Assembly (NCBI GenBank): GCA_041690135.1
Contig: JAWLHY010000005.1
Coordinates: 160,001 to 224,000, forward strand
DNA: 64,000 bases
Direction of reading: 5' to 3'
Origin: Armatimonadota bacterium
GTDB lineage: Bacteria > Armatimonadota > SYMT01
In this document: positions 1 to 64,000 of the stretch, piece after piece
Position numbering within the stretch: position 1 is the first letter of the stretch
Layout: the number at the start of each line of letters is the position of its first letter
Translations under genes and position numbers: made by a program
Notes under the pieces: model-generated
What the model was told of the DNA's origin: nothing
Database searches by the model: none
What the model saw: only the letters and a program-made list of their open reading frames with translations

Positions 1-289
1 CGCGCGCCAGGTGCTCTCCCACGGCGGGGTCCAACTCGCAAGAGCGGAGGGTCTCCTCCCAAACGCGCGTGCGGAACATCATCTGGGAATCGAACTGGAG
101 GGAGCCGTTCTCCATCCGGGTTTCCAGCAGGCGATAGGCGCGCTGGAACGCCGCTTCCAGCCTCGCAGCCGTCCACGTTGGGTGCAGCTCCGCCGCCCGC
201 CGGCAGGAGAGTCGCAGCGAAGCCTGGTGGGAGAGAAAGGTCTCCAGGAGGGTATCGTCGAGATCGAAGAGGAGGGCGCGGAGGGCCAT
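1..289 (-). CDS. HAD-family hydrolase (partial, runs off the window edge; not in ORF track)
   Basis: Manual translation from ATG 289 gives MALRALLFDLDDTLLETF..., which is HAD motif I (hhhDxDxTL); frame open to base 1. Confidence 0.85.
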   Translation of the reverse strand, partial: MALRALLFDLDDTLLETFLSHQASLRLSCRRAAELHPTWTAARLEAAFQRAYRLLETRMENGSLQFDSQMMFRTRVWEETLRSCELDPAVGEHLAR

Positions 290-303
290 ACTAACACCTA
301 TCT

Positions 304-1431
304 ATGCAGATTACCGAAGTCATCGTCTATCCCCTGGTGCGGGTGAAGCGCCGCTACCCCACCGTCATCTCCATGCAGATCCGGGAGGACGGCATCACCC
401 CGGTTGAGGAGTCGTTCTTTGTGCTGTTCGAGATCGTCACCGATGCGGGCCTCCGTGGCGTGGGTGAGGTGAGCGATATTCCGGACGACCTGCTGCCGGA
501 CCTGGGGCAGTTGCAGGAAGACCTCTCCCGCGCGCTGGTCGGTCGCTCTCCCTGGGAGGTTGGACCGATCCTCGACTCCCTTCAGTTTGAAGCACACGAG
601 AACCGCACATCCGGCACGCGCCTCTACGACTGCGCGGTGGACATGGCACTCCACGACCTCCAGGGGAAGGCGGCGGGCCAACCGATCTATTGCCTGCTGG
701 GAGGCAAGCGGCGTCCGGACATCGACCTTTCCGCCGTTATCTATATCCGCGATCCGGCGCTGGTGGCGGAGGAAGTGCGGGAGCGACGCGCCCAGGGGTT
801 TCGCGACTTCAAGCTCAAGATGGGCCTCGGTTTCGACCACGACGAGGCATCGCTGGCGGCGGTACGGGAAGCGGCGGGTCCCGCCGCCCGCATCAAGGTC
901 GATCCGAACGGTGCCTGGACCGTGGACACGGCCATTCCGTTCTTGAAGCGGATCGAGAAATACGGGGTGGCGGGGGTGGAGACGCCGATCCCGGCCCGCG
1001 ACCTCGAGGGGAAGGTGGCTCTGAAGCGGGAGACCCGGATTCCGATTCTGGAGCACGTAAGCGATCCCGAGTTCGCGCTGGAGTGCGTGCGGCGGGAAGC
1101 CGTGGACGTGTTCAATCTTTCCCTCTGCGGGTGCGGGGGGATTTACCGTGCCCGGAAGGTCGCAGCAATTGCCGATGCGGCCGGCGTGGGTTGCCTCCTG
1201 GGCAGCACGCTGGAGCTGTGGCCGGGGACCGTGGCACAGGCCCATTTTGGGCAGGCCTGTGCCAATCTCACTTACCCCAGCGACCTCGTCGGTCCGCTGA
1301 TGTACCAGAGCGACGTGGTGAAGCCCGGTTGGGGATATCATGACGGCGCGCTCTCCTGTGGCGAGGCTCCGGGCCTGGGTGTGGAGCTGGACTATGGACT
1401 CCTTGCGGGGGGCCAGGGGCCTGGGTTCTGA
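304..1431 (+). CDS. Enolase-superfamily enzyme (mandelate racemase/muconate cycloisomerase-like)
   Basis: DMALHDLxGK capping motif, FKLKMG (KxK), VDPNG and ETP metal ligands. Confidence 0.85.
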   Translation: MQITEVIVYPLVRVKRRYPTVISMQIREDGITPVEESFFVLFEIVTDAGLRGVGEVSDIPDDLLPDLGQLQEDLSRALVGRSPWEVGPILDSLQFEAHENRTSGTRLYDCAVDMALHDLQGKAAGQPIYCLLGGKRRPDIDLSAVIYIRDPALVAEEVRERRAQGFRDFKLKMGLGFDHDEASLAAVREAAGPAARIKVDPNGAWTVDTAIPFLKRIEKYGVAGVETPIPARDLEGKVALKRETRIPILEHVSDPEFALECVRREAVDVFNLSLCGCGGIYRARKVAAIADAAGVGCLLGSTLELWPGTVAQAHFGQACANLTYPSDLVGPLMYQSDVVKPGWGYHDGALSCGEAPGLGVELDYGLLAGGQGPGF

Positions 1432-1566
1432 AGCCTTCGGCCGATGAGGTTGAGGACTAGGATGAGGATCGGCCTTCGGCCTGTGGAAGGCCGGGGCCAG
1501 TGGGCAGAAGGCAGAAGGCAGGGGGTTATGGGCGGTAGGTAGTTCGACTCTTGTCCTACCTCGGAT

Positions 1567-1672
1567 GCCTGGAGGCCGAACGCTTGAAAGTTTACCCCCC
1601 ACAAGGGAGCCCGAACGCCGAACGCCTGAAGGCCGAACGCCGGAAGCCTGAGTACCTGAATACCTGAATACT
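1567..1672. repeat. Short tandem repeats (GCCGAAC heptamers and CCTGAAnn octamers) abutting the pyrE start
   Basis: ccgaacgccgaacgcctgaaggccgaacgcc...cctgagtacctgaatacctgaatactATG. Confidence 0.8.
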
Positions 1673-2266
1673 ATGGATAAAGATCGACTTGCTTTGGAAT
1701 TGCACCGGATCGGCTGCATCCGCTTCGGTGAGTTCATCCTGAAATCGGGGATGAAGTCTCCCATCTACGTAGACCTTCGAGGTCTCGTTTCGCATCCCTC
1801 CGTGCTCCGCCTGGCCGGGGAGGCCTTTGTGGAGGTACTGGGCGGCCTGGAATATGACCGGATTGCGGGTCTTCCCTATGCCGGCCTGCCACTCGCGGTG
1901 GCGGCGTCGCTGGTCGGGGACATTCCGATGGTGTACCCCCGCAAGGAGGCCAAGGAATACGGCACTCGCAAGCGCGTGGAAGGCAACTTCGAGCCCGGAC
2001 AGCGGGTGGTGGCCCTGGACGACGTGATCACCGACGGCGGCGCCAAGCTGGAGCTGGCCGAACCCCTGGAAGCCGAGGGGCTGGTGGTGCGCGACTTTAT
2101 CGTGCTGGTAGACCGCGAGCAGAGCGGGTCGGCGGCGCTGGCGGCGAAAGGCTACCAGCTCCACGCGGTGTTCACCCTGCGGGAGTTGTTGGCCGCGTTG
2201 AAAAACCACGGCGCCATCGACCAGGCCCGCTACGATGAAGTCTCCGCCTACCTGGGTGGTGGTTAG
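1673..2266 (+). CDS. pyrE: Orotate phosphoribosyltransferase
   Basis: [31 protein letters not shown]-binding motif [11 protein letters not shown]. Confidence 0.93.
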
Positions 2267-2277
2267 GCTTGTAGTAG

Positions 2278-2363
2278 GCCTCGGATTGAAACCCATACGG
2301 GCAAGCTCGCGCGGCTGACTGACCGAAGTCCGCACCCCCTCGGGGCGTAAACCCGCGCGGACT
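2278..2363. repeat. Dispersed REP-like element (related copies at 50181-50249 and 58251-58308)
   Basis: Shared blocks CGGATTGAAA, TGACCGAAGT, CACCCCCnCGGGGCGTAAAC and CGCGGACT. Confidence 0.65.
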
Positions 2364-2540
2364 CCCCTGCCCCCAGAGGGCGCGACTGTCTGGCGGGGTC
2401 CTCTGGAATGCCGGCTTTGTCCCTCAAATGGTGTGGCAAGTCGCTTTTGTTGCACTTAGTTGCACCTTTTTGCATAACTGGGGCCTGTTTCACTGCGTAG
2501 CGGAGAAGCTCTGCCGCCCCTTCCATCACCCGCTTGGTGG

Positions 2541-2567
2541 GTCCCCGACGCATGCGTCGGGGACTAC
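2541..2567. repeat. GTAG-type REP: perfect 24-bp palindrome
   Basis: GTCCCCGACGCA/TGCGTCGGGGAC followed by TAC, which reads GTAG plus palindrome on the minus strand. Confidence 0.65.
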
Positions 2568-2929
2568 CTCTCGTGGCGCATTTGCCTTGCGGGTTCGCAT
2601 TCCATCGGCACTGACGGGATGGGCACCTCGGGACCGGAATTCTCCCATGGAGGAGATAGTCCGGAGATAGCGGGTTTAGCCAGCTCGAGACCGGTGCTTG
2701 GTCATTTTTGGCCCAAAGGCTTCTGGCACACCTGGTACTCCGTCTCCTACAGCAGTGGCGTACGCCTGATTGCATGCACCGCGGTCACTGCACGATGGAG
2801 TGGGGGCGCGCATCTGCGCAGTGGCGTATCGGCGTTGCCGGCCCACCTAGATCGGTCCCGGCGCGAGTTGAATGTAACCATTGCGTTCGCGCCTCCGACG
2901 GTTGCCCTAAACATCGCAGCAAAAAAGCC

Positions 2930-3808
2930 ATGCTGACTTCGACCCAACCACTGGTGTCTATCGTCGTTCCATGCTTTCGCGGTGAAGCATTTCTCGGCGA
3001 TGCGCTTGACAGTTGCCTCGCCCAGACCTATGGGAACTTCGAGGTGATCGTCGTTGACGATGCCAGCCCGGACCGCTGTGCGGAGATCGCCGAGACCTAT
3101 TCCGCAAGGGATGCACGAATCACGGTCCTCCGGCACCCACAGAACGGCGGTGTCTCGCGCGCCTTCAACACGGGCTTCCGGCAGGCGCGGGGTCCCTTGC
3201 TCGGCCGGTTGGCTCAAGACGACGTCTTCCTGCCGACGGCTCTCGAAGTGATGGTCCGTACGATGGAAGATAATCCTCAAGCGGGTCTCGTCTATTGCGA
3301 CATGACTCTTACCGACGAGCATCTCAATCCGGTGGAAGAGTGGGTGACCCCGGCGCCGCAAGAGACTTTGACCGAACACAATTACCTGGGGTTGTGTGTA
3401 CTGTGGCGCCGCGAGATGTGGGACCGGTGCGGGGAGTTCGACCCGGAATTTGATGCCGCCGAAGACTTTGAGTACTGGCTGCGGGCCATTCAGCACTTCG
3501 CGTTTGTCCGGTGCGATACGGGCTCACAGTTCTTGATGCGCCGGCATTCTGAAGCCGGATCCTTCACATTGTTTGCGAAGCAGACCGTTGCCATGGCAGA
3601 AGCACGCTGCCGCCACGCGCTTCCCCGGCGAGAGTGGTCCGAGACACTCTCCCGCGCCTATTTCGATGCGGCCTGGATCCACCGCATCCATGGGAGAAAG
3701 CGTGATGCGCTGTACTGCGCCTGGAAGGCCCTGCGTTATACGCCGGGGCGTTTACGGTGCTGGCGAGCAGTGCTAGCGAATACCTTGCGCGCCGGTGTTA
3801 CCCCGTAA
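2930..3808 (+). CDS. Glycosyltransferase family 2
   Basis: PLVSIVVPC, VVDDASPD, AAEDFEYW; likely ATG at 2930. Confidence 0.9.
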   Translation: MLTSTQPLVSIVVPCFRGEAFLGDALDSCLAQTYGNFEVIVVDDASPDRCAEIAETYSARDARITVLRHPQNGGVSRAFNTGFRQARGPLLGRLAQDDVFLPTALEVMVRTMEDNPQAGLVYCDMTLTDEHLNPVEEWVTPAPQETLTEHNYLGLCVLWRREMWDRCGEFDPEFDAAEDFEYWLRAIQHFAFVRCDTGSQFLMRRHSEAGSFTLFAKQTVAMAEARCRHALPRREWSETLSRAYFDAAWIHRIHGRKRDALYCAWKALRYTPGRLRCWRAVLANTLRAGVTP

Positions 3809-3904
3809 TCAGGCTATCCGGATCGTGAGTGGTTGCGGGGTAAGGAGAAGTCCGAACTCAATGGCAACATACGATTGATCATTCCCAGCGAGGAGTTGCC
3901 TTCC

Positions 3905-4660
3905 ATGTCTCTGCCTGGCCTAGCTCAAAGCCCCAAGATGCGTATGGGCCTGAAAAGACGTCTCGCTCCAGTGCTCTGTCCCCTCTTGGGAGGCAACCTT
4001 CCGGCACTGGCTCGTTACTTCTGGACGGACAAACAAGGTCCGCATGAGTTCGGCCACCACCGGTACACGGAACAGTACCCTCTGCACTTTGCCGCCCGCC
4101 GGATGCGCCGATTGCGAATTCTCGAGATCGGGGTTGGCGGTTACGACGACCCTACGGACGGTGGCGCGAGCTTGCGGATGTGGAAGTACTATTTCCCAAG
4201 GTCGGAGATCGTGGGTCTCGACATCGAGGATAAACGCCACTTCGCGGAGCGCCGAGTCCGGGTTTACCAGGGGGACCAGACGGACCCGGAAATCCTGACT
4301 CGGATCGTCTCCGATCTTGGCGGGATCGATATCGTGATCGATGACGGAAGTCACGTCAGCGAGCACATCATCCGTACTTTCGGCATCCTCTTCCCGCTAC
4401 TGGCACCCGACGGCCTCTATTGCATCGAAGACCTGTTGACCGCCTATCTGCCGGAGTACGGCGGCGGTCCGGAAGCGGCGGATACCAGCGTGCGCTTCAT
4501 TCACCGGCTGAGCGAAGGCCTGCAGTACGCGGACTTCAAGGCGCCCGACGAGATAAGTTACACGGATCGCCACATCGAGGCTGTCCACCTCTACCACAAC
4601 CTGGCGATCATTCAAAAGGGGCTGAATACAGACGGGGGCGTTACAGTTCCCGCGGACTGA
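3905..4660 (+). CDS. SAM-dependent sugar O-methyltransferase (MycE/TylE-like)
   Basis: TDK...HHRYTEQY, LEIGVGGY..GGASLRMWKYYFP, IDDGSH, YCIEDL motifs; start uncertain. Confidence 0.8.
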   Translation: MSLPGLAQSPKMRMGLKRRLAPVLCPLLGGNLPALARYFWTDKQGPHEFGHHRYTEQYPLHFAARRMRRLRILEIGVGGYDDPTDGGASLRMWKYYFPRSEIVGLDIEDKRHFAERRVRVYQGDQTDPEILTRIVSDLGGIDIVIDDGSHVSEHIIRTFGILFPLLAPDGLYCIEDLLTAYLPEYGGGPEAADTSVRFIHRLSEGLQYADFKAPDEISYTDRHIEAVHLYHNLAIIQKGLNTDGGVTVPAD

Positions 4661-4792
4661 GCATGCCCACTCCCGCCAGCAGACGTAGTCCGATACCCAT
4701 CAAATCTATTGGGTTCATTGCCTGGCGGGTTCGCATTCCCCTGGCGCGGGTAAAGAGGCCGCCCTGCCCAGCAGAAGGCATGCCCGCCGTGA

Positions 4793-4838
4793 GGCATGCC
4801 TTATCGACCCCACTGCCTGGCTGTCGATAAGGCATGCC
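4793..4838. terminator. 16-bp inverted repeat between convergent genes
   Basis: GGCATGCCTTATCGAC ... GTCGATAAGGCATGCC. Confidence 0.6.
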
Positions 4839-4869
4839 CAGCCGCACCCGAGTGAGCGCGAGGGTTCGG

Positions 4870-5457
4870 TTAGCCGATGAGTGTGCCGCGGTCGCGGATG
4901 CGCTCCAGGGCATCGCGGTCGAGGACCTTGCACCGGCGGTAGCGGGTCTGGATCCAGTCTTCGTCGCGCCAACTCGAGAGGATCGTAGCCACCGTTTCGC
5001 GGCGGGCGGCGGCGACGATGGCGATGATGTCCTGCCGGCAGCCGACGACCGGCTGGCCCGTCAACTCGGTGACATCCAACAGCAGTGCCGCCAGACGCTG
5101 CGGGAGCGACATGTTGCCCAGGCGGTCTGCTCCTTCCACGACGGCGCGGGCACTGACCGCCAGTTCCGCAGGGGAGAGCGCACGGGAGGAGGGGTCGATC
5201 TCCACCGCCACGGTTTCCGTGACGGCCATCAGATCGGAGGCAGGCGTGCCTCCGTCGGCCACGCCGGGCACGGGCAGGGCTACCTGGCCCGGTCCCAACA
5301 AGCCAACGGACACCTGTCCCCGGCGGTAGGCAACCACGCCCTGCTTGATGAGCAGGGGGCGGGCCTCGGGACTTCCCTCGTTCCAGAGCAACTCTCCGGG
5401 AGCGCAGGTGATCTCGGAGGGCGACGACGCGGTTTGTGTGGTGTTTTCAGGGTTCAT
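4870..5457 (-). CDS. Crp/Fnr-family transcriptional regulator
   Basis: QRLAALLL helix, HTH QDIIA...RRETV, wing KVLDRDALER; cNMP domain degenerate. Confidence 0.8.
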   Translation of the reverse strand: MNPENTTQTASSPSEITCAPGELLWNEGSPEARPLLIKQGVVAYRRGQVSVGLLGPGQVALPVPGVADGGTPASDLMAVTETVAVEIDPSSRALSPAELAVSARAVVEGADRLGNMSLPQRLAALLLDVTELTGQPVVGCRQDIIAIVAAARRETVATILSSWRDEDWIQTRYRRCKVLDRDALERIRDRGTLIG

Positions 5458-5766
5458 TGTTTGTTCGGTCGCCCGGCCGGAAAACGTGCCGGCCGGCTAT
5501 TCCTCCCTTTAGTCTAGCTCGGTCGGTAGCGGGTTGGGTCACAATTCCTCCCTGCGGGAGGGGTCGCGTCCATGACTTTGGCGCGGAAGGCGCGCGCGCG
5601 GGTTCCGACCCCAGGGAAATGGGTTCCCTACCGCCGTGAACGGGCCACCAACCGGATGTCGTACGGACAGGGGTGGCGGGCTGCACATGGAATGTGGTGG
5701 TGGTACCTACACACCGGACAGGCCGGGACCGGATTACAGTCGCCGGCTGGGGGCAAGGGGGTTTAC

Positions 5767-8037
5767 ATGGACTTCTGGCGCGCGGTAGAGATCCTCAACA
5801 AGCGCAAATGGCTGATCTTGCTGAGCACGGTGCTGGCGACCCTGCTCACTTTTGGGGCGACCCGGTTGGTCGGCTCGCGCTGGCAGGCTACCGTGCGATT
5901 CGTAACGCCTCCCTCCTCCGCGGCCATGAGCAGCACCGAGGATATCATTGGGATCCGTAAGGAAACGCCCGGTCGCGGCAACCTGGAAGAGCAGGCCGAG
6001 ATGTACGAGGAGATCGTGCGCAGCCGCGATGTGCTCGAACCCGCCCTCCGCAAGAGCCGCGTCACCCAGCTCCCCCCCAACTTCCTCGAGGACATCAAAT
6101 TCGAAGTCAAGGGCCCCCGGTTCTACCAGTTGATCATCCAGGACGCCTCGCCGGCGCGCGCGGAAGTGATCGCCAACGCCCTGGCGGAGAGCTTCGTCGA
6201 TCGCTTCCGAAGCCTGTATACCCAGCAGGCGGAGAAAGTGGTGAAGATGCTGGAGGACCAGCTTCGCGACGCCGACGCACGCCTGGCCGAAATCCGCGGG
6301 CGCTATGACGGTTATCGCAAGACAAAGAATATCGTCACCACCGTCAACGACCAGCTCGGCACGGCGATGTTCCGGTTCCAGTCGGCCCGGCAGAAGCGGG
6401 ACGACATTGCCGATCGCCTGGCGGAAGCCCGGGCTCGCCTGGCGGAGCGCGAGGCGGAACTCGCCACGATCCCCGCCACCATCAGCAGCATCCGCCCCGT
6501 GGAACAGAGCCCGCTGGTGATCCAGCTCGAGGGCCAACTCGCCAAGGTAGAGGCGGAGCTCGTGGAGATGCGGAACCGCTACACGGACGAGCACATCGAA
6601 GTCCGGCGCCGCCTGGCCCTGCGGGACTCCCTCGAAGGGCGCCTGAAATCGGAGCGGGAGCGCCAGTCCACTTTTACGGTGACCGAGCCCAACCCGCAGG
6701 TCGGCATCGTGAAGCAGTCGGTCGGCGACCTGAAGCAGGAGATCCGGGGCTTCGGCGCGCAGCTCGCCTCCCTCGATACCACCGTTTCCCAGGCCCGCGG
6801 CGACATCAATAGCCTGATGGGCGTGGACGGACCGCTGAACAGCATCATGGATGAGATGCAGCAGGCCTCGGACAACCGCGCCAACGTGGTGGAGCGGCTG
6901 CACGCCGCCCGCGGGGCGCTGGACGTGGCGGAGCGGCAGAACCCGATCGCGATCATGGACCGGGTCAACGATTTCAACCCGCCGGTGAACACGACCATTG
7001 GCCGAACCCGGAAGCTGATCTTGCTGGCAGCACTCTGCGCCCTCATCGGCACCTCCGGACTGATCCTCGCGTTCGACAGCGTGGACCGCCGCCTCCGCTC
7101 CGTAAAGCAGGCGGAGGGCATTCTCCCGGCGCCGGTGCTGGCGGCTATCCCGCAGCCGATCGGCCGGATGAATGCCCTCACCATGGCGCGTGCCACGGAA
7201 CTTCTACCGCTCTCGGTCCACTCCGAAGCCTATCGCTTCCTCGGTCTCCACCTCTTGAGCACCCGTGGCCCGCGCATCCGCTCCATTATGGTGATCTCCG
7301 CCAAGGCCGAACAGGGCAGCACGCGGACCGCCACCAACCTGGGCATTACGCTGGCGCAGGCGGGACAGCGGGTGATCGTGGTGGACGCCAACGTGCGCAC
7401 CCCCTCCTTGCACGAGGTGTTCGACCTCTCGAACGACGTGGGTTTCACGAACTTGCTGCAGAAGCCGGACGACGCCGCCCTGGAAGAGGCGCTGCGCCCC
7501 ACCTCCCTGCCGAACCTGCGCGTGGTGACCGCCGGGCCGGCCACGGACAATCCGTGGGAGCTGTTCCGGTCGCAAAATCTGGTGGAGCTTTCCCAGCGCC
7601 TGCGGGACCTGGCGGACTACGTGATCTTCGACACCCCCTCCGCGCTGGCGTTTACCGATGCCCTCAACCTGGCGCCCGCCGTGGATGCGGCGTTCCTCTG
7701 CGTGCGCGCCCTGGAGCCGCCGAGCGGCGCGGAACAGCAACTGGTCGACATGCTGAAACAGGCCGACGTGCAGGTGCTCGGCGCGGTGCTCAACGACGTG
7801 CCGGCCACGGTGCTGGAGAGCTTCCAGAATTACCAGAAGTACTACCCGACGACCGCCGACGTGGTGCCGATGATGAGCAGCCGCGCCGGCGAGAGCAGCG
7901 TGGCCACCCGCAAGACCCGCTCCTGGATGCGCCTGCCCAAGGGTTCTTACGGGCCCCAGTCGCATGGCCACGGCCCCAGCGGCAGCGGCCACTCGGGAAG
8001 CAACTATCCCGGCCACGGTCCCAGCGACCGCGTTTAA
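5767..8037 (+). CDS. Wzc/GumC-like polysaccharide co-polymerase with a degenerate BY-kinase domain
   Basis: Two TM segments around a coiled coil, SEAYR, P-loop-like domain, IFDTP, short Tyr cluster YQKYY. Confidence 0.88.
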   Translation: MDFWRAVEILNKRKWLILLSTVLATLLTFGATRLVGSRWQATVRFVTPPSSAAMSSTEDIIGIRKETPGRGNLEEQAEMYEEIVRSRDVLEPALRKSRVTQLPPNFLEDIKFEVKGPRFYQLIIQDASPARAEVIANALAESFVDRFRSLYTQQAEKVVKMLEDQLRDADARLAEIRGRYDGYRKTKNIVTTVNDQLGTAMFRFQSARQKRDDIADRLAEARARLAEREAELATIPATISSIRPVEQSPLVIQLEGQLAKVEAELVEMRNRYTDEHIEVRRRLALRDSLEGRLKSERERQSTFTVTEPNPQVGIVKQSVGDLKQEIRGFGAQLASLDTTVSQARGDINSLMGVDGPLNSIMDEMQQASDNRANVVERLHAARGALDVAERQNPIAIMDRVNDFNPPVNTTIGRTRKLILLAALCALIGTSGLILAFDSVDRRLRSVKQAEGILPAPVLAAIPQPIGRMNALTMARATELLPLSVHSEAYRFLGLHLLSTRGPRIRSIMVISAKAEQGSTRTATNLGITLAQAGQRVIVVDANVRTPSLHEVFDLSNDVGFTNLLQKPDDAALEEALRPTSLPNLRVVTAGPATDNPWELFRSQNLVELSQRLRDLADYVIFDTPSALAFTDALNLAPAVDAAFLCVRALEPPSGAEQQLVDMLKQADVQVLGAVLNDVPATVLESFQNYQKYYPTTADVVPMMSSRAGESSVATRKTRSWMRLPKGSYGPQSHGHGPSGSGHSGSNYPGHGPSDRV

Positions 8038-8142
8038 GGCCCATTCTTTGTTCGTTTGCCCGGTGGGGCTGTTCTGCGCCTCCACCGGTTGCTTTCTCCA
8101 GATAGAGGCACCAGCGTCACCGCCCGGAGAGTAACTCCTCTC

Positions 8143-9312
8143 ATGATGATGCCGTCCCTGAAATATTGCTTTGCGGCCCTGGCACTGGGGGCCGGCGCCT
8201 GGGTGCCGGCGTCGTACCGCACGCTGCTGGTAGTGGGGGTGGCGGGACTCTTGGCGGGCCTGTTCGTCGCCGCCATTGTGCTGGACCGGCAGATGGCGGT
8301 GCGCGATGCGCGGGAGTGGGAGGAAACGGAGACGGAAGCAGGGATCCTGGAGCGGGCGAGCCGCCCACGGCGCGTGTTGATCATCGGTTCCGGCCCGGTG
8401 GCGGCGACGCTGGCCCGCAGCCTGGAGGAAAGGGGCCGGCACCGGATCGTCGGCTATCTGGATGGGGTAGACCGCTGCCCCGCCATGTCACGCTGGCCCC
8501 GGCTGGGGGGAGCGGAAACGACGGCGGAGATCTGCCGCGAGCACGAAATCGACGAGGTGATTGTGGCTCCGACGCCGAGCTGGCAGCAGCAACTGGCGGA
8601 GTCGATCGCAGGGTCAGGTTGCGCGAACGTCCAGGTGGTGCCCGCCCTGCACTCCACCCTACTCGACTTTCCGGCCATTGGCAGTTATGGCGATGTGGCG
8701 GTGGTGCCCCTCCGGGATCCGCGGCGCGGCGTGCACGAGGTGGCCAAGCGTGCTTTCGACGTGACGGTGAGCCTGCTGGGCCTGGCGCTGACCTCCCCTG
8801 CCCTGCTGGCAATCGGGGTCCTGATCCGGATCACCTCTCCCGGCGGCCCGGCCCTCTTCGCGCAGGAGCGGGTGGGCCGGTACGGGAAGCGGTTCGTGCT
8901 CTACAAGTTCCGGACGATGGTCCCCGATGCGGAAGCCCGCACCGGCCCCATCCTTTCCAGCGGCGAGGATGACGACCGGCTGACCCCCCTGGGGCGCTGG
9001 CTGCGCGCGTTCCGCGTGGATGAGCTGCCCCAGCTCTGGAACGTGCTGATCGGGGAGATGAGCATGGTGGGCCCGCGGCCGGAGCGGCCTTGCTTTGTGG
9101 ACGAGTATAACGAGAGTATTCCCGGCTACGCGCAGCGTCACCTGGTGCGGCCGGGGATTACAGGTCTCGCCCAGGTCTGCGGCGGCTATCACACCACCCC
9201 CGCCGACAAGCTACGATTTGATCTCGCCTACGTCGCCCACCGATCCCTGACGTATGACCTGGTGATCCTTTACCGCACGGTGGCCGTCGTGTGCCGCCCC
9301 ACACCGAAGTAG
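8143..9312 (+). CDS. Priming sugar-phosphate transferase (WcaJ/WbaP family)
   Basis: KRAFD, KFRTM, RVDELPQLWNVLIGEMSMVGPRPE, PGITGLAQV. Confidence 0.93.
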   Translation: MMMPSLKYCFAALALGAGAWVPASYRTLLVVGVAGLLAGLFVAAIVLDRQMAVRDAREWEETETEAGILERASRPRRVLIIGSGPVAATLARSLEERGRHRIVGYLDGVDRCPAMSRWPRLGGAETTAEICREHEIDEVIVAPTPSWQQQLAESIAGSGCANVQVVPALHSTLLDFPAIGSYGDVAVVPLRDPRRGVHEVAKRAFDVTVSLLGLALTSPALLAIGVLIRITSPGGPALFAQERVGRYGKRFVLYKFRTMVPDAEARTGPILSSGEDDDRLTPLGRWLRAFRVDELPQLWNVLIGEMSMVGPRPERPCFVDEYNESIPGYAQRHLVRPGITGLAQVCGGYHTTPADKLRFDLAYVAHRSLTYDLVILYRTVAVVCRPTPK

Positions 9313-9322
9313 TAGAGCAGCC

Positions 9323-10786
9323 GTGAACCCCCCGGAAACACTCCACGTTCCCCGCGCCGAAGAAGAGGGGATCTCCTCCCCTACCGCCACGGTTATTCTC
9401 ACCCTGATCACTGCCATCCTGGTGCCGGGGCTGATCGCCTACTGGATCGCCACCGACAGCGAGGTGCGGGTGGTCGCGGTAGTGCTCGCCGTCCTCGGGT
9501 TTCTGGTGCTCATGGCTCGACCCTTCTGGGGTTTGATGTTCCTCGTGGGGCTGATCTACCTGCGGCCGGAAGACACCTTCTCACAACTCCAGGGAATGCG
9601 GCTGACGCTGTGGGTATCGCTGGGAACGATCCTCGCGGCCTTCGTGCACATGGTTCTGAAGCGGGAGCCGATCGTCCGTACGCCCCTCAACGGGATGCTC
9701 TTCGGCTTCATGGCGTGCGTGGTGATCTCCACCTATCGAGTGGGGATCAGCGAGGAAGCCGCGGAAGACGTGACCCGGTTGCTGATCATCACGCTGTTGA
9801 TCGTGAACTTGATTCGCGACGCGGCGAAGTTTCGCACGTTCGTGACCGCGATGCTGGTGTTCACCACTTACGTCGCCGGTTACGCGATGTACCTGTATTT
9901 CACCGGGAAGGCGCTGGACCATCATGGGGTGATGCGGGCCCAGGGCACCGGGATCTTTTCCGACCCAAATGACCTCGCCGCGAGTATCGTGGCGGGCCTC
10001 GCCCTGGCATTGGCTCGATTTGCTTCTTCCCCGAGTGGGATCTCGCGCGCGGCCTATATGGGGTTGTCCGCATTCTTCGTGGGCGGCGTGCTATTCACCA
10101 ACTCCCGGGGCGGGATGGTGGCGCTGATCGTGGTGGTGGCCGGCTTCCTACTCGTCTTCGTGCGAATGAAGACGTTCGCCCTGGGGATGGCGGCAATTGC
10201 CGCCCTGGCTCTACTCACCTTCGGACCCAGCCGAATGACGAACTTCGACAGCAACGAGGAATCTGCGAACAACCGGTTCTCCTACTGGCAATCGGGCTGG
10301 TACATGCTGCAGGGCGAGCCGGTGCTGGGAGTCGGTTACGGGCGGTTCATCGAGGAGAACGGCGGGATGACCGCCCACAACTCCTTCGTCCTCTGCTTCG
10401 CGGAGTTAGGGCTGACCGGTTACTTCTTCTGGATGGGGTGCCTCTACATCAGCCTACGCACACCCTCCAGGCTGCTCCCTCCGGGACAGGGCCCCCCAGA
10501 CGACTCCCCAACCGACACCGAAGAGGCGCAACTACAACGTGAGATGCTCGGAACGCGCTTGGCCCTGGTGGGATACCTGGCGGCTGCCTTCTGGATTTCG
10601 CGGACGTACGTGCCGGTACTGTACGTGATGATCGGCCTTCCCGTTGCCGCCCAGGCTGCGCTGCAGGGATGGTCGTCCACCCGCCCGATGCGCGCGGGGG
10701 AGCGCTTCCGGGACTTCGGGCGCATTCTCGCGCTGTGTGGCCTCTCGATTCTGGTCATCCGCATCATCACGGTGCTGTATCTCTAA
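9323..10786 (+). CDS. O-antigen ligase/Wzy-like membrane protein (exosortase-system type)
   Basis: Many TMs; DPNDLA, TNSRGG, GVGYGRF, TAHNSF motifs. Confidence 0.85.
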   Translation: MNPPETLHVPRAEEEGISSPTATVILTLITAILVPGLIAYWIATDSEVRVVAVVLAVLGFLVLMARPFWGLMFLVGLIYLRPEDTFSQLQGMRLTLWVSLGTILAAFVHMVLKREPIVRTPLNGMLFGFMACVVISTYRVGISEEAAEDVTRLLIITLLIVNLIRDAAKFRTFVTAMLVFTTYVAGYAMYLYFTGKALDHHGVMRAQGTGIFSDPNDLAASIVAGLALALARFASSPSGISRAAYMGLSAFFVGGVLFTNSRGGMVALIVVVAGFLLVFVRMKTFALGMAAIAALALLTFGPSRMTNFDSNEESANNRFSYWQSGWYMLQGEPVLGVGYGRFIEENGGMTAHNSFVLCFAELGLTGYFFWMGCLYISLRTPSRLLPPGQGPPDDSPTDTEEAQLQREMLGTRLALVGYLAAAFWISRTYVPVLYVMIGLPVAAQAALQGWSSTRPMRAGERFRDFGRILALCGLSILVIRIITVLYL

Positions 10787-10858
10787 GTGCGTAAGGCTCT
10801 CTCCGGTGAGCGGCGCAGCGGTGCGCGCGCCTGTATGGGGTTATCGAAGGCTCCGGCT

Positions 10859-11752
10859 ATGCAACGGGAGACACCGCTTGTTTCGATCATCCTTCCGACC
10901 TATAATCGCGCCCACTGGCTTGCGGGGGCCATCGAGAGTTGCCTGGCCCAGACGCATCGCCAGTTGGAGCTCATCATCGTTGATGACGGAAGTACGGACG
11001 GGACTCCGCAAGTGGCGCGTGCGGCCGTCGGGAGAGACGACCGCGTTCGTTACATCCGGCAGCGAAACCGAAAGTTGCCGCACGCACTGAACTCAGGACA
11101 CCATGCCGCGAAAGGCGCGTATCTGACTTGGAGCAGTGACGACAACCTTTACGAACCGAATGCGCTGGAGTTGATGGTTTCCCACCTGGAGGCGAATCCC
11201 GATGCCGGTATGGTCTACTGCGACATGCAGAAACTGGACGGCCAGGGCAATTCAGGCGGCATTTATCGCGGCGGGACGGCGGATGTGCTGGAAGTCCGCA
11301 ATGTCGTGGGTGGCTGCTTCCTCTACCGAAGGGAAGTTTACACCACTATTGGGCCCTACGATCCCTCGCTGTTCTTGGTGGAAGACTGGGACTACTGGTT
11401 CCGCGTGCGGACCCGATACCGGATGGATTACCTGCCGAACGTTGCCCCTTATCTCTATCGCTGGCATGAGGGTTCGCTGACGACCCGCCGGGTGGCAGAT
11501 GAGGCCGTTCAACACGCGAAGTTGTGGTGCCGGCACGTGGCGATGCCCCACGAACGGTCCAACGTGCTTGCGGACGGGTACTGGCAGGCGTACTGGCGGC
11601 ACTATAACCTGGGCAATCACGCGGCCGCGTTTCGCTGCGCGTTGATATGCGTGCTGGTGCAACCGCGAAGAACCCGCTACTGGCGCGACCTGGTGCTGGC
11701 GCCATGGCGGTGCTTACGTCTCGCCTTTGCACAGCGACACGCGGCAGAATGA
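10859..11752 (+). CDS. Glycosyltransferase family 2
   Basis: VSIILPTYN, DDGSTD, VEDWDYW. Confidence 0.9.
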   Translation: MQRETPLVSIILPTYNRAHWLAGAIESCLAQTHRQLELIIVDDGSTDGTPQVARAAVGRDDRVRYIRQRNRKLPHALNSGHHAAKGAYLTWSSDDNLYEPNALELMVSHLEANPDAGMVYCDMQKLDGQGNSGGIYRGGTADVLEVRNVVGGCFLYRREVYTTIGPYDPSLFLVEDWDYWFRVRTRYRMDYLPNVAPYLYRWHEGSLTTRRVADEAVQHAKLWCRHVAMPHERSNVLADGYWQAYWRHYNLGNHAAAFRCALICVLVQPRRTRYWRDLVLAPWRCLRLAFAQRHAAE

Positions 11753-11834
11753 GTGCGTCCCCAGGGGAAGCTGAAAGAGTGTAGAAGCCTCGCAGGTTCA
11801 GGATGACGAAACGCGGTCGGGGGAGGCGCGCCAA

Positions 11835-12752
11835 ATGAAGCCACTCGTATCCATTGTGATCCCCTGCTATGGCGGAGAGGCCTACCTGGCCCAGGCGATC
11901 GAGAGTTGCCTGGCGCAGACCTATGCCAACCTGGAGATCCTGGTTGTCGATGACGCGAGCCCCGACCGGTGCGCCGAGATCGCCGCGCAGTTTTGCGAGA
12001 GATCTCCCGCTGTGAAGCTCATCCGGCGACCGGAGAACGGCGGGGTGTCGCGGGCCTTCAACACCGGCTACTCCGTGGCCCGCGGCGTCTACTTCACTCG
12101 CCTCGCCCAGGATGACGTGTTCCGCGAAGACGCCATTGAACTGATGGTCAACTATCTCCAGGATCACCCGGAGCTGGGGTTGACGTATTGCGATTGCGAG
12201 ATGGTCGATCCGGAGCTGAAGCCGCTCCGGCGGTGGGTCACCGGGGAGCCGGAGACGGCACTACTTGAAGACAATGACCTGGGCCTTTGCGTGATGTGGC
12301 GTCGCGAAGTGTGGGAGAGGGTTGGAAGCTTCGACCCAGAGTTTGACGCTGCAGAGGATTACGAGTACTGGCTTCGAGCATCAAAGCAGTTTCGCTTCGG
12401 GAAATGTGAGGGCCAAGCTCCTTTCTACCTGCGCCTTCATCCGGAGATGGGTTCTACGCGTTTAGAAGTGCGCCAACGCCTTGCCGTGGCCAAGGCGCGG
12501 TGTCGACATCTTCTGCCGGAGACTGATCACTCGCGACTAATGGCGGCAGGATATCTGGAGGCAGCTTGGGCCTGCCGCAATCAGGATAAACCACATCTGG
12601 CCTGGAAGTATTCCTGCCAGGCTTTAACGTTGGCTCCGAGGAGTTTTCGCAACTGGAAGGCGCTACTTGGTGCCAGCGCTCGACTGGTCCAGGCACTTTG
12701 TGCTTCTGGGAAAGCCCGCAGGGAGTGGTTGAAGCGCAGTCCGTTGACCTGA
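11835..12752 (+). CDS. Glycosyltransferase family 2 (close paralog of 2930-3808)
   Basis: VSIVIPC, DDASPD, RLAQDD, AAEDYEYW. Confidence 0.9.
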   Translation: MKPLVSIVIPCYGGEAYLAQAIESCLAQTYANLEILVVDDASPDRCAEIAAQFCERSPAVKLIRRPENGGVSRAFNTGYSVARGVYFTRLAQDDVFREDAIELMVNYLQDHPELGLTYCDCEMVDPELKPLRRWVTGEPETALLEDNDLGLCVMWRREVWERVGSFDPEFDAAEDYEYWLRASKQFRFGKCEGQAPFYLRLHPEMGSTRLEVRQRLAVAKARCRHLLPETDHSRLMAAGYLEAAWACRNQDKPHLAWKYSCQALTLAPRSFRNWKALLGASARLVQALCASGKARREWLKRSPLT

Positions 12753-13014
12753 GGGGCACGTGCAAGCCACTGAGCGAATGCGGTTTCTCGACCGGAGGTC
12801 CGTCCGGATCACTCCGGCAGGCCTTATTGACCTGCGTGGAGAAAACAAGCTCGTGGCGAGTAGCCGAATGCTGCTCCGGTACTAATTCCCTCCCCGCAGT
12901 CATTGGTTTAAGGGTGAGCCAGTATCTGATTTGCTAGTTATTTTATATGTCGCCCACGGGCCTTAAGTTTGGAACGATACGGGTTCGGTGCGATTTCAGA
13001 TTGAACTAGAAGGC

Positions 13015-13929
13015 ATGAAGTCCATTTCCCCTCACGAACTTGATAATTTAGATGCCACGGCGGCAGCTCGATTGATGTTGTCCCGTTTCGCCTGGCTCAG
13101 AAGGAAACAATTGCCGCTCTTTGAGTGGCTAAACCTGCAAGCGGACATTTCGCCACGGCCGAACTTCTACTTTCGATGGCACTTGCCACGGATTTTTGCG
13201 ACTCTCGAGTTGCTGGAGACAGTAATTGATCGAGGGAGACGTGAGTCATGTCTCGATATCGCTAGCTACGCACCTTTTGCGGTATGCATGGAGAGATATT
13301 TTTCGGGGCAACTGAATCCGATAAACTGGACACGGACAAGTTTAACTGGTGAGGAGCTAGAACTCCAGGTGAATAATCAGTTAATAAAAATCCCTACGGT
13401 TCCGTTGCGTTTGGACGGGCAGACCCGGTTTCCGTTCGAAGATCGTAGCTTTGATGTCGTGCTGATCACGGAAGTAATCGAGCATCTAGACTCCCATCCT
13501 CAATATACGTTAGCGGAAGCTAACCGGGTTCTACGAGATGGTGGTAGGTTGTTAATCACTACGCCTAACGTAACGAGTTGGAAGAAGCTACTGATGCTCA
13601 GTGCGGGTGATTGGAGCTATGACTCTCCGACATTCGGAGGAGAATGGGGTCACCGATACGAGTACTCCCATTATCATCTCCGGCGTTTACTTCATCGAAG
13701 TGGTTTTGCAGTTGTCAACGACAGTACTAAGGATATCTATTTCGATGACCCTAGAGGTCTTCGCCAGGCGATCCAGTTCTTATTAATCGTCCTAACTAAA
13801 ATTCTGACCGGAAATATCACTCAAGCTGCGAAGATGATGCTCCGGAGTGGGTCAGGTTTACTCTTTTTGGCAGAGAAGCGGGAACACATGGCAGCGTTTC
13901 CGGACCCGGACGACCTAGAACGGATATGA
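13015..13929 (+). CDS. Class I SAM-dependent methyltransferase (type 11-like), AT-richer than its neighbours
   Basis: FPFEDRSFDVV, EVIEHL, RVLRDGGRLLITTPN. Confidence 0.8.
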   Translation: MKSISPHELDNLDATAAARLMLSRFAWLRRKQLPLFEWLNLQADISPRPNFYFRWHLPRIFATLELLETVIDRGRRESCLDIASYAPFAVCMERYFSGQLNPINWTRTSLTGEELELQVNNQLIKIPTVPLRLDGQTRFPFEDRSFDVVLITEVIEHLDSHPQYTLAEANRVLRDGGRLLITTPNVTSWKKLLMLSAGDWSYDSPTFGGEWGHRYEYSHYHLRRLLHRSGFAVVNDSTKDIYFDDPRGLRQAIQFLLIVLTKILTGNITQAAKMMLRSGSGLLFLAEKREHMAAFPDPDDLERI

Positions 13930-14037
13930 CTTGGGACATTGAATGTTCAGTTTTTGTGGTGCATCATGAGATTATCCCTGCGGGGACTGCCAGGATGTAT
14001 TGTTCTATGGTGTAGGCGCTGACGGAGGGATCAGTTA

Positions 14038-15171
14038 ATGCGAATCGCCATCGCCTCCAGTGGATTGGGACACATCAGTAGGGGCATAGAGACCTGGGCA
14101 GTTAGCTTGGCAGCGGCCCTTCAAGAGACGACTATGAAGGCGCATCTGTTCCAGGGGTCGGGAACTTCGCAATCTGAGTGGCGGTACACGCTCCCTTGTC
14201 TTCAGCGCTTCGATCCCCGGGCGGCACGCCTGGTGCGCAGTTTCCGCCGCGTTGGCGGCTGGCGCTACGGCTTGGGTTCCGGCTACCAGGTCGAGCAAAC
14301 GACCTTCGCACTCCACCTCTGGAGACGGGTGCGCCGCGACTATGATCTCGTGCACGTCCAGGATCCCTGGCTGGCTTTGCTTCTCGATCGGCTATACCGC
14401 GCAGGCCGCTCGCGACCCCGGGTGGTACTTGCCCACGGGACGGAAGAACCGGTGGAAGTACTCAAGAAATACAGCTATCTCCAGCACCTCGCGCCGTGCT
14501 ATCTGGACGAATGGGAGCCGCACCGGCCGGACTCGCAGCGGGCCTTCGCCATCCCCAACTTTGTGGACGTAGAACAGTACGCGCCGGGAGACCGGCAGGA
14601 GGCTCGCCGCCGGTTCGGCATCGCTCCGGATGTCCTGACGGTAGTCTGCGTCGCCGCGGTGAAACGCACCCACAAGCGGATCGACTACCTGCTTCGGGAG
14701 TTCTCGGAGTTCACCCGTCGTTCCACAGCGCCCTGCCTGCTGCTAGTGGCCGGTGCTCGGGAAGCAGAGACGGATGAGATGATGGCGTTGGGGCGGGAAC
14801 TGTTGGGCGACCGCGTCCGATTCCTTCTCAACGTCCCTCGTGAGGATATCCCCTCGCTGCTCCGGTGCGCGGATCTCTTCGCACTTGCCTCGCGGCACGA
14901 GATGATGCCGATTGCCGTGCTGGAGGCGCTGGCGGCCGGATTGCCGGTGATCTGCAACGACACGCCCGTACTGCGGTGGATGGTGGGAAAAGCCGGAATT
15001 CCGGGCGACCTTACCCGCGAGGGGGGAATCGTGTCCTCACTCCAGTGCCTTCAGATCGCCGAACAGCGTGACCGGTACGCCACATGCGCCAGGCGCCAGG
15101 TGGAAAGTCTCTTTTCCAGGCGCGTGGTTCTTGACCAGATCCTGGGCATGTACGAGCGGGTGGTAACCTGA
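14038..15171 (+). CDS. Glycosyltransferase family 4
   Basis: IPNFVD, KRID, EMMPIAVLEALAAGLPV (Ex7E). Confidence 0.9.
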   Translation: MRIAIASSGLGHISRGIETWAVSLAAALQETTMKAHLFQGSGTSQSEWRYTLPCLQRFDPRAARLVRSFRRVGGWRYGLGSGYQVEQTTFALHLWRRVRRDYDLVHVQDPWLALLLDRLYRAGRSRPRVVLAHGTEEPVEVLKKYSYLQHLAPCYLDEWEPHRPDSQRAFAIPNFVDVEQYAPGDRQEARRRFGIAPDVLTVVCVAAVKRTHKRIDYLLREFSEFTRRSTAPCLLLVAGAREAETDEMMALGRELLGDRVRFLLNVPREDIPSLLRCADLFALASRHEMMPIAVLEALAAGLPVICNDTPVLRWMVGKAGIPGDLTREGGIVSSLQCLQIAEQRDRYATCARRQVESLFSRRVVLDQILGMYERVVT

Positions 15172-15289
15172 GCGCATTACTTCCGGGTTCGACCACTCTA
15201 GATTTCCAGGGTCCGCGTGTAGTGCTCGAAACTTCTCACACTGCAGTGACAGTACGGAACGGCCTCGACCGGACCGTAGCGTGAGACCT

Positions 15290-15541
15290 ATGCGAATCCT
15301 GGTCGTGACCAACCTCTATCCCCTCTATCACCTGGGGGGATGCGGGATGATCTGCTACCGTATTTGCCGGCTCCTGGCTAAACGGGGACACCAGATCCAC
15401 GTCATCACTTCCGATCCCGGAGACCTGCGCGCGAGTGGGATGGTGGCGGAGACGGCGGCTACGACGCACTCTTCGTTCCTGCACGACCGGGCGATAGTGA
15501 GCACCTACATGTGTGCCCGCCGCCGCATCAACAGTGGGTGA
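15290..15541 (+). pseudogene. Truncated GT4 N-terminal remnant
   Basis: MRILVVTNLYP..LGG...LAKRGHQIHVITS is a GT4 N-terminus; ORF stops after about 83 aa with no C-terminal domain. Confidence 0.65.
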
Positions 15542-15544
15542 TGG

Positions 15545-16453
15545 ATGAGTCAGCTTCCCCGTTTCTCCGTAATCATCCCCGCCTTCAATTCCGCCGCGTG
15601 TGTCGGAAGAGCCATCGAAAGTGCGCTCACGCAGAGCCACGCCCCCTTTGAGATCCTCGTGGTAGACGACGGGTCTATCGATGCCACAGCCGAGGTTGCT
15701 GAGAGCTACGGACAGCCCGTACGAGTGTTGCGCCAGGCGAATGGCGGACCGGCCGCCGCTCGGAACGCGGGAGCCGCTGTTGCGAAGGGAGATTGGCTTG
15801 CCTTCCTGGATGCGGACGACGCGTGGCTCCCGGGCAAGCTGGCGGCGCAAGCACCCCTTACGGACGGAGCGCGGGTGGGCGTGGTGCACGCACGAGCCGG
15901 GCAGGATGTCACCTGGGACTACGTCATCAGTTTCGATACGCTCTGGCGGAGAAACCAGCTCATCAACTCGGCGACGGTCGTCCGCAAGAGCGCGTTCACC
16001 GAGGTGGGCGGATTCGACGAGGATCGCACGCTGATCTCGGTGGAAGATTATAACCTTTGGCTTCGGCTGGCCGCGGCGGGTTGGGAATTTCGCACCTGCC
16101 CCCAGGACTGGATCGAGTACACTCCGGCGCCGAACAGCCTCTCGCAGCAGGTAGAGAGATTTGCCCGTGCGGAGTTGGCAAACGCAGAGAAACTGGCTCG
16201 CCAATTGCGACTGTCGGAGGAAAAGCTACAGACAAAGCGCTTGAACATCCTCGACGCTTACGGTCGCGAGCTCCTTCTCATCGGTGAAGCACAGGCTGCT
16301 CGGGTCCATCTTGCCACCGCGCTACGCCTCCGCCCTTCCGTGCGGAGGGCGGCATGGAGTATTGCCTCTTGCTTGCCGAGAGGTTTGGCGGTCGCGGGGC
16401 TTCGAGGGCTACAGTGCCTCGCTCATCCTAGGACGGAAGGCACAAAACGTTGA
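15545..16453 (+). CDS. Glycosyltransferase family 2
   Basis: SVIIPAFN, DDGS, FLDADD, VEDYNLW. Confidence 0.9.
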   Translation: MSQLPRFSVIIPAFNSAACVGRAIESALTQSHAPFEILVVDDGSIDATAEVAESYGQPVRVLRQANGGPAAARNAGAAVAKGDWLAFLDADDAWLPGKLAAQAPLTDGARVGVVHARAGQDVTWDYVISFDTLWRRNQLINSATVVRKSAFTEVGGFDEDRTLISVEDYNLWLRLAAAGWEFRTCPQDWIEYTPAPNSLSQQVERFARAELANAEKLARQLRLSEEKLQTKRLNILDAYGRELLLIGEAQAARVHLATALRLRPSVRRAAWSIASCLPRGLAVAGLRGLQCLAHPRTEGTKR

Positions 16454-17264
16454 TGTAGTCTTCACCGTCCGGCAGTCGTTTTAAAGGAACGAGCTTGTTG
16501 CGGTGGATTTCCTGGATGTCGTAGCGGCATTCACGCAAGTGATCCACTACCTGCCGGGGACTGGAGCCCTGGGCTGCCAGTGCCGGAGGGTTGATTTCGA
16601 TGGCCAGAACCGGACGGTATTCCCTGAGGGTCGAAGCTCCTCCCTGAAGCACTCGCTCCTCAAACCCCTCGACATCAAGTTTGATGCAGTCAACGCGGTT
16701 GAGGCCCACGGTAGAGACGAATTTGTCCAGTGTTGTGGTTTCGATCCGAATACCCTCCCCGGAATCGGTGATGCGCGAAGCACCGGAATTCCGGACGTCG
16801 TCGGCAAGGGTGGCGGCGCCGTCATCACTTGACAGGGCAACACAATGCGGGTGGACAATCGACTTCATGGAGTTCAATGATACATTGCGTTGAAGGCGCG
16901 CGAATGTGCCAGGATTTGGCTCAAATGAGTGAACCGTGCACTGCCGGCCCAGGGAGTCGGCCAATACGAGCGAGTAGTAACCGAAGTTGCTGCCCACGTC
17001 CAGAAAGGTTCCGTTTTCGGGAAGGTGCCGGATGAGATGGTGGATCTCCCACATGTCCTTAGATCCGTACCAGTACAAGTCAGCCTGCACGTAATCGGCT
17101 GGATTGAGGAGCCAACGAAGACCGCGGCGCTCAACGATCTGGTCTCCTTCGGGGTGAATGTTGAACAGCCGTCGGAGTTGACTGTGAACCCACCACTTAC
17201 CGCGGTGGTTTGGGACAGATACGCCGTACTTGAGTAGAGCTTGGTGGGCCAGTGTGCTTTCCAC
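16428..17264 (-). CDS. FkbM-family methyltransferase
   Basis: DVGSNFGYYS, FEPNP, IKLDVEGFE. Confidence 0.9.
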   Translation of the reverse strand: MESTLAHQALLKYGVSVPNHRGKWWVHSQLRRLFNIHPEGDQIVERRGLRWLLNPADYVQADLYWYGSKDMWEIHHLIRHLPENGTFLDVGSNFGYYSLVLADSLGRQCTVHSFEPNPGTFARLQRNVSLNSMKSIVHPHCVALSSDDGAATLADDVRNSGASRITDSGEGIRIETTTLDKFVSTVGLNRVDCIKLDVEGFEERVLQGGASTLREYRPVLAIEINPPALAAQGSSPRQVVDHLRECRYDIQEIHRNKLVPLKRLPDGEDYINVLCLPS

Positions 17265-17402
17265 GGGGGCGCAGTTCCTGGTTGTCGCCTGTTGTGTTTA
17301 CAGAGTTAACTGTCCGTTCGCATATCCGGCGGAATCTCCTCCCCCGTGCAGCTCTTCACCACGAGGAGGGGATCACAATTATCCGATGTGAGGAGAATAC
17401 CG

Positions 17403-18494
17403 ATGAAAGCCCTCATCGCCGCCGACCTCGTGCCAAATAAGGTCGGCTCCCTGGAGAGCCAGATCTTCGGGGTGGGCAAGCACCTGAAGTCGCTAGGGGT
17501 CGAGCCATATTACGCTTTCACGGGGGAACTGACGAGCCCGGTGCGGAAGCACTTCCATGTGGACGACGAGCACGTCTATCAGAACCTCGGCGGGCTTAGC
17601 AACGCTGCGGCGCTCGGTCCATGGCTGGAGGTTTTCGCCAAGGTCCGCCCCGACTTCCTTTGGACGCTCTTTTTTCCCACCGTAGGAAAGACTCTGCTGC
17701 AGATCCGACGCACGTGCCCGCGTGCGCGAATCATTATCGGGGATCATGTTTCACGGGGCTTCCCGGATCGCTCTGTCGTCAAGAGATGTTACTGTGCCTT
17801 GCGTGGTCACTGGAGTGGTCGCCAGGTGGACGGCTACCTGGCGGTGTCACAGTATGTGGCTCGCCGCTTGGTGGAGGTGGATCGAATACCTGTCTCTAAA
17901 GTCCAAATGGTTTATAACGGAGTGGACCTTAACGCTTTTAGGCCGACTGACCTTTCACCCCAGTACTTGACCGCTATTTGCCACATGCGTGCGGAGAAGG
18001 GGATGCCTACCCTTCTAGCGGCATTACGGCAATTGAAATCGCGCGGACTGGAGCCGGAGTGCCGGATGGTAGGCGAAGGACCAGAATTGGAAAGCTATAT
18101 CCAGTACTGTGGAACTCACGGATTGAAGCAGGTCACATTCCTCGGGCGCCGGAATGATGTGGCGGAACTCTTGCGCCAAGCGCTGGTGACTGTAGTCCCT
18201 TCCTCCTGGTACGAGGCTTTTGGCCTCGCAGCTGCGGAATCTTTGGCCACAGGCGTGCCTGTCATTGCATCCAACATCGCGGCCCTCCCCGAGGTTGTTA
18301 CCCCAGAATGCGGACTGTTGGTACCGCCGGAGGATCCGGTGGCGCTTGCAGATGCCCTGACCCAACTTATTGCAAACCCGGATACGCGCGTGGCAATGGG
18401 ACGCGCCGGTCGCCAGCGGGCGGAAGCACTCTTCGATCTAGACGCTCGCTGCCTGGATATCGCCCGCTGTCTCTTGGGTGCCGTTGAGCACTGA
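17403..18494 (+). CDS. Glycosyltransferase family 4
   Basis: YNGVD, EKG, EAFGLAAAES; GAGGAG RBS before ATG 17403. Confidence 0.9.
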   Translation: MKALIAADLVPNKVGSLESQIFGVGKHLKSLGVEPYYAFTGELTSPVRKHFHVDDEHVYQNLGGLSNAAALGPWLEVFAKVRPDFLWTLFFPTVGKTLLQIRRTCPRARIIIGDHVSRGFPDRSVVKRCYCALRGHWSGRQVDGYLAVSQYVARRLVEVDRIPVSKVQMVYNGVDLNAFRPTDLSPQYLTAICHMRAEKGMPTLLAALRQLKSRGLEPECRMVGEGPELESYIQYCGTHGLKQVTFLGRRNDVAELLRQALVTVVPSSWYEAFGLAAAESLATGVPVIASNIAALPEVVTPECGLLVPPEDPVALADALTQLIANPDTRVAMGRAGRQRAEALFDLDARCLDIARCLLGAVEH

Positions 18495-18533
18495 CAGATA
18501 GACCAAATCCGTGTCTGCTGTCTTAGGACTTGC

Positions 18534-19499
18534 ATGTTGATGGTGAGACGAGAGACACCAATACTTGTCGCCGGATCCGGACGCAGTGGTACAACCTGGA
18601 TCGGAGATACGCTCGCAACCGCGGCTGATGCATCGCCTATCTTTGAGCCGCTGCATCCACAAGGGCCCGAGTGGCCAACCCTGCCCCCGTTGGTAAGATC
18701 TGAAAGCCTGAGGCTGCCGGGTGTCTACCTGCGCGCCACCGACCGCCACCCGGCTTGGGGCGATTTCTGGGCCAAGGTGTTCACCGGCACCCTGACCAAC
18801 GCTTGGACCCGGCAGGACTGGCGCCGCATCCCGGAGGTGATTCGGCTGACCCCTTTCCTCAACAGGTGGGTATTCCGCGGCGTGGGCCTCATCTCTCGAA
18901 GGGCGATGAGATCGAGATCCCGTACTTTAGTTAAGGAAATCCATGGGAATCTGCAACTTCCCTGGATCACGCGCAATCTTGAGGTACGAGTCGTCTACAT
19001 CATCCGACACCCTTGCGCGGTTGTGTCTTCGCGGCTCCGTCTCAAGTGGCCGGACACACTAGAAGGTATTCTGCGGCAGCCCATGCTCATGGAAGACTGG
19101 CTCAATCCTTTTACGGACTTGATCGAGGGTGCTTCTACTCCTGTAGAGCGTATGGCAGTTCTCTGGTGTGTCGAAAACTTGATCCCCATTAGGAACTGGC
19201 ATCCGCAGTGGCTGTTAGTCAGCCATGAAGAACTTACGCTTTCTCCGTCACAAGGCTACCAACGGCTCTTTTCGGCTCTCAATCTCCAGCATACCGAGGA
19301 GGCGGAAGTCGTCTCAGCACGGCTTTGTAGTACGCCAGGTCCTAAGGCTGGCAAGATAACACGTTGGTGCTCGGGCCTCTCGCAGGATGATGCGGAGTGC
19401 GTACTTCGCATTTGTGAGAAGTTCGGACTCGATTTCTACCGGCGCCAGGCTGTTCCCGACCTTGACCGCCTCAAGGCGATACTGGCAGACACCGTGTAG
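18534..19499 (+). CDS. Sulfotransferase
   Basis: 5'-PSB GSGRSGTTW, FEP, 3'-PB IRHPCAVVSS. Confidence 0.85.
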   Translation: MLMVRRETPILVAGSGRSGTTWIGDTLATAADASPIFEPLHPQGPEWPTLPPLVRSESLRLPGVYLRATDRHPAWGDFWAKVFTGTLTNAWTRQDWRRIPEVIRLTPFLNRWVFRGVGLISRRAMRSRSRTLVKEIHGNLQLPWITRNLEVRVVYIIRHPCAVVSSRLRLKWPDTLEGILRQPMLMEDWLNPFTDLIEGASTPVERMAVLWCVENLIPIRNWHPQWLLVSHEELTLSPSQGYQRLFSALNLQHTEEAEVVSARLCSTPGPKAGKITRWCSGLSQDDAECVLRICEKFGLDFYRRQAVPDLDRLKAILADTV

Positions 19500-19527
19500 G
19501 TGCAGCCTCCGGCAGTGATGCGTTGCG

Positions 19528-20658
19528 TTACTTGAAGATCTGCGCCACCTGAACGACTTCCAGATCGGCTCCCTTGACGCGCTTCAATTCCGCCAAGGTG
19601 TCCGTTTTCCATCTCGGATCCGGAGCCCCCTGGACGAAGAACGGCTTGCCGTTGTCTGCCAGGATCATTCCGTACTTCTTGAGAGCCTTCAAGATCACCT
19701 GACATTCGGGAGAAAACCCGGCGATGTCATAAGACGACTTGAGCCGGACGCGGATGCCCATGGGTGGGAGCGTAGGGTCAGTATTGCGGCTGGCGTAGTG
19801 GCTGGCAGGAGGTGCATAGGCGCGCTGCGTTTGCGGCGCGGTAAATCGCAGAGCATGGCGGATTTCCTTCTGGACGTGGACTTCCTCCCATTTAACGAGT
19901 GCGGGGAAGATGGGCAAGCCGGCAGCGTCCGCCGAGGTCCAGCCGCGCGGTCGGTTGGGGTGGGCGTTGAGATCGTAGACGGCGCCGCTCAGGGCCGTCC
20001 AGCGCTTCCCCTGTTTGCGGAGCGCCATCAACTCAAAGAGCCGCCAGTTATCCCGGTCGAGGACCAGAAGGTGACGGTCACCTTCCGGATGCGGATTAGG
20101 ATACCCCTCGATGGGAGGGTTGGGGGGGATCGGATAGAGTTCGTGATCGCTTTCGTCTGCGTACTGGAACATTACCGGCGATCTCGGCGTGGAACCTGAA
20201 ACGACAATATAGGGAATGCCGATAAAGCTACCCTGGTACTCGGGTCCGAAGTCGGGGTGGAGATTCTTGTCGTAACCGATGCTGCTGATGTAGGCCTTGG
20301 AATTATCGTCCACTGGAATGTGGTCGATGGGGGTATTCCAATAGTTGTCATCGGGGAACGGGCGCCATCCACCCAGAGAGGCGTTAGTGCCAAGCTTCAC
20401 TCCGTGGTAGCGGTCGTCACCCGCCGACGAGGGTCCACCGGAAAACGCAGTGACCACCCGCGGCATCTGCCTAGCCTGTGGTTTGGCTGTGGGAGACGCG
20501 GATTTTACGGGAAGTGGCTTTTTGGCAGCCGTGACTGCGGCGGCCGGCTGGGCCAGCAAATGAGGCTGCATCTCCACCGCACGTGTGGCAACGGCAGCAG
20601 CGCCGCCAGCCAGGAACGCGACGGTCGCGATGCCCGCACCAATCTTCATATTTTTCAT
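19528..20658 (-). CDS. Secreted conserved hypothetical protein
   Basis: Signal peptide, Ala/Pro linker, then a domain with GDRH, WTSADAAGLP, HALRF, YGMILADNG. Confidence 0.75.
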   Translation of the reverse strand: MKNMKIGAGIATVAFLAGGAAAVATRAVEMQPHLLAQPAAAVTAAKKPLPVKSASPTAKPQARQMPRVVTAFSGGPSSAGDDRYHGVKLGTNASLGGWRPFPDDNYWNTPIDHIPVDDNSKAYISSIGYDKNLHPDFGPEYQGSFIGIPYIVVSGSTPRSPVMFQYADESDHELYPIPPNPPIEGYPNPHPEGDRHLLVLDRDNWRLFELMALRKQGKRWTALSGAVYDLNAHPNRPRGWTSADAAGLPIFPALVKWEEVHVQKEIRHALRFTAPQTQRAYAPPASHYASRNTDPTLPPMGIRVRLKSSYDIAGFSPECQVILKALKKYGMILADNGKPFFVQGAPDPRWKTDTLAELKRVKGADLEVVQVAQIFK

Positions 20659-20836
20659 CGGAGTTCATCCTTATCCCGGATCCTGGTTGATCCGCGAGAT
20701 TGCGAAGCCGGAAGCATGGCCTTCCGACGGTCGTCTCCTAATTGACAAGAGAGCCAAACGCTCCGACGACATTCGCCAGCTTGCTTGACACTCCACTGTT
20801 TCCTAGATCAGATCGTCGCCGCCGGTGGACACAGGC

Positions 20837-22336
20837 TCAGTTGCTCGACACGGGCTGTGCTAGTCGGCGGTAGCGGACCGGCAAGGTGTCCCGGACGAAG
20901 ACTAGCCACTTCCGGCTGGCGTCCGGTTGCAGTAACGGCGCCAATGCCAGGAAGGCAGTGACGGACAGCAACCCGGCCACCAGAAAGCCCTCGGGAGACC
21001 TGGCGAACCGGTGGACGATAGCACTCGCAACAAGGGATCCAGCCAGGGCATGCACCGCAGGTCTGAGCAGCAAAGAAAGAAGCGCAAGCCGTAGAGTCTT
21101 ACGCGATTTCAGATGGCAGTACACCGCAACGGCCAGCACTTGCGCGGGGAGAGCCAAAGCTGCTCCCACGTAGCCCCAGGCTAGGGTTCCCAGGACACCG
21201 ACACCCCATTGCGCAACAAATCCGACGAGAGCGCAGCGGTAGAGCACCTTCGCGTTCGCGAGGGACTCGAGGGCGTTCTGCAGTGGACCCCGGAGAGGAA
21301 CCGCTAGCAATGCCAAGCAGAGGATCCAGAAGGCCGGTAGCGCGGGAAGCCATTTGGGTCCATAGATGTAGCGGATCGCGGGTTCGGCCAGCGCAAGCAT
21401 CAGGCCGGTCAGGGGAAAGAGGGCCGAGGCGAGTAGCATTATACTTGCTGACACGGCACCCCGGAGGTCGCCACTGTCGCGATTGACCTTCGCGTACCAA
21501 GGGAACGCAACCCGGTCGAACATCGACACGACCTCCATCGGCTTGGAGGCGGAACTCTTAGCCCAGGTGAGATATCCGAGCGCCAAAGGACCACAGAGTG
21601 TGCCGACAAGCAGTGGGTAGAATTGCTCCCGTAGGGCATTGGAGATCGCGCTTGTTTGAAAAGCCAGGGAGACAGGAATCGCAGATTGGAATTCCACCAG
21701 GTCTATACCAGGTCGCAGCCGCCAAGGATGGAGGATCCACAAACCCACGGTACCCGACAGCGTGCGGAGCAGAGCGGCGATCCCCAGTGCCCACACTCCT
21801 AGTCCCCGCCAGGCGAGGAGCAGAGCGCTAAGGGAGAACACCACCGTCTGCAGGAACTCAACCGCCGCCACCTCGCGGAAACGCAGCTCGCGTTCCAGCA
21901 ATGCGTAGGGAACGCCCGCCAGCGAGTTGATCACCACCCCCGCAGCCATCAGACGAACCAGCCAGATGTGATTGCTTTGCAGTTCCGGGTAAAGCCGCGG
22001 CAGAAGTGGAGCAGCCACCCATATTGTTGCGGCGGCAGCCAGAGATAGGCAGAAATAAGTGGTAAACAGGGTGCGGAGAAGCGACTCGCTTGGGGTGTTC
22101 GGGTCTCGCATGATCGGCGCAGCTTGGCCTGCGTTGCCGGCGAAGCTCAACACAGCCAGCACCGAGCAGCAGATTGCAAAGATGCCGAACTCATAGGGAC
22201 CTAGAGTACGGGCGATGAGGATGGAGTAGAAGAAGCCGAGGAACTGACCGGCAACTTGCCGGATGCCGAACGCACGGATTCCCTGCTTGACTTCGGTGGT
22301 AGTCGCGTCCTGTTGAATGGTGGGTGTTTCGTCCAC
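20837..22336 (-). CDS. wzx: Wzx oligosaccharide flippase
   Basis: About 12-14 TMs, ARTLGPYEFG, ALLERELRF, YGPKWLPA. Confidence 0.88.
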   Translation of the reverse strand: MDETPTIQQDATTTEVKQGIRAFGIRQVAGQFLGFFYSILIARTLGPYEFGIFAICCSVLAVLSFAGNAGQAAPIMRDPNTPSESLLRTLFTTYFCLSLAAAATIWVAAPLLPRLYPELQSNHIWLVRLMAAGVVINSLAGVPYALLERELRFREVAAVEFLQTVVFSLSALLLAWRGLGVWALGIAALLRTLSGTVGLWILHPWRLRPGIDLVEFQSAIPVSLAFQTSAISNALREQFYPLLVGTLCGPLALGYLTWAKSSASKPMEVVSMFDRVAFPWYAKVNRDSGDLRGAVSASIMLLASALFPLTGLMLALAEPAIRYIYGPKWLPALPAFWILCLALLAVPLRGPLQNALESLANAKVLYRCALVGFVAQWGVGVLGTLAWGYVGAALALPAQVLAVAVYCHLKSRKTLRLALLSLLLRPAVHALAGSLVASAIVHRFARSPEGFLVAGLLSVTAFLALAPLLQPDASRKWLVFVRDTLPVRYRRLAQPVSSN

Positions 22337-22390
22337 GAGGCGTTCGGATACTCAAAGAGTCGGTGGTGGCTGGTAGCCCCACCGTGGGCC

Positions 22391-23605
22391 TTAACGGGTG
22401 ATTTCGAGTTCCTGGAGGCACGGCCCTTGCGTGGTGGCGAGCAGGTCGAGCACACGGCGGGCGTTGTGTTTCCAGAGGTGCTGGGTGAGAACCTTTTCCC
22501 GGGCGGCGACCCCCAGTCGCTCCCGCAGGCCGGGGTCAGACAGGAGCGCCCGGAGATGTGCCCGCAGCCCTTCCGGGCTCTCCGGCTCGAAGAGGAGACC
22601 GGTGCGGCCATCGTCGACGGCTTCTTCCAGGGAGTGGTAGCGCGGCGCGATCGGCGCTTTGCCCATGGCCATGTATTCGAAGGCTTTCACGGGGGAAACG
22701 AACGGGTTGGCGCCGGGAACCACGGCGATATCCATGGCGGCGATGTGGTCGGGCACCTGGGCGTGGGGCACCTTTCCGGCGAAGACGACGTGGCGGGTTA
22801 GCCCCAGTTCTTCCACCAGCGCCTCGACCTCGGACCGCCGGGCACCGTCGCCCACCAGCAGCACGCGGAGGTCGGGAAACTCGGGGGTCAGCTCCGCGGC
22901 GACACGGATCAGGAGTTCCACGCCGTGCCACTTGGTGAAGGAGCCGATGAAGCCGACCACGGTGGCGCCGGCGAGACCGTGAACCTCGCGTACCGCCTCC
23001 CCGTCGGCGCGTTCGGGGTCGAACTTCCCCGGATCGACGGCGTTCGGGATGGCGCGGACGCGCTCCGGCTTTGCGCCCAGAGCGAGGATCTGCTCGCGGA
23101 GGTATTCCGAGACCGGTAGGACCGCCGTGGCGTTGCGGCAGATGTATCGCTCGAAGGCCGCCGCCAGTCCCGGCATGGCCGTGCGCTTGCCCTGGCGCGT
23201 GCGGTCCTCTCCCGCCAGGTCGTTTATTTCGACCGCGATGGGAATTCCCGTGAGGCGGCTGACGAGGACGCCGGCCACGTTGAAGCCGGCGTAGCGCTCG
23301 TAGATCAGGTCCGGCTTACTGGCGCGGCACCGGCTCCACAGGCGGGGAACCGCGGCCAGGTTGTAGCCGAGCTCCAGGAGTTCGAAGAGGGCTTGAGGCG
23401 CATAGCGGGCGATCCAGCCCCAGAAGGTGCCGGTCCTCCCCTTCTCCGACGCGACCACGATCTCGGGGTTCACATCGACGCCGGGCGGGCCGATGATCTC
23501 GACCTCGTGACCGTTTTCGCGGAGGCCGCTCACGATCCCCATGATGTGGACGGCTTCGACGCCGCGACCCTGGGTGCGGTGGTGGTAGAGCGCGCGCACG
23601 TTCAA
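22391..23605 (-). CDS. Glycosyltransferase family 4
   Basis: TTG start at 23605 overlapping the upstream TGA, with GGAGG RBS; IPNAVD, KWHG, SPVKAFEYMA. The 752-aa ORF-track extension is spurious. Confidence 0.88.
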   Translation of the reverse strand: MNVRALYHHRTQGRGVEAVHIMGIVSGLRENGHEVEIIGPPGVDVNPEIVVASEKGRTGTFWGWIARYAPQALFELLELGYNLAAVPRLWSRCRASKPDLIYERYAGFNVAGVLVSRLTGIPIAVEINDLAGEDRTRQGKRTAMPGLAAAFERYICRNATAVLPVSEYLREQILALGAKPERVRAIPNAVDPGKFDPERADGEAVREVHGLAGATVVGFIGSFTKWHGVELLIRVAAELTPEFPDLRVLLVGDGARRSEVEALVEELGLTRHVVFAGKVPHAQVPDHIAAMDIAVVPGANPFVSPVKAFEYMAMGKAPIAPRYHSLEEAVDDGRTGLLFEPESPEGLRAHLRALLSDPGLRERLGVAAREKVLTQHLWKHNARRVLDLLATTQGPCLQELEITR

Positions 23606-24774
23606 TTCTCCTCCCCCACGGTGAGGGCCAGGTGGAGGGTGTCCCTCAGGGTGCGGCCGAACTGGTCCCAGGACAGGCAATCGACGGAGCCGCGGAGGGC
23701 GGCAGGGTCCCATGTGCGGTCCACGGCCTGGGCCAGAGCCTCGGCGAGGGCTGCGGGATCTCCGGCGGGCACCAGGATGCCGGTATCCTCGCGCAGCAGC
23801 TCGGGCACGCCGCCGACGGCGGAGGCGACCACGGGACGACCGGAGGCGAGGGCCTCCAGTACCACGTTGGGACAGCCTTCGCGGAAGCTGGGCAGGCAAA
23901 GGACATCCGCGGCAGCAATCCAGTCCGGCACCTCCGCGTGAGGGCGCCGCCCGCAGAAGCGAACCTGCTCTTCCAGCCCCTCCCGGGCAGTGAACGCGCG
24001 GAGTTCGCCTTCCAACGTGCCGCCGCCCACCATGGCAAGCGTGATCTCCCCCCTCCCCGCCTGACTCAGGTGCCGCATCGCGTCGAGGAGCACCGCCACC
24101 CCTTTTTCCGGATAGAAGTTCCCGACGTAGCAGAGCGTGGGCCGGTCGGATGGCAGGCCAAGACGGGCCCGAGCTTCGCGGCGGTCGCGTGGGCGGAACC
24201 GTTCGCCGTCCACTCCGTTCCGCTGGACGAGCACGCGGTCGCCGGAAATCCCAAGGTCGATGGCCCGCTCGCGGAGCGCGGCGCTGACGGTGATGACGCG
24301 GCGGGCGCACTGCAGGCCCCAGTGGACCTGCTTCTTCAACGCCGGGTGGCGCGGCACCTCGTTGAGGTCGCTGCCCAGCACCATCGTCACCAGTGGTACC
24401 CGCAACTCGCGCGCCAGGTGCGCCGCGGCCACGCCATCCGGGTAGGCCCAGGCCGCCAGGATGACGTCGAACGGGAACTCCTTCCGTAAGCGAAGGATCT
24501 GGCCGCGAAGGGAGTGATACATCCCGCGCGCGTGGAGGGCCGGCCGGCCGGGTATGGACCAGTAGCTGGGATAGGAGGCGCGCAGGCCTTCCACAACCTC
24601 CAGGGGTGGGACAAACCACTCCCGGGGTCGCCGGGCACGGGTCCACCATGGCAGCGGTGCAATGACGCGGCTGTCGCAGTACCGGGAAAGCGCGTGGAAT
24701 CCCTGGCGGTTGAACACGCCCCGCGTGGGCTCGCGGCTAGAGGGGAAGAGGTTCGAGAGCAGCAAGGCTTTCAC
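23602..24774 (-). CDS. Glycosyltransferase family 4 (TuaC-like)
   Basis: SNLFP, YPDG, GSD, NGVD, EGCPNVVLEA. Confidence 0.9.
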   Translation of the reverse strand: MKALLLSNLFPSSREPTRGVFNRQGFHALSRYCDSRVIAPLPWWTRARRPREWFVPPLEVVEGLRASYPSYWSIPGRPALHARGMYHSLRGQILRLRKEFPFDVILAAWAYPDGVAAAHLARELRVPLVTMVLGSDLNEVPRHPALKKQVHWGLQCARRVITVSAALRERAIDLGISGDRVLVQRNGVDGERFRPRDRREARARLGLPSDRPTLCYVGNFYPEKGVAVLLDAMRHLSQAGRGEITLAMVGGGTLEGELRAFTAREGLEEQVRFCGRRPHAEVPDWIAAADVLCLPSFREGCPNVVLEALASGRPVVASAVGGVPELLREDTGILVPAGDPAALAEALAQAVDRTWDPAALRGSVDCLSWDQFGRTLRDTLHLALTVGEEN

Positions 24775-25343
24775 ACCGGCACCGAGACCTCTTCTGACGA
24801 GGGAAGCAGATCCGTCGCGCTCGCGACCCGGCGCCCGTAGATCTTCACCACCCGCGCGGGAATGCCGACCGCCGTGGCCCCGTCCGGCAGGTCGCGGGTG
24901 ACCACCGCATTCGCGCCGATCTTCACGTCGGAGCCGACGCGTACCGGGCCGATGATCTTGGCGCCGGCGCCGATGAACACGTTGTCTCCCAGGATAGGGC
25001 TCTGGCCCTTTTCCGCGCCGATGGTCACTCCGTGCTCCAGCACCAGGTTACGCCCCGCTTTAACGTTGGTGTTGATAACGATGCCGAAGCTGTGGAGGAT
25101 CACCAGCCCCGGACCGAGCTCCGCGCCGCGCCCGATGACCACGTGGCCGATGGCCGCGTTCAGGCGGTAGAGGGCCATGGCGAGGGGCTTGAGGTGGTGG
25201 GTCTGGCAGAACCGCATCAAGCGGTAGAGGATCTGCGCCGTGCTGCCGTCGCTGAAGGCCATGCGCAGCAGCGATTTCGAGGTCGGGGGAAGTTCGTACC
25301 ACTCCGCCTTGCGCCGGAGATCTGCCAGCACTTCGCTCCACAT
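24771..25343 (-). CDS. Serine-acetyltransferase-like hexapeptide O-acetyltransferase (WcaB/CysE family)
   Basis: LbH repeats GDNVFIGAGAKIIG..IGANAVV, GIPAR. Confidence 0.88.
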   Translation of the reverse strand: MWSEVLADLRRKAEWYELPPTSKSLLRMAFSDGSTAQILYRLMRFCQTHHLKPLAMALYRLNAAIGHVVIGRGAELGPGLVILHSFGIVINTNVKAGRNLVLEHGVTIGAEKGQSPILGDNVFIGAGAKIIGPVRVGSDVKIGANAVVTRDLPDGATAVGIPARVVKIYGRRVASATDLLPSSEEVSVPV

Positions 25344-25522
25344 AGCCTCGTCGCTTGCTGGGGCCAATGCGGTCTCTGTCGTGGATGGCGAGGAGGCCCC
25401 AGTCCCTCATACTCCTCGCTTCAAGTGCAGCCGACAAGGGAGGTGTGCAGTGTTGCGTAAAGCGCGTGCTCACATTCGGGGCGGCTACGAAGGCAATGAT
25501 GCGGCCTCGGACGTGAGGTTGA

Positions 25523-25551
25523 TGCGTAATGCGTATTGCGTATTGCGTATT
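25523..25551. repeat. Heptamer tandem repeat TGCGTA[A/T] x4
   Basis: tgcgtaatgcgtattgcgtattgcgtatt; same unit inverted at 60427-60453. Confidence 0.8.
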
Positions 25552-25723
25552 GGGAACCGCCTGGGACAGGAGGAGTTTCGGTGTTCAGGGGTTGGGCAGA
25601 CAGACGGTGGGGTAGCCGGTCGACGTTTTCGCCAGTCCCATGCTTCCGAGGTTGATCTCGTTCGGTTGGGGTGTTACCTTTTCTCATCCTGCTCTCCCTT
25701 CCATCCTGTTCCTTCTCCTCGAA

Positions 25724-26836
25724 ATGCCTAACCTGTCGCAGCGCCTTTACGATCTGGAGATCACGGCCCGGGCGGCCCTGGCGGGCTCACGGAACCGACG
25801 GCTGGTCCGGCCGGGGGAACTGCCGGGGGGGACGGACCTGTTCCTGTGCCTGGTGGACCATTACGAACCACAGATCGGGAGGCCAGCGCGGCAGCGGGCG
25901 CGGGAACGGGTGGAAGATTGGTTGGAGCGGTATCCGCGGATCGCCGGGTGTCACCGGGACGCGGACGGGCGGGTGCCGGCGCACTCCTTCTTCTATCCCT
26001 GGGATGAATACGACCCGTGGGAGCTGGAGCGCCTGGTGGAACTCTGCCGGGCGGGATACGGGGAGCTGGATCTCCATTTGCATCACGCGGACGATACGGA
26101 GGAAAGCCTGCGCCGGACCTTTGCCGAGGCGGTATCGGTCTATGACGCGGCGGGTGCCCTCCCCCACTGGCCGGACGGTCGGCCGGCTTTCGGCTTCATC
26201 CACGGTAACTGGGCGCTGGACAATTCCCGCATCGAGCATGGCCGTAACTTCTGCGGGGTGAACCGGGAGCTGGACCTCTTACGGGAGGCCGGCTGCTATG
26301 CCGATTTCACCTTTCCGGCGTGGCAGCACCGGGCACAGCCGCGGTGGCCGAACCGCATCTACTACGGGCTCGACGGTCCGGAGCCCAAGTCGTATGAACG
26401 GGGAGTGGAGGCGCAGGCGGGATCTCCCGCGCCGGAGAACGGTCTACTGCTGGTGCACGGCCCCCTGGCGCCGTTCGCGAGGAAGGGCCGGCCGGCGATG
26501 GATGACGGTGACCTGGCCCACTACCGGCGGTACCGCCCGAGCCGCCTGGACCGCTGGGTCCGTACGGGCGTGCACGTGCTGGGGCGTCCGGACTGGGTCT
26601 TCATCAAGCTCCACACGCACGGAGCGGCAGATGAGAACCGCCAGGCGCTGCTGGGCGAGGACCTGGAGGCGCTGTTTACGGATGCCGCCCGACGCTACAA
26701 CGACGGAAAGCGGTACCGGCTGCACTACGTGACGGCCCGGGAGATGTTCAATCTCGTCAAAGCCGCGGAGGCGGGTTTGGCACTCTCCCCGGCGGAGGCC
26801 CGGAATTATGTATTGCCGAGCCCATTCACCGGGTGA
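25724..26836 (+). CDS. Conserved hypothetical protein, putative metal-dependent carbohydrate esterase
   Basis: VDHYEP, LHLHH, FIHGNWALDN, YADFTFP, KLHTHG motifs; long ORF with coding-like GC3. Confidence 0.7.
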   Translation: MPNLSQRLYDLEITARAALAGSRNRRLVRPGELPGGTDLFLCLVDHYEPQIGRPARQRARERVEDWLERYPRIAGCHRDADGRVPAHSFFYPWDEYDPWELERLVELCRAGYGELDLHLHHADDTEESLRRTFAEAVSVYDAAGALPHWPDGRPAFGFIHGNWALDNSRIEHGRNFCGVNRELDLLREAGCYADFTFPAWQHRAQPRWPNRIYYGLDGPEPKSYERGVEAQAGSPAPENGLLLVHGPLAPFARKGRPAMDDGDLAHYRRYRPSRLDRWVRTGVHVLGRPDWVFIKLHTHGAADENRQALLGEDLEALFTDAARRYNDGKRYRLHYVTAREMFNLVKAAEAGLALSPAEARNYVLPSPFTG

Positions 26837-26915
26837 GTCCGGTTCGGGTGTCGGTGGGTGGTTGAAGGACATTACTCGCCATGGGGTTTGCATTCCCTGC
26901 GTGGGGAGCGGACCA

Positions 26916-27992
26916 CTAGCGCAGGAGGGTGGTGTAGAGCTCTTCGTACTGGGAGGTCATCGCGTCGTAGGAGAAGTCGCGTTGGACCCTTTCCCGCGCC
27001 GCTCGGCCGAGTTGGAGGCGCAGGGAAGGATTGCAGGTGAGGCGGGCAATCGCCGCCGCCAGTGCGTGGACGTCTTCCACGGGGATCAGCAGCCCCTCGC
27101 GATCGGGGGTCACGACCTCCGGGATGCCGCCGACGGGGGTGGCGACCACCGGCAGGCCGAAGGCCATGGCCTCCAGAACCGAAAGCGGGAGCCCTTCCGT
27201 AAGGGATGGCAGCAGGAAGAAGTCCGAGGCGGCCAGGAGGTCCGGCACGTCGCGCCGGAACCCGAGGAAGCGCACGTGGTGGTCGTCCAGCCCGAGCCGC
27301 CGGGCCTGTGCCTCCAGGTCTTGCCGGACAGCGCCGTCGCCGGCAAGCAGCACCAGCGGCGCCTCTCCTCGCTCCTGCCGTTGCGCCAATGCCTCCAGCA
27401 GGGTGGCGTGTCCCTTGAGGCCATCCATCCGGGCCACCATGACGCCGACTACTGCCGCGGCGGGCAGCCCTAACTCGTGGCGCATGGTGCGCCGGTCCCG
27501 TAGTTCGCCGGGCAACTCGATGCCATTGAGGATGACCTGGAGGCGACCGGCCAACTCGGGTCGCTGGAGTTGCGGCACGGCCCCCGCGGAGACGGCGACG
27601 ACAGCGTCCGTCTGGTCCCACTCCGCTTGCGACGGTTCCCGTGCGTGTGCGGCGCCGATGCCGTGGTAGGTCATCACCACCGGCGCGCGGGTGAGCCGCT
27701 TGCCGAGACGTGCGTAGTGGAGGGCGGTGGGGTTATGGGCGTGGATGACCTGCGGGCGGAGCCGGGCGAAGCATGCGAGGCCGCGCGCCACCCGCAGGTG
27801 CTTCTGACGTCCGCCCAGCACGTGCGCGGGGAGGCCCAGATCGCGCGCCGTGCTCCGGAGGGGGCCGTCGCGTAAGGCGAGAACCGTAGCGGCATGCCCG
27901 CTCCGGCGCTGCCGGGCCGCCAGGCGGAGGACGAACTGCTCCATGCCGCCGACTTCCAGGCTACTGACCACGTGGACGATGCGCAGCGGCAT
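26916..27992 (-). CDS. Glycosyltransferase family 4
   Basis: VHVVSSLEVGGME, ILNGI, LKGH, EGLPLSVLEAMA. Confidence 0.9.
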   Translation of the reverse strand: MPLRIVHVVSSLEVGGMEQFVLRLAARQRRSGHAATVLALRDGPLRSTARDLGLPAHVLGGRQKHLRVARGLACFARLRPQVIHAHNPTALHYARLGKRLTRAPVVMTYHGIGAAHAREPSQAEWDQTDAVVAVSAGAVPQLQRPELAGRLQVILNGIELPGELRDRRTMRHELGLPAAAVVGVMVARMDGLKGHATLLEALAQRQERGEAPLVLLAGDGAVRQDLEAQARRLGLDDHHVRFLGFRRDVPDLLAASDFFLLPSLTEGLPLSVLEAMAFGLPVVATPVGGIPEVVTPDREGLLIPVEDVHALAAAIARLTCNPSLRLQLGRAARERVQRDFSYDAMTSQYEELYTTLLR

Positions 27993-28011
27993 AGGAGGTC
28001 GTGGAGGCTGC

Positions 28012-29814
28012 CTAACCACTGCCCGCGGCGGCCGGCGTCGCGCCCGCCGAACCTGTGCGCGGGGTGGTGTTGGTGACCGTGGCGATCACCGCCTTGGGCT
28101 CGCCCTTGACGCGGGGCTCCACCGCGGTAAAGCCCTGCAGCCCTTCCAGGAGCGGGTGACCCTTGCCGTTGATGCGGATGCTTGTCGGCGGTTGGCGCTT
28201 GGACTCCTTGGCGCGGTTGTAGACCACGTTCCACCGCAGGAAGACGTCGTAGATCGTGCGCCACTCCGCGGAGTACTCGCGGGAAGACTCCGTGAGGAAC
28301 AGCCAACGGGCATTCGCAAACTGCTTGCGGAACTCCATCACGTTGCCGTCGGTTTTGGGAATCCAGATCGCGGGCCGATCGGCATACCAGGCGACGACCC
28401 AGGGATGGTCGGAGAGACAGACATCCTGACGGCGAGTGATATCCGAGAGGGCGCGCGCGACCCCCACCGAACCGAGCGGCTCCACCTTCTGCACCCGCAG
28501 TTGGGTGTCGTAGACGAGGGGCAGCGCGATCACCAGCACGCCGATGGTGCTGACGAGGGCGACGGTCGGCCGGCTGAGCTGGGCCTCCGCCATCAGGTGG
28601 ATCAGGAACGCGATGGCGAAGAGAATCGCCGCGGGGATGAGGGCCACGAACAGGGGCATGTCGATCTGGAAGATGACCGTGCCCCAGAGGAGCGCGAATC
28701 CGATCGCGACGATGACGCCGCGGACGATGTTGGCGGCGGGATTGGCCAGCCGGAACAACAGCGCGGGAAGGAAGAAGGCGAGCAGGTAGCTGGCATTGAT
28801 GGTCGGCAAAGTGTAAAGCACCTCCCCCACCGATCGCGCCAGCTTCCGCAGCACCTCATCCACGAGCGAGACCCCCTGGGAGATCTCGGTCGGCATCATC
28901 CGGTACGTGTCCCACCGAGGGTAGGTTTCGGTGTTCATCACCAGCTCGAGACCGCGGAGCCCGAAGAAGGGGTTGCCGGACACCATGCCGTTGCGGACCA
29001 TCCACGGCACGGCGGTCACCAGCACCGGCAGGAAACACCAGCCCAGGGCCTTGATCCAGCGGGAGCGACAGAGATACACCGCATAGATCAGGACGACCGG
29101 CAGCACCCAGAGGAACACCGGCTCCGTGAGGTAGAGCAGGCTGGCCAGCAGCCCCACCATGATCAACTGCGTGCGGGGCAGCGCCACCACGGGTTGACCG
29201 ACATGGGCGATCTCGTAGGTCGCCAGGTTGTAGAGGACGAAAAGGAGCGAGGTGGTGAGAAAGATGTAAAGGGTGACGTGGAGCCCGGACGAGGCATACT
29301 CCAGGATCAGCGCGTTGAACACATAGACCAGGGCCGTCACCATCCCGACGGTGCGATTGAACAACCGCCAGCCCAGCATGAAGAGCACGGGAATGGTAAG
29401 GATGTAGAAGAGCCCGGAGACCATCGCGACGACGTTGTCGTTGGTCCCCCCGACACCAAAGGCCAGCGCCAGAATGAAGGGGTAGAGCGGACCGTGCATG
29501 ACGTCCGGCTGCTTGAGCGGGTTCTCGCCGAACGACATCGCGAGCGGGCGGATAACGTAGGTCACGAAGCCGCGCCCGGCGCTGAGGTTCCGGCCCAATT
29601 GCGCGAAGTCGAGGGCCTCGGTGTTGGTGAGGCCCGGAAACATGGCTTTGCAGTAAAGCCACAGCAGGATCGGGGGCCCCACCAGCAGGAAGATGGCGAT
29701 CAGCCAGGTGCGAAGGCGTACCTCACTGGGCTCGGGGGTCATCCCATCGCCGCGAGGTCGCGTATCTCTCCGCAGGATCCTCAGTTTTTTGACTCTCACG
29801 CCGCTCTTCCTCAA
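28012..29814 (-). CDS. GT-C fold (ArnT/PMT-like) membrane glycosyltransferase
   Basis: N-terminal TM, EALDFAQLGRNL loop, HGPLYP, many TMs, PWMVRN..GNPF; start uncertain. Confidence 0.75.
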   Translation of the reverse strand: MRKSGVRVKKLRILRRDTRPRGDGMTPEPSEVRLRTWLIAIFLLVGPPILLWLYCKAMFPGLTNTEALDFAQLGRNLSAGRGFVTYVIRPLAMSFGENPLKQPDVMHGPLYPFILALAFGVGGTNDNVVAMVSGLFYILTIPVLFMLGWRLFNRTVGMVTALVYVFNALILEYASSGLHVTLYIFLTTSLLFVLYNLATYEIAHVGQPVVALPRTQLIMVGLLASLLYLTEPVFLWVLPVVLIYAVYLCRSRWIKALGWCFLPVLVTAVPWMVRNGMVSGNPFFGLRGLELVMNTETYPRWDTYRMMPTEISQGVSLVDEVLRKLARSVGEVLYTLPTINASYLLAFFLPALLFRLANPAANIVRGVIVAIGFALLWGTVIFQIDMPLFVALIPAAILFAIAFLIHLMAEAQLSRPTVALVSTIGVLVIALPLVYDTQLRVQKVEPLGSVGVARALSDITRRQDVCLSDHPWVVAWYADRPAIWIPKTDGNVMEFRKQFANARWLFLTESSREYSAEWRTIYDVFLRWNVVYNRAKESKRQPPTSIRINGKGHPLLEGLQGFTAVEPRVKGEPKAVIATVTNTTPRTGSAGATPAAAGSG

Positions 29815-29838
29815 ATGTCCGTGCGGAGCTAACGGGCT

Positions 29839-31176
29839 CTACAGATACCGGACGGTGGCCGGGCCTTCATAAGTGCGGGTCGCGTTACGGGTGTCCACCA
29901 CCAGGTCCGCGTCTCGCTTCACCATCTCGTAGTCGAAATCGCCGTGGTGCGTGACGATCACCACGCAGTCCGCTTCCCGTAACGTTTCGGGTGAGAGCGG
30001 CTGATGGGCATACTGGGCAGTCCCCACGGAGAACTCCGGCACGTAGGGATCGGAATAGCTCAGTTTCGCCCCGCGTTCTTCCAGCAGGCGGAAGATGGCG
30101 ACCGCCGGGGTCTCACGAGCGTCGCCTACGTTCGGTTTGTAGGCTACCCCCAGGATATGGATGCGGCTGTTGCGGACACACCGTTCCCGCTCGTTCAACG
30201 CCTCGGTGACGAGATCGACCACGTAGCGTGGCATGCTCTCGTTGATCTCGCTGGCGAGGCTGATGAAGCGGGGCTCGTAGCCGCTGAGCCGGGCCTTCCA
30301 GGAAAGGTAGTGGGGATCCAGCGGAATACAGTGGCCGCCGATCCCGGGACCCGGGTAGTGGGCCATGAAGCCGAACGGCTTGGTCGCGGCGGCGTCGATC
30401 ACGTCCCACACATTAACGTCGAGGTGACGGCAGATGATCGCCATCTCATTGGCCAGGCCAATGTTCACGCTGCGGAAGGTGTTCTCCAGCAACTTGGCGG
30501 CCTCCGCCACCCGCGGGTTGGCGACCGGGATTACCTGGCGAATCACCTGACTGTATAACGCAACTCCGAGCCGCGTGCAAGCGGGCGTCACCCCGCCGAC
30601 CAGCTTGGTGATGGCGGCGACGTTGAAAGTGGGATTTCCCGGATCCACCCGTTCGGGAGAAAAAGCGAGGAAAAAGTCGCGCCCTACCTCGAGCCCCTTT
30701 TCCCGGAACATCGGCAGGAGGATCTCCTCTGTCGTGCCGGGGTAGGTGGTGCTTTCCAGGACGATGAGCTGTCCGGGGCGGAGGCACCCCGCGACCGCCT
30801 CACCGGCGGCGAGGATGGCGCTGAGGTCGGGATCTTTGGACTTCCGCAGGGGGGTAGGCACGCAGATCAGCACGACATCCGCCTGCGACAGTACGGACAT
30901 GTCGGTGGTGGGATGAAACCGGCCGCTCTCCAGAGCCTCCGCCAGTTCTTCGTCCCGCAAATCCGAGATGTAGGACTGGCCCGCGGCCAGCATGGCGCAC
31001 CGCTCGGGCGCCACTTCCAGACCGAAGACGGACAGGCCGCCCCGGGCGAACTCCAGGGCCATGGGGAGGCCGACGTAACCCATTCCCACGACCGCCACGC
31101 GCGCCCGTCGTGTCGCAATCGCCGCCTGCAATGCGTGCTCGGTGCTGGGATCTTCTGTTGAACTTCCGGCTTGCAT
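29839..31176 (-). CDS. UDP-N-acetylhexosamine 6-dehydrogenase (WbpA/WecC family)
   Basis: GMGYVG, CVPTP, ESTTYPG, GGHCIP, GVAYK. Confidence 0.92.
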   Translation of the reverse strand: MQAGSSTEDPSTEHALQAAIATRRARVAVVGMGYVGLPMALEFARGGLSVFGLEVAPERCAMLAAGQSYISDLRDEELAEALESGRFHPTTDMSVLSQADVVLICVPTPLRKSKDPDLSAILAAGEAVAGCLRPGQLIVLESTTYPGTTEEILLPMFREKGLEVGRDFFLAFSPERVDPGNPTFNVAAITKLVGGVTPACTRLGVALYSQVIRQVIPVANPRVAEAAKLLENTFRSVNIGLANEMAIICRHLDVNVWDVIDAAATKPFGFMAHYPGPGIGGHCIPLDPHYLSWKARLSGYEPRFISLASEINESMPRYVVDLVTEALNERERCVRNSRIHILGVAYKPNVGDARETPAVAIFRLLEERGAKLSYSDPYVPEFSVGTAQYAHQPLSPETLREADCVVIVTHHGDFDYEMVKRDADLVVDTRNATRTYEGPATVRYL

Positions 31177-31203
31177 GAAACACCTGATGACAGAGGCCGC
31201 TCC

Positions 31204-32181
31204 TCATTCGGAGGCAAGCGACAGAGCGTGCGGGCGGAGGTAGCTTTCGACCGTGCGGGCCAGCCCCTCAGCAAAGGTTACCGCCGGATGGTAACCCAGC
31301 CGGGATGCCGCCTTGCGGATATCGGCGTGTGACTTTCGCAGGTCGCCCGGCTGGGCCGGGTGGAACTCGGGAGCGACTTCCACCTGCAGGAGGTCCTGCA
31401 GTGCAATCAGCACTTCCCGCAGCGTAACAGTACCGCCGCACGCGATGTTGAACACTTCACCGGCCCCGTCCGGCGCGTGTGCGGCCAGGAGATTCCCTTG
31501 AACCACATTGGCTACAAAAGTAAAGTCGCGCGATTGGAGGCCGTCCCCGTAAATTATCGGCGGACGCCCCGCTTGCAGAGCCGCAATGAAGCGCGGAATT
31601 ACAGCAGCGTAGGTGGAGTTGGGATTCTGCCGAGGCCCGAAGACATTGAAGTAGCGGAGTACCACGGTTTCCAGGCCGTAGCATGCGCGGAAGGCGCGGC
31701 AGTAATTCTCGCCGGCGAGTTTCGATACCGCGTAAGGGGAAAGTGGAAGCGGGCTGAGTTCCTCGGACTTCACCGGCGCCGGATTCTCGCCATAGACGGA
31801 AGAGGAAGAGGAGAAGATGAACCGGCGCACCCCGGCATCGCGGGCCGCGGTCAGCAGATTCAAGGTGCCGCCCACGTTCACCGCATTGGAGGTGTGCGGG
31901 TCCCGCACGGATCGCGGGACGGAGCCGAGAGCCGCGAGGTGGAAGACCCGGTCGACATCCTGGCAGCCGTGACGGCAAGCAGCGAGATCCCGAAGATCCC
32001 CTTCCAGGAACTCGATCGCGGAACGGCTGCCGCTCAAGTTATCGAGGGAACCCGTGGAAAGGTTGTCGAAGACCCGTACCCGTACCCCGTGCGCCAGCAA
32101 AGCTTCCACCAGGTGCGAGCCGATGAAACCCGCTCCGCCGGTAACCAGCGCAGTCGTACCTGCCCCGAACTCAAGACCCAT
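31204..32181 (-). CDS. NAD-dependent epimerase (WbpP/TviC-like UDP-GlcNAc(A) 4-epimerase)
   Basis: GGAGFIGS, ALGSVPRS, YAVSK, RYFNVFGPRQ. Confidence 0.9.
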   Translation of the reverse strand: MGLEFGAGTTALVTGGAGFIGSHLVEALLAHGVRVRVFDNLSTGSLDNLSGSRSAIEFLEGDLRDLAACRHGCQDVDRVFHLAALGSVPRSVRDPHTSNAVNVGGTLNLLTAARDAGVRRFIFSSSSSVYGENPAPVKSEELSPLPLSPYAVSKLAGENYCRAFRACYGLETVVLRYFNVFGPRQNPNSTYAAVIPRFIAALQAGRPPIIYGDGLQSRDFTFVANVVQGNLLAAHAPDGAGEVFNIACGGTVTLREVLIALQDLLQVEVAPEFHPAQPGDLRKSHADIRKAASRLGYHPAVTFAEGLARTVESYLRPHALSLASE

Positions 32182-32249
32182 GGATGCGTTGCCTCTGCAC
32201 GGTTCTGCGCTCCTGTTCTTACTCACATCCACCGGGACTGTAGCGCGGC

Positions 32250-32918
32250 TCAGCGGAGCTGGAGCCGGGTGCTCTTGAGGCTGTCCATGACGGTGGGAAG
32301 CATCGCAGCGGCAAACTCATCCGAAAGCTTCTCGGCGCTTGCCTGGTCCTTTACGACGGGCACCAGAATCCGGACCAGGGCCCCGAGGGGCACGCCGGCC
32401 TGAAACCGCTTCAGCAGTTGAACCATCTGGAACTGCACGAGGTTTCGGGTGCAGTAGCTACCGTCCGTGAAGTAGTAGGTGGCAATCAGTCGCTGCCGCT
32501 TCTGGCTGAAGACGGAACGAGTGGCGGAAATGCCCTGCTCCCCTACCGGCAGCGTGTACGGGCGCTGTTCCAGGAGCTCCCACCCGCCGGCCGTCATGCA
32601 GAAGCCGGGAGTATGCACCGACTTCTTGCGGTGGCCGGCAATCAAAGCCAGTTCCGCGAACCCGCCCTGGGGATTGTGGTAGCGTCGCACCAGCACCGCA
32701 TCGGGTTGGAGAATATCCATTTCCCGCTGGGAAAGCTTCATCTCGGAAGTCTTCCAGCCGCGGAAAGGCATCTCGAGCTTCGCTAGGAACTTCGGCTGGT
32801 CGATGGTTGCCCCTTCGATCCGGCGCCCCCAGTAGCTGCCGCCCACTACCAGCAGAAGGATGAGGTTAACGGTAAAAAGCCGGGACCCGGCCGTAGTGCC
32901 ACGCGCGCGCTTGATCAT
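32250..32918 (-). CDS. epsI: EpsI-family exosortase-associated protein
   Basis: N-terminal TM, HTPGFCMTAGGW motif, directly downstream of the exosortase. Confidence 0.85.
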   Translation of the reverse strand: MIKRARGTTAGSRLFTVNLILLLVVGGSYWGRRIEGATIDQPKFLAKLEMPFRGWKTSEMKLSQREMDILQPDAVLVRRYHNPQGGFAELALIAGHRKKSVHTPGFCMTAGGWELLEQRPYTLPVGEQGISATRSVFSQKRQRLIATYYFTDGSYCTRNLVQFQMVQLLKRFQAGVPLGALVRILVPVVKDQASAEKLSDEFAAAMLPTVMDSLKSTRLQLR

Positions 32919-33789
32919 TCGTTTGCGTCCACGTCACCAGAGCGTAGCGGATAAGAAGCAGCCCCAGGCTGCACAGGAATACGAGCACGGGCGCCTCGTG
33001 GTCGTGCACCCAGGTGGCCAGCTCCGCACTGTGGTGAGTGCCGGCCAGGAGAACCAGGGTGAGGCGCAGTGCGTTGCAGAGGAGCGCGATCGGCACCACC
33101 GCGGCCAGCAGGAAGCCTCGCCAGCCCAGCGCCACAGGCGTGTGATAGGCGATGAGATAGCTGACGGCCAGCAGAACGAGCATGGACGTGAGCCCGCTGC
33201 ACTCCCGCGCCACGAGGATGCTGTAGACCGGGCGCTGGTTGAGGTCCGGCATCACGGCCAGGTGCACGCCGTCGCGCTGGATCGGCAAGCCGCAGATGCC
33301 TCCGAGCAGGGCCGCGTAGGAGCTACTGGTCATCTGCAGGGGGAAGGCAATGGCCTCGATCAAGGTGGTGGGCCAGGGGATCATGAATACGAGGAAGCCC
33401 AGGGGACCCACGGCCGCGTGGAAGGCCGGCTTGCCTCCGAGGTAGTAAAAGCCACCGAGCGTCATCACGATCAGCGAGAGGGGCTTCAGGAACTCCAGGT
33501 CCGCCCACACGGAAGCCATATGCGCGAGCCCGCCGAGGATCAACATCACCAGGCCCGGAGGGGCGGCCTCATCCCACCCCTGGAACTCGCCCTTGCGCAT
33601 CCAGAGCAGCGCCAGCGCGACCAGGACGATCAGGGAGCCATGGGACAGACTCTTGTCGCTCTCCCACACAGCCCAGAGCGCGGAGAGAACCGGCGCCCAG
33701 AGCACCACGCCGAGGCCGAGAAGGACGACCATGGCCGGGTTGACCGAACGCCGGGGAGCCGAATCAATGGGGGTGGTGCTCTCGCTCAC
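32866..33789 (-). CDS. Exosortase (EpsH family)
   Basis: About 8 TMs with the catalytic triad VAREC*SG, NALR*, H*DH. Confidence 0.92.
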   Translation of the reverse strand: MSESTTPIDSAPRRSVNPAMVVLLGLGVVLWAPVLSALWAVWESDKSLSHGSLIVLVALALLWMRKGEFQGWDEAAPPGLVMLILGGLAHMASVWADLEFLKPLSLIVMTLGGFYYLGGKPAFHAAVGPLGFLVFMIPWPTTLIEAIAFPLQMTSSSYAALLGGICGLPIQRDGVHLAVMPDLNQRPVYSILVARECSGLTSMLVLLAVSYLIAYHTPVALGWRGFLLAAVVPIALLCNALRLTLVLLAGTHHSAELATWVHDHEAPVLVFLCSLGLLLIRYALVTWTQTNDQARAWHYGRVPAFYR

Positions 33790-33823
33790 GACAGCTTTAC
33801 ATCCTTCACGGGAACGGAAAGAA

Positions 33824-33857
33824 GGCCCCGACCGCCCCTTTCGGCACGGTCGGGGCC
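33824..33857 (-). terminator. Intrinsic terminator-like hairpin between wza and the exosortase
   Basis: GGCCCCGACCG/CGGTCGGGGCC followed by TTCTTT on the minus strand. Confidence 0.65.
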
Positions 33858-33871
33858 GCTAAGCCTTGACA

Positions 33872-35794
33872 CTAGAACCCGCCGAAGCCATAGCCGTAGC
33901 CGGGAACGCCCATCATCATCCCGGCGAACGGGATGAGGCGCAGCGCGGATTCGAAGATCGACATCTTGCGCCGGGTCTGGTCCACCGGCGGCAGCTCGGG
34001 GATCAGGATGCGATCGCCCGGCCGGATGGTCACATTCTGGGTGGGATCTCCCGCCAGGAGCTTTTTGTAGTCGATCACTACCAAGCCCAGTTCGCGAAGA
34101 TCTTCCTCCTCGCCCTTCTTCGGCTTGATCGGCTTGACTTTCTTCGGATCGCCCAGGGCGGCCTCGGGTAGTGCTCCCTTGAACTTTCCGTTCTCGTCGT
34201 AGCGGTCACCGGGAGCCACCACGAACGTCTTCTTTTTGGCGCGTTCCGAGAACCCTTCTGCGGCGGTGATTGCGTCGAGCAGGGTCATGCTCGGCTTCAC
34301 CGGATAGGTGCCGGGCTTGCGTACGCCGCCCACGATGGCGAACCGCTTGCTGTCGTCGTTCGGGACCTGGATGATGTCGCCGGACTGAAGCTCGAACTCG
34401 ATGTCGATGGTGGAGCCGGCCTCCAGGGCGCGCTCGGAAAGGTTGATCTCCTTGACGATCTTGCCGTCGCGCTTGATGGACACGCGTCCGCGGTCGGCCT
34501 TTTCGGTGAAGCCGCCGCCTTGCGACATGATGAAGTCGAGTACACTGGTGGTCGTGCCCAGGGGGCGCTCGCCGGGGGTCTTGACTTCGCCGCGCAGCAC
34601 GGCGACGCCGAGCGGCACGAAGATCACGTCTCCGGGGAGCACTTCCAGGCTGGGATCATCGCTCCGCTTGCGGCCTTCGGCGATGGCGGCGACGTCGATG
34701 ATCGTGGTCTTGCCGTCACGAATCACCTGAACGTGACGCCGGTCCGCTTTCTCACTCAGCCCGCCCGCATCCTTGAGGATGAAGTCCCAGAGCTGCGTCT
34801 GGCCGTTCAGCTCCTTCTCCCCGGGGTTCTTCACCTCGCCGCGGATCGTCGCCAGGCCGGTGAACTTCGAGAGGACGGTAATTTCATCGCCCTCCTGGAG
34901 TTCGAAATCGTCTTTCAGACGACCGGTCCGCACGCCGCTCAGGTCGAGGATGATGGGCACGCTGCTGTTCTTGCGGCGGAGGGCGATGCGGGTGTAGTCG
35001 GCACTGTTGGTGGGGGTGGCGGAGCGCACCGCGGTGTAGGCGGTCTTCACCTCTTCCAGCGGCTTCAGCCCCGGCCGCTGGACCTCGCCATCGACGCGGA
35101 TGGAGCGGACGTTCTTCCCGGGAACGGTGATGGTGTCGCCCGCGGCGATGCCCACGTTCAGGTCCGGGTCCTTGAGGACCTCATCCAGATCAATCGTCTC
35201 CAGCTTCCCGCCGGCCTTGCGCGAAATCGTGATTCGCTTGGTGTCGGCGTTGCTGGTGGGCCCGCCGACTTCCGCGAGTACATCCAGGAGCTTGCCGCCC
35301 AGTCGCACCTTGGCCAGGCCGGGCCGGGTCACCTCGCCGTACACCAGTACCTTGCTTCCGGTCTCGCCGACGACGAAGCACTTCACTTCGAACAGCTTGA
35401 GGTACTTGCCGAGCTCCTTGGTAAGCTTCTCTTCCACCTGCTTGGCCGAGAGCCCGGATACGCGCACCTTGCCGATCATGTCCATGGCGATGTCGCCCGC
35501 CTCATCGACCCGGTAGTTGGTCGAGAGCGCAGGTTCGCCGGAAACCCGAATGGAGAGCACATCCTCGGCCTGAATCAGGTAATCGGGAGTCTTAACCGTC
35601 TTGGAAGCACCGGCTTCAGGTTTCGCATCGGGCTTGGCCTCGGTAGCTTCCTTCTTTTCGGGTGTTGCCGTGCTGACCTCTTTCTTCTGTGTTTCTCCTT
35701 CCGCCCAAGCCGAAGGAAGGCTGTGGAATGGGGAGAGTACCAGCAGGGAAAGGACAGCAGTCCAGCGGATCACTGAACATGCGCGAAATGACAT
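33872..35794 (-). CDS. wza: Wza/SLBB-repeat polysaccharide export protein
   Basis: Signal peptide, Poly_export YLIQAEDVL, repeated GEVxxPG SLBB units, C-terminal amphipathic helix; GGAGG RBS. Confidence 0.88.
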   Translation of the reverse strand: MSFRACSVIRWTAVLSLLVLSPFHSLPSAWAEGETQKKEVSTATPEKKEATEAKPDAKPEAGASKTVKTPDYLIQAEDVLSIRVSGEPALSTNYRVDEAGDIAMDMIGKVRVSGLSAKQVEEKLTKELGKYLKLFEVKCFVVGETGSKVLVYGEVTRPGLAKVRLGGKLLDVLAEVGGPTSNADTKRITISRKAGGKLETIDLDEVLKDPDLNVGIAAGDTITVPGKNVRSIRVDGEVQRPGLKPLEEVKTAYTAVRSATPTNSADYTRIALRRKNSSVPIILDLSGVRTGRLKDDFELQEGDEITVLSKFTGLATIRGEVKNPGEKELNGQTQLWDFILKDAGGLSEKADRRHVQVIRDGKTTIIDVAAIAEGRKRSDDPSLEVLPGDVIFVPLGVAVLRGEVKTPGERPLGTTTSVLDFIMSQGGGFTEKADRGRVSIKRDGKIVKEINLSERALEAGSTIDIEFELQSGDIIQVPNDDSKRFAIVGGVRKPGTYPVKPSMTLLDAITAAEGFSERAKKKTFVVAPGDRYDENGKFKGALPEAALGDPKKVKPIKPKKGEEEDLRELGLVVIDYKKLLAGDPTQNVTIRPGDRILIPELPPVDQTRRKMSIFESALRLIPFAGMMMGVPGYGYGFGGF

Positions 35795-36635
35795 AAGAGT
35801 GCTCCTCCAAGCGCTTGACGCCCAGGCGCGCGTCGCACCCGTGCTCCGAGGGTTCAGGTGCCCGATACGGTGCGACCGTGCAAGGTAGGACTGGATGACA
35901 GATAGCGGGCAAGCACGGGGTGTCTTTCTCAATCCTTCCTTGGATGGAAATTCCTACGAATGCCGGATAGTGGGGCTACGAGGCGGCCAACGGACCTTGA
36001 CTTGCCGCCTGGTTTATTCCATATTGTACGTGGTTACGCCTGCTCCATCACCCGTTGTCCGCCAGTCGGTTGGGAAGGAGAGGCCTCCCTTACCTGCTTT
36101 AGGTGGAGACTTGAGGTCCTCATCCAATCGCCGGCAAGGTAGAGGAAATAGTCCCCGGCCGAGTCCGGTACCGCATCGCGGAGGACGATAATATCCTGGG
36201 CGGGCTGGCCACAGCAAGTCGGCCCGGAAAGGGTACGCTATCCAGTCCATCCTCCAAACGGGCGACGGATGGGCGGGCACCGGGCCTCACGCGGTGTGGT
36301 CCTCGGTAGGTAGGTGCGGCGAACACCATAATTCGAAAGAAGAGGAACCCGGCCGTCTTTCGACCGAACAAGGGGCTGAGGCCCGGTCGAGGTTCCAAGT
36401 AAGCTTCGCAGTCTGATCTACAACCTCCGTACTCCGACACACGTCGGAGAGTACAACCTTCCTTCAACAAAACGTCTGGGTCCAGCGGCCACGCGGGAAC
36501 CAGACAAGTAGACCGGTTCCTGTTTGCCCGATATAACGGCGCGCGGCTACTCGTTACGGCGGGTAAGCTGAAAATGGGCCACGGGTCTGCAATCCCTCTG
36601 GAACGCCTCTAACCAGTAGTTCAGGAGTTCGAATT

Positions 36636-37367
36636 ATGGCTGACACCTGTCCAGCCTCTACGGCAACCGAACGGGGGGCCGGCCGCCAGGCGGCGGTCGA
36701 AGCGCCCTGGGCCTCCACGCCGTTCACGGAACGCCCCGGTGCCGGGCGGGCCCCGATGTCTACTCCCTCCTCCCGAAGACAACGCGGGCCGCTACCCAGG
36801 CACCACTCCACTTCCACGGAAGTGCCGGTTGAGCCAGTCGATCGCGAGGCCCTGTTTGCCGATTTTCAACCGCTGGTGCGGCGTCTCATTCGGCAGTATG
36901 GAGAGGACGCGGAACTGCGTCAGGACCTGGCGGGGGAGATCTACTGCCGGTTCTGCACGCTGCTCGATCTTTACGACCCTACCCGGGGAATTCCGCTGCG
37001 AGCCTACCTCGTGCGAACGCTCACCGCTTCGGTCTACACCTTTACCCGCAGTCACTGGCGGCGGCAGCACCGGGAAGTGAGCCTGGATGCCAGCTTGAAG
37101 ATTCGGGAAACGGCCCAGACGGGCGACCCGAGCCGGCAATGGGACCGGGACCTGTTGACCGAGGAGGTCTTGAAGGCGCTTCCCGGCGCTATCGCGCAAC
37201 TTCCGGTCCGGCAGCGACAGGTGGTGATCTGGCGTTACTACGAGTCTCGCTCATTCGAGGATATCGCCGCGATGCTCCACGTACGCCCGGCCACGGCCCG
37301 CTCGCTGCTGCGACACGGCCTCAACAATCTGCGCCGGCAGATGGGGCGGAGTGAACTGACCTGGTAG
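36636..37367 (+). CDS. Sigma-70 family RNA polymerase sigma factor (regions 2 and 4)
   Basis: QDLAGE, YDPTRG, LPVRQRQVVIWRYY..SFEDIA; AGGAG RBS. Confidence 0.88.
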   Translation: MADTCPASTATERGAGRQAAVEAPWASTPFTERPGAGRAPMSTPSSRRQRGPLPRHHSTSTEVPVEPVDREALFADFQPLVRRLIRQYGEDAELRQDLAGEIYCRFCTLLDLYDPTRGIPLRAYLVRTLTASVYTFTRSHWRRQHREVSLDASLKIRETAQTGDPSRQWDRDLLTEEVLKALPGAIAQLPVRQRQVVIWRYYESRSFEDIAAMLHVRPATARSLLRHGLNNLRRQMGRSELTW

Positions 37368-37478
37368 CCACCGAAGAGCCTGCCTGGCGAGTGGGTCCGG
37401 TTTTGACAGCGAGGGGGTGCGTGTTTCGCGCACCCCCTCGCTTTGACTTTGTGGTTCTGGCGTTGGAGGTTTTGGGCG

Positions 37479-37976
37479 TTACGCCGGAAACCTCCGGGTT
37501 GGCCGCCGCGTCCGGAGGCGTGGAGGGGTTCGTTGGACCAGTTCCTGCGTGACCCGGGCAAGAATGCCGCGGGCTTCATTCTCGGCCTCGGAGAGAGCCG
37601 CCTCCCCACCGGAGAGCCGTACCAGTGCCTGTAAGCGCTCCACCTCATGCACGTCCTGGGGGTCGGTGGTCAACTGGCGGATGGCAAAGCAGTGTCGCAG
37701 GCATTCGCGCAGGAGTTCGCGGGCGCCCCGTGGGTGGGTGGGTCTCTCCGGGGGTGTCGGTTCCGCCGTGCGCAACTCGTCGGGAACCAGGTCCAGCAGG
37801 GCTTCCTGACCCGCCTGGTGGATGGCCTGGAGAAAGAGACACCAGGCAAGCTTCTTGCGGGCACCCAGATCCGTGGGCTCGAAGGCAAGGCGGGTACGGC
37901 AAGCCGCTTCGGCCTCGGCGAGGCTCTCGAGCTGAACTGCTTTGGGAGTCTCTGCGATCTCCACCTTACACCTCAT
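37479..37976 (-). CDS. Hypothetical helical (TPR-like) protein
   Basis: Starts 2 nt after the upstream GT2 stop; EPTDLGARKKLAWCL resembles a TPR helix pair. Confidence 0.6.
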   Translation of the reverse strand: MRCKVEIAETPKAVQLESLAEAEAACRTRLAFEPTDLGARKKLAWCLFLQAIHQAGQEALLDLVPDELRTAEPTPPERPTHPRGARELLRECLRHCFAIRQLTTDPQDVHEVERLQALVRLSGGEAALSEAENEARGILARVTQELVQRTPPRLRTRRPTRRFPA

Positions 37977-37978
37977 AA

Positions 37979-39148
37979 CTAACGGGAGACACGCTCCCAG
38001 GTGACGCGCTGGGTGCGGAACAGGAAGCGGAGAAACCCGCAAAAGAGCGCGTAGTTCATCAGATAGAAGTAGCTGACAGGACGGGTCCAGCGCGGTAGCT
38101 CGCGACCAGGAACGGCGGCATACGAGCGGGCCGCCACCAGGGCTCCGGCCAACTGGGCAACCGCCGTCAACTGGAAGAACTCGTGGTCGAGCAACATCAG
38201 ATTGGCGCCCGCCGCGGCCAGGAAGAAGAACGGGACCAGCCAGCGCAGGACCTTGTGGCCCCAGTAGGCGAAGGCGACGTTCCCAAAACTCGGGAGCAAT
38301 AGACGGCAGGTAAGCCCGAGTGCCTGAAAGTTGCCCGCCCCGATGCGTACCTTGCGGATCATCTCATCCCGCGCGGAGGCGCAGGCGGGCTCAACGGCCC
38401 GCGCGGCGGGCTCGAACCGCACCTGATAACGCTGCTCTAACACGCGCATCGAGAGAACGAAGTCCTCAACGACGGTCGAAGTCGGAAGCGGACAATAGAG
38501 GTGCCGGCGCAGCGCAAAGATGCCCCCGTTACAGCCGATGAGAAATCCGAGCGCACTCTCATTCCGCTTGATCCAGCCCTCATACTTCCAGTAGAGGCCT
38601 TCACCGGAGACCCCCCCTTCCTGCTCCAGGGTGAGTTCGCCGCTGACGCAGCCCACCTGGGGCTCCTGGAAAGGGGTGACCAGTTTCCGGAGCGCATCCG
38701 GTTCGAAGAGGGTGTTGGCGTCGGAGAAGACAAGAATGTCGGCCTCGGTCCGGGTTACGAGGTCATTCAGGACGGAAATCTTGCCGCGGCGTTCCTCGAA
38801 GCAGTAGGCGTGGAGGCGGGTATCCGTGCAGGCACGAAGCAGTTCCGCGGTAGCGTCTGTCGAACCGTCTGAGCCGACAATCAATTCGAAGCGGTCCGCC
38901 GGATAGTCGAGCTGCCAGGTGTTGCGAAGTTTGGCCTGAACGACCTGCTCCTCATTGAAAGCGGCTACAACCATGGCGATCCGGGGGAGTGGCTCCGTCA
39001 TATGCGGTTGCTTTGTGCCGCGGCCGGCCGTCCGCTGTTTCAGGCGGACCCAGACCGCCAACAGGCACGGAAACCCCACGTACGTGTAACCGATCAGGCC
39101 CCACGCTACGGCAAAGATCAACACTGAGAGGAACTTCGGATCGGGCAT
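37979..39148 (-). CDS. Processive-type GT2 (PgaC/IcaA-like)
   Basis: N- and C-terminal TMs, AFNEE, SDGSTD, FSDAN, VEDF, RKVRI. Confidence 0.88.
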   Translation of the reverse strand: MPDPKFLSVLIFAVAWGLIGYTYVGFPCLLAVWVRLKQRTAGRGTKQPHMTEPLPRIAMVVAAFNEEQVVQAKLRNTWQLDYPADRFELIVGSDGSTDATAELLRACTDTRLHAYCFEERRGKISVLNDLVTRTEADILVFSDANTLFEPDALRKLVTPFQEPQVGCVSGELTLEQEGGVSGEGLYWKYEGWIKRNESALGFLIGCNGGIFALRRHLYCPLPTSTVVEDFVLSMRVLEQRYQVRFEPAARAVEPACASARDEMIRKVRIGAGNFQALGLTCRLLLPSFGNVAFAYWGHKVLRWLVPFFFLAAAGANLMLLDHEFFQLTAVAQLAGALVAARSYAAVPGRELPRWTRPVSYFYLMNYALFCGFLRFLFRTQRVTWERVSR

Positions 39149-39337
39149 TGATGGCGGTTGGAGCGGGGTGATGAAAAGGGCCGGAACCTCGCTTGGCGAC
39201 CGGGTTACCGTCTGTCAACTGCGGGCGCGCGATTCGGCGTGCAAATCACCACGGGGAAAATGCGGCATGCTTGCCCGCTCCGCCAGGTCAAGCATGCGTG
39301 GGAGCAGCAGCTTTCCCGGGAGCGAAAGGGACGAGGT

Positions 39338-39904
39338 GTGAGTTTGCCGAGCGACGGTGAGAGGGAGAATGAGACGGATCCAAAGCGTCGCGAGAAGCGT
39401 TATGCCGTGGTTCTGCGCAGGCTCTTTGCGTGGCTCTTAATCCCGGAACTGCTTCTTGTTCTCGGCGCATCCGCCATGGTGAGCCTGAGCCTGAAACGGC
39501 TGGCGCTCACCGGAATCGCCGCCTTCTTCTTGCTGCTGCTGGCGGCATGCCGGATCGTTCCGGAAGGCTTACTCCCCTTCCGGGGGAAGTGGCTCCGGCG
39601 GATGCTGGCGGGACTGGCGGTACTAGGCCTCGCGTACGCGGGGCCGGTCGCGCTGATCCGAAAACTCTGCACCTATAACTGGACCTTGAACCAGGTGCAA
39701 CAGGGCATCGAGCGGCTGGCTACCTACCGGCCGCAAGCCCGTCTTCCCTTCTGGCTGGCGGACGTAGACCTTCCCCGCTGGATCGCGGGGGTGCCGATTA
39801 CCTTGGTGGTAGGTCTCGGGGCATTGGTTGCGCTCCTCCAGTTCAAGCTGCTCTGGGACGACTTGGGGGAGGAGCGCAGTACCGTACCGGCTCAGGAGCT
39901 GTAA
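39338..39904 (+). CDS. Hypothetical membrane protein
   Basis: About 4 hydrophobic segments; start uncertain. Confidence 0.55.
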   Translation: MSLPSDGERENETDPKRREKRYAVVLRRLFAWLLIPELLLVLGASAMVSLSLKRLALTGIAAFFLLLLAACRIVPEGLLPFRGKWLRRMLAGLAVLGLAYAGPVALIRKLCTYNWTLNQVQQGIERLATYRPQARLPFWLADVDLPRWIAGVPITLVVGLGALVALLQFKLLWDDLGEERSTVPAQEL

Positions 39905-40275
39905 ACCGTGTCCGGATCGATTTCCCGGGAAGCGATGACGTGCAACTCGCCTTCGCCGTCCACGGCGCGGAAAAAGCAGCTGCGGTAGCCTTCGTGGCAG
40001 GCCACTCCCTCTTGCCGCACGAGGATCAGGAGGCAGTCCTTATCGCAGTCGGTGCGGATTTCCACCACGTGCTGGAAGTGACCGGAAGTTTCGCCCTTGA
40101 TCCAGTACTTCTGGCGGCTCCGGCTCCAGTAGGTGACCCGGCGCGTCTCGAGGGTGCGGTCCACCGCCGCCTGGTTCATGTAGCCGACCATCAGGACTTC
40201 GTTGTTGTCCGCATCCTGGATCACGGCGGGCAGCAGCCCGTTGGCATCATACTTGAGGGTTTCCGAAAAGCTCAT
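39892..40275 (-). CDS. hisI: Phosphoribosyl-AMP cyclohydrolase
   Basis: YWSRSR..WIKGETSG, DCDKD, ACHEGYRSCF. Confidence 0.95.
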   Translation of the reverse strand: MSFSETLKYDANGLLPAVIQDADNNEVLMVGYMNQAAVDRTLETRRVTYWSRSRQKYWIKGETSGHFQHVVEIRTDCDKDCLLILVRQEGVACHEGYRSCFFRAVDGEGELHVIASREIDPDTVYSS

Positions 40276-40289
40276 CGAGGTACTACTCC

Positions 40290-41081
40290 CTACTCGACAA
40301 CGTGTGTTGGTTGGTGCTGGGGGTCCCACCGGACGGGGACCCCACGCTCATACAGGTAGCGCTTCATTTCCCCGATCGAGTGGATGTTGTAATGGACGAG
40401 GGAGGCCACGAGGGCTGCTTCCGCCTTGCCTTCGGTGACCCCTTCGTGGATGTGTTCCAGTGCGCCGGCTCCCCCGGAGGCAATTACGGGAATCGGCACG
40501 GCTTCGGCGATCGCGCGGGTCACCGGCAGATCGTAACCGGCCTGGGTCCCGTCGGCGTCCATACTGGTGAGCAGGATCTCGCCCGCTCCCCTTCGGTAGA
40601 CCTCTTCAGCCCACCGCACGGCATCCATCCCCGTGGGGGTTCTCCCGCCGTGGATGTATACTTCGTACGACCCGTCCTCGCGCCGCTTGGCATCGATGGC
40701 AACCACCACGCACTGGGACCCGAACCGGTCCGCGCCCGTGGTGATCAGGTCGGGGTTCTGCACGGCGCTCGTATTGATGAAGATCTTGTCCGCGCCCGTT
40801 TTGAGGATCTCGCGCATGTCCTCTACTGTCCGAATACCTCCGCCCACGGTGAAGGGGATAAAGACCTCCTCGGCCACGCGGCGGGCCACGTCCAGCATGA
40901 TGGACCGCTTTTCGTGCGAGGCCGTGATATCGAGGAAGACGATCTCGTCCGCCCCTTCCGCGTCGTAGAGGCGGGCGAGGTCCACCGGGTCGCCGGCGTC
41001 ACGCGGGTTGAGGAACCGGACGCATTTGACAACGCGGCCCTCCTTGATGTCCAGGGCGGGGATGATGCGCTTCGCAACCAT
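40290..41081 (-). CDS. hisF: Imidazole glycerol phosphate synthase cyclase subunit
   Basis: [28 protein letters not shown]. Confidence 0.97.
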
Positions 41082-41090
41082 GATGCCGGC

Positions 41091-41828
41091 CTAATTCCTT
41101 CCCTGCAGGGCCGTCAGGGCCTCGGGCAGGCGTACCGCGCCCGTGTAGAGGGCCTTCCCGACGATGACGCCCTCCACTCCCGCCGCTTCCAACTCCGCCA
41201 CCCGTGCGATATCAGCGACACTCCCCACGCCACCCGAGGCGATGACTGGAATACCCGCGGTTTCGGCCAGCCGACGGGTGCTCTCCACGCTGGGACCCGT
41301 TCCGGTTCCGTCGGTAGCGATGTCCGTGAAGATGATGCGGCGCGCACCCGCGGCCTTCATTTCGGAAGCCAGGTCGGCAGCCGTCCATTCCGTCGTCTCC
41401 CGCCAGCCTGCGGTCGCGACTTTGCCGTCGCGGGCGTCCAGCCCCAGGATGAGGCTCTCGCCAAACTCACGGAAGAGATCGCTCGCGGTCTCCGGGTTTG
41501 CCGCCGCCGCCGTACCCACGATGGCTCGACTAATGCCGGCCTCCAGTACACGCTGCACGGCTTCCCGGTTCCGTACGCCACCACCCATCTGCACCGGTAT
41601 CCGGAGGGTGCGAGCGATGCGGGCGATAATCTCCAGGTTGACGGGTTCCCCGCTACGCGCGGCATCCAGGTCGACCACGTGAAGCCGCGTGGCGCCCTCC
41701 CCTTCCCAGCGGAGCGCCATCTCCACCGGGTCCTCGCCGAAGACCGTCTCCTGGGCATAGTCTCCCTGGTAGAGGCGGACGCACTTGCCGCCCCGGATAT
41801 CGACGGCCGGGATGATTTCGAACGACAT
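41091..41828 (-). CDS. hisA: ProFAR isomerase
   Basis: IIPAVDIRGGKCVRLYQG, LHVVDLD, FTDIATDG. Confidence 0.96.
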   Translation of the reverse strand: MSFEIIPAVDIRGGKCVRLYQGDYAQETVFGEDPVEMALRWEGEGATRLHVVDLDAARSGEPVNLEIIARIARTLRIPVQMGGGVRNREAVQRVLEAGISRAIVGTAAAANPETASDLFREFGESLILGLDARDGKVATAGWRETTEWTAADLASEMKAAGARRIIFTDIATDGTGTGPSVESTRRLAETAGIPVIASGGVGSVADIARVAELEAAGVEGVIVGKALYTGAVRLPEALTALQGRN

Positions 41829-41840
41829 CAGCTTATCCTT

Positions 41841-42467
41841 TTACAGCCTGCAAAAGTTGTCGAGAATGCGCAGTCCGGCCGCCCCGCTCTTCTCCGGGTG
41901 GAACTGGGTGGCGAACAGGTTGTCGCGGCTCAGGGCGGCGCAGAATTCCAGTCCGTGGTGGCAGGTAGCGGCCACTACCTGTGGAGCTTCAGGCCGGCAG
42001 TAGTAGCTGTGGACGAAGTACACCCGCACCCCGTCGTCCAGCCCGCGGAACAGCGGGTGGTCGCCAACCGGGTGAAGCTCATTCCAGCCCATGTGCGGAA
42101 TCTTCAATTCCGGATTGCCGTCGAAATCGAAACGAACCACCCGCCCTGGGACCAGGTCGAGGCCCTGGTGGATACCGAGTTCCTCACTCTCCGAAAGCAG
42201 TAACTGCATGCCGAGGCAGATGCCCAGAAAGGGGCGACCCGTCTCCGCGAAAGCACGCACGGCGTCCGCAAGAGTGCCTTCCCCTGCCTCTCCGTGGGAA
42301 AGGTGGTCCATCGCGGCGCCGAAGGCCCCCACTCCAGGCAGGATCAAACGGTCCGCCCCGCGGATGATCGCCGGGTCGGAAGTGATCTCCGCCGGATGCC
42401 CCAGCTTTTCCAGGGCCTTCTGCACGCTGCGCAGGTTGCCCATCCCATAATCTACAATGCCGATCAT
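41841..42467 (-). CDS. hisH: Imidazole glycerol phosphate synthase glutaminase subunit
   Basis: DYGMGNLRSV, GICLGMQ, QFHPEKS. Confidence 0.96.
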   Translation of the reverse strand: MIGIVDYGMGNLRSVQKALEKLGHPAEITSDPAIIRGADRLILPGVGAFGAAMDHLSHGEAGEGTLADAVRAFAETGRPFLGICLGMQLLLSESEELGIHQGLDLVPGRVVRFDFDGNPELKIPHMGWNELHPVGDHPLFRGLDDGVRVYFVHSYYCRPEAPQVVAATCHHGLEFCAALSRDNLFATQFHPEKSGAAGLRILDNFCRL

Positions 42468-42508
42468 CAGGGGATCTCTTAGCTTTGTCGCAGGAAGGGC
42501 TGACACAC

Positions 42509-42545
42509 GAAAACGCCGCGGCCCTTCCCAGGATGTCCGCGGCGT
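42509..42545 (-). terminator. Attenuator terminator of the his leader
   Basis: ACGCCGCGG-loop-CCGCGGCGT followed by TTT on the minus strand. Confidence 0.75.
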
Positions 42546-42591
42546 CTCGGAAATGGATCAAGGCTCATCGGCCAGACACGCGCGCGGGCAC

Positions 42592-42645
42592 TCACCGATG
42601 ATGGTGGTGTCCGGAGGCGTGATGGAACTGGAACCGAGAGAGCAT
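42592..42645 (-). CDS. hisL: Histidine operon leader peptide MLSRFQFHHASGHHHHR
   Basis: 17-codon ORF with 6 His codons immediately upstream of the terminator and hisH. Confidence 0.88.
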   Translation of the reverse strand: MLSRFQFHHASGHHHHR

Positions 42646-42652
42646 CAGCAGG

Positions 42653-42661
42653 GTTATAACA
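42653..42661 (-). promoter_or_regulatory. Extended -10 promoter (TGtTATAAC) for a leaderless hisL transcript
   Basis: TATAAC lies 7 nt upstream of the hisL ATG; no SD sequence. Confidence 0.65.
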
Positions 42662-42677
42662 CTGCGCGGGACGGTCG

Positions 42678-43487
42678 TCAAGTCAGCCGGTCTGCGGCCC
42701 TAGAAGCACGGTGCCATCGCAGCGTCTCGGAGAGCTTCTCCGCGTCCTCGCGCGCGGCGCGTTGGAACATAGCGAGGTCGGGTCCCCAGATCATCAGGCG
42801 AGCGCCCTCATCGAGACAGCGGCGCGCATAATCGGCTCCGGCAGGCATAATACCGGCAATCTTACCCGCCATCCGGGTGGCGCGGAAGGTGCGCCGGATC
42901 GCCTCCCACACAGCGGGATGCTCGAACTCCCAGGGAACCCCCAGGGACTGCGTCAGGTCGCCGGGACCCACCAGCAGGCAATCCACTCCGGGCACGGCGG
43001 CAATGTCCGCGGCATGCTCCACGCCGCGCGCCGTTTCGATCTGGAGAATGATCAGCAGATTTTCATTGCTTGAGGCGAAGTGCTGGGCGGGAAGAACGCC
43101 GCAGTAATCCGAGCAGTAGCCCATGTAGTAGACACCCCGCTTCCCCACCGGAGCGTACCGCGCCGCTTCCACCACCTCCCGGGCCTCTTCCACGCTTTCC
43201 ACGGCGGGCACCATGATCCCGCGCACCCCGGTCTCCAGGACGGAGAGGATGTCGGCCTTGGTGGGGCCGGCGACGCGGGTCAGGGGTACGATCCCATGGG
43301 CGTCGGCGGCCCGGACGAGCGCCTCCAACTCGCGGAGAGTCATCCCCGTGTGCTCCAGGTCTGCCAGCACGTAGTCGTAGCCGGCCTCGGCGGTGATGCC
43401 GACGACGTGAGGATCGGACGAGAGCATGATCAGGCCGACGGCGACGTCGTCCCGCAGGAGCTTTTGCTTGAGGAGGTTAGCGCGCAT
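42678..43487 (-). CDS. HpcH/HpaI-family aldolase
   Basis: DLEH, APVGKRG, QIET, VGPGDL. Confidence 0.9.
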   Translation of the reverse strand: MRANLLKQKLLRDDVAVGLIMLSSDPHVVGITAEAGYDYVLADLEHTGMTLRELEALVRAADAHGIVPLTRVAGPTKADILSVLETGVRGIMVPAVESVEEAREVVEAARYAPVGKRGVYYMGYCSDYCGVLPAQHFASSNENLLIILQIETARGVEHAADIAAVPGVDCLLVGPGDLTQSLGVPWEFEHPAVWEAIRRTFRATRMAGKIAGIMPAGADYARRCLDEGARLMIWGPDLAMFQRAAREDAEKLSETLRWHRASRAADRLT

Positions 43488-43516
43488 GGTGGAAACGGAG
43501 CCGGGTAGAAAAGAGG

Positions 43517-43550
43517 AAACCGGACGTGATTAACGTATCACGTCCGGTTT
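43517..43550 (-). terminator. Intrinsic terminator
   Basis: 14-bp inverted repeat AAACCGGACGTGAT/ATCACGTCCGGTTT followed by a pyrimidine/T tract. Confidence 0.7.
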
Positions 43551-43582
43551 GCTTGTCGCCGAGAGAAATCCGGAGGCGATGC

Positions 43583-44086
43583 TTACTTCCGCGCGAGGGC
43601 CTGGGTGACGGCGGCGTCGAGCTGCCTGGCATCCGCCCCCTCGATCACAGCGGCCACTTTCCCGTCTTTCCCGATCACAATATTCACCGGATAGCTCTGG
43701 ACGCCGAACCGGTCGAAGACCACGCTCTTGGCATCGTGAATGATCGGAAAGGTCGCCTTGACTTCCTTGCCGAACGCCGCGGCCTCTTCCAGTTTCTCGT
43801 CCGCGCTTACCGAGACGACGGTGAAGCCCTTCTTCCCGTACTTGGCCTGCAGTTTTTGAAGATGAGGATACTCCTCATGGCAGGGCCCTCAGTAGTAGCT
43901 GAAGAAGTTCATCAGCACGACCTTGCCTTTGTACTGGCCGGAACTGACGGTCTTCCCCTGCACCGACTTCCCGCTCCACGCGGGGGCGGCTTTGCCCTTC
44001 GGCACGATATCCGCGACCGCGGCCCCCACCCCCACCGTCATCGCGACGGCGACGGCGGCGCCCAGGCGCGCCCAACCCATGCTCAT
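43583..44086 (-). CDS. Exported TlpA/ResA-like thioredoxin-fold selenoprotein (UxxC), 167 aa
   Basis: KGKVVLMNFFSYY-TGA-GPCHEEYPHL...FPIIHD...YP continues in frame to TAA at 43583; TGA at 43889-43891. Confidence 0.88.
43862..43878 (-). promoter_or_regulatory. Bacterial SECIS-like hairpin
   Basis: AUGAGGA-GUA-UCCUCAU begins 10 nt after the UGA; loop G at +18. Confidence 0.7.
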
Positions 44087-44280
44087 TCCAACGATCTCCT
44101 ATTTCAATGCCGGGACGGCAATGGTATAGACTGGGGCTATTGTAACCGCCGGCAAACCGGACGTCGACCCGCGGGAGCGGGGATTGTCACTTCTCCGGAG
44201 CCTTAGCGGTAAGACCCCGGTGGAAGGGCCGGGGTGCCGCTTTTCTTGAAATACGTTCCAGCATGGGAGGAGGTCAGCCG

Positions 44281-44979
44281 GTGATTGGAACTGCGATCAA
44301 TGTGGCGACGGTAGTGGTGGGCGGCGTGGCGGGGCTGGCGATCGGGAAACGGCTGCCGCCGGCCATCCGGGAGACCGTGATGCACGTCATCGGATTGGTG
44401 ACGATCGTCCTGGGCGTCTCCATGTTCCTCAAGAGCCAGAACCCGCTGATCCTGCTGGGAAGCCTGGTGCTGGGAGGGGTGACGGGAGAGCTGATACGCA
44501 TCGAAGAGGCGATCAACCGCCTGGGGGCTTACGCGGAAAGAAAGCTCACCGGAAGCACCGAAGGCGGTGACTTCGCGCGCGGCTTCGTTACGACCAGCAT
44601 CCTGTTCTGCGTGGGACCCATGACGCTGCTCGGCTGTCTGAATGACGGTCTGCGCGGCGATTACACGTTGCTGGCGGTGAAGGCGACGCTGGATGGCATC
44701 GGAGCGGTCGCCTTTGCCTCGGCCCTGGGATGGGGAGTGCTGCTATCGGCGGGGACGGTGCTGGTGGTGCAGGGGAGCCTGACACTGGGCGCGCGGGCCC
44801 TGGAGCCGTTGATCCGGGATCCGGGGATGCAGGCGGAGCTGTTCGCGGCGGGCGGCGTGATGATGCTGGCGTTAGGGTTACGGCTGCTGGAGTTGAAGCA
44901 GATCCGGGTGGGGAATCTGCTCCCCGCGCTGCTCTACACTCCGCTCCTCGTGCTTATCGCTAGAGCCTTCGGAGGGTGA
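44281..44979 (+). CDS. DUF554 (YqgA-like) membrane protein
   Basis: GTAIN, GFVTTSILFCVGPM, KATLDG, NLLPAL; GGAGG RBS. Confidence 0.88.
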   Translation: MIGTAINVATVVVGGVAGLAIGKRLPPAIRETVMHVIGLVTIVLGVSMFLKSQNPLILLGSLVLGGVTGELIRIEEAINRLGAYAERKLTGSTEGGDFARGFVTTSILFCVGPMTLLGCLNDGLRGDYTLLAVKATLDGIGAVAFASALGWGVLLSAGTVLVVQGSLTLGARALEPLIRDPGMQAELFAAGGVMMLALGLRLLELKQIRVGNLLPALLYTPLLVLIARAFGG

Positions 44980-44992
44980 TGGTTCTGGCCGG

Positions 44993-45430
44993 TCACCCCA
45001 TCAGCAAGCCGGTGACAATGCCCAGCACGGCGCCCGCGAAAACTTCGAGCGGCGTATGGCCGAGGAGTTCCTTCAGTGCTTCTCGCTCCGCGAAGGCATC
45101 CCGGATGATGGCTAGAAGCAGCAGCTCATTCAGGATGTCCGCATGCTTGCCGGCCTCTCGGCGAAGGGAGACCGCATCGTACATCACGATCAGCGCGAAC
45201 ACGCAGGCGATCGCGAAGGCGGTGGAACCCAGTCCGTCCTGCACCGCCACTCCGGAAGCGAGGCCCGTGACGAAGGCGGAGTGTGAACTGGGGAGCCCTC
45301 CCGTTTCGATCAGGCGTCTCCAGTAAAAGCGCCGCTCCAGGATGGAGAACAGCACCATCTTCAGCGTCTGAGCGATAGCCCAGGCAACAAGTGCGCTGAT
45401 GAGGGGACGGTTGGAGAGGAGGATCTGCAC
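44993..45430 (-). CDS. Divergent PAP2 / DUF212 protein
   Basis: AQTLK, GGLPSSHSA, VMYDA, GHTPLEV. Confidence 0.9.
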   Translation of the reverse strand: MQILLSNRPLISALVAWAIAQTLKMVLFSILERRFYWRRLIETGGLPSSHSAFVTGLASGVAVQDGLGSTAFAIACVFALIVMYDAVSLRREAGKHADILNELLLLAIIRDAFAEREALKELLGHTPLEVFAGAVLGIVTGLLMG

Positions 45431-45601
45431 CAGGAGAGGAAGGAAGGTAAGCCGTCGAAAACACCGGGATTATACTTCCGGGAGCGCGCCCCGTCAACCG
45501 CACGGAGCCTTAACGGACGAAGACACGGATGTTCACGGACGGAGGGGTCTATCGCGCTCCAGTAGGTCGGCCTTGAACGAGGCGAATGGCTGAAGTGTGT
45601 A

Positions 45602-46333
45602 TTACGCGCCGCCAGCCAGCTTCTTGAAAGCTCTGCTGAGCCGCATCCTGGCATCCTCTGCCGCTTCGAGGATAATGCCCTCATCGGCCTCGCGGCCAGC
45701 TTCTTCCGCGTTGGCTCCGGAATATTCGACCGCCAGGGGCAGCGGAATGAGCACATCGGGCAGGAAGAATGCCCGGCTACCGATCCAGCCTGCTACCGTC
45801 TTGTGCTCCAGGCGCGTGGGCGCCGGTTCCGGGCGGTCCAAGTCGAGGCTGCATAACTCGGGCGACGAAACGACGTGATGTTCCCGGCAGGCGAAAGGTC
45901 GGACGGGGTATATCGTGCAGCGGCCTGCATCCAGGAAGGGACAGGGAAGACTGGCCTGCCAGTAGGACTCCTCCAGTTTGCCGCCTGCGTCCCCGTCGAT
46001 GTATCCCGCCGCTTCCTGGAAATGGGTGAGCTGTTGGGCGAGATCGGGAAGGGCAGCTACGGTCTCACGCCAGGCTGCGAGCCGGCCGTGAAATGCCTCC
46101 GCCACCTCCGGGTGAACCCGGAGGTAGGCGGCGATGCCGTGGGCCTCGAGCGGCGATACGACGACCAACTGGTGACAACAGGCAGCGCAGCCTGGTTTAC
46201 AAGTACTGGGCCGCCCTGCTGCCGCGGATTGTTCCAGCCGGACGGCGATCCGGTCATCAGCCTCCGCACGCAGGAGTTCGGCAGTCTCCTCCAGCGTCAG
46301 CGTGCTGCCGAATAGGTCCGGGTGCAAGCGCAA
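45602..46333 (-). CDS. YkgJ-family Cys-cluster (Fe-S/Zn) protein
   Basis: CKPGCAACC and CPFL...CTIYPVRPFACR. Confidence 0.85.
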   Translation of the reverse strand: MRLHPDLFGSTLTLEETAELLRAEADDRIAVRLEQSAAAGRPSTCKPGCAACCHQLVVVSPLEAHGIAAYLRVHPEVAEAFHGRLAAWRETVAALPDLAQQLTHFQEAAGYIDGDAGGKLEESYWQASLPCPFLDAGRCTIYPVRPFACREHHVVSSPELCSLDLDRPEPAPTRLEHKTVAGWIGSRAFFLPDVLIPLPLAVEYSGANAEEAGREADEGIILEAAEDARMRLSRAFKKLAGGA

Positions 46334-46345
46334 CCTCCCAGGAGC

Positions 46346-46879
46346 CTACGGGGTCGTTTCGTAAAGAGCTTCCAGCCAGTAGTAGCGGCCGCGGGCTTCG
46401 ATGAGACGGTCGAGCCATTCCCGGAAGTTTTCCGCAATGGGTCGCCACTCCTGCGGTTTCTCGGCGTGGATGCCGTCCAGGATGCGTCCGGTCCGCAAGT
46501 CGAAGACCAGGAAGTCTCCGGACCCGTGCACGCGCGCAAAGACCACATAGGGCTCAAGAGCATGGCCCCCGTAGAACTCGGCCTCTTCCTGTTGAAGCTC
46601 CGCAATGAGCTCGGTGGAAGTGACGCCAATTCCGTGAAGCCCGGAGTCGTTGAGGAAGAGATTGGCTCCGTTGGTCGAGCTCCAGAACTCCTTGAACTCG
46701 TCCGGCAGGGTCTTGCCGATCAACGCTTCCGCGGACGCAATCTGGGCGGCGCTGGCGGGAGGGAACAACATGACCTCGTACCAGTCGGAGGCCCCCTCTT
46801 CGGTGACCACCTGTACGCCGCCATTCCGCTGGAGGCGACGGAGACGTTCTATCTGAAGGTTTAAGGAAACAGCATTCAC
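46346..46879 (-). CDS. SMI1/KNR4 (SUKH) family protein
   Basis: PASAAQIASAE..LPDEFKEFW..TNG, GDFLVFD, IAENFREWL. Confidence 0.82.
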   Translation of the reverse strand: MNAVSLNLQIERLRRLQRNGGVQVVTEEGASDWYEVMLFPPASAAQIASAEALIGKTLPDEFKEFWSSTNGANLFLNDSGLHGIGVTSTELIAELQQEEAEFYGGHALEPYVVFARVHGSGDFLVFDLRTGRILDGIHAEKPQEWRPIAENFREWLDRLIEARGRYYWLEALYETTP

Positions 46880-46980
46880 CGGTGAACTCCACGGGCTCTG
46901 GCTGGGGATGGGATCACACCTGGACCCCGCAATACGGATCACCGGAGAGTTCCCCATCCTGGCGTCCGGTTCCTGCGGGG

Positions 46981-47529
46981 CTAACGCTTCTCAATACGCG
47001 CCTGGAAGGCATCCCCCTGCTTCCAGTCCCTCTTACCCAGGCCTTTTGTCGGCACCGAGCACTTTTCGGCACGGGCGTAACGGGCCGCGGCGAAGCCGGT
47101 CCGGTTGACCCCATACATGCAGTGCATGTAAACATCGCCGCTCTTGAAGGCGGAGGCTAGCACATCGGGGAGCTTTTTGTCGAGGGCGCTGATGCCCACA
47201 TACCGGAGCCCGTGCTTCTTTGCCATGGCGGCTTCGGCGTCGGGAGAGAGACGTCCCGTTTTGCCGCTCCGGTCGTCGCTGTTGGCCGGCTTGCGGAGGT
47301 CGATGAAGGTGACAGTCTTACCCCGAGCCTTGGCCGAGGACGCGAGAGCTTCCAGCGTGTCCTTGCGAGGCGCGCCACCGCGCCAGAAGCGGTTGCCGTT
47401 CAACTCGCGGACCAGATGGACATTATGCCCGGGCGGCGGGGCCGGCGCAGCTACCGCGAGCGAAGAAGAGAGGAGGAGCGCGGCCGCAAGGCTACGCGCC
47501 CAAACATAAGGGGTGCCAGTACTCTGCAT
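46981..47529 (-). CDS. Secreted Cys-based (PTP/DSP-like) phosphatase
   Basis: Signal peptide, FWRGG, IDLR, HCMYGVNRTG (CX5R). Confidence 0.8.
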   Translation of the reverse strand: MQSTGTPYVWARSLAAALLLSSSLAVAAPAPPPGHNVHLVRELNGNRFWRGGAPRKDTLEALASSAKARGKTVTFIDLRKPANSDDRSGKTGRLSPDAEAAMAKKHGLRYVGISALDKKLPDVLASAFKSGDVYMHCMYGVNRTGFAAARYARAEKCSVPTKGLGKRDWKQGDAFQARIEKR

Positions 47530-47596
47530 GGATACGAATGCGAACGGTGGAGGGCGTATCGCGAGCCAATCCCGACAGACCGCCCTCCCCGACAGG

Positions 47597-48448
47597 TTAA
47601 CGAAGCGCCGCGGGCCGATCGTCGTCGTCTTCGCCGAGGAGTTTCTTCAGGCGAGCGATCTCCTCCTGCTCCTGCCGCTTCCGCAGTGGGTTGAAACCGC
47701 GAACCTTCTCCCGGTCATCGGGCGGAATGCGCAGGTAAGACTGCGGTTCCGGGCGGCGCTGCGGGCGGCTGAGGGCAAAGCCAACGTCGAGGCGGGGCAT
47801 CTTGCGTACGTAGATATACGCAGCCGCAGACCCGGCGAGCGCAAAGATTCCAATAATTGGGCCGAGCGGACCGTAGCTCAGGCCGAAGTAGAAGTAGACC
47901 AGCGCCACCGAAATCGCCGCCAGCATCTTCATCTTCAGCGGCAGGATTCCCCAGAAGCGGATCTCCTGTTCCGGGTCCATGGCTGCCCACGCCACCAGCA
48001 GCGCCGTGGTGGGAAGCCAGAGGCCCGCCAGCCGGAACGCCACATCAAAGATCAACGCCGCCAGGATGAAGCCCAGAACGGTGATGAAGGTAAACGAGGC
48101 AAGCAGGACGGCGAAGTTTCGCGATCCCCACGCGCGCTCCAACACTCCCCCGCACATATAGAACCAATACCCCCCGAACAGGAGGGCGACCGGGTCGGTG
48201 ATGACGATCGGGTAGGTTAACCAGGCCCAGGGTTGCAGCACCCAGCCCGGGTCGCTACGGCCTGCAATAGTGAACCGCAGCCACTCAACCAGCGGTCCCC
48301 GCAGCGGAAACGCCAGGAAGTAGAGCAGGAAGAAGGCGGCGCCGGCGATGAGGACGCCGCGCACGACCGGGATGCACTGGAGACTGAAGGGCAGCCAACC
48401 GCTGCCACCGCCTCCGCCTCAACCGCCGCCGGACATCGTTCTACGCAT
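47597..48448 (-). CDS. Rhomboid-like, probably non-catalytic membrane protein; likely N-terminus spans an in-frame TGA at 48419-48421
   Basis: PWAWLTY, LERAWG, AWAAMDPEQEI..LPLKMK; GxSG replaced by GLWL; frame continues upstream through the TGA to ATG 48448 with an AAAGG RBS. Confidence 0.65.
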
Positions 48449-48618
48449 TCTCGCAGCCTTTCTCGGGAGAGGGTCGCCCCGATCGCATACAGTATAGCCA
48501 TCCTGTCCCGGGCCGGCCAGTGGAAGCAAGCGGCAGGAATCCGGGCGCGGGATCAGTAATTGCCCCCTGACAACCGGTTCTACCCCAGATCGACCCGACC
48601 GAACATGGAAACTCCTCA

Positions 48619-50094
48619 ATGACCCGAAGGATCCTGACCGCCGCGCTCGCGTTGGCCGCCTTGACTGCCGTGGGAAGCGTGGCACAGCCAAAGCCGGAAT
48701 CCGCCCGTCCCAACGTGCTGTTCATTGCGGTGGATGACCTGCGACCGCAGATGGGCTGCTACGGGGACCGCCTGGCGAAGACGCCCCACATCGACCGCCT
48801 CGCCGCCCAGGGCGTGGTGTTCGACCGGGCCTATTGCCAGCAGGCCGTCTGCAGCCCCTCGCGGACCTCGCTGCTTACCGGCCGCCGTCCGGACACGACG
48901 AAGGTCTACGATCTCGATACCCCTTTCCGGAAGAACCTGCCGGAAGTGGTCACCCTTCCGCAGCATTTCAAGGCCTACGGCTACCACAGCCAGGGAATGG
49001 GCAAGATCTACCACGGCGGTCTGGACGATGCCGCTTCCTGGTCGGTGCCGCACTGGATGCCGAAGCGACCGGGATTCGGCCCGGAGGGTCAGAAGCTGCT
49101 CACCCGGCTCCGCCAGGAGGCCCGGGCCGCCGGCAAAGACCTGACCAAACGGTCGAACCAGCCGCGCGGGCTGCCCTGGGAAGCCCCGGAGGTGGAAGAC
49201 AGCGCTTTGCCCGACGGCGCGATTGCGGACCACGCCGTGGAGACCCTGCGCCAGGTAAAGGATCGCCCTTTCTTCCTGGCGGTCGGCTTCATCAAGCCGC
49301 ACCTGCCGTTCGTGGCTCCCAAGAAGTACTGGGATCTCTACTCCCGCGAGCAGTTCCGCCTGGCGGATAATCCGCACCCGCCGAAGGGCGCCCCCACTTA
49401 CTCCTTGAGCAACTGGGGCGAACTGCGCGCCTACCTGGGGATGCCGAAGCAGGGACCGGTGACGGAGGACCAGGCGCGCAGCCTGATCCACGGCTACTAT
49501 GCCAGCATGAGCTACATGGACGCCCAGGTGGGCAAGGTGCTGGCGGAGCTCGACCGGTTGGGGCTGCGCGAGAACACGATTGTGGTGCTGTGGGGCGACC
49601 ACGGCTGGGAGTTGGGCGAGCACGGGGAGTGGTGCAAGCACGAGAACTACGAGACCTCCACGCGGGCGCCGCTGATCGTCTCCGCTCCTGGCCGCAAGGC
49701 GAACGGCAAGACCAGCCGCGCCCTGGTGGAGTTCGTGGACCTCTACCCCACCCTCACTGAGCTTTGCGGTCTGCCGCTACCAGAGGGGCTGGAAGGGACG
49801 AGTTTCCAGCCGCTGCTGGAACAGGCCGACCGTCCCTGGAAGAAGGCGGCGTTCAGCCAGTATCCCCGCAACGTAGCGCGGATGGGTCGCGGCATGGGGT
49901 ATACGCTGCGGACCGACCGTTACCGCCTGGTGGAGTGGACGCTGCCCGGTAAGGATTTCCAGGAGTACGAGCTTTATGACCACCAGACGGACCCGGGGGA
50001 GAACGTCAATCTGGCGCAGCAGCCGGAGCACGCGGAGCTAGTGAAGAAGCTGGCGGAGCAGTTACACGCGGGTTGGCAGGCGGCCCGGCCATAA
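48619..50094 (+). CDS. Exported sulfatase (iduronate/choline-sulfatase-like, family S1)
   Basis: PNVLFIAVDDLR, CSPSR FGly motif, GKIYH, KPHLP, GDHG. Confidence 0.93.
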   Translation: MTRRILTAALALAALTAVGSVAQPKPESARPNVLFIAVDDLRPQMGCYGDRLAKTPHIDRLAAQGVVFDRAYCQQAVCSPSRTSLLTGRRPDTTKVYDLDTPFRKNLPEVVTLPQHFKAYGYHSQGMGKIYHGGLDDAASWSVPHWMPKRPGFGPEGQKLLTRLRQEARAAGKDLTKRSNQPRGLPWEAPEVEDSALPDGAIADHAVETLRQVKDRPFFLAVGFIKPHLPFVAPKKYWDLYSREQFRLADNPHPPKGAPTYSLSNWGELRAYLGMPKQGPVTEDQARSLIHGYYASMSYMDAQVGKVLAELDRLGLRENTIVVLWGDHGWELGEHGEWCKHENYETSTRAPLIVSAPGRKANGKTSRALVEFVDLYPTLTELCGLPLPEGLEGTSFQPLLEQADRPWKKAAFSQYPRNVARMGRGMGYTLRTDRYRLVEWTLPGKDFQEYELYDHQTDPGENVNLAQQPEHAELVKKLAEQLHAGWQAARP

Positions 50095-50413
50095 TCAGCG
50101 GTGGTGTGATCGCAGTTGCCTCTCTAGCAATGGCGGGATACGGCCGCTGGCACCTTGTGCAGTGAGTATGGCGGGTGCGGTGACCGAAGTGACCTCATCC
50201 CCCGCCACCCACTTCGTGGGTACCCGGCCCACCCCCGCGGGGCGTAAACTTCTCCGACGCAGTGAAGGGGGGCTCACGGCTCAGCCCAGGGGGACGGTGG
50301 GTTTGCTCGTAAGGGTGCTTCCCACCCTATCTCCCGAGAAAGCTCACACGGCACGACGGGTGCGTGCCCAGGACGGGGCAGGCATCGGAGAGCCTCCCCT
50401 ACATTTACAGTTG

Positions 50414-50458
50414 CAATGACAATGGCTGTCCTGTTCACCAGGACAGCCATTGTCATTG
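50414..50458. terminator. Perfect 20-bp inverted repeat between convergent genes
   Basis: CAATGACAATGGCTGTCCTG-ttcac-CAGGACAGCCATTGTCATTG. Confidence 0.65.
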
Positions 50459-50545
50459 TCTCGCTACGGGGCTGCCGATCATGGCGCCCCCGGTTATATG
50501 CGCTGACCAGCAGGGATAAGCTCCCGCCGGTCCTTTGGGATGGGG

Positions 50546-52804
50546 TTATGAGAGGCGGCGGCAGGCTTCGACGATGCCGGCCACGGTGGGAACGGCGGCG
50601 TCCTCAAGCGGGGGGCTCATCGGCACCGGGGTGTCGGCGGCGGCGAGGAGGGTCGGCGGGCCGTCGAGGTAGCTGAAGCCGGTGCGGCCGTTCTCGAACC
50701 GGTACTCCATCACCCGGCGGATGATGTCCTCGCCCACGCTGGCGCGCGGGTAGCACTCCTGCACCATCACCAGGCGCCCGGTCTTGCGGACCGATTCCGC
50801 GATGGTCTTGATGTCGAGCGGGTTGAGGGTCCGCGGGTCGATCACCTCTGCGTCGATCCCGTCCTTCTCCATGGCAGCCGCAGCGGCGAGCGCGAAGTGG
50901 ACCATGCGGCTGTAGGCGACGATCGTTACGTCTTTCCCCGGCCGCTTGATATCCGCCACGCCCAGCGGGATGAGGTACTCCTCTTCCGGCACCGGGCCCT
51001 GGACCTTGGCGTACATCTCCTTGTGCTCGATGAAAAGCACCGGGTTCTCGTCGCGTATCGAGGACTTCAGCAGGCCCTTGGCATCGTAGGGGGTGCTCGG
51101 CATCACCACGTAGAGGCCGGGGATGTGCATGAACCAGCTTTCCAGGCTTTCGCTGTGGGTGGCCGCGAAGGAGCGCCCTACCCCACCCTCCGTCCGGATC
51201 ACGCACGGGACCTTGATCTTACCGCCGAACTGGTAGCGATTGTAGGCGATGTTGTGGACGAGCTGATTGCTGGCGATGGTGATGAAGTCGATGTACATGA
51301 TCTCGGCGATGGGACGCATGTCGCGCATTGCCGCGCCGCAGGCCGCCCCGACCACCGCCGCCTCGGAGATGGCCGTATCGATGACCCGGCGTCCGCCGAA
51401 CTCCTGGAAGAGGCCGCGGGTCGCCCCGTAGGCCCCACCGTAGATCCCGATGTCTTCACCGAGCAGGATGACCCGCTCGTCCCGCTTCATTTCTTCCCGG
51501 TGGGCTTCCTGGAGGGCTTCCACCATGGGGATGATGCGCATCCCGTGCTCCGTCACCAGGGCGTCCGTTTCGGGCTTGCCGAGCCGCGGGAGCACGTTGG
51601 ACGGATCGTCGCCCGCGGTTTCGCGGAACTTCGCATAGAAGGCGGTCTCGACCGGCTTGACCTTCTTCCAGAGCGCCTGCTCTGCCTCTACTTGCCGTTT
51701 CACCTCGGACGGGTCGGGATCGACATAGACGTTGTCGAACAACTCGGAAGGATCCGGGAAGGGGCTCTCGAGCGCGAAACGCACCGATTCCTCGATGGTG
51801 GCCTTGGCCTTCGCGCGGAGGGCGTCGACCTCTTCCTGCGTGAACAGCTCGCTATCCGTCAGCCGGCGAGCAAAGATCTCGATCGGGTCCCGCTCGCGCC
51901 ACTGACGCTCTTCTTCGCGGGTGCGGTAGGCGCGGGCGTCGCTGAGGCTGTGGCCGTAGTAGCGGTAAGTCTTACACTCCACCAGCGTCGGACCGCCGCC
52001 CGACCGGGCGCGCTCGACGGCTTCCTCAATGGCGGCCTTTACGGCGAGCACGTCCTGCCCGTCCACGATGACGCCGGGCATCGGGTAGGCCGCGCCGCGG
52101 TCGGCGATGTGGGGGATCTTGGAAGCGGTGTGAAGGCCTTCCACGGAACTGGCGTTGAACGGCACGGACATGCCGTATTGGTTGTTCTCGCAGATGTAGA
52201 CAACCGGGAGGCCGTTGAAGAGCGCGGCGCCCATGTTCAGGGCCTCATGGAAGGCGCCGGTGTTGGTGGCCCCGTCGCCGAAGAAGCAGAGGACCACGCT
52301 ATCCGAGCCCCGCAGGTGCTCGGCCAGAGCGGCCCCGGTGGCGACCGGCAGGTTACCGGCCACGATGCCGGTGGCGCCCAGGTTGCCCTTCTCCACGTCC
52401 GCAATGTGCATCGAGCCGCCGCGGCCTCGACAGTAGCCGGTGGAGCGCCCGAACAACTCCGCCATCATTGCGTTCCAGTGGTCCTGCCGCTCCTCTTCGG
52501 TGGCGGCCATCAGGTTGCCCATGGCGCCGCAGTGCCCGTGGCCCCGGTGCGTGCTGGCGACGAAATCGCGCTGGGTGATGGCGGCGCAGGCCCCGGTGGG
52601 GACCGCTTCCTGCCCCGCCGACATGTGGGTGGCGCCGCGGAGCTTGCCTGCCCGGTACATGTTGTAGAGGCCGTCCTCAAACTCCCGGATCTCGCACATC
52701 GTGCGGAGATAATCCGCCAGCTCCTCTCGCGTGTACTTGCCTTGCTTGACCTTCTCGGCCAGCGAGGCGCCGGACAACTGCTCCAGTTGCGAATCGGTAA
52801 TCAT
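50546..52804 (-). CDS. Fused E1 alpha/beta 2-oxoacid (pyruvate/acetoin) dehydrogenase
   Basis: GQEA, STHRGHGH, GDGATN..ENN, GHS, then GEDIG, DTAISE, IDPRTL. Confidence 0.9.
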   Translation of the reverse strand: MITDSQLEQLSGASLAEKVKQGKYTREELADYLRTMCEIREFEDGLYNMYRAGKLRGATHMSAGQEAVPTGACAAITQRDFVASTHRGHGHCGAMGNLMAATEEERQDHWNAMMAELFGRSTGYCRGRGGSMHIADVEKGNLGATGIVAGNLPVATGAALAEHLRGSDSVVLCFFGDGATNTGAFHEALNMGAALFNGLPVVYICENNQYGMSVPFNASSVEGLHTASKIPHIADRGAAYPMPGVIVDGQDVLAVKAAIEEAVERARSGGGPTLVECKTYRYYGHSLSDARAYRTREEERQWRERDPIEIFARRLTDSELFTQEEVDALRAKAKATIEESVRFALESPFPDPSELFDNVYVDPDPSEVKRQVEAEQALWKKVKPVETAFYAKFRETAGDDPSNVLPRLGKPETDALVTEHGMRIIPMVEALQEAHREEMKRDERVILLGEDIGIYGGAYGATRGLFQEFGGRRVIDTAISEAAVVGAACGAAMRDMRPIAEIMYIDFITIASNQLVHNIAYNRYQFGGKIKVPCVIRTEGGVGRSFAATHSESLESWFMHIPGLYVVMPSTPYDAKGLLKSSIRDENPVLFIEHKEMYAKVQGPVPEEEYLIPLGVADIKRPGKDVTIVAYSRMVHFALAAAAAMEKDGIDAEVIDPRTLNPLDIKTIAESVRKTGRLVMVQECYPRASVGEDIIRRVMEYRFENGRTGFSYLDGPPTLLAAADTPVPMSPPLEDAAVPTVAGIVEACRRLS

Positions 52805-52917
52805 GAACTGCCTCGTTCGTCGGTGGCCCCACACCCTACCGGACAATGGTACGCACGGGAAGCCAGCCAAGGGAAAGAAACGACCGGTAAAAGGGTATCC
52901 TCCGTTTTTGGAATACG

Positions 52918-53673
52918 TCAACCCGACGACCGTTCGTTGCCCGTGATGCGGTGGTCGGCGCATGCTTCCATGTAAGTCAACTCCAGCTCAACCGGCACGA
53001 CCTCACCGCCTCGCAAAAACAAGGGAAGACCCGGTATGGGCTCACCGACGCCGAATTCGCGGAGCCACAGCTCTACGTTCCAGACAGTGCGCGTGCCGGT
53101 GGGATGATAGGCGACGGCATACAGCGGGCGCCGGTCCGAAGGTGGGCGAACCTCTGGACCACTATCTACGAAGCGGGAAAGCCACTCCGCGTGGAGCGAA
53201 GCCCGCCGTTCGGTGACGAGATCCGCCACCACCACCGAGATTCCCCGCTGAAGGTAGGCCTGAATTTTGGCAGCGAACGCATGGCGCGTCTCGGGACAGT
53301 CTTTGTTGCCGGGGCTGACCAGCTCAATCGCGCCTACCAACTCGTTGCCGCCAGGGCGCCAGACGATGCGGACTTCCATTTCCGGGAGGAAAACTCCCGG
53401 AACGGCTTCATCCGGGGGAGGCGGAACATACCCTGCCCTCTCTTCGCCTGAATGCGCCGGTGCAGCGTCATAGACTGCGCGGGGCTCCCGAAGCAAAACG
53501 GCCGCGTCCGCCTCTCCGTTCGGCGCCAGTGCCGCCCGTCCGAGCGCCATGTACTCGGGCGGAAGCGTGTGGAGATTCAGCCGCCGCACGAGGGCCGCAA
53601 TCCAGGCGCTGTGGAGCGATTGCCAGGGGCACTGGACGCTGACTGGCGGTTGGAAGTGGTCGAGGACCGGCAT
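52918..53673 (-). CDS. DUF4058 / Uma2-like PD-(D/E)XK protein
   Basis: MPxLDHF..WxSxHxxW, AIELVSPGNKD, PxLPLFL. Confidence 0.75.
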   Translation of the reverse strand: MPVLDHFQPPVSVQCPWQSLHSAWIAALVRRLNLHTLPPEYMALGRAALAPNGEADAAVLLREPRAVYDAAPAHSGEERAGYVPPPPDEAVPGVFLPEMEVRIVWRPGGNELVGAIELVSPGNKDCPETRHAFAAKIQAYLQRGISVVVADLVTERRASLHAEWLSRFVDSGPEVRPPSDRRPLYAVAYHPTGTRTVWNVELWLREFGVGEPIPGLPLFLRGGEVVPVELELTYMEACADHRITGNERSSG

Positions 53674-53702
53674 ACCGCTATTGTACCGGGGATGACATGA
53701 AA

Positions 53703-53736
53703 AGACCGGGCCGGGAGAGTTCTCCCGGCCCGGTCT
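53703..53736 (-). terminator. Intrinsic terminator after the E2 gene
   Basis: AGACCGGGCCGGGAGA/TCTCCCGGCCCGGTCT followed by TTT. Confidence 0.75.
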
Positions 53737-53890
53737 CGATTCCGTATCCCCCGCGTACGGGAGGGACTATCTGAACCAGGATGGTTGAGATAGTCCCATA
53801 GCGCGTTGCTCTGTCGCCCCTCCAGGGCTTTTCTGTGCCCGCGCGCGGGCACCCGTCTCTCTCCGCCCCTCCGGGCTACCGACCATTCTG

Positions 53891-55135
53891 TTAGCCGAAC
53901 AGGCTGATGGGGCTTTGCAGGAGGCGCTTGACTTCCTGCATGAACTGGGCGCCCGTGTGGCCGTCCACCAGGCGGTGATCCACGCTGATGGTGAGGCTCA
54001 TCTGCTTGCCCGGCACGACCTGGCCGTTGTCCACGATCGGCACTTCGCGGATGGTCCCCACCGCCATGATGGCGGCTTCCGGCGGGTTGATGATCGCCTG
54101 GAACTGGGCGATGTCGAACATGCCCAGGTTGGAGACGGTGAACGTGCCGCCCGAGTACTCGCTGGGCTGAAGCTGACCCTTGCGGGCGCGCTCCGCCAAC
54201 TGCCGGATCTCCGACCCCAGCGTGGAGAGGCTCTTGACGTGCGCGTCGCGAACGACCGGGACGATCAGCCCTTCATCCAGGGCGACCGCCACCCCGACGC
54301 TGACCGTGTCGGGCAAGACGATCGCTTCGCCATCGAGCTGCGAGCCGAGCTGTGGGAACTTCAACAAGGCGAGGGCGCAGGCGCGCACCACCATGTCGTT
54401 GAAGCTGATCCGCCGATCTTCATCCACGCTGGCGTTGAACTCCTTGCGGAGCCGGAAGGCGGACCGCATATCCACCTCGATGGTGAGGTAGAAGTGCGGA
54501 ATCGTCTGCTTACTCTGCTGAAGCCTTCGCGCGATGACCTTTCGCATCGTGCTCATCGGCCGGCGTTCCCCGGTAAGGGTGGACGGAACCGCGGCCGGAG
54601 GCGTGAAGGCGGGCGCCGCGGCCGGGCCTGCCGGGCGGCTGCGCAGGGCATCCTCCACGTCGGCCTCGATGATCCGACCGCCGGGGCCGGTGCCCCGGAC
54701 CCCGCTGAGGTCGATGCCGTGCTCCGCGGCCACCTTACGGGCCAGGGGGCTGGCCTTGACACGGCCACCCGCCGGCGCGGTCGGCGCCACCGGAGTCGGT
54801 TCCGGCTGGACCACGGCACCCCCCGAGTTGTCGACGGGCTGCGGTTCCGGAGTCTTCTTCTTTTCTTCCGCCGGCTTGGGGGCGGGCGCCGCGCCGCCGT
54901 CCTGGCCGCCGACGATGGCAATCGTCGCGCCGACCTGGACGGTCTGCCCTTCCTTGACGAGGATCTCGGTCAGGTCCCCTTCTACCAGCGCGGGGATCTC
55001 GATCGTAGCCTTTTCGGTTTCGATTTCAGCGACGGTTTCGCCCAGGACGAGCTTGTCACCTGGCTTCTTGAGCCAGCGGAGGATGGTACCCTCCTCCATT
55101 GCGTCGCCCATCTTCGGCATCACCAATTCCGCCAT
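53891..55135 (-). CDS. pdhC: Dihydrolipoamide acetyltransferase E2
   Basis: Lipoyl ETEKA, ASPLAR..GTGPGGRI, DHRLVDG. Confidence 0.94.
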   Translation of the reverse strand: MAELVMPKMGDAMEEGTILRWLKKPGDKLVLGETVAEIETEKATIEIPALVEGDLTEILVKEGQTVQVGATIAIVGGQDGGAAPAPKPAEEKKKTPEPQPVDNSGGAVVQPEPTPVAPTAPAGGRVKASPLARKVAAEHGIDLSGVRGTGPGGRIIEADVEDALRSRPAGPAAAPAFTPPAAVPSTLTGERRPMSTMRKVIARRLQQSKQTIPHFYLTIEVDMRSAFRLRKEFNASVDEDRRISFNDMVVRACALALLKFPQLGSQLDGEAIVLPDTVSVGVAVALDEGLIVPVVRDAHVKSLSTLGSEIRQLAERARKGQLQPSEYSGGTFTVSNLGMFDIAQFQAIINPPEAAIMAVGTIREVPIVDNGQVVPGKQMSLTISVDHRLVDGHTGAQFMQEVKRLLQSPISLFG

Positions 55136-56156
55136 AGGTCGCTCTTCCTTCTTTTGCGCCATTCCCTGAGTAGTCGACGTGCCGCGCCAGGGTGCGCCGC
55201 GCGGCTGCTACGATCTTTGCTTCATCCGGGGCCCAGATCTTCTCCAGGTTCCGGGCGTACGGCATCGGGGTGTCCTCGCCGGTAAGGGTCTCGACCGGGG
55301 CATCCAACTCGTCGAAGACGAGCTTATAGATGCGCGAGGTGATCTCGGAAGCCGCGCTGCAGGTGGGGTTCTCTTCCGTGACGACCACGGCGCGGTGCGT
55401 CTTGGCGACGGAGGCGGCGAGCCGTTCCTCGTCCATCGGCACCAGCGAGCGGAGGTCGAGCACTTCCGCCTCGATCCCCTCTTCCGCGAGGGCTTCCGCC
55501 GCCCGGAGGCACATCTGCGACATGCGGGAGTAGCTCACCAGCGTGACGTGCTTCCCTTCGCGGCGAACGACGGCCTCGCCGATCGGCACCAGGCCTTCGT
55601 CTTCCGGCACTTCGCCCTTCAGGGTGTAAAGGCCGGCGTGCTCGAGGAAGATCACCGGGTTGGGATCGCGGATCGCCGACTTCAGCAGGCCGCGGGCATC
55701 CGCGGGGGTGGAGGGCAGCACCACCTTCATCCCCGGGTGGTACATGAACCAGGCTTCCAGCGAGTGGCTGTGCTGTGCCGCCAACTGCTCGCCCTTGCCG
55801 TTAGGGGCACGGACGACCATCGAGGTGGGCAACTGGCCGCCGGACATGTAGTAGTTCTTGGCCGCGTGGTTGATGATGGCATCCAGGGCACGAATGCTGA
55901 AGTTGATGGTCATGAACTCGACCACCGGCTTCAGGCCAAGCATCGCGGCCCCAACGGCGAGGGCAGTAAACCCTTCCTCGGAAATCGGGGTATCGATAAC
56001 CCTCTTGGGCCCGAACCGGTCCAGAAGGCCTTCGGTCACCCGGAAGGTGCCCTGGTACTGCGCCACTTCTTCCCCGATGATAAAGACCTCGGGGTCGCGC
56101 TCCAGCTCTTCGGCCATCGCCTGGCGCAACGCTTCACGGAATGTAATAACAGGCAT
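55056..56156 (-). CDS. pdhB: Pyruvate dehydrogenase E1 beta
   Basis: ITFREAL, GEEVAQYQG, DTPISE, AAQHS. Confidence 0.93.
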   Translation of the reverse strand: MPVITFREALRQAMAEELERDPEVFIIGEEVAQYQGTFRVTEGLLDRFGPKRVIDTPISEEGFTALAVGAAMLGLKPVVEFMTINFSIRALDAIINHAAKNYYMSGGQLPTSMVVRAPNGKGEQLAAQHSHSLEAWFMYHPGMKVVLPSTPADARGLLKSAIRDPNPVIFLEHAGLYTLKGEVPEDEGLVPIGEAVVRREGKHVTLVSYSRMSQMCLRAAEALAEEGIEAEVLDLRSLVPMDEERLAASVAKTHRAVVVTEENPTCSAASEITSRIYKLVFDELDAPVETLTGEDTPMPYARNLEKIWAPDEAKIVAAARRTLARHVDYSGNGAKEGRATYGGIGDAEDGRRNGGGYHPPLAQEAR

Positions 56157-56254
56157 TTGTTAACCGCTATCCAGTCTAAGCGGGCCCTGCCCCGCTGATA
56201 CTACTCTTGACGCTGCAAGCCGCAGCGGCGGGGCCAACCACGCTTCGCGCCGTC

Positions 56255-57208
56255 CTAAGCCAGGATGTGCGCGTAAAGCTCCTCTTCGCCCGGGAGCGGG
56301 CTCTCCTCCGCGAAGCGAAGGCACTCTTCTACTTCGGCGTGGACTTCCTGATGGATCCGTTCCACGTCCTGTTCGGTGATGGCGCCCTGCTCCAGGAGCC
56401 ACGCCTCGACCCGGCCGATCGGGTCCCGGGTCTTCCACTTCTCCACCTCTTCCGGGGTGCGGTACTTGGCGCCGTCCGCGGCCCCGTGGCCTCGGTAGCG
56501 GTAGGTCATCACCTCGAGGAGGGCGGGCTTGCTGGTCTCGCGCACCTGGGAGATCACGCGCTCGGCGACCTCGCGAACGGTGAAGAGGTCCATGCCGTCG
56601 ACCCGCTCGCCGTGCATCTGGTATCCGGCCGCGCGCTTATACAGCTCCGGCTCGGAGGAAGAGCGGTCGACCGACGTCCCCATCGCGTACTGGTTGTTCT
56701 CGATGATGAAGACGATGGGCAGCTCCCAGAGGGCAGCCAGGTTCATTGTTTCGTGGAAGAGGCCGGTCTGGCAGGCGCCGTCGCCGAAGAAGCAGAGGCA
56801 AACCTTCTTCTCCTCGCGGTACTTCAAGCCAAACGCGAGGCCGGCACCCATTCCGATGCCGGCCCCCACGATTCCGGATCCTCCGTAGAACCCGTGCTCC
56901 TTGCTGAAAAGGTGCATCGAACCGCCCTTACCGCGGGAGCAACCGGTGACCTTGCCATACAGCTCCGCCATCGCCTCGTTGATGCCGCCGCCGCAGGCGA
57001 TGAAGTGCCCGTGATCCCGGTAGGAGTCGATCACCACGTCCCCTTTTTCGAGGACGGAGATGAGCCCACAAGCCACCGCTTCCTGACCGATGTAGAGGTG
57101 CAGGTAGCCGCCGATCTTGTTCAACTTGTAGGCGATGTCGGACCGGTCTTCAAACCGGCGGATTACCAGCATCTGCCGGTAGATCCGAAGTACTTCGTTG
57201 GTGTCCAT
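56255..57208 (-). CDS. pdhA: Pyruvate dehydrogenase E1 alpha
   Basis: GYLHLYIGQEA, YRDHG, GDGA..ENN, YRYRGH. Confidence 0.94.
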   Translation of the reverse strand: MDTNEVLRIYRQMLVIRRFEDRSDIAYKLNKIGGYLHLYIGQEAVACGLISVLEKGDVVIDSYRDHGHFIACGGGINEAMAELYGKVTGCSRGKGGSMHLFSKEHGFYGGSGIVGAGIGMGAGLAFGLKYREEKKVCLCFFGDGACQTGLFHETMNLAALWELPIVFIIENNQYAMGTSVDRSSSEPELYKRAAGYQMHGERVDGMDLFTVREVAERVISQVRETSKPALLEVMTYRYRGHGAADGAKYRTPEEVEKWKTRDPIGRVEAWLLEQGAITEQDVERIHQEVHAEVEECLRFAEESPLPGEEELYAHILA

Positions 57209-57480
57209 GCGATCCTTCAGGAACCCCTTCACGGGGAGATGCGTGCGCCGCCTCGCTCCCGTGGGTCCAGTCAGAGTGAGCCGTGCCACAGTCCGGCCCG
57301 GAGACCGGCGCGCGGGTCCCTCAACAGCCGGGTTCAAAATTACCGGCAGAATAATATCAGGTTCCCGCGCGAAACAGCGAAACTTCTGTGGTAAGCCGGT
57401 GCGCCCGTTGCGTACCACGCCAATCTTAAGTCTTTCCGAGCGCTGTCCCAACCCCTTGAGGGTGTTGGGAAATTCGATCA

Positions 57481-57664
57481 CGGGCAGTTGCACTGCCCGC
57501 AGGGCCTTCGTCCCGCAGTTGAACTGCGGGGGCCAATGGTGCAGCAGTCGTTCCGGATCATCGATATCGCCAGTTCCGGCCCCTGGTCAGGAGCGGCGCA
57601 GTGCAACCCCTACGGGCCGTATGGCTGCGCTCGAAACGTTCCGGCTGCAGTGCAACTGCAGCCG
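57481..57664. repeat. Cluster of REP-like hairpins with a CAGT..ACTG core
   Basis: CGGGCAGTTGCACTGCCCG (57481), CCCGCAGTTGAACTGCGGG (57512), CGGCTGCAGTGCAACTGCAGCCG (57642). Confidence 0.7.
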
Positions 57665-57693
57665 ATCCTGCAGAATTCTTCAAAACCGCCCCC

Positions 57694-58152
57694 CTAGATT
57701 TCCAGGCGTTCGAAGCGGGTCTCTGTTGGGTTCAGTACGTCTCGCACCTTATCATAAGCCGCTTCCACCGCCCGCCGGCGCGCGTCCTGGGTGGTCCGTT
57801 CGGGGGTACCCGGCACGGTCAACTCCGGGCGCAGCTCGCTCATCCGCTCGTTGTAGGCCGCGTCAACCTCCGCCAGCCCCGCACCGGGCTTCACCTGGAG
57901 CAACTCGTAAGCCGCTTCCAGCGGATCGTGCTGACCGGCGGCGGTGGGCGCCGGCGGCTCCGGAAGTACGGTCGAGCCCGTGCGTGCGGTCGTGGTGGGC
58001 ACGGTGCCGGGCTCTGGGCGCACCCGCAAAGCATCTGCCAGCTCCTGGTAGGCGTCGGCCTCCGCCAGCTTCTCTTCCAGGCTGCGGAGCTGGTCTCCCG
58101 CCATCACCCAGCGCCCCTTGACGATGCGCCATACACGTTCCGGAATACTCAT
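57694..58152 (-). CDS. Protein with a C-terminal degenerate J-domain
   Basis: AYELLQVKPGAGLAEVDAAYNERMSELRPE...VEAAYDKV; HPD replaced by RPE. Confidence 0.65.
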   Translation of the reverse strand: MSIPERVWRIVKGRWVMAGDQLRSLEEKLAEADAYQELADALRVRPEPGTVPTTTARTGSTVLPEPPAPTAAGQHDPLEAAYELLQVKPGAGLAEVDAAYNERMSELRPELTVPGTPERTTQDARRRAVEAAYDKVRDVLNPTETRFERLEI

Positions 58153-58365
58153 AGTCTCATCTCCCCCGCCCCATTATCACCGGGACGTGCATGGATGTCA
58201 CGTTTCAGGCGGAGTGCGAAGTCCGTCGTGACAGGGCCGCCGTCCCTTCTCCCCGGATTGAAATCCGAGGCTGACCGAAGTACCGCCCAAGGGCACCCGG
58301 CGCGGACTGTTCGGTGCGGTCCCCCTTGAGATGATGAATCGTGTGTCGGGGTATCGAAAGTCCCC

Positions 58366-60219
58366 TTAGATGCGTTTGAAGCGCTTGAGGAGTTCCTGGA
58401 AGGAGACCTCGACGGCGATGGGACATCCGTGGGGGCAGGTGGCGGGGCTGCCGGCGCGGGCGAGATCTTCGAGGAGGCGGCGGATTTCGTCGAAGCCCAT
58501 GCGGGCGCCCTTCTTGACGGCGGTTTTGCAGGCCGCGGCGGCGACGATCCGATCCGGGAGAGCGGCGCCCGCGTCGGGGGCGCCGGCCCGCTTTGCTTCG
58601 GCCAGTTCGTCCACTACCTGGCGCAGGGCACCGAGCTCCAGGCCGGGATGGATGAACTCGGGCACGCCGCGGATCACGAAGGCATCGCGGCCGAACGGTT
58701 CCAGCTCGTACCCCATCCGGGAGAGGACCGGCAGCATATCATCCACGGCGAGCGCGTCGCGGTGCGTCAACTGGATCGTGAGCGGCGACGGAAGCCGGCG
58801 GGCGACGGCCGTGCCGGTGCGCGAGGCCTCCAGGATGCGGTCGAATAGAACCCGCTCGTGCGCCAGGTGCTGGTCCACGATCACCAGACCGGTAGAGCCC
58901 TCGGCGAGGATGTAGCTGTTCCAGAGTTGCGCTACGGGACGCAGCGCGCCCACCCAGGTAGGCGTAACGGGTTCCAGGTCGGCCAGGGGCAACTGGGTAG
59001 CTTCCGGCGTGAGAGCCTGGGCCGGAAGCTCCGGGGAGGTCGTGGCGGATCCGGATACCGGAATTCCCGTTGACATTACCGGCGCCGCGCCGGGATCGGG
59101 TCCGGCAAACGGGTCATCCATATCCGAGGTGGGTGGCGGAGCCCCGGCCGGGGGCAGCCAGGAGCCGTGCTTCTGGTCTTCGGTCCGCAGCATGTGCTGG
59201 CGCGCGAGGCTCTCCGGCGGCGCCGTCCCGGTGCCCAGGGCCTGGCGGATGGCTTCGTGGACGGCCCGGTGCACTTCCCAGTCCCGCAGGAAGCGCACCT
59301 CCGCTTTGGCGGGATGGACGTTCACATCGACCAGGGCCGGGTCGATGTCGAGGTGGAGGACGGCGAACGGAAAGCGCCCGGGCCCCAGGGTGGCCCGGAA
59401 GGCTTCATCCAAGGCGTGGGACAGCGTCCGGTTGCGTACCCAGCGGCCGTTCACGAAGAAGTGCTGGGCACTGCGGGTGGGGCGGCTCACCGTGGGGCGA
59501 GAGACGTAGCCTTCCACGGCCAGCCCCGGACGGGCCAGGTTGACGGCGAGTAGCTCGCGGGCCAGGTCGTTCCCGTATAGCGTGGCGATGGTGTTGAGCG
59601 GGTCGGGGGAGCCGGGCGCGTGGATGATCTCGTCCCCCTCGGCGAGCAGGCGGAAGGCGACCCCCGGGTGGCTGAGCGCCAGCCGGGTGATGACGTCGCA
59701 GATCTGGCCGAGCTCCGTGCGGGTGGTCTTCAGGAACTTAAGGCGGGCCGGGGTGTTGAAGAAGAGGTCGCGGACGGTGAGGACAGTGCCCTCCGCCGCA
59801 CCGGCCGCCTCCAGTTCGCGGATCTCCCCCGCCTCCACTTCCAGGCGCACGCCTTCCAACTCACCGCGGGCGCGGGTGACCACCGTGAGACGGGAGACGC
59901 TGGCGACACTCGGCAGGGCCTCACCGCGGAATCCAAGGGTGCGGACGACGGCCAGATCTTCGGCGTTGGTGATCTTACTGGTGGCGTGGCGCTGCAGGGC
60001 GAGGACCGCCTCCTGGGCGGTCATCCCGCAGCCGTTGTCCGTGATCCGCATCAGGGCCTGGCCGCCCTCTTCCACCTCCACCGTGACCCGGGTCGCCCCG
60101 GCGTCCAGGGCGTTCTCCACCAACTCCTTGACCACCGAAGCGGGACGCTCCACCACCTCGCCCGCGGCGATTTTACCGGCGACGTCTTCGTCCAGGATGC
60201 GGATGCGGCAATCGGGCAT
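58366..60219 (-). CDS. mutL: DNA mismatch repair protein MutL
   Basis: IAAGEVVERPASVVKELVEN, GFRGEAL, DQHLAHER, CPHG. Confidence 0.97.
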   Translation of the reverse strand: MPDCRIRILDEDVAGKIAAGEVVERPASVVKELVENALDAGATRVTVEVEEGGQALMRITDNGCGMTAQEAVLALQRHATSKITNAEDLAVVRTLGFRGEALPSVASVSRLTVVTRARGELEGVRLEVEAGEIRELEAAGAAEGTVLTVRDLFFNTPARLKFLKTTRTELGQICDVITRLALSHPGVAFRLLAEGDEIIHAPGSPDPLNTIATLYGNDLARELLAVNLARPGLAVEGYVSRPTVSRPTRSAQHFFVNGRWVRNRTLSHALDEAFRATLGPGRFPFAVLHLDIDPALVDVNVHPAKAEVRFLRDWEVHRAVHEAIRQALGTGTAPPESLARQHMLRTEDQKHGSWLPPAGAPPPTSDMDDPFAGPDPGAAPVMSTGIPVSGSATTSPELPAQALTPEATQLPLADLEPVTPTWVGALRPVAQLWNSYILAEGSTGLVIVDQHLAHERVLFDRILEASRTGTAVARRLPSPLTIQLTHRDALAVDDMLPVLSRMGYELEPFGRDAFVIRGVPEFIHPGLELGALRQVVDELAEAKRAGAPDAGAALPDRIVAAAACKTAVKKGARMGFDEIRRLLEDLARAGSPATCPHGCPIAVEVSFQELLKRFKRI

Positions 60220-60248
60220 TCAGGTGTTCAGGCTTTCAGGTGTTCAGG
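60219..60248. repeat. CCTGAAnn octamer x4 abutting the mutL start
   Basis: Minus strand reads cctgaacacctgaaagcctgaacacctgaATG. Confidence 0.8.
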
Positions 60249-60500
60249 CGGGTGTGCGCTGAAGTGGATGCTGACGGATTTGTCGTCTGGGTCCGTAATG
60301 CATAATGCGCAAGGGAACCCCTGGTTACCCTGGCGTGGCAAGGGGATTTCGCCCTTCCAGCCCATAGCATCGTGCGTATCATACACCACCGGGCGGCCCC
60401 ACCTGTAGTGGCCGCCGCGGTTCGAAATACGCATTACGCATTACGCATTACGACAACCCCACGAACGAGCGCCGCTCCTTAATTGCGAACGGCAATACTG

Positions 60501-61529
60501 TTACGAGATCCGAATCACGTACTTGATGACCTCGGTGTCCTTGACGTGGCGGAAGGCTTCGGGGGCTTCTTCCAGCGTGATTTCGTGGGTGATGTAGTCG
60601 CCCGGGCTGACGATGCCGAGCTTTACGAAGTCCATCATCGACTTGTGGGCGGCGGGTTCGTCCGGAGCGAGGCAGCCGACCCAGAAGCTGGGCGGCATAT
60701 AGCGCATGGAGAGCGGGAATTCCTGCAGGTTGTTGATGCCGTAAATGCCCATCTTGCCGTCCGTCGCCAGGAGCCGGCAGAGCTCAACGTAAAGGGAGGC
60801 ATCGCCCGTGGCCTCGATAATAAAATCGACGCCGCGCCCGCCGGTGATTTCCAATACTCGGTCGCGCAGGGAATCGCGGGTGGTATTGATGGTGTGGTCC
60901 GCGCCGAACTTGCGGGCCAGCTCCAGGCGCTCATCGCGGCGGCCGACCGAGATTACTTCCCGTACCCCGTGGAGCTTGGCCATGTGCGTGAAGCCGAGGC
61001 CCACGCCGCCGGTCCCCATGACCAGGACCGTGGATTCCCAGCGGACGCCGATGTTCCGCAGGGCGCTGTAGCACTCCTTGAGGTTGATGAGCACGGGCGC
61101 CTCGTAGGGATCGACCCAGTTCGGGATGACCTGCTGCATCGGCCAGTTGAAGTGGACGGGCATTTCGGGACGGTCCTGCTTGAGGGACTGGTAGTCGGTG
61201 ACCACGCCGAACTCGGCGAAGCTGCCGAAGAAGCAGCCGAGGCCGGGCACCTCCGCACGCGGCCGGAAGACGAGGTCCCCCTCCTTGAAGGCGGTGACCT
61301 TCTTGCCGACCTTCACCACCTCGCCCACGCCTTCGTGGCCAAGGATGCCGGGGTACTGCTGGCCGTCCAGCCAGTCCATCGGGAACCGGCCGGTGAGGAT
61401 CTGGGAGTCGGTGCTGTTGCAGATGGACGCCGCGCGGATGCGGACCAGCGCCTGGTAATCGTTGATCTCGGGCTCGGCGACGTTCTCGACGGTCGCCTTC
61501 CCCGGCTCGGGAACAATCAAGGCTTTCAT
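60501..61529 (-). CDS. Zinc-binding (MDR) dehydrogenase
   Basis: ICNSTD, LGHEGVG, GTGGVG, GRGVD. Confidence 0.9.
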   Translation of the reverse strand: MKALIVPEPGKATVENVAEPEINDYQALVRIRAASICNSTDSQILTGRFPMDWLDGQQYPGILGHEGVGEVVKVGKKVTAFKEGDLVFRPRAEVPGLGCFFGSFAEFGVVTDYQSLKQDRPEMPVHFNWPMQQVIPNWVDPYEAPVLINLKECYSALRNIGVRWESTVLVMGTGGVGLGFTHMAKLHGVREVISVGRRDERLELARKFGADHTINTTRDSLRDRVLEITGGRGVDFIIEATGDASLYVELCRLLATDGKMGIYGINNLQEFPLSMRYMPPSFWVGCLAPDEPAAHKSMMDFVKLGIVSPGDYITHEITLEEAPEAFRHVKDTEVIKYVIRIS

Positions 61530-61635
61530 AGCGGGTGTCTCGTGAAAATCGGGGGCCTTCCAGGCCGTGTGTCAATTGGCGGGTGGGGGGTGCTAATTCC
61601 TGCCGGGTCTGCCAGGGATGGGTTCGGAAGGGGAG

Positions 61636-61971
61636 CCACAGATTTCACAGATTGGGAGGGATTGGGGACGGGAGTTGCCCACAGAAGGACGCGGAAGGGC
61701 GCGGAAAGGGGCGGACAGGGAGTCCACAGATGACGCAGCTCTACAGCCCGTATGGGATGGAAAAGATGAACGGAAAGGAGTAGCCCGCGAAGAGACTCGG
61801 ATGGGAACACGGGGGAGAGTCCACAGATGACGCAGATGGACGCAGATGGAAGAGATAAAGGGAAGTGATGGCCCGCGCCCATACGGGTTCAGGGAGAAGA
61901 TGTGGAAGGGCGCGGTGAGGGACAGTCCGCAGACGGTGCAGCCCTATAGCCCGTACAAGATGGGAAAGATG
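61636..61971. repeat. CACAGAT/CGCAGAT-type repeat tract with direct repeats
   Basis: GAGTCCACAGATGACGCAG exact at 61720 and 61817; degenerate about 48-bp copy at 61721 and 61924. Confidence 0.7.
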
Positions 61972-62114
61972 GGGTGTGGCCCTTACAGATCTGCTCAATT
62001 CCGCGGTACTGCAGGGAAATGGGAAATCCCCTCGCCGAGCCCCACCCGAATCCGCTCTGTTTTGGGTAGACGCCCGGCGAAGGGAGTTCCGCTTACCGGT
62101 ATGGGTGTCCGCGT

Positions 62115-64000
62115 TTAGCGCCGACGGCGGCGCTTGCCGTGGGGGGTGAGGATGCCGGCTTCGTTGCTGTAGCCGGAGGCGGCGCCGGACTTGCCGGAGG
62201 CGCGGACGCGGTAGATGTAGTTCTGTCCGGCGGCCAGGCGGGTGTCCAGGTAGGCCCTCACGTTTTTGCGGACGTTGCCGACTACCTGGAAGCTGCCGTT
62301 CCCGATCTTCCGTTCGATCTGGAAGCCGGTTTCGCCGTTGCTGTTGTCTTTCCAGCGCAGGCGGGCACGACCGCCCGAGAGGACCGTCACCGTGAGTTCG
62401 GATGGTGATTCGAGGCTGTAGGTGGTGCCGGTGGTCGTGACCCGGCCCGAGTCGCCACCGCGGTTGAAGGCTTCGATCTGGTAAACGTAGGTCGTGCTCG
62501 TATCCAGACCGGTATCTTCGTGGCTCATGACGTTGGGGGCCAGGGTCGCTATAAGCTGAAGCCCGGGCACTCCGGTCCGCCCCCGAAAGAGGCGGAATCC
62601 TTCCTCGTTGTTGCTGTTGTCGGTCCAGGTGAGGCGAATGGAGGTTGTAGAGACCGGGGTGGCGGTGAATGCCGAGGGGTCCGCCGGCGCGAACGGCGGG
62701 GTGGAGGCGGCCACCCGGCTCGAGTAAGCGGAGGCTCCGGCGGCGTTCACCGCCCGGACGCGGTAGGTGTAGGTGGAGTCCGGTTGGACGGCCGTATCAG
62801 TGAAGGCCTCAGTGTTCGCTGAAGGAGTGCCGATGCGGGTGAAGGAGTACGGACCGGCGATGCCACCCGTTTTGCGCTCGATTTCGAATCCCGTTTCCGT
62901 GCTGCTGTTGTCGGACCAGGTGAGATGGACCAGATTCGGCGCCATCGCGGCGACCTGCAGATCATTCGGAGCCGCGGGAAGATTGGGAAAGGTCTCCCCT
63001 ATCGTGTCCCCCGCGTAGCTGGAATTCCCGCCGGCATTGTAGGCCTGTACCCGGTAGATGTAGAGCGTGGCCGGCCGCAGCCCGCGATCGAGGTACGTGG
63101 TGACACCGGCACCCACCACCGCCACCGAGTGAAAGGCAGTGGCCGGTGCGAAGGGATCATCTTTGCGGACGATACGGAACCCGGCTTCTCCCGTGCTGCG
63201 GTCGGTCCAGGTGAGGCGAATCTCCGTTGGTGAGACTCCTTCCGCTGTTAACTCACCGGGCGCTTCGGGCACGGGAGGCTGCGTGGTCGCCGCAACGCGA
63301 TTGGTGTAGGGAGAGCGCCCGCCGGTATTGAAAGCGGCGACTCGGTAGGTGTAGGTGGTGTTCGGGTCCAGGTCGGAGTCGCTAGTGGATTCGAAATCCG
63401 GCGGAAGTGTGCGCAGGAGCGTGAACGGTTCATTTCCGCGGCTCCGTTCCACCTCAAAGCCGGTCTCGGTATCGCTATTGTCACTCCACGTGAGGCGGAT
63501 GCGCGTCTGGGAATCTGCCGTTGCCCGAAGATCATTCGGGGTCAAAGGCGGTAGCGGGAGGGTAGTGACACACACGGGGCCGGCTTCGGGCGAATCGCCG
63601 CCGGCGTTGACGGCCCGCAGCCGATAAGCGTACTCCGTTCCGGGCGCCAAACCAGAATCCAGGTAGTGTTCAGCGCCAGTCTCGACCAGGGCGATCTGCT
63701 GGAAGGACTCATTCGCTCGGCGCCGCTCAATCCGGAATCCGGATTCGTTGGAACTGCGGTCGACCCAATGAAGGCGGACTTCCCAACTGGTGAGTGGAAA
63801 CGCGCGCAGTTCTCCAGGGGCAAGCGGCGGAAGGGGCAAGGTGCGGGCGGCGGCTCGGTTGGAATAAGGCGAAGGACCGCCTCCGTTGAGAGCACGGAGA
63901 CGATAGCTGTATTCAGTGTCGGGGATGAGGTTCTCGTCGAGGAAAGCATTAGCCGTGGGCGGCAGGGTGCGATAGGGTGCAAACCCGGCGGCGGCGATCC
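62115..64000 (-). CDS. Fibronectin type III repeat protein (5' part beyond the window)
   Basis: At least 6 repeats of LTWxDNSxxExGFxIER...YxYRVxAxN; frame open to the window edge. Confidence 0.9.
   Translation of the reverse strand, partial: IAAAGFAPYRTLPPTANAFLDENLIPDTEYSYRLRALNGGGPSPYSNRAAARTLPLPPLAPGELRAFPLTSWEVRLHWVDRSSNESGFRIERRRANESFQQIALVETGAEHYLDSGLAPGTEYAYRLRAVNAGGDSPEAGPVCVTTLPLPPLTPNDLRATADSQTRIRLTWSDNSDTETGFEVERSRGNEPFTLLRTLPPDFESTSDSDLDPNTTYTYRVAAFNTGGRSPYTNRVAATTQPPVPEAPGELTAEGVSPTEIRLTWTDRSTGEAGFRIVRKDDPFAPATAFHSVAVVGAGVTTYLDRGLRPATLYIYRVQAYNAGGNSSYAGDTIGETFPNLPAAPNDLQVAAMAPNLVHLTWSDNSSTETGFEIERKTGGIAGPYSFTRIGTPSANTEAFTDTAVQPDSTYTYRVRAVNAAGASAYSSRVAASTPPFAPADPSAFTATPVSTTSIRLTWTDNSNNEEGFRLFRGRTGVPGLQLIATLAPNVMSHEDTGLDTSTTYVYQIEAFNRGGDSGRVTTTGTTYSLESPSELTVTVLSGGRARLRWKDNSNGETGFQIERKIGNGSFQVVGNVRKNVRAYLDTRLAAGQNYIYRVRASGKSGAASGYSNEAGILTPHGKRRRRR

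Follow-up and report, generated by a model that had tools for sequence, protein, structure and literature searches.

An in-frame TGA in the gene for a predicted rhomboid-fold pseudoprotease of an Armatimonadota bacterium is more probably a young nonsense change than a selenocysteine codon

The window, by which we mean the whole 64,000-nucleotide stretch of DNA that was analysed, carries on its minus strand a gene for a predicted rhomboid-fold pseudoprotease, which comprises 283 codons when its internal TGA is read through and its stop codon (TAA, 47599-47597) is included. Reading from ATG 48448 gives MRRTMSGGG, the TGA and then GGGGGSGWLPFSLQCIPVVRGVLI, in the same frame as GTG 48364 and the 255-amino acid open reading frame that ends at 47597 (Table 1). 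An earlier note on this DNA had proposed that the TGA encodes selenocysteine (Sec) in the N-terminal tail of a rhomboid-like membrane protein. The arrangement from which it started is confirmed by our own reading of the minus strand: the start codon, the nonapeptide, the TGA and the frame shared with the membrane ORF all lie where it had placed them, and its TATACT and AAAGG motifs are present. A two-hexamer promoter scan of 47400-48700 returned no site. Between the TGA and Trp-18 there is no in-frame ATG, GTG or TTG, and no purine-rich ribosome-binding site is visible ahead of GTG 48364. The stretches of 9 and 18 codons around the TGA are too short for codon-usage scoring to inform.

The neighbours of the gene encode a sulfatase, a protein that resembles phosphatases only weakly, at a score under the Pfam cut-off, a SUKH/SMI1 protein and a CxxCxxCC protein, and they suggest no common pathway. 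The gene directly downstream (46981-47529, minus strand) codes for a signal-peptide protein with an H-C-M-Y-G-V-N-R-T motif and a weak match to a Pfam DSP-phosphatase family (E 1.7e-4, below cut-off).

Table 1. Features of the pseudoprotease locus, numbered by position in the window
Feature	Position	Strand	Basis
Predicted rhomboid-fold pseudoprotease gene	47597..48448	minus	ORF and translation; Pfam, profile and AF2/Foldseek support
ATG, ancestral family start codon	48446..48448	minus	Own Met-Arg start aligned here in 33/37 homologs
In-frame TGA, codon 10	48419..48421	minus	Sequence read; repeated in the 201-nt contig of run X1
Hairpin GGCAGC-GGUUG-GCUGCC, SECIS-like geometry, codes G-S-G-W-L-P	48390..48406	minus	Sequence and folding tests
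TGC, Cys25 of the LQC motif	48374..48376	minus	Cys in 0/37 homologs at this column
GTG, first canonical start after the TGA	48362..48364	minus	Start of the public 255-aa gene call (P0003)
AAAGG, weak Shine-Dalgarno-like motif	48457..48461	minus	8 nt before the ATG; sequence read only
TATACT, -10-like hexamer	48491..48496	minus	Sequence read

The Pfam Rhomboid family (PF01694, MEROPS S54) matches the 255-amino acid part of the protein just below its threshold (E 5e-4, 20.7 bits, cut-off 22.6), and DUF1751 and DER1 match more weakly; for DER1 (PF04511) the pseudoprotease scores 13.4 bits (E 0.075) against a cut-off of 26.6. A large protein database returned 52 matches, many of them named 'rhomboid family' at source and one labeled Armatimonadota; the best non-self match is ∼59% identical. 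Our alignment of 38 sequences contains the query and 37 of the 51 non-self matches, the self call, 11 N-terminally shorter calls (inspected separately) and 3 weak matches having been omitted. When the family alignment was used for a profile search, it matched GlpG with an E value of 1.8e-9 over TM1-TM3. The AlphaFold (AF2) model of the protein (pLDDT 84.5, pTM 0.75) has a predicted six-helix rhomboid fold, with residues 1-20 disordered (pLDDT below or about 50). A Foldseek search with this model returned GlpG as the top PDB match (E 3.5e-5, TM-score 0.68 normalized to the target), followed by human Derlin-1 (7czb, 0.61). The rhomboid identity claimed by the earlier note is thereby borne out, as both the Foldseek and the profile search lead to GlpG, and so is its remark that the catalytic dyad is missing. 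The protein contains no histidine at all, the family alignment has neither a conserved His column nor GxSG, and Ser is present in at least 80% of the sequences in only two columns, both in the W-G-S-x-N region after TM2. Judged from these sequences, the protein is a rhomboid-fold pseudoprotease that lacks the catalytic Ser (GxSG, TM4) and His (TM6).

The six-helix fold is shared with GlpG-type rhomboid proteases (E. coli and H. influenzae GlpG, PDB IDs 2ic8 and 2nr9), and the profile similarity, which ends after TM3, includes the G-G-x-x-E-R/K-x-x-G-S motif. Unlike GlpG, the family has no Ser-His dyad, and it adds two conserved extensions: an N-terminal tail (M-R-x-x-W-G, a Gly-rich linker and W-L-P-F-S…I-P-V) and a C-terminal helix with an acidic end (N-P-L-R-K-R-Q-E-Q-x-E-I-E-R-L-R-K-L-L-G-E-D-D-D). 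Derlin/Der1 proteins likewise have an inactive rhomboid fold; their likeness to our protein is one of fold only, with the DER1 profile below its cut-off. The C-terminal tail (47600-47740, minus strand) is predicted to be helical and contains the invariant residues Glu-263, Leu-267, Leu-270, Leu-271, Gly-272 and Asp-275; it looks like a docking element for a cytoplasmic partner. Of the 401 genomes scanned in the phylum, 165 have a member of the family at E ≤ 1e-20, and a member was also present in 4 of 6 same-family genomes; the protein is common in the phylum, not universal, and dispensable.

By alignment and AF2 model, the TGA is placed in the variable, disordered, Gly-rich linker of the N-terminal tail. 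Its column holds a residue in 28 of the 37 homologs (Arg, Ser, Gly, Asn, Trp, Lys, Glu, Asp, Gln, Pro or Met) and a gap in the other 9; Cys is absent, and several of the residues found have codons one base from TGA. No in-frame stop was found in the N-terminal region in four same-family genomes or in six metagenome loci, where the DNA is open. In the scan of the 401 genomes an internal TGA was seen in this genome only, among the 150 listed of 165 matches; seven other entries scored with one TGA proved to be natural terminal stops. We also considered short homolog calls that begin V-R-G… as cases of a hidden upstream TGA, and rejected this for the one such locus covered at the DNA level, L042 (which matches P0033), where the frame is open and the start is non-ATG. 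A Cys ahead of W-L-P-F occurs in a single homolog (P0044), in extra sequence that precedes the conserved Met. Searching 1.84 billion representatives with a profile brought in three further members of the clade with the N-terminal tail (P0055, P0056 and P0086), which have no linker Cys before W-L-P-F or its equivalent. An exact-pattern scan of species-representative genomes with the 41-nt stretch from TGA to hairpin, the stop codon left free, gave no match. The earlier note had set beforehand that Cys or TGA at the aligned position in homologs, with a conserved hairpin, would support Sec, and that Gly or Trp there and never Cys or TGA would refute it. As far as the aligned sequences go, the prediction failed, with neither a Cys among the 37 homologs nor a stop at the 10 loci. 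Because relatives have neither Cys nor TGA at this position, a stop mutation is likelier than a new selenoprotein.

The TGA does lie within a conserved coding frame, with family-conserved peptide on both sides of it. Within the 18-codon stretch between the TGA and GTG 48364, residues 18-31 are at the family consensus (W18, L19, P20, F21, S22, I26, P27, V28, V29, R30 and G31), and Cys25 is found in this protein alone. On the other side, Trp-5, present in 33 of 33 homologs with an aligned start, is Met here, and Gly-6 (29 of 33) is Ser. Such a pattern, drift at residues 5 and 6 with consensus at 18-31, fits relaxed constraint before the stop only. Together with the public gene call, which starts at GTG 48364, it argues for a reading in which the nine codons MRRTMSGGG and the stop form a short leader and the truncated protein is the normal product, made by re-initiation or from a non-canonical start (CTG codon 19 or GTG 48364). 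We consider this improbable: W18 is conserved, yet no start codon of the ATG, GTG or TTG type precedes it after the TGA, GTG 48364 has no visible ribosome-binding site, and a homolog from a same-family genome (G006, L021) also lacks W5-G6 yet has no stop, so that loss of the motif need not mean disuse.

Could the TGA be an error of sequencing, assembly or consensus, the true codon being a sense codon (GGA, TGG or CGA) in an ordinary full-length member of the family? A single base change would restore a residue seen in the homolog column (Gly, Trp, Arg or Ser), and on either side of the TGA the reading frame is unbroken and conserved. Finished consensus sequence seldom contains substitution errors, and a 201-nt Logan contig from run X1 covers 48328-48528 at a depth of 2.7 with 0 differences and 0 gaps, although it is possibly not independent of the source sample. 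Run X1 is the only run that covers the TGA; the share of the sampled words found in any one run is at most 0.10, and no RNA run is listed. Because the X1 contig repeats the TGA exactly, a sequencing error is unlikely, and we rate it as slightly more improbable even than the leader.

The genome (9.1 Mb, 65.1% GC) has the Sec machinery that the earlier note had wished to see confirmed. SelA (481 bits), SelB (384), SelD (370) and tRNA-Sec (67) all score above their cut-offs; selA, selD (which has one in-frame TGA of its own) and the tRNA-Sec gene lie side by side (G000 C1:1149693-1152359), and selB is found at C8:51343-53220. Scanning the genome for in-frame TGAs flanked on either side by sequence with coding potential returned 85 sites, and we tested 21 genes: 20 picked for redox-like motifs or strong hairpins, and the TlpA-like gene of the window. 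Eighteen of these 21 have a Pfam redox or catalytic domain, namely 8 AhpC/Redoxin/TlpA-like, 3 CMD, 1 Rdx/SelW, 1 FdhA, 2 rhodanese, 2 Thioredoxin_7 and 1 dual-specificity phosphatase. For 17 of the 18 the TGA falls inside the listed domain stretch; the other is a rhodanese gene (L099) for which only the first of two stretches is given. Because selA, selB, selD and tRNA-Sec are found together with at least 18 well-supported selenoprotein genes, Sec decoding is possible in this organism. In all 18 reference selenoproteins Sec stands at the position of the family's catalytic Cys, in motifs such as UxxC, CxxU, RVUH, HUx5R and the rhodanese loop, and the candidate is unlike all of them. Its Sec would also be close to the start; in the Rdx/SelW-type gene Sec apparently falls near codon 11 if numbering begins at the first Met of the translation (a putative start), and the proximity is thus probably no obstacle.

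The TlpA-like UxxC gene that the earlier note had described 4.5 kb away is real. It lies at 43583-44086 on the minus strand and encodes a TlpA/Redoxin-type selenoprotein with the motif Y-Y-U-G-P-C and a SECIS element AUGAGGA-GUA-UCCUCAU, whose loop G is at nucleotide 21; three paralogous Sec genes are found on contigs 6, 7 and 19. The distance from UGA to loop is similar to that in the candidate, in the same genome. In the TlpA gene, however, Sec replaces the first Cys of a thioredoxin-fold CxxC motif (Pfam AhpC-TSA, E 2e-23 across the site), and the candidate is without such supports.

Several other genes with in-frame TGAs merit description. One (L097, C8:47602-48051, minus strand) encodes a 150-amino acid dual-specificity phosphatase domain (Pfam PTP-SAK, E 6e-15), whose H-C-x5-R loop (H-U-M-G-G-G-G-R-A-G-T) has the TGA in precisely the place of the catalytic Cys, with a hairpin behind it; among bacterial selenoprotein families, a protein-tyrosine-phosphatase fold with Sec is not known to have been described. 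Two rhodanese-domain genes (L099, C12:60045-61067; L092, C5:442469-443497) have the TGA at the active-site Cys position, one of them being a tandem rhodanese behind a cytochrome c domain and the other fused to a Na+/H+ exchanger membrane domain. Finally, L086 (C1:169081-170262) and L100 (C14:43329-44438) have the TGA in C-U contexts (…EERC-U-VFAG… and …GGHC-U-ANSM…), followed by hairpins of 10 and 8 bp. The sequence shows coding potential on either side, Pfam gives no match, and the two may represent thioredoxin-like selenoproteins not yet characterised.

The hairpin noted behind the candidate TGA is present, with its first loop G 19 nucleotides after the A of the TGA. With nucleotide 1 set at the U of UGA, nucleotides 16-21 pair with 27-32 in the stem, and the loop consists of G22, G23, U24, U25 and G26. 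This geometry matches true SECIS elements of the genome, as the earlier note had remarked for the neighbouring TlpA element: in the fdhF-type SECIS of the organism's own FdhA gene (C3:652980-654593) the stem-loop also starts ∼12 nucleotides after the UGA, the stem also ends at nucleotide 21, and the loop GGUCU occupies nucleotides 22-26, where the candidate has G22, G23 and U24. In E. coli fdhF, G23 and U24 are the SelB contacts. Compared with the fdhF type, the candidate has no bulged U and no Sec/Cys pair in homologs, and its arms are set by conserved residues.

We defined a strict descriptor (perfect stem of at least 6 bp, loop of 3-7 nucleotides starting at nucleotide 19-26, G in the first two loop positions), which is passed by 1,799 of all 189,971 TGA triplets in the genome (0.95%) and by 6 of its 18 true Sec sites. 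A relaxed descriptor recovers 17 of the 18 true sites together with 22.8% of 3,799 sampled TGAs, and the candidate passes both. When synonymous codons were resampled for the same peptide, 10.3% of 20,000 sequences contained a strict hairpin, compared with 1.0% when the residues were shuffled too. The arms of the hairpin are the codons of the conserved G-S and (W)-L-P, and three TGA-free homologs (L022, L043 and L044) have hairpins at the same place with the same GCTGCC. The fold energy of the 52-nt stretch corresponds to z = -1.17, with 24 of 200 shuffles folding as well; this lies within the spread of the 18 true sites (-3.27 to +1.74, median about -0.9), so that fold energy does not discriminate. 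An Rfam scan of 48200-48600 gave chance-level miRNA and snoRNA matches only. The hairpin is real, and because a tenth of the resampled sequences for this peptide pass the strict descriptor, its excess over chance is only modest once the encoded peptide is counted; from these figures we estimate the likelihood ratio in favour of Sec at only ∼3.

These results bear on the proposal that SelB binds the hairpin and delivers Sec-tRNA to UGA-10, giving a full-length pseudo-rhomboid with a GGG-U-GGGGG tail. The tail could be adaptive, a redox element possibly pairing with Cys25, or the nonsense change could have been rescued by accident, by a hairpin already at the right distance. For Sec insertion speak the complete machinery, a loop that starts at nucleotide 22 with GGU as in the FdhA SECIS, the pass of a strict descriptor shared with 6 of 18 true sites and 0.95% of all TGAs, a fold z score within the range of true sites, the conserved segment after the TGA, the unique Cys25 and the confirmation of the TGA in run X1. 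Set against these are the homolog column and the 10 loci with neither Cys nor TGA at a variable, disordered position, a hairpin that is expected in about one in ten sequences coding for this peptide and is present in TGA-free homologs, and a relaxed descriptor that catches 17 of 18 true sites but also 22.8% of the sampled TGAs. The feature is moreover confined to one genome, so there is no sign of selection on the TGA. What stands of the earlier proposal is the rhomboid fold without its catalytic dyad, the machinery and the geometry of the hairpin, and what does not is the Cys or TGA in homologs. We regard Sec insertion at UGA-10 as an unlikely, minority reading. The stronger claim of a new type of bacterial selenoprotein, a pseudo-rhomboid with Sec in a disordered N-terminal GGG-U-GGGGG tail and a lineage-specific Cys 15 residues further on, is more doubtful again.

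A precedent for such a tail exists in eukaryotes. SELENOK and SELENOS are described as carrying Sec in cytosolic tails that are Gly-rich, disordered and devoid of CXXU, and as binding the rhomboid pseudoprotease Derlin-1 (PMC9344019), which lends some support to Sec here. If the UGA is Sec, the candidate would likewise have it in a Gly-rich, disordered cytosolic tail without CXXU. The eukaryotic system differs in that the Sec tail is C-terminal, sits on a separate single-pass protein and depends on a SECIS in the 3'-UTR, and nothing here ties the candidate to protein quality control. The word 'rhomboid' does not occur in the main text on BSepDB (111 families), and of the 10 of 20 papers listed by a literature search on bacterial selenoproteins and rhomboids none was on the topic, as judged by titles and abstracts.

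Our preferred explanation is that the TGA is a young, lineage-specific nonsense change, the product being lost, N-terminally truncated or made through leaky read-through only. We give this a probability of roughly 0.6, a figure that, like the gradings of the other readings, expresses a weighing of the evidence and is not a computed posterior. The change would have arisen probably by one base substitution from a Gly, Arg, Trp or Ser codon, in what is predicted to be the disordered, Gly-rich cytoplasmic tail of the pseudoprotease. The hairpin behind it would stem mostly from the way the conserved G-S…W-L-P peptide is encoded, and would not be an evolved SECIS. Ribosomes starting at ATG 48448 would mostly terminate after nine residues, with one of three outcomes: no protein, the gene then being a pseudogene of recent origin; a product that lacks the N terminus after a restart at GTG 48364; or a little full-length product through leaky UGA decoding. 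The TGA, its variable surroundings, the lack of Cys or TGA in relatives and the dependence of the hairpin on the peptide are observed; we infer both the recency of the change and these events in translation.

Several observations weigh against a nonsense change. Family consensus persists through the 18 codons that separate the TGA from GTG 48364. Either the stop arose very recently or translation of this stretch continues, and the latter would need decoding of the TGA. After the TGA no canonical start codon comes before W18, and no purine-rich ribosome-binding site stands ahead of GTG 48364. The hairpin has FdhA-like geometry and passes a descriptor met by 6 of 18 true sites and by 0.95% of all TGAs, the genome makes heavy use of Sec, Cys25 is unique, and the TGA allele recurs in another data set.

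If Sec insertion is true after all, the locus would have captured the birth of a Sec site, a nonsense change having been offset by a hairpin that already stood at SECIS distance because of the conserved peptide. It would be a Sec site without Cys ancestry, beyond the reach of homology-based selenoprotein searches, and a bacterial parallel to Derlin with SELENOS and SELENOK in which one polypeptide joins what eukaryotes split. If the nonsense reading is correct, the locus is an unremarkable, recent stop allele of a dispensable membrane-protein gene and is useful mainly as a warning: where a genome is GC-rich and uses Sec, the encoded peptide alone can give rise to a good SECIS-like hairpin after an in-frame TGA. 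The genome itself is a rich source of selenoproteins, among them an unusual Sec phosphatase and Sec rhodaneses.
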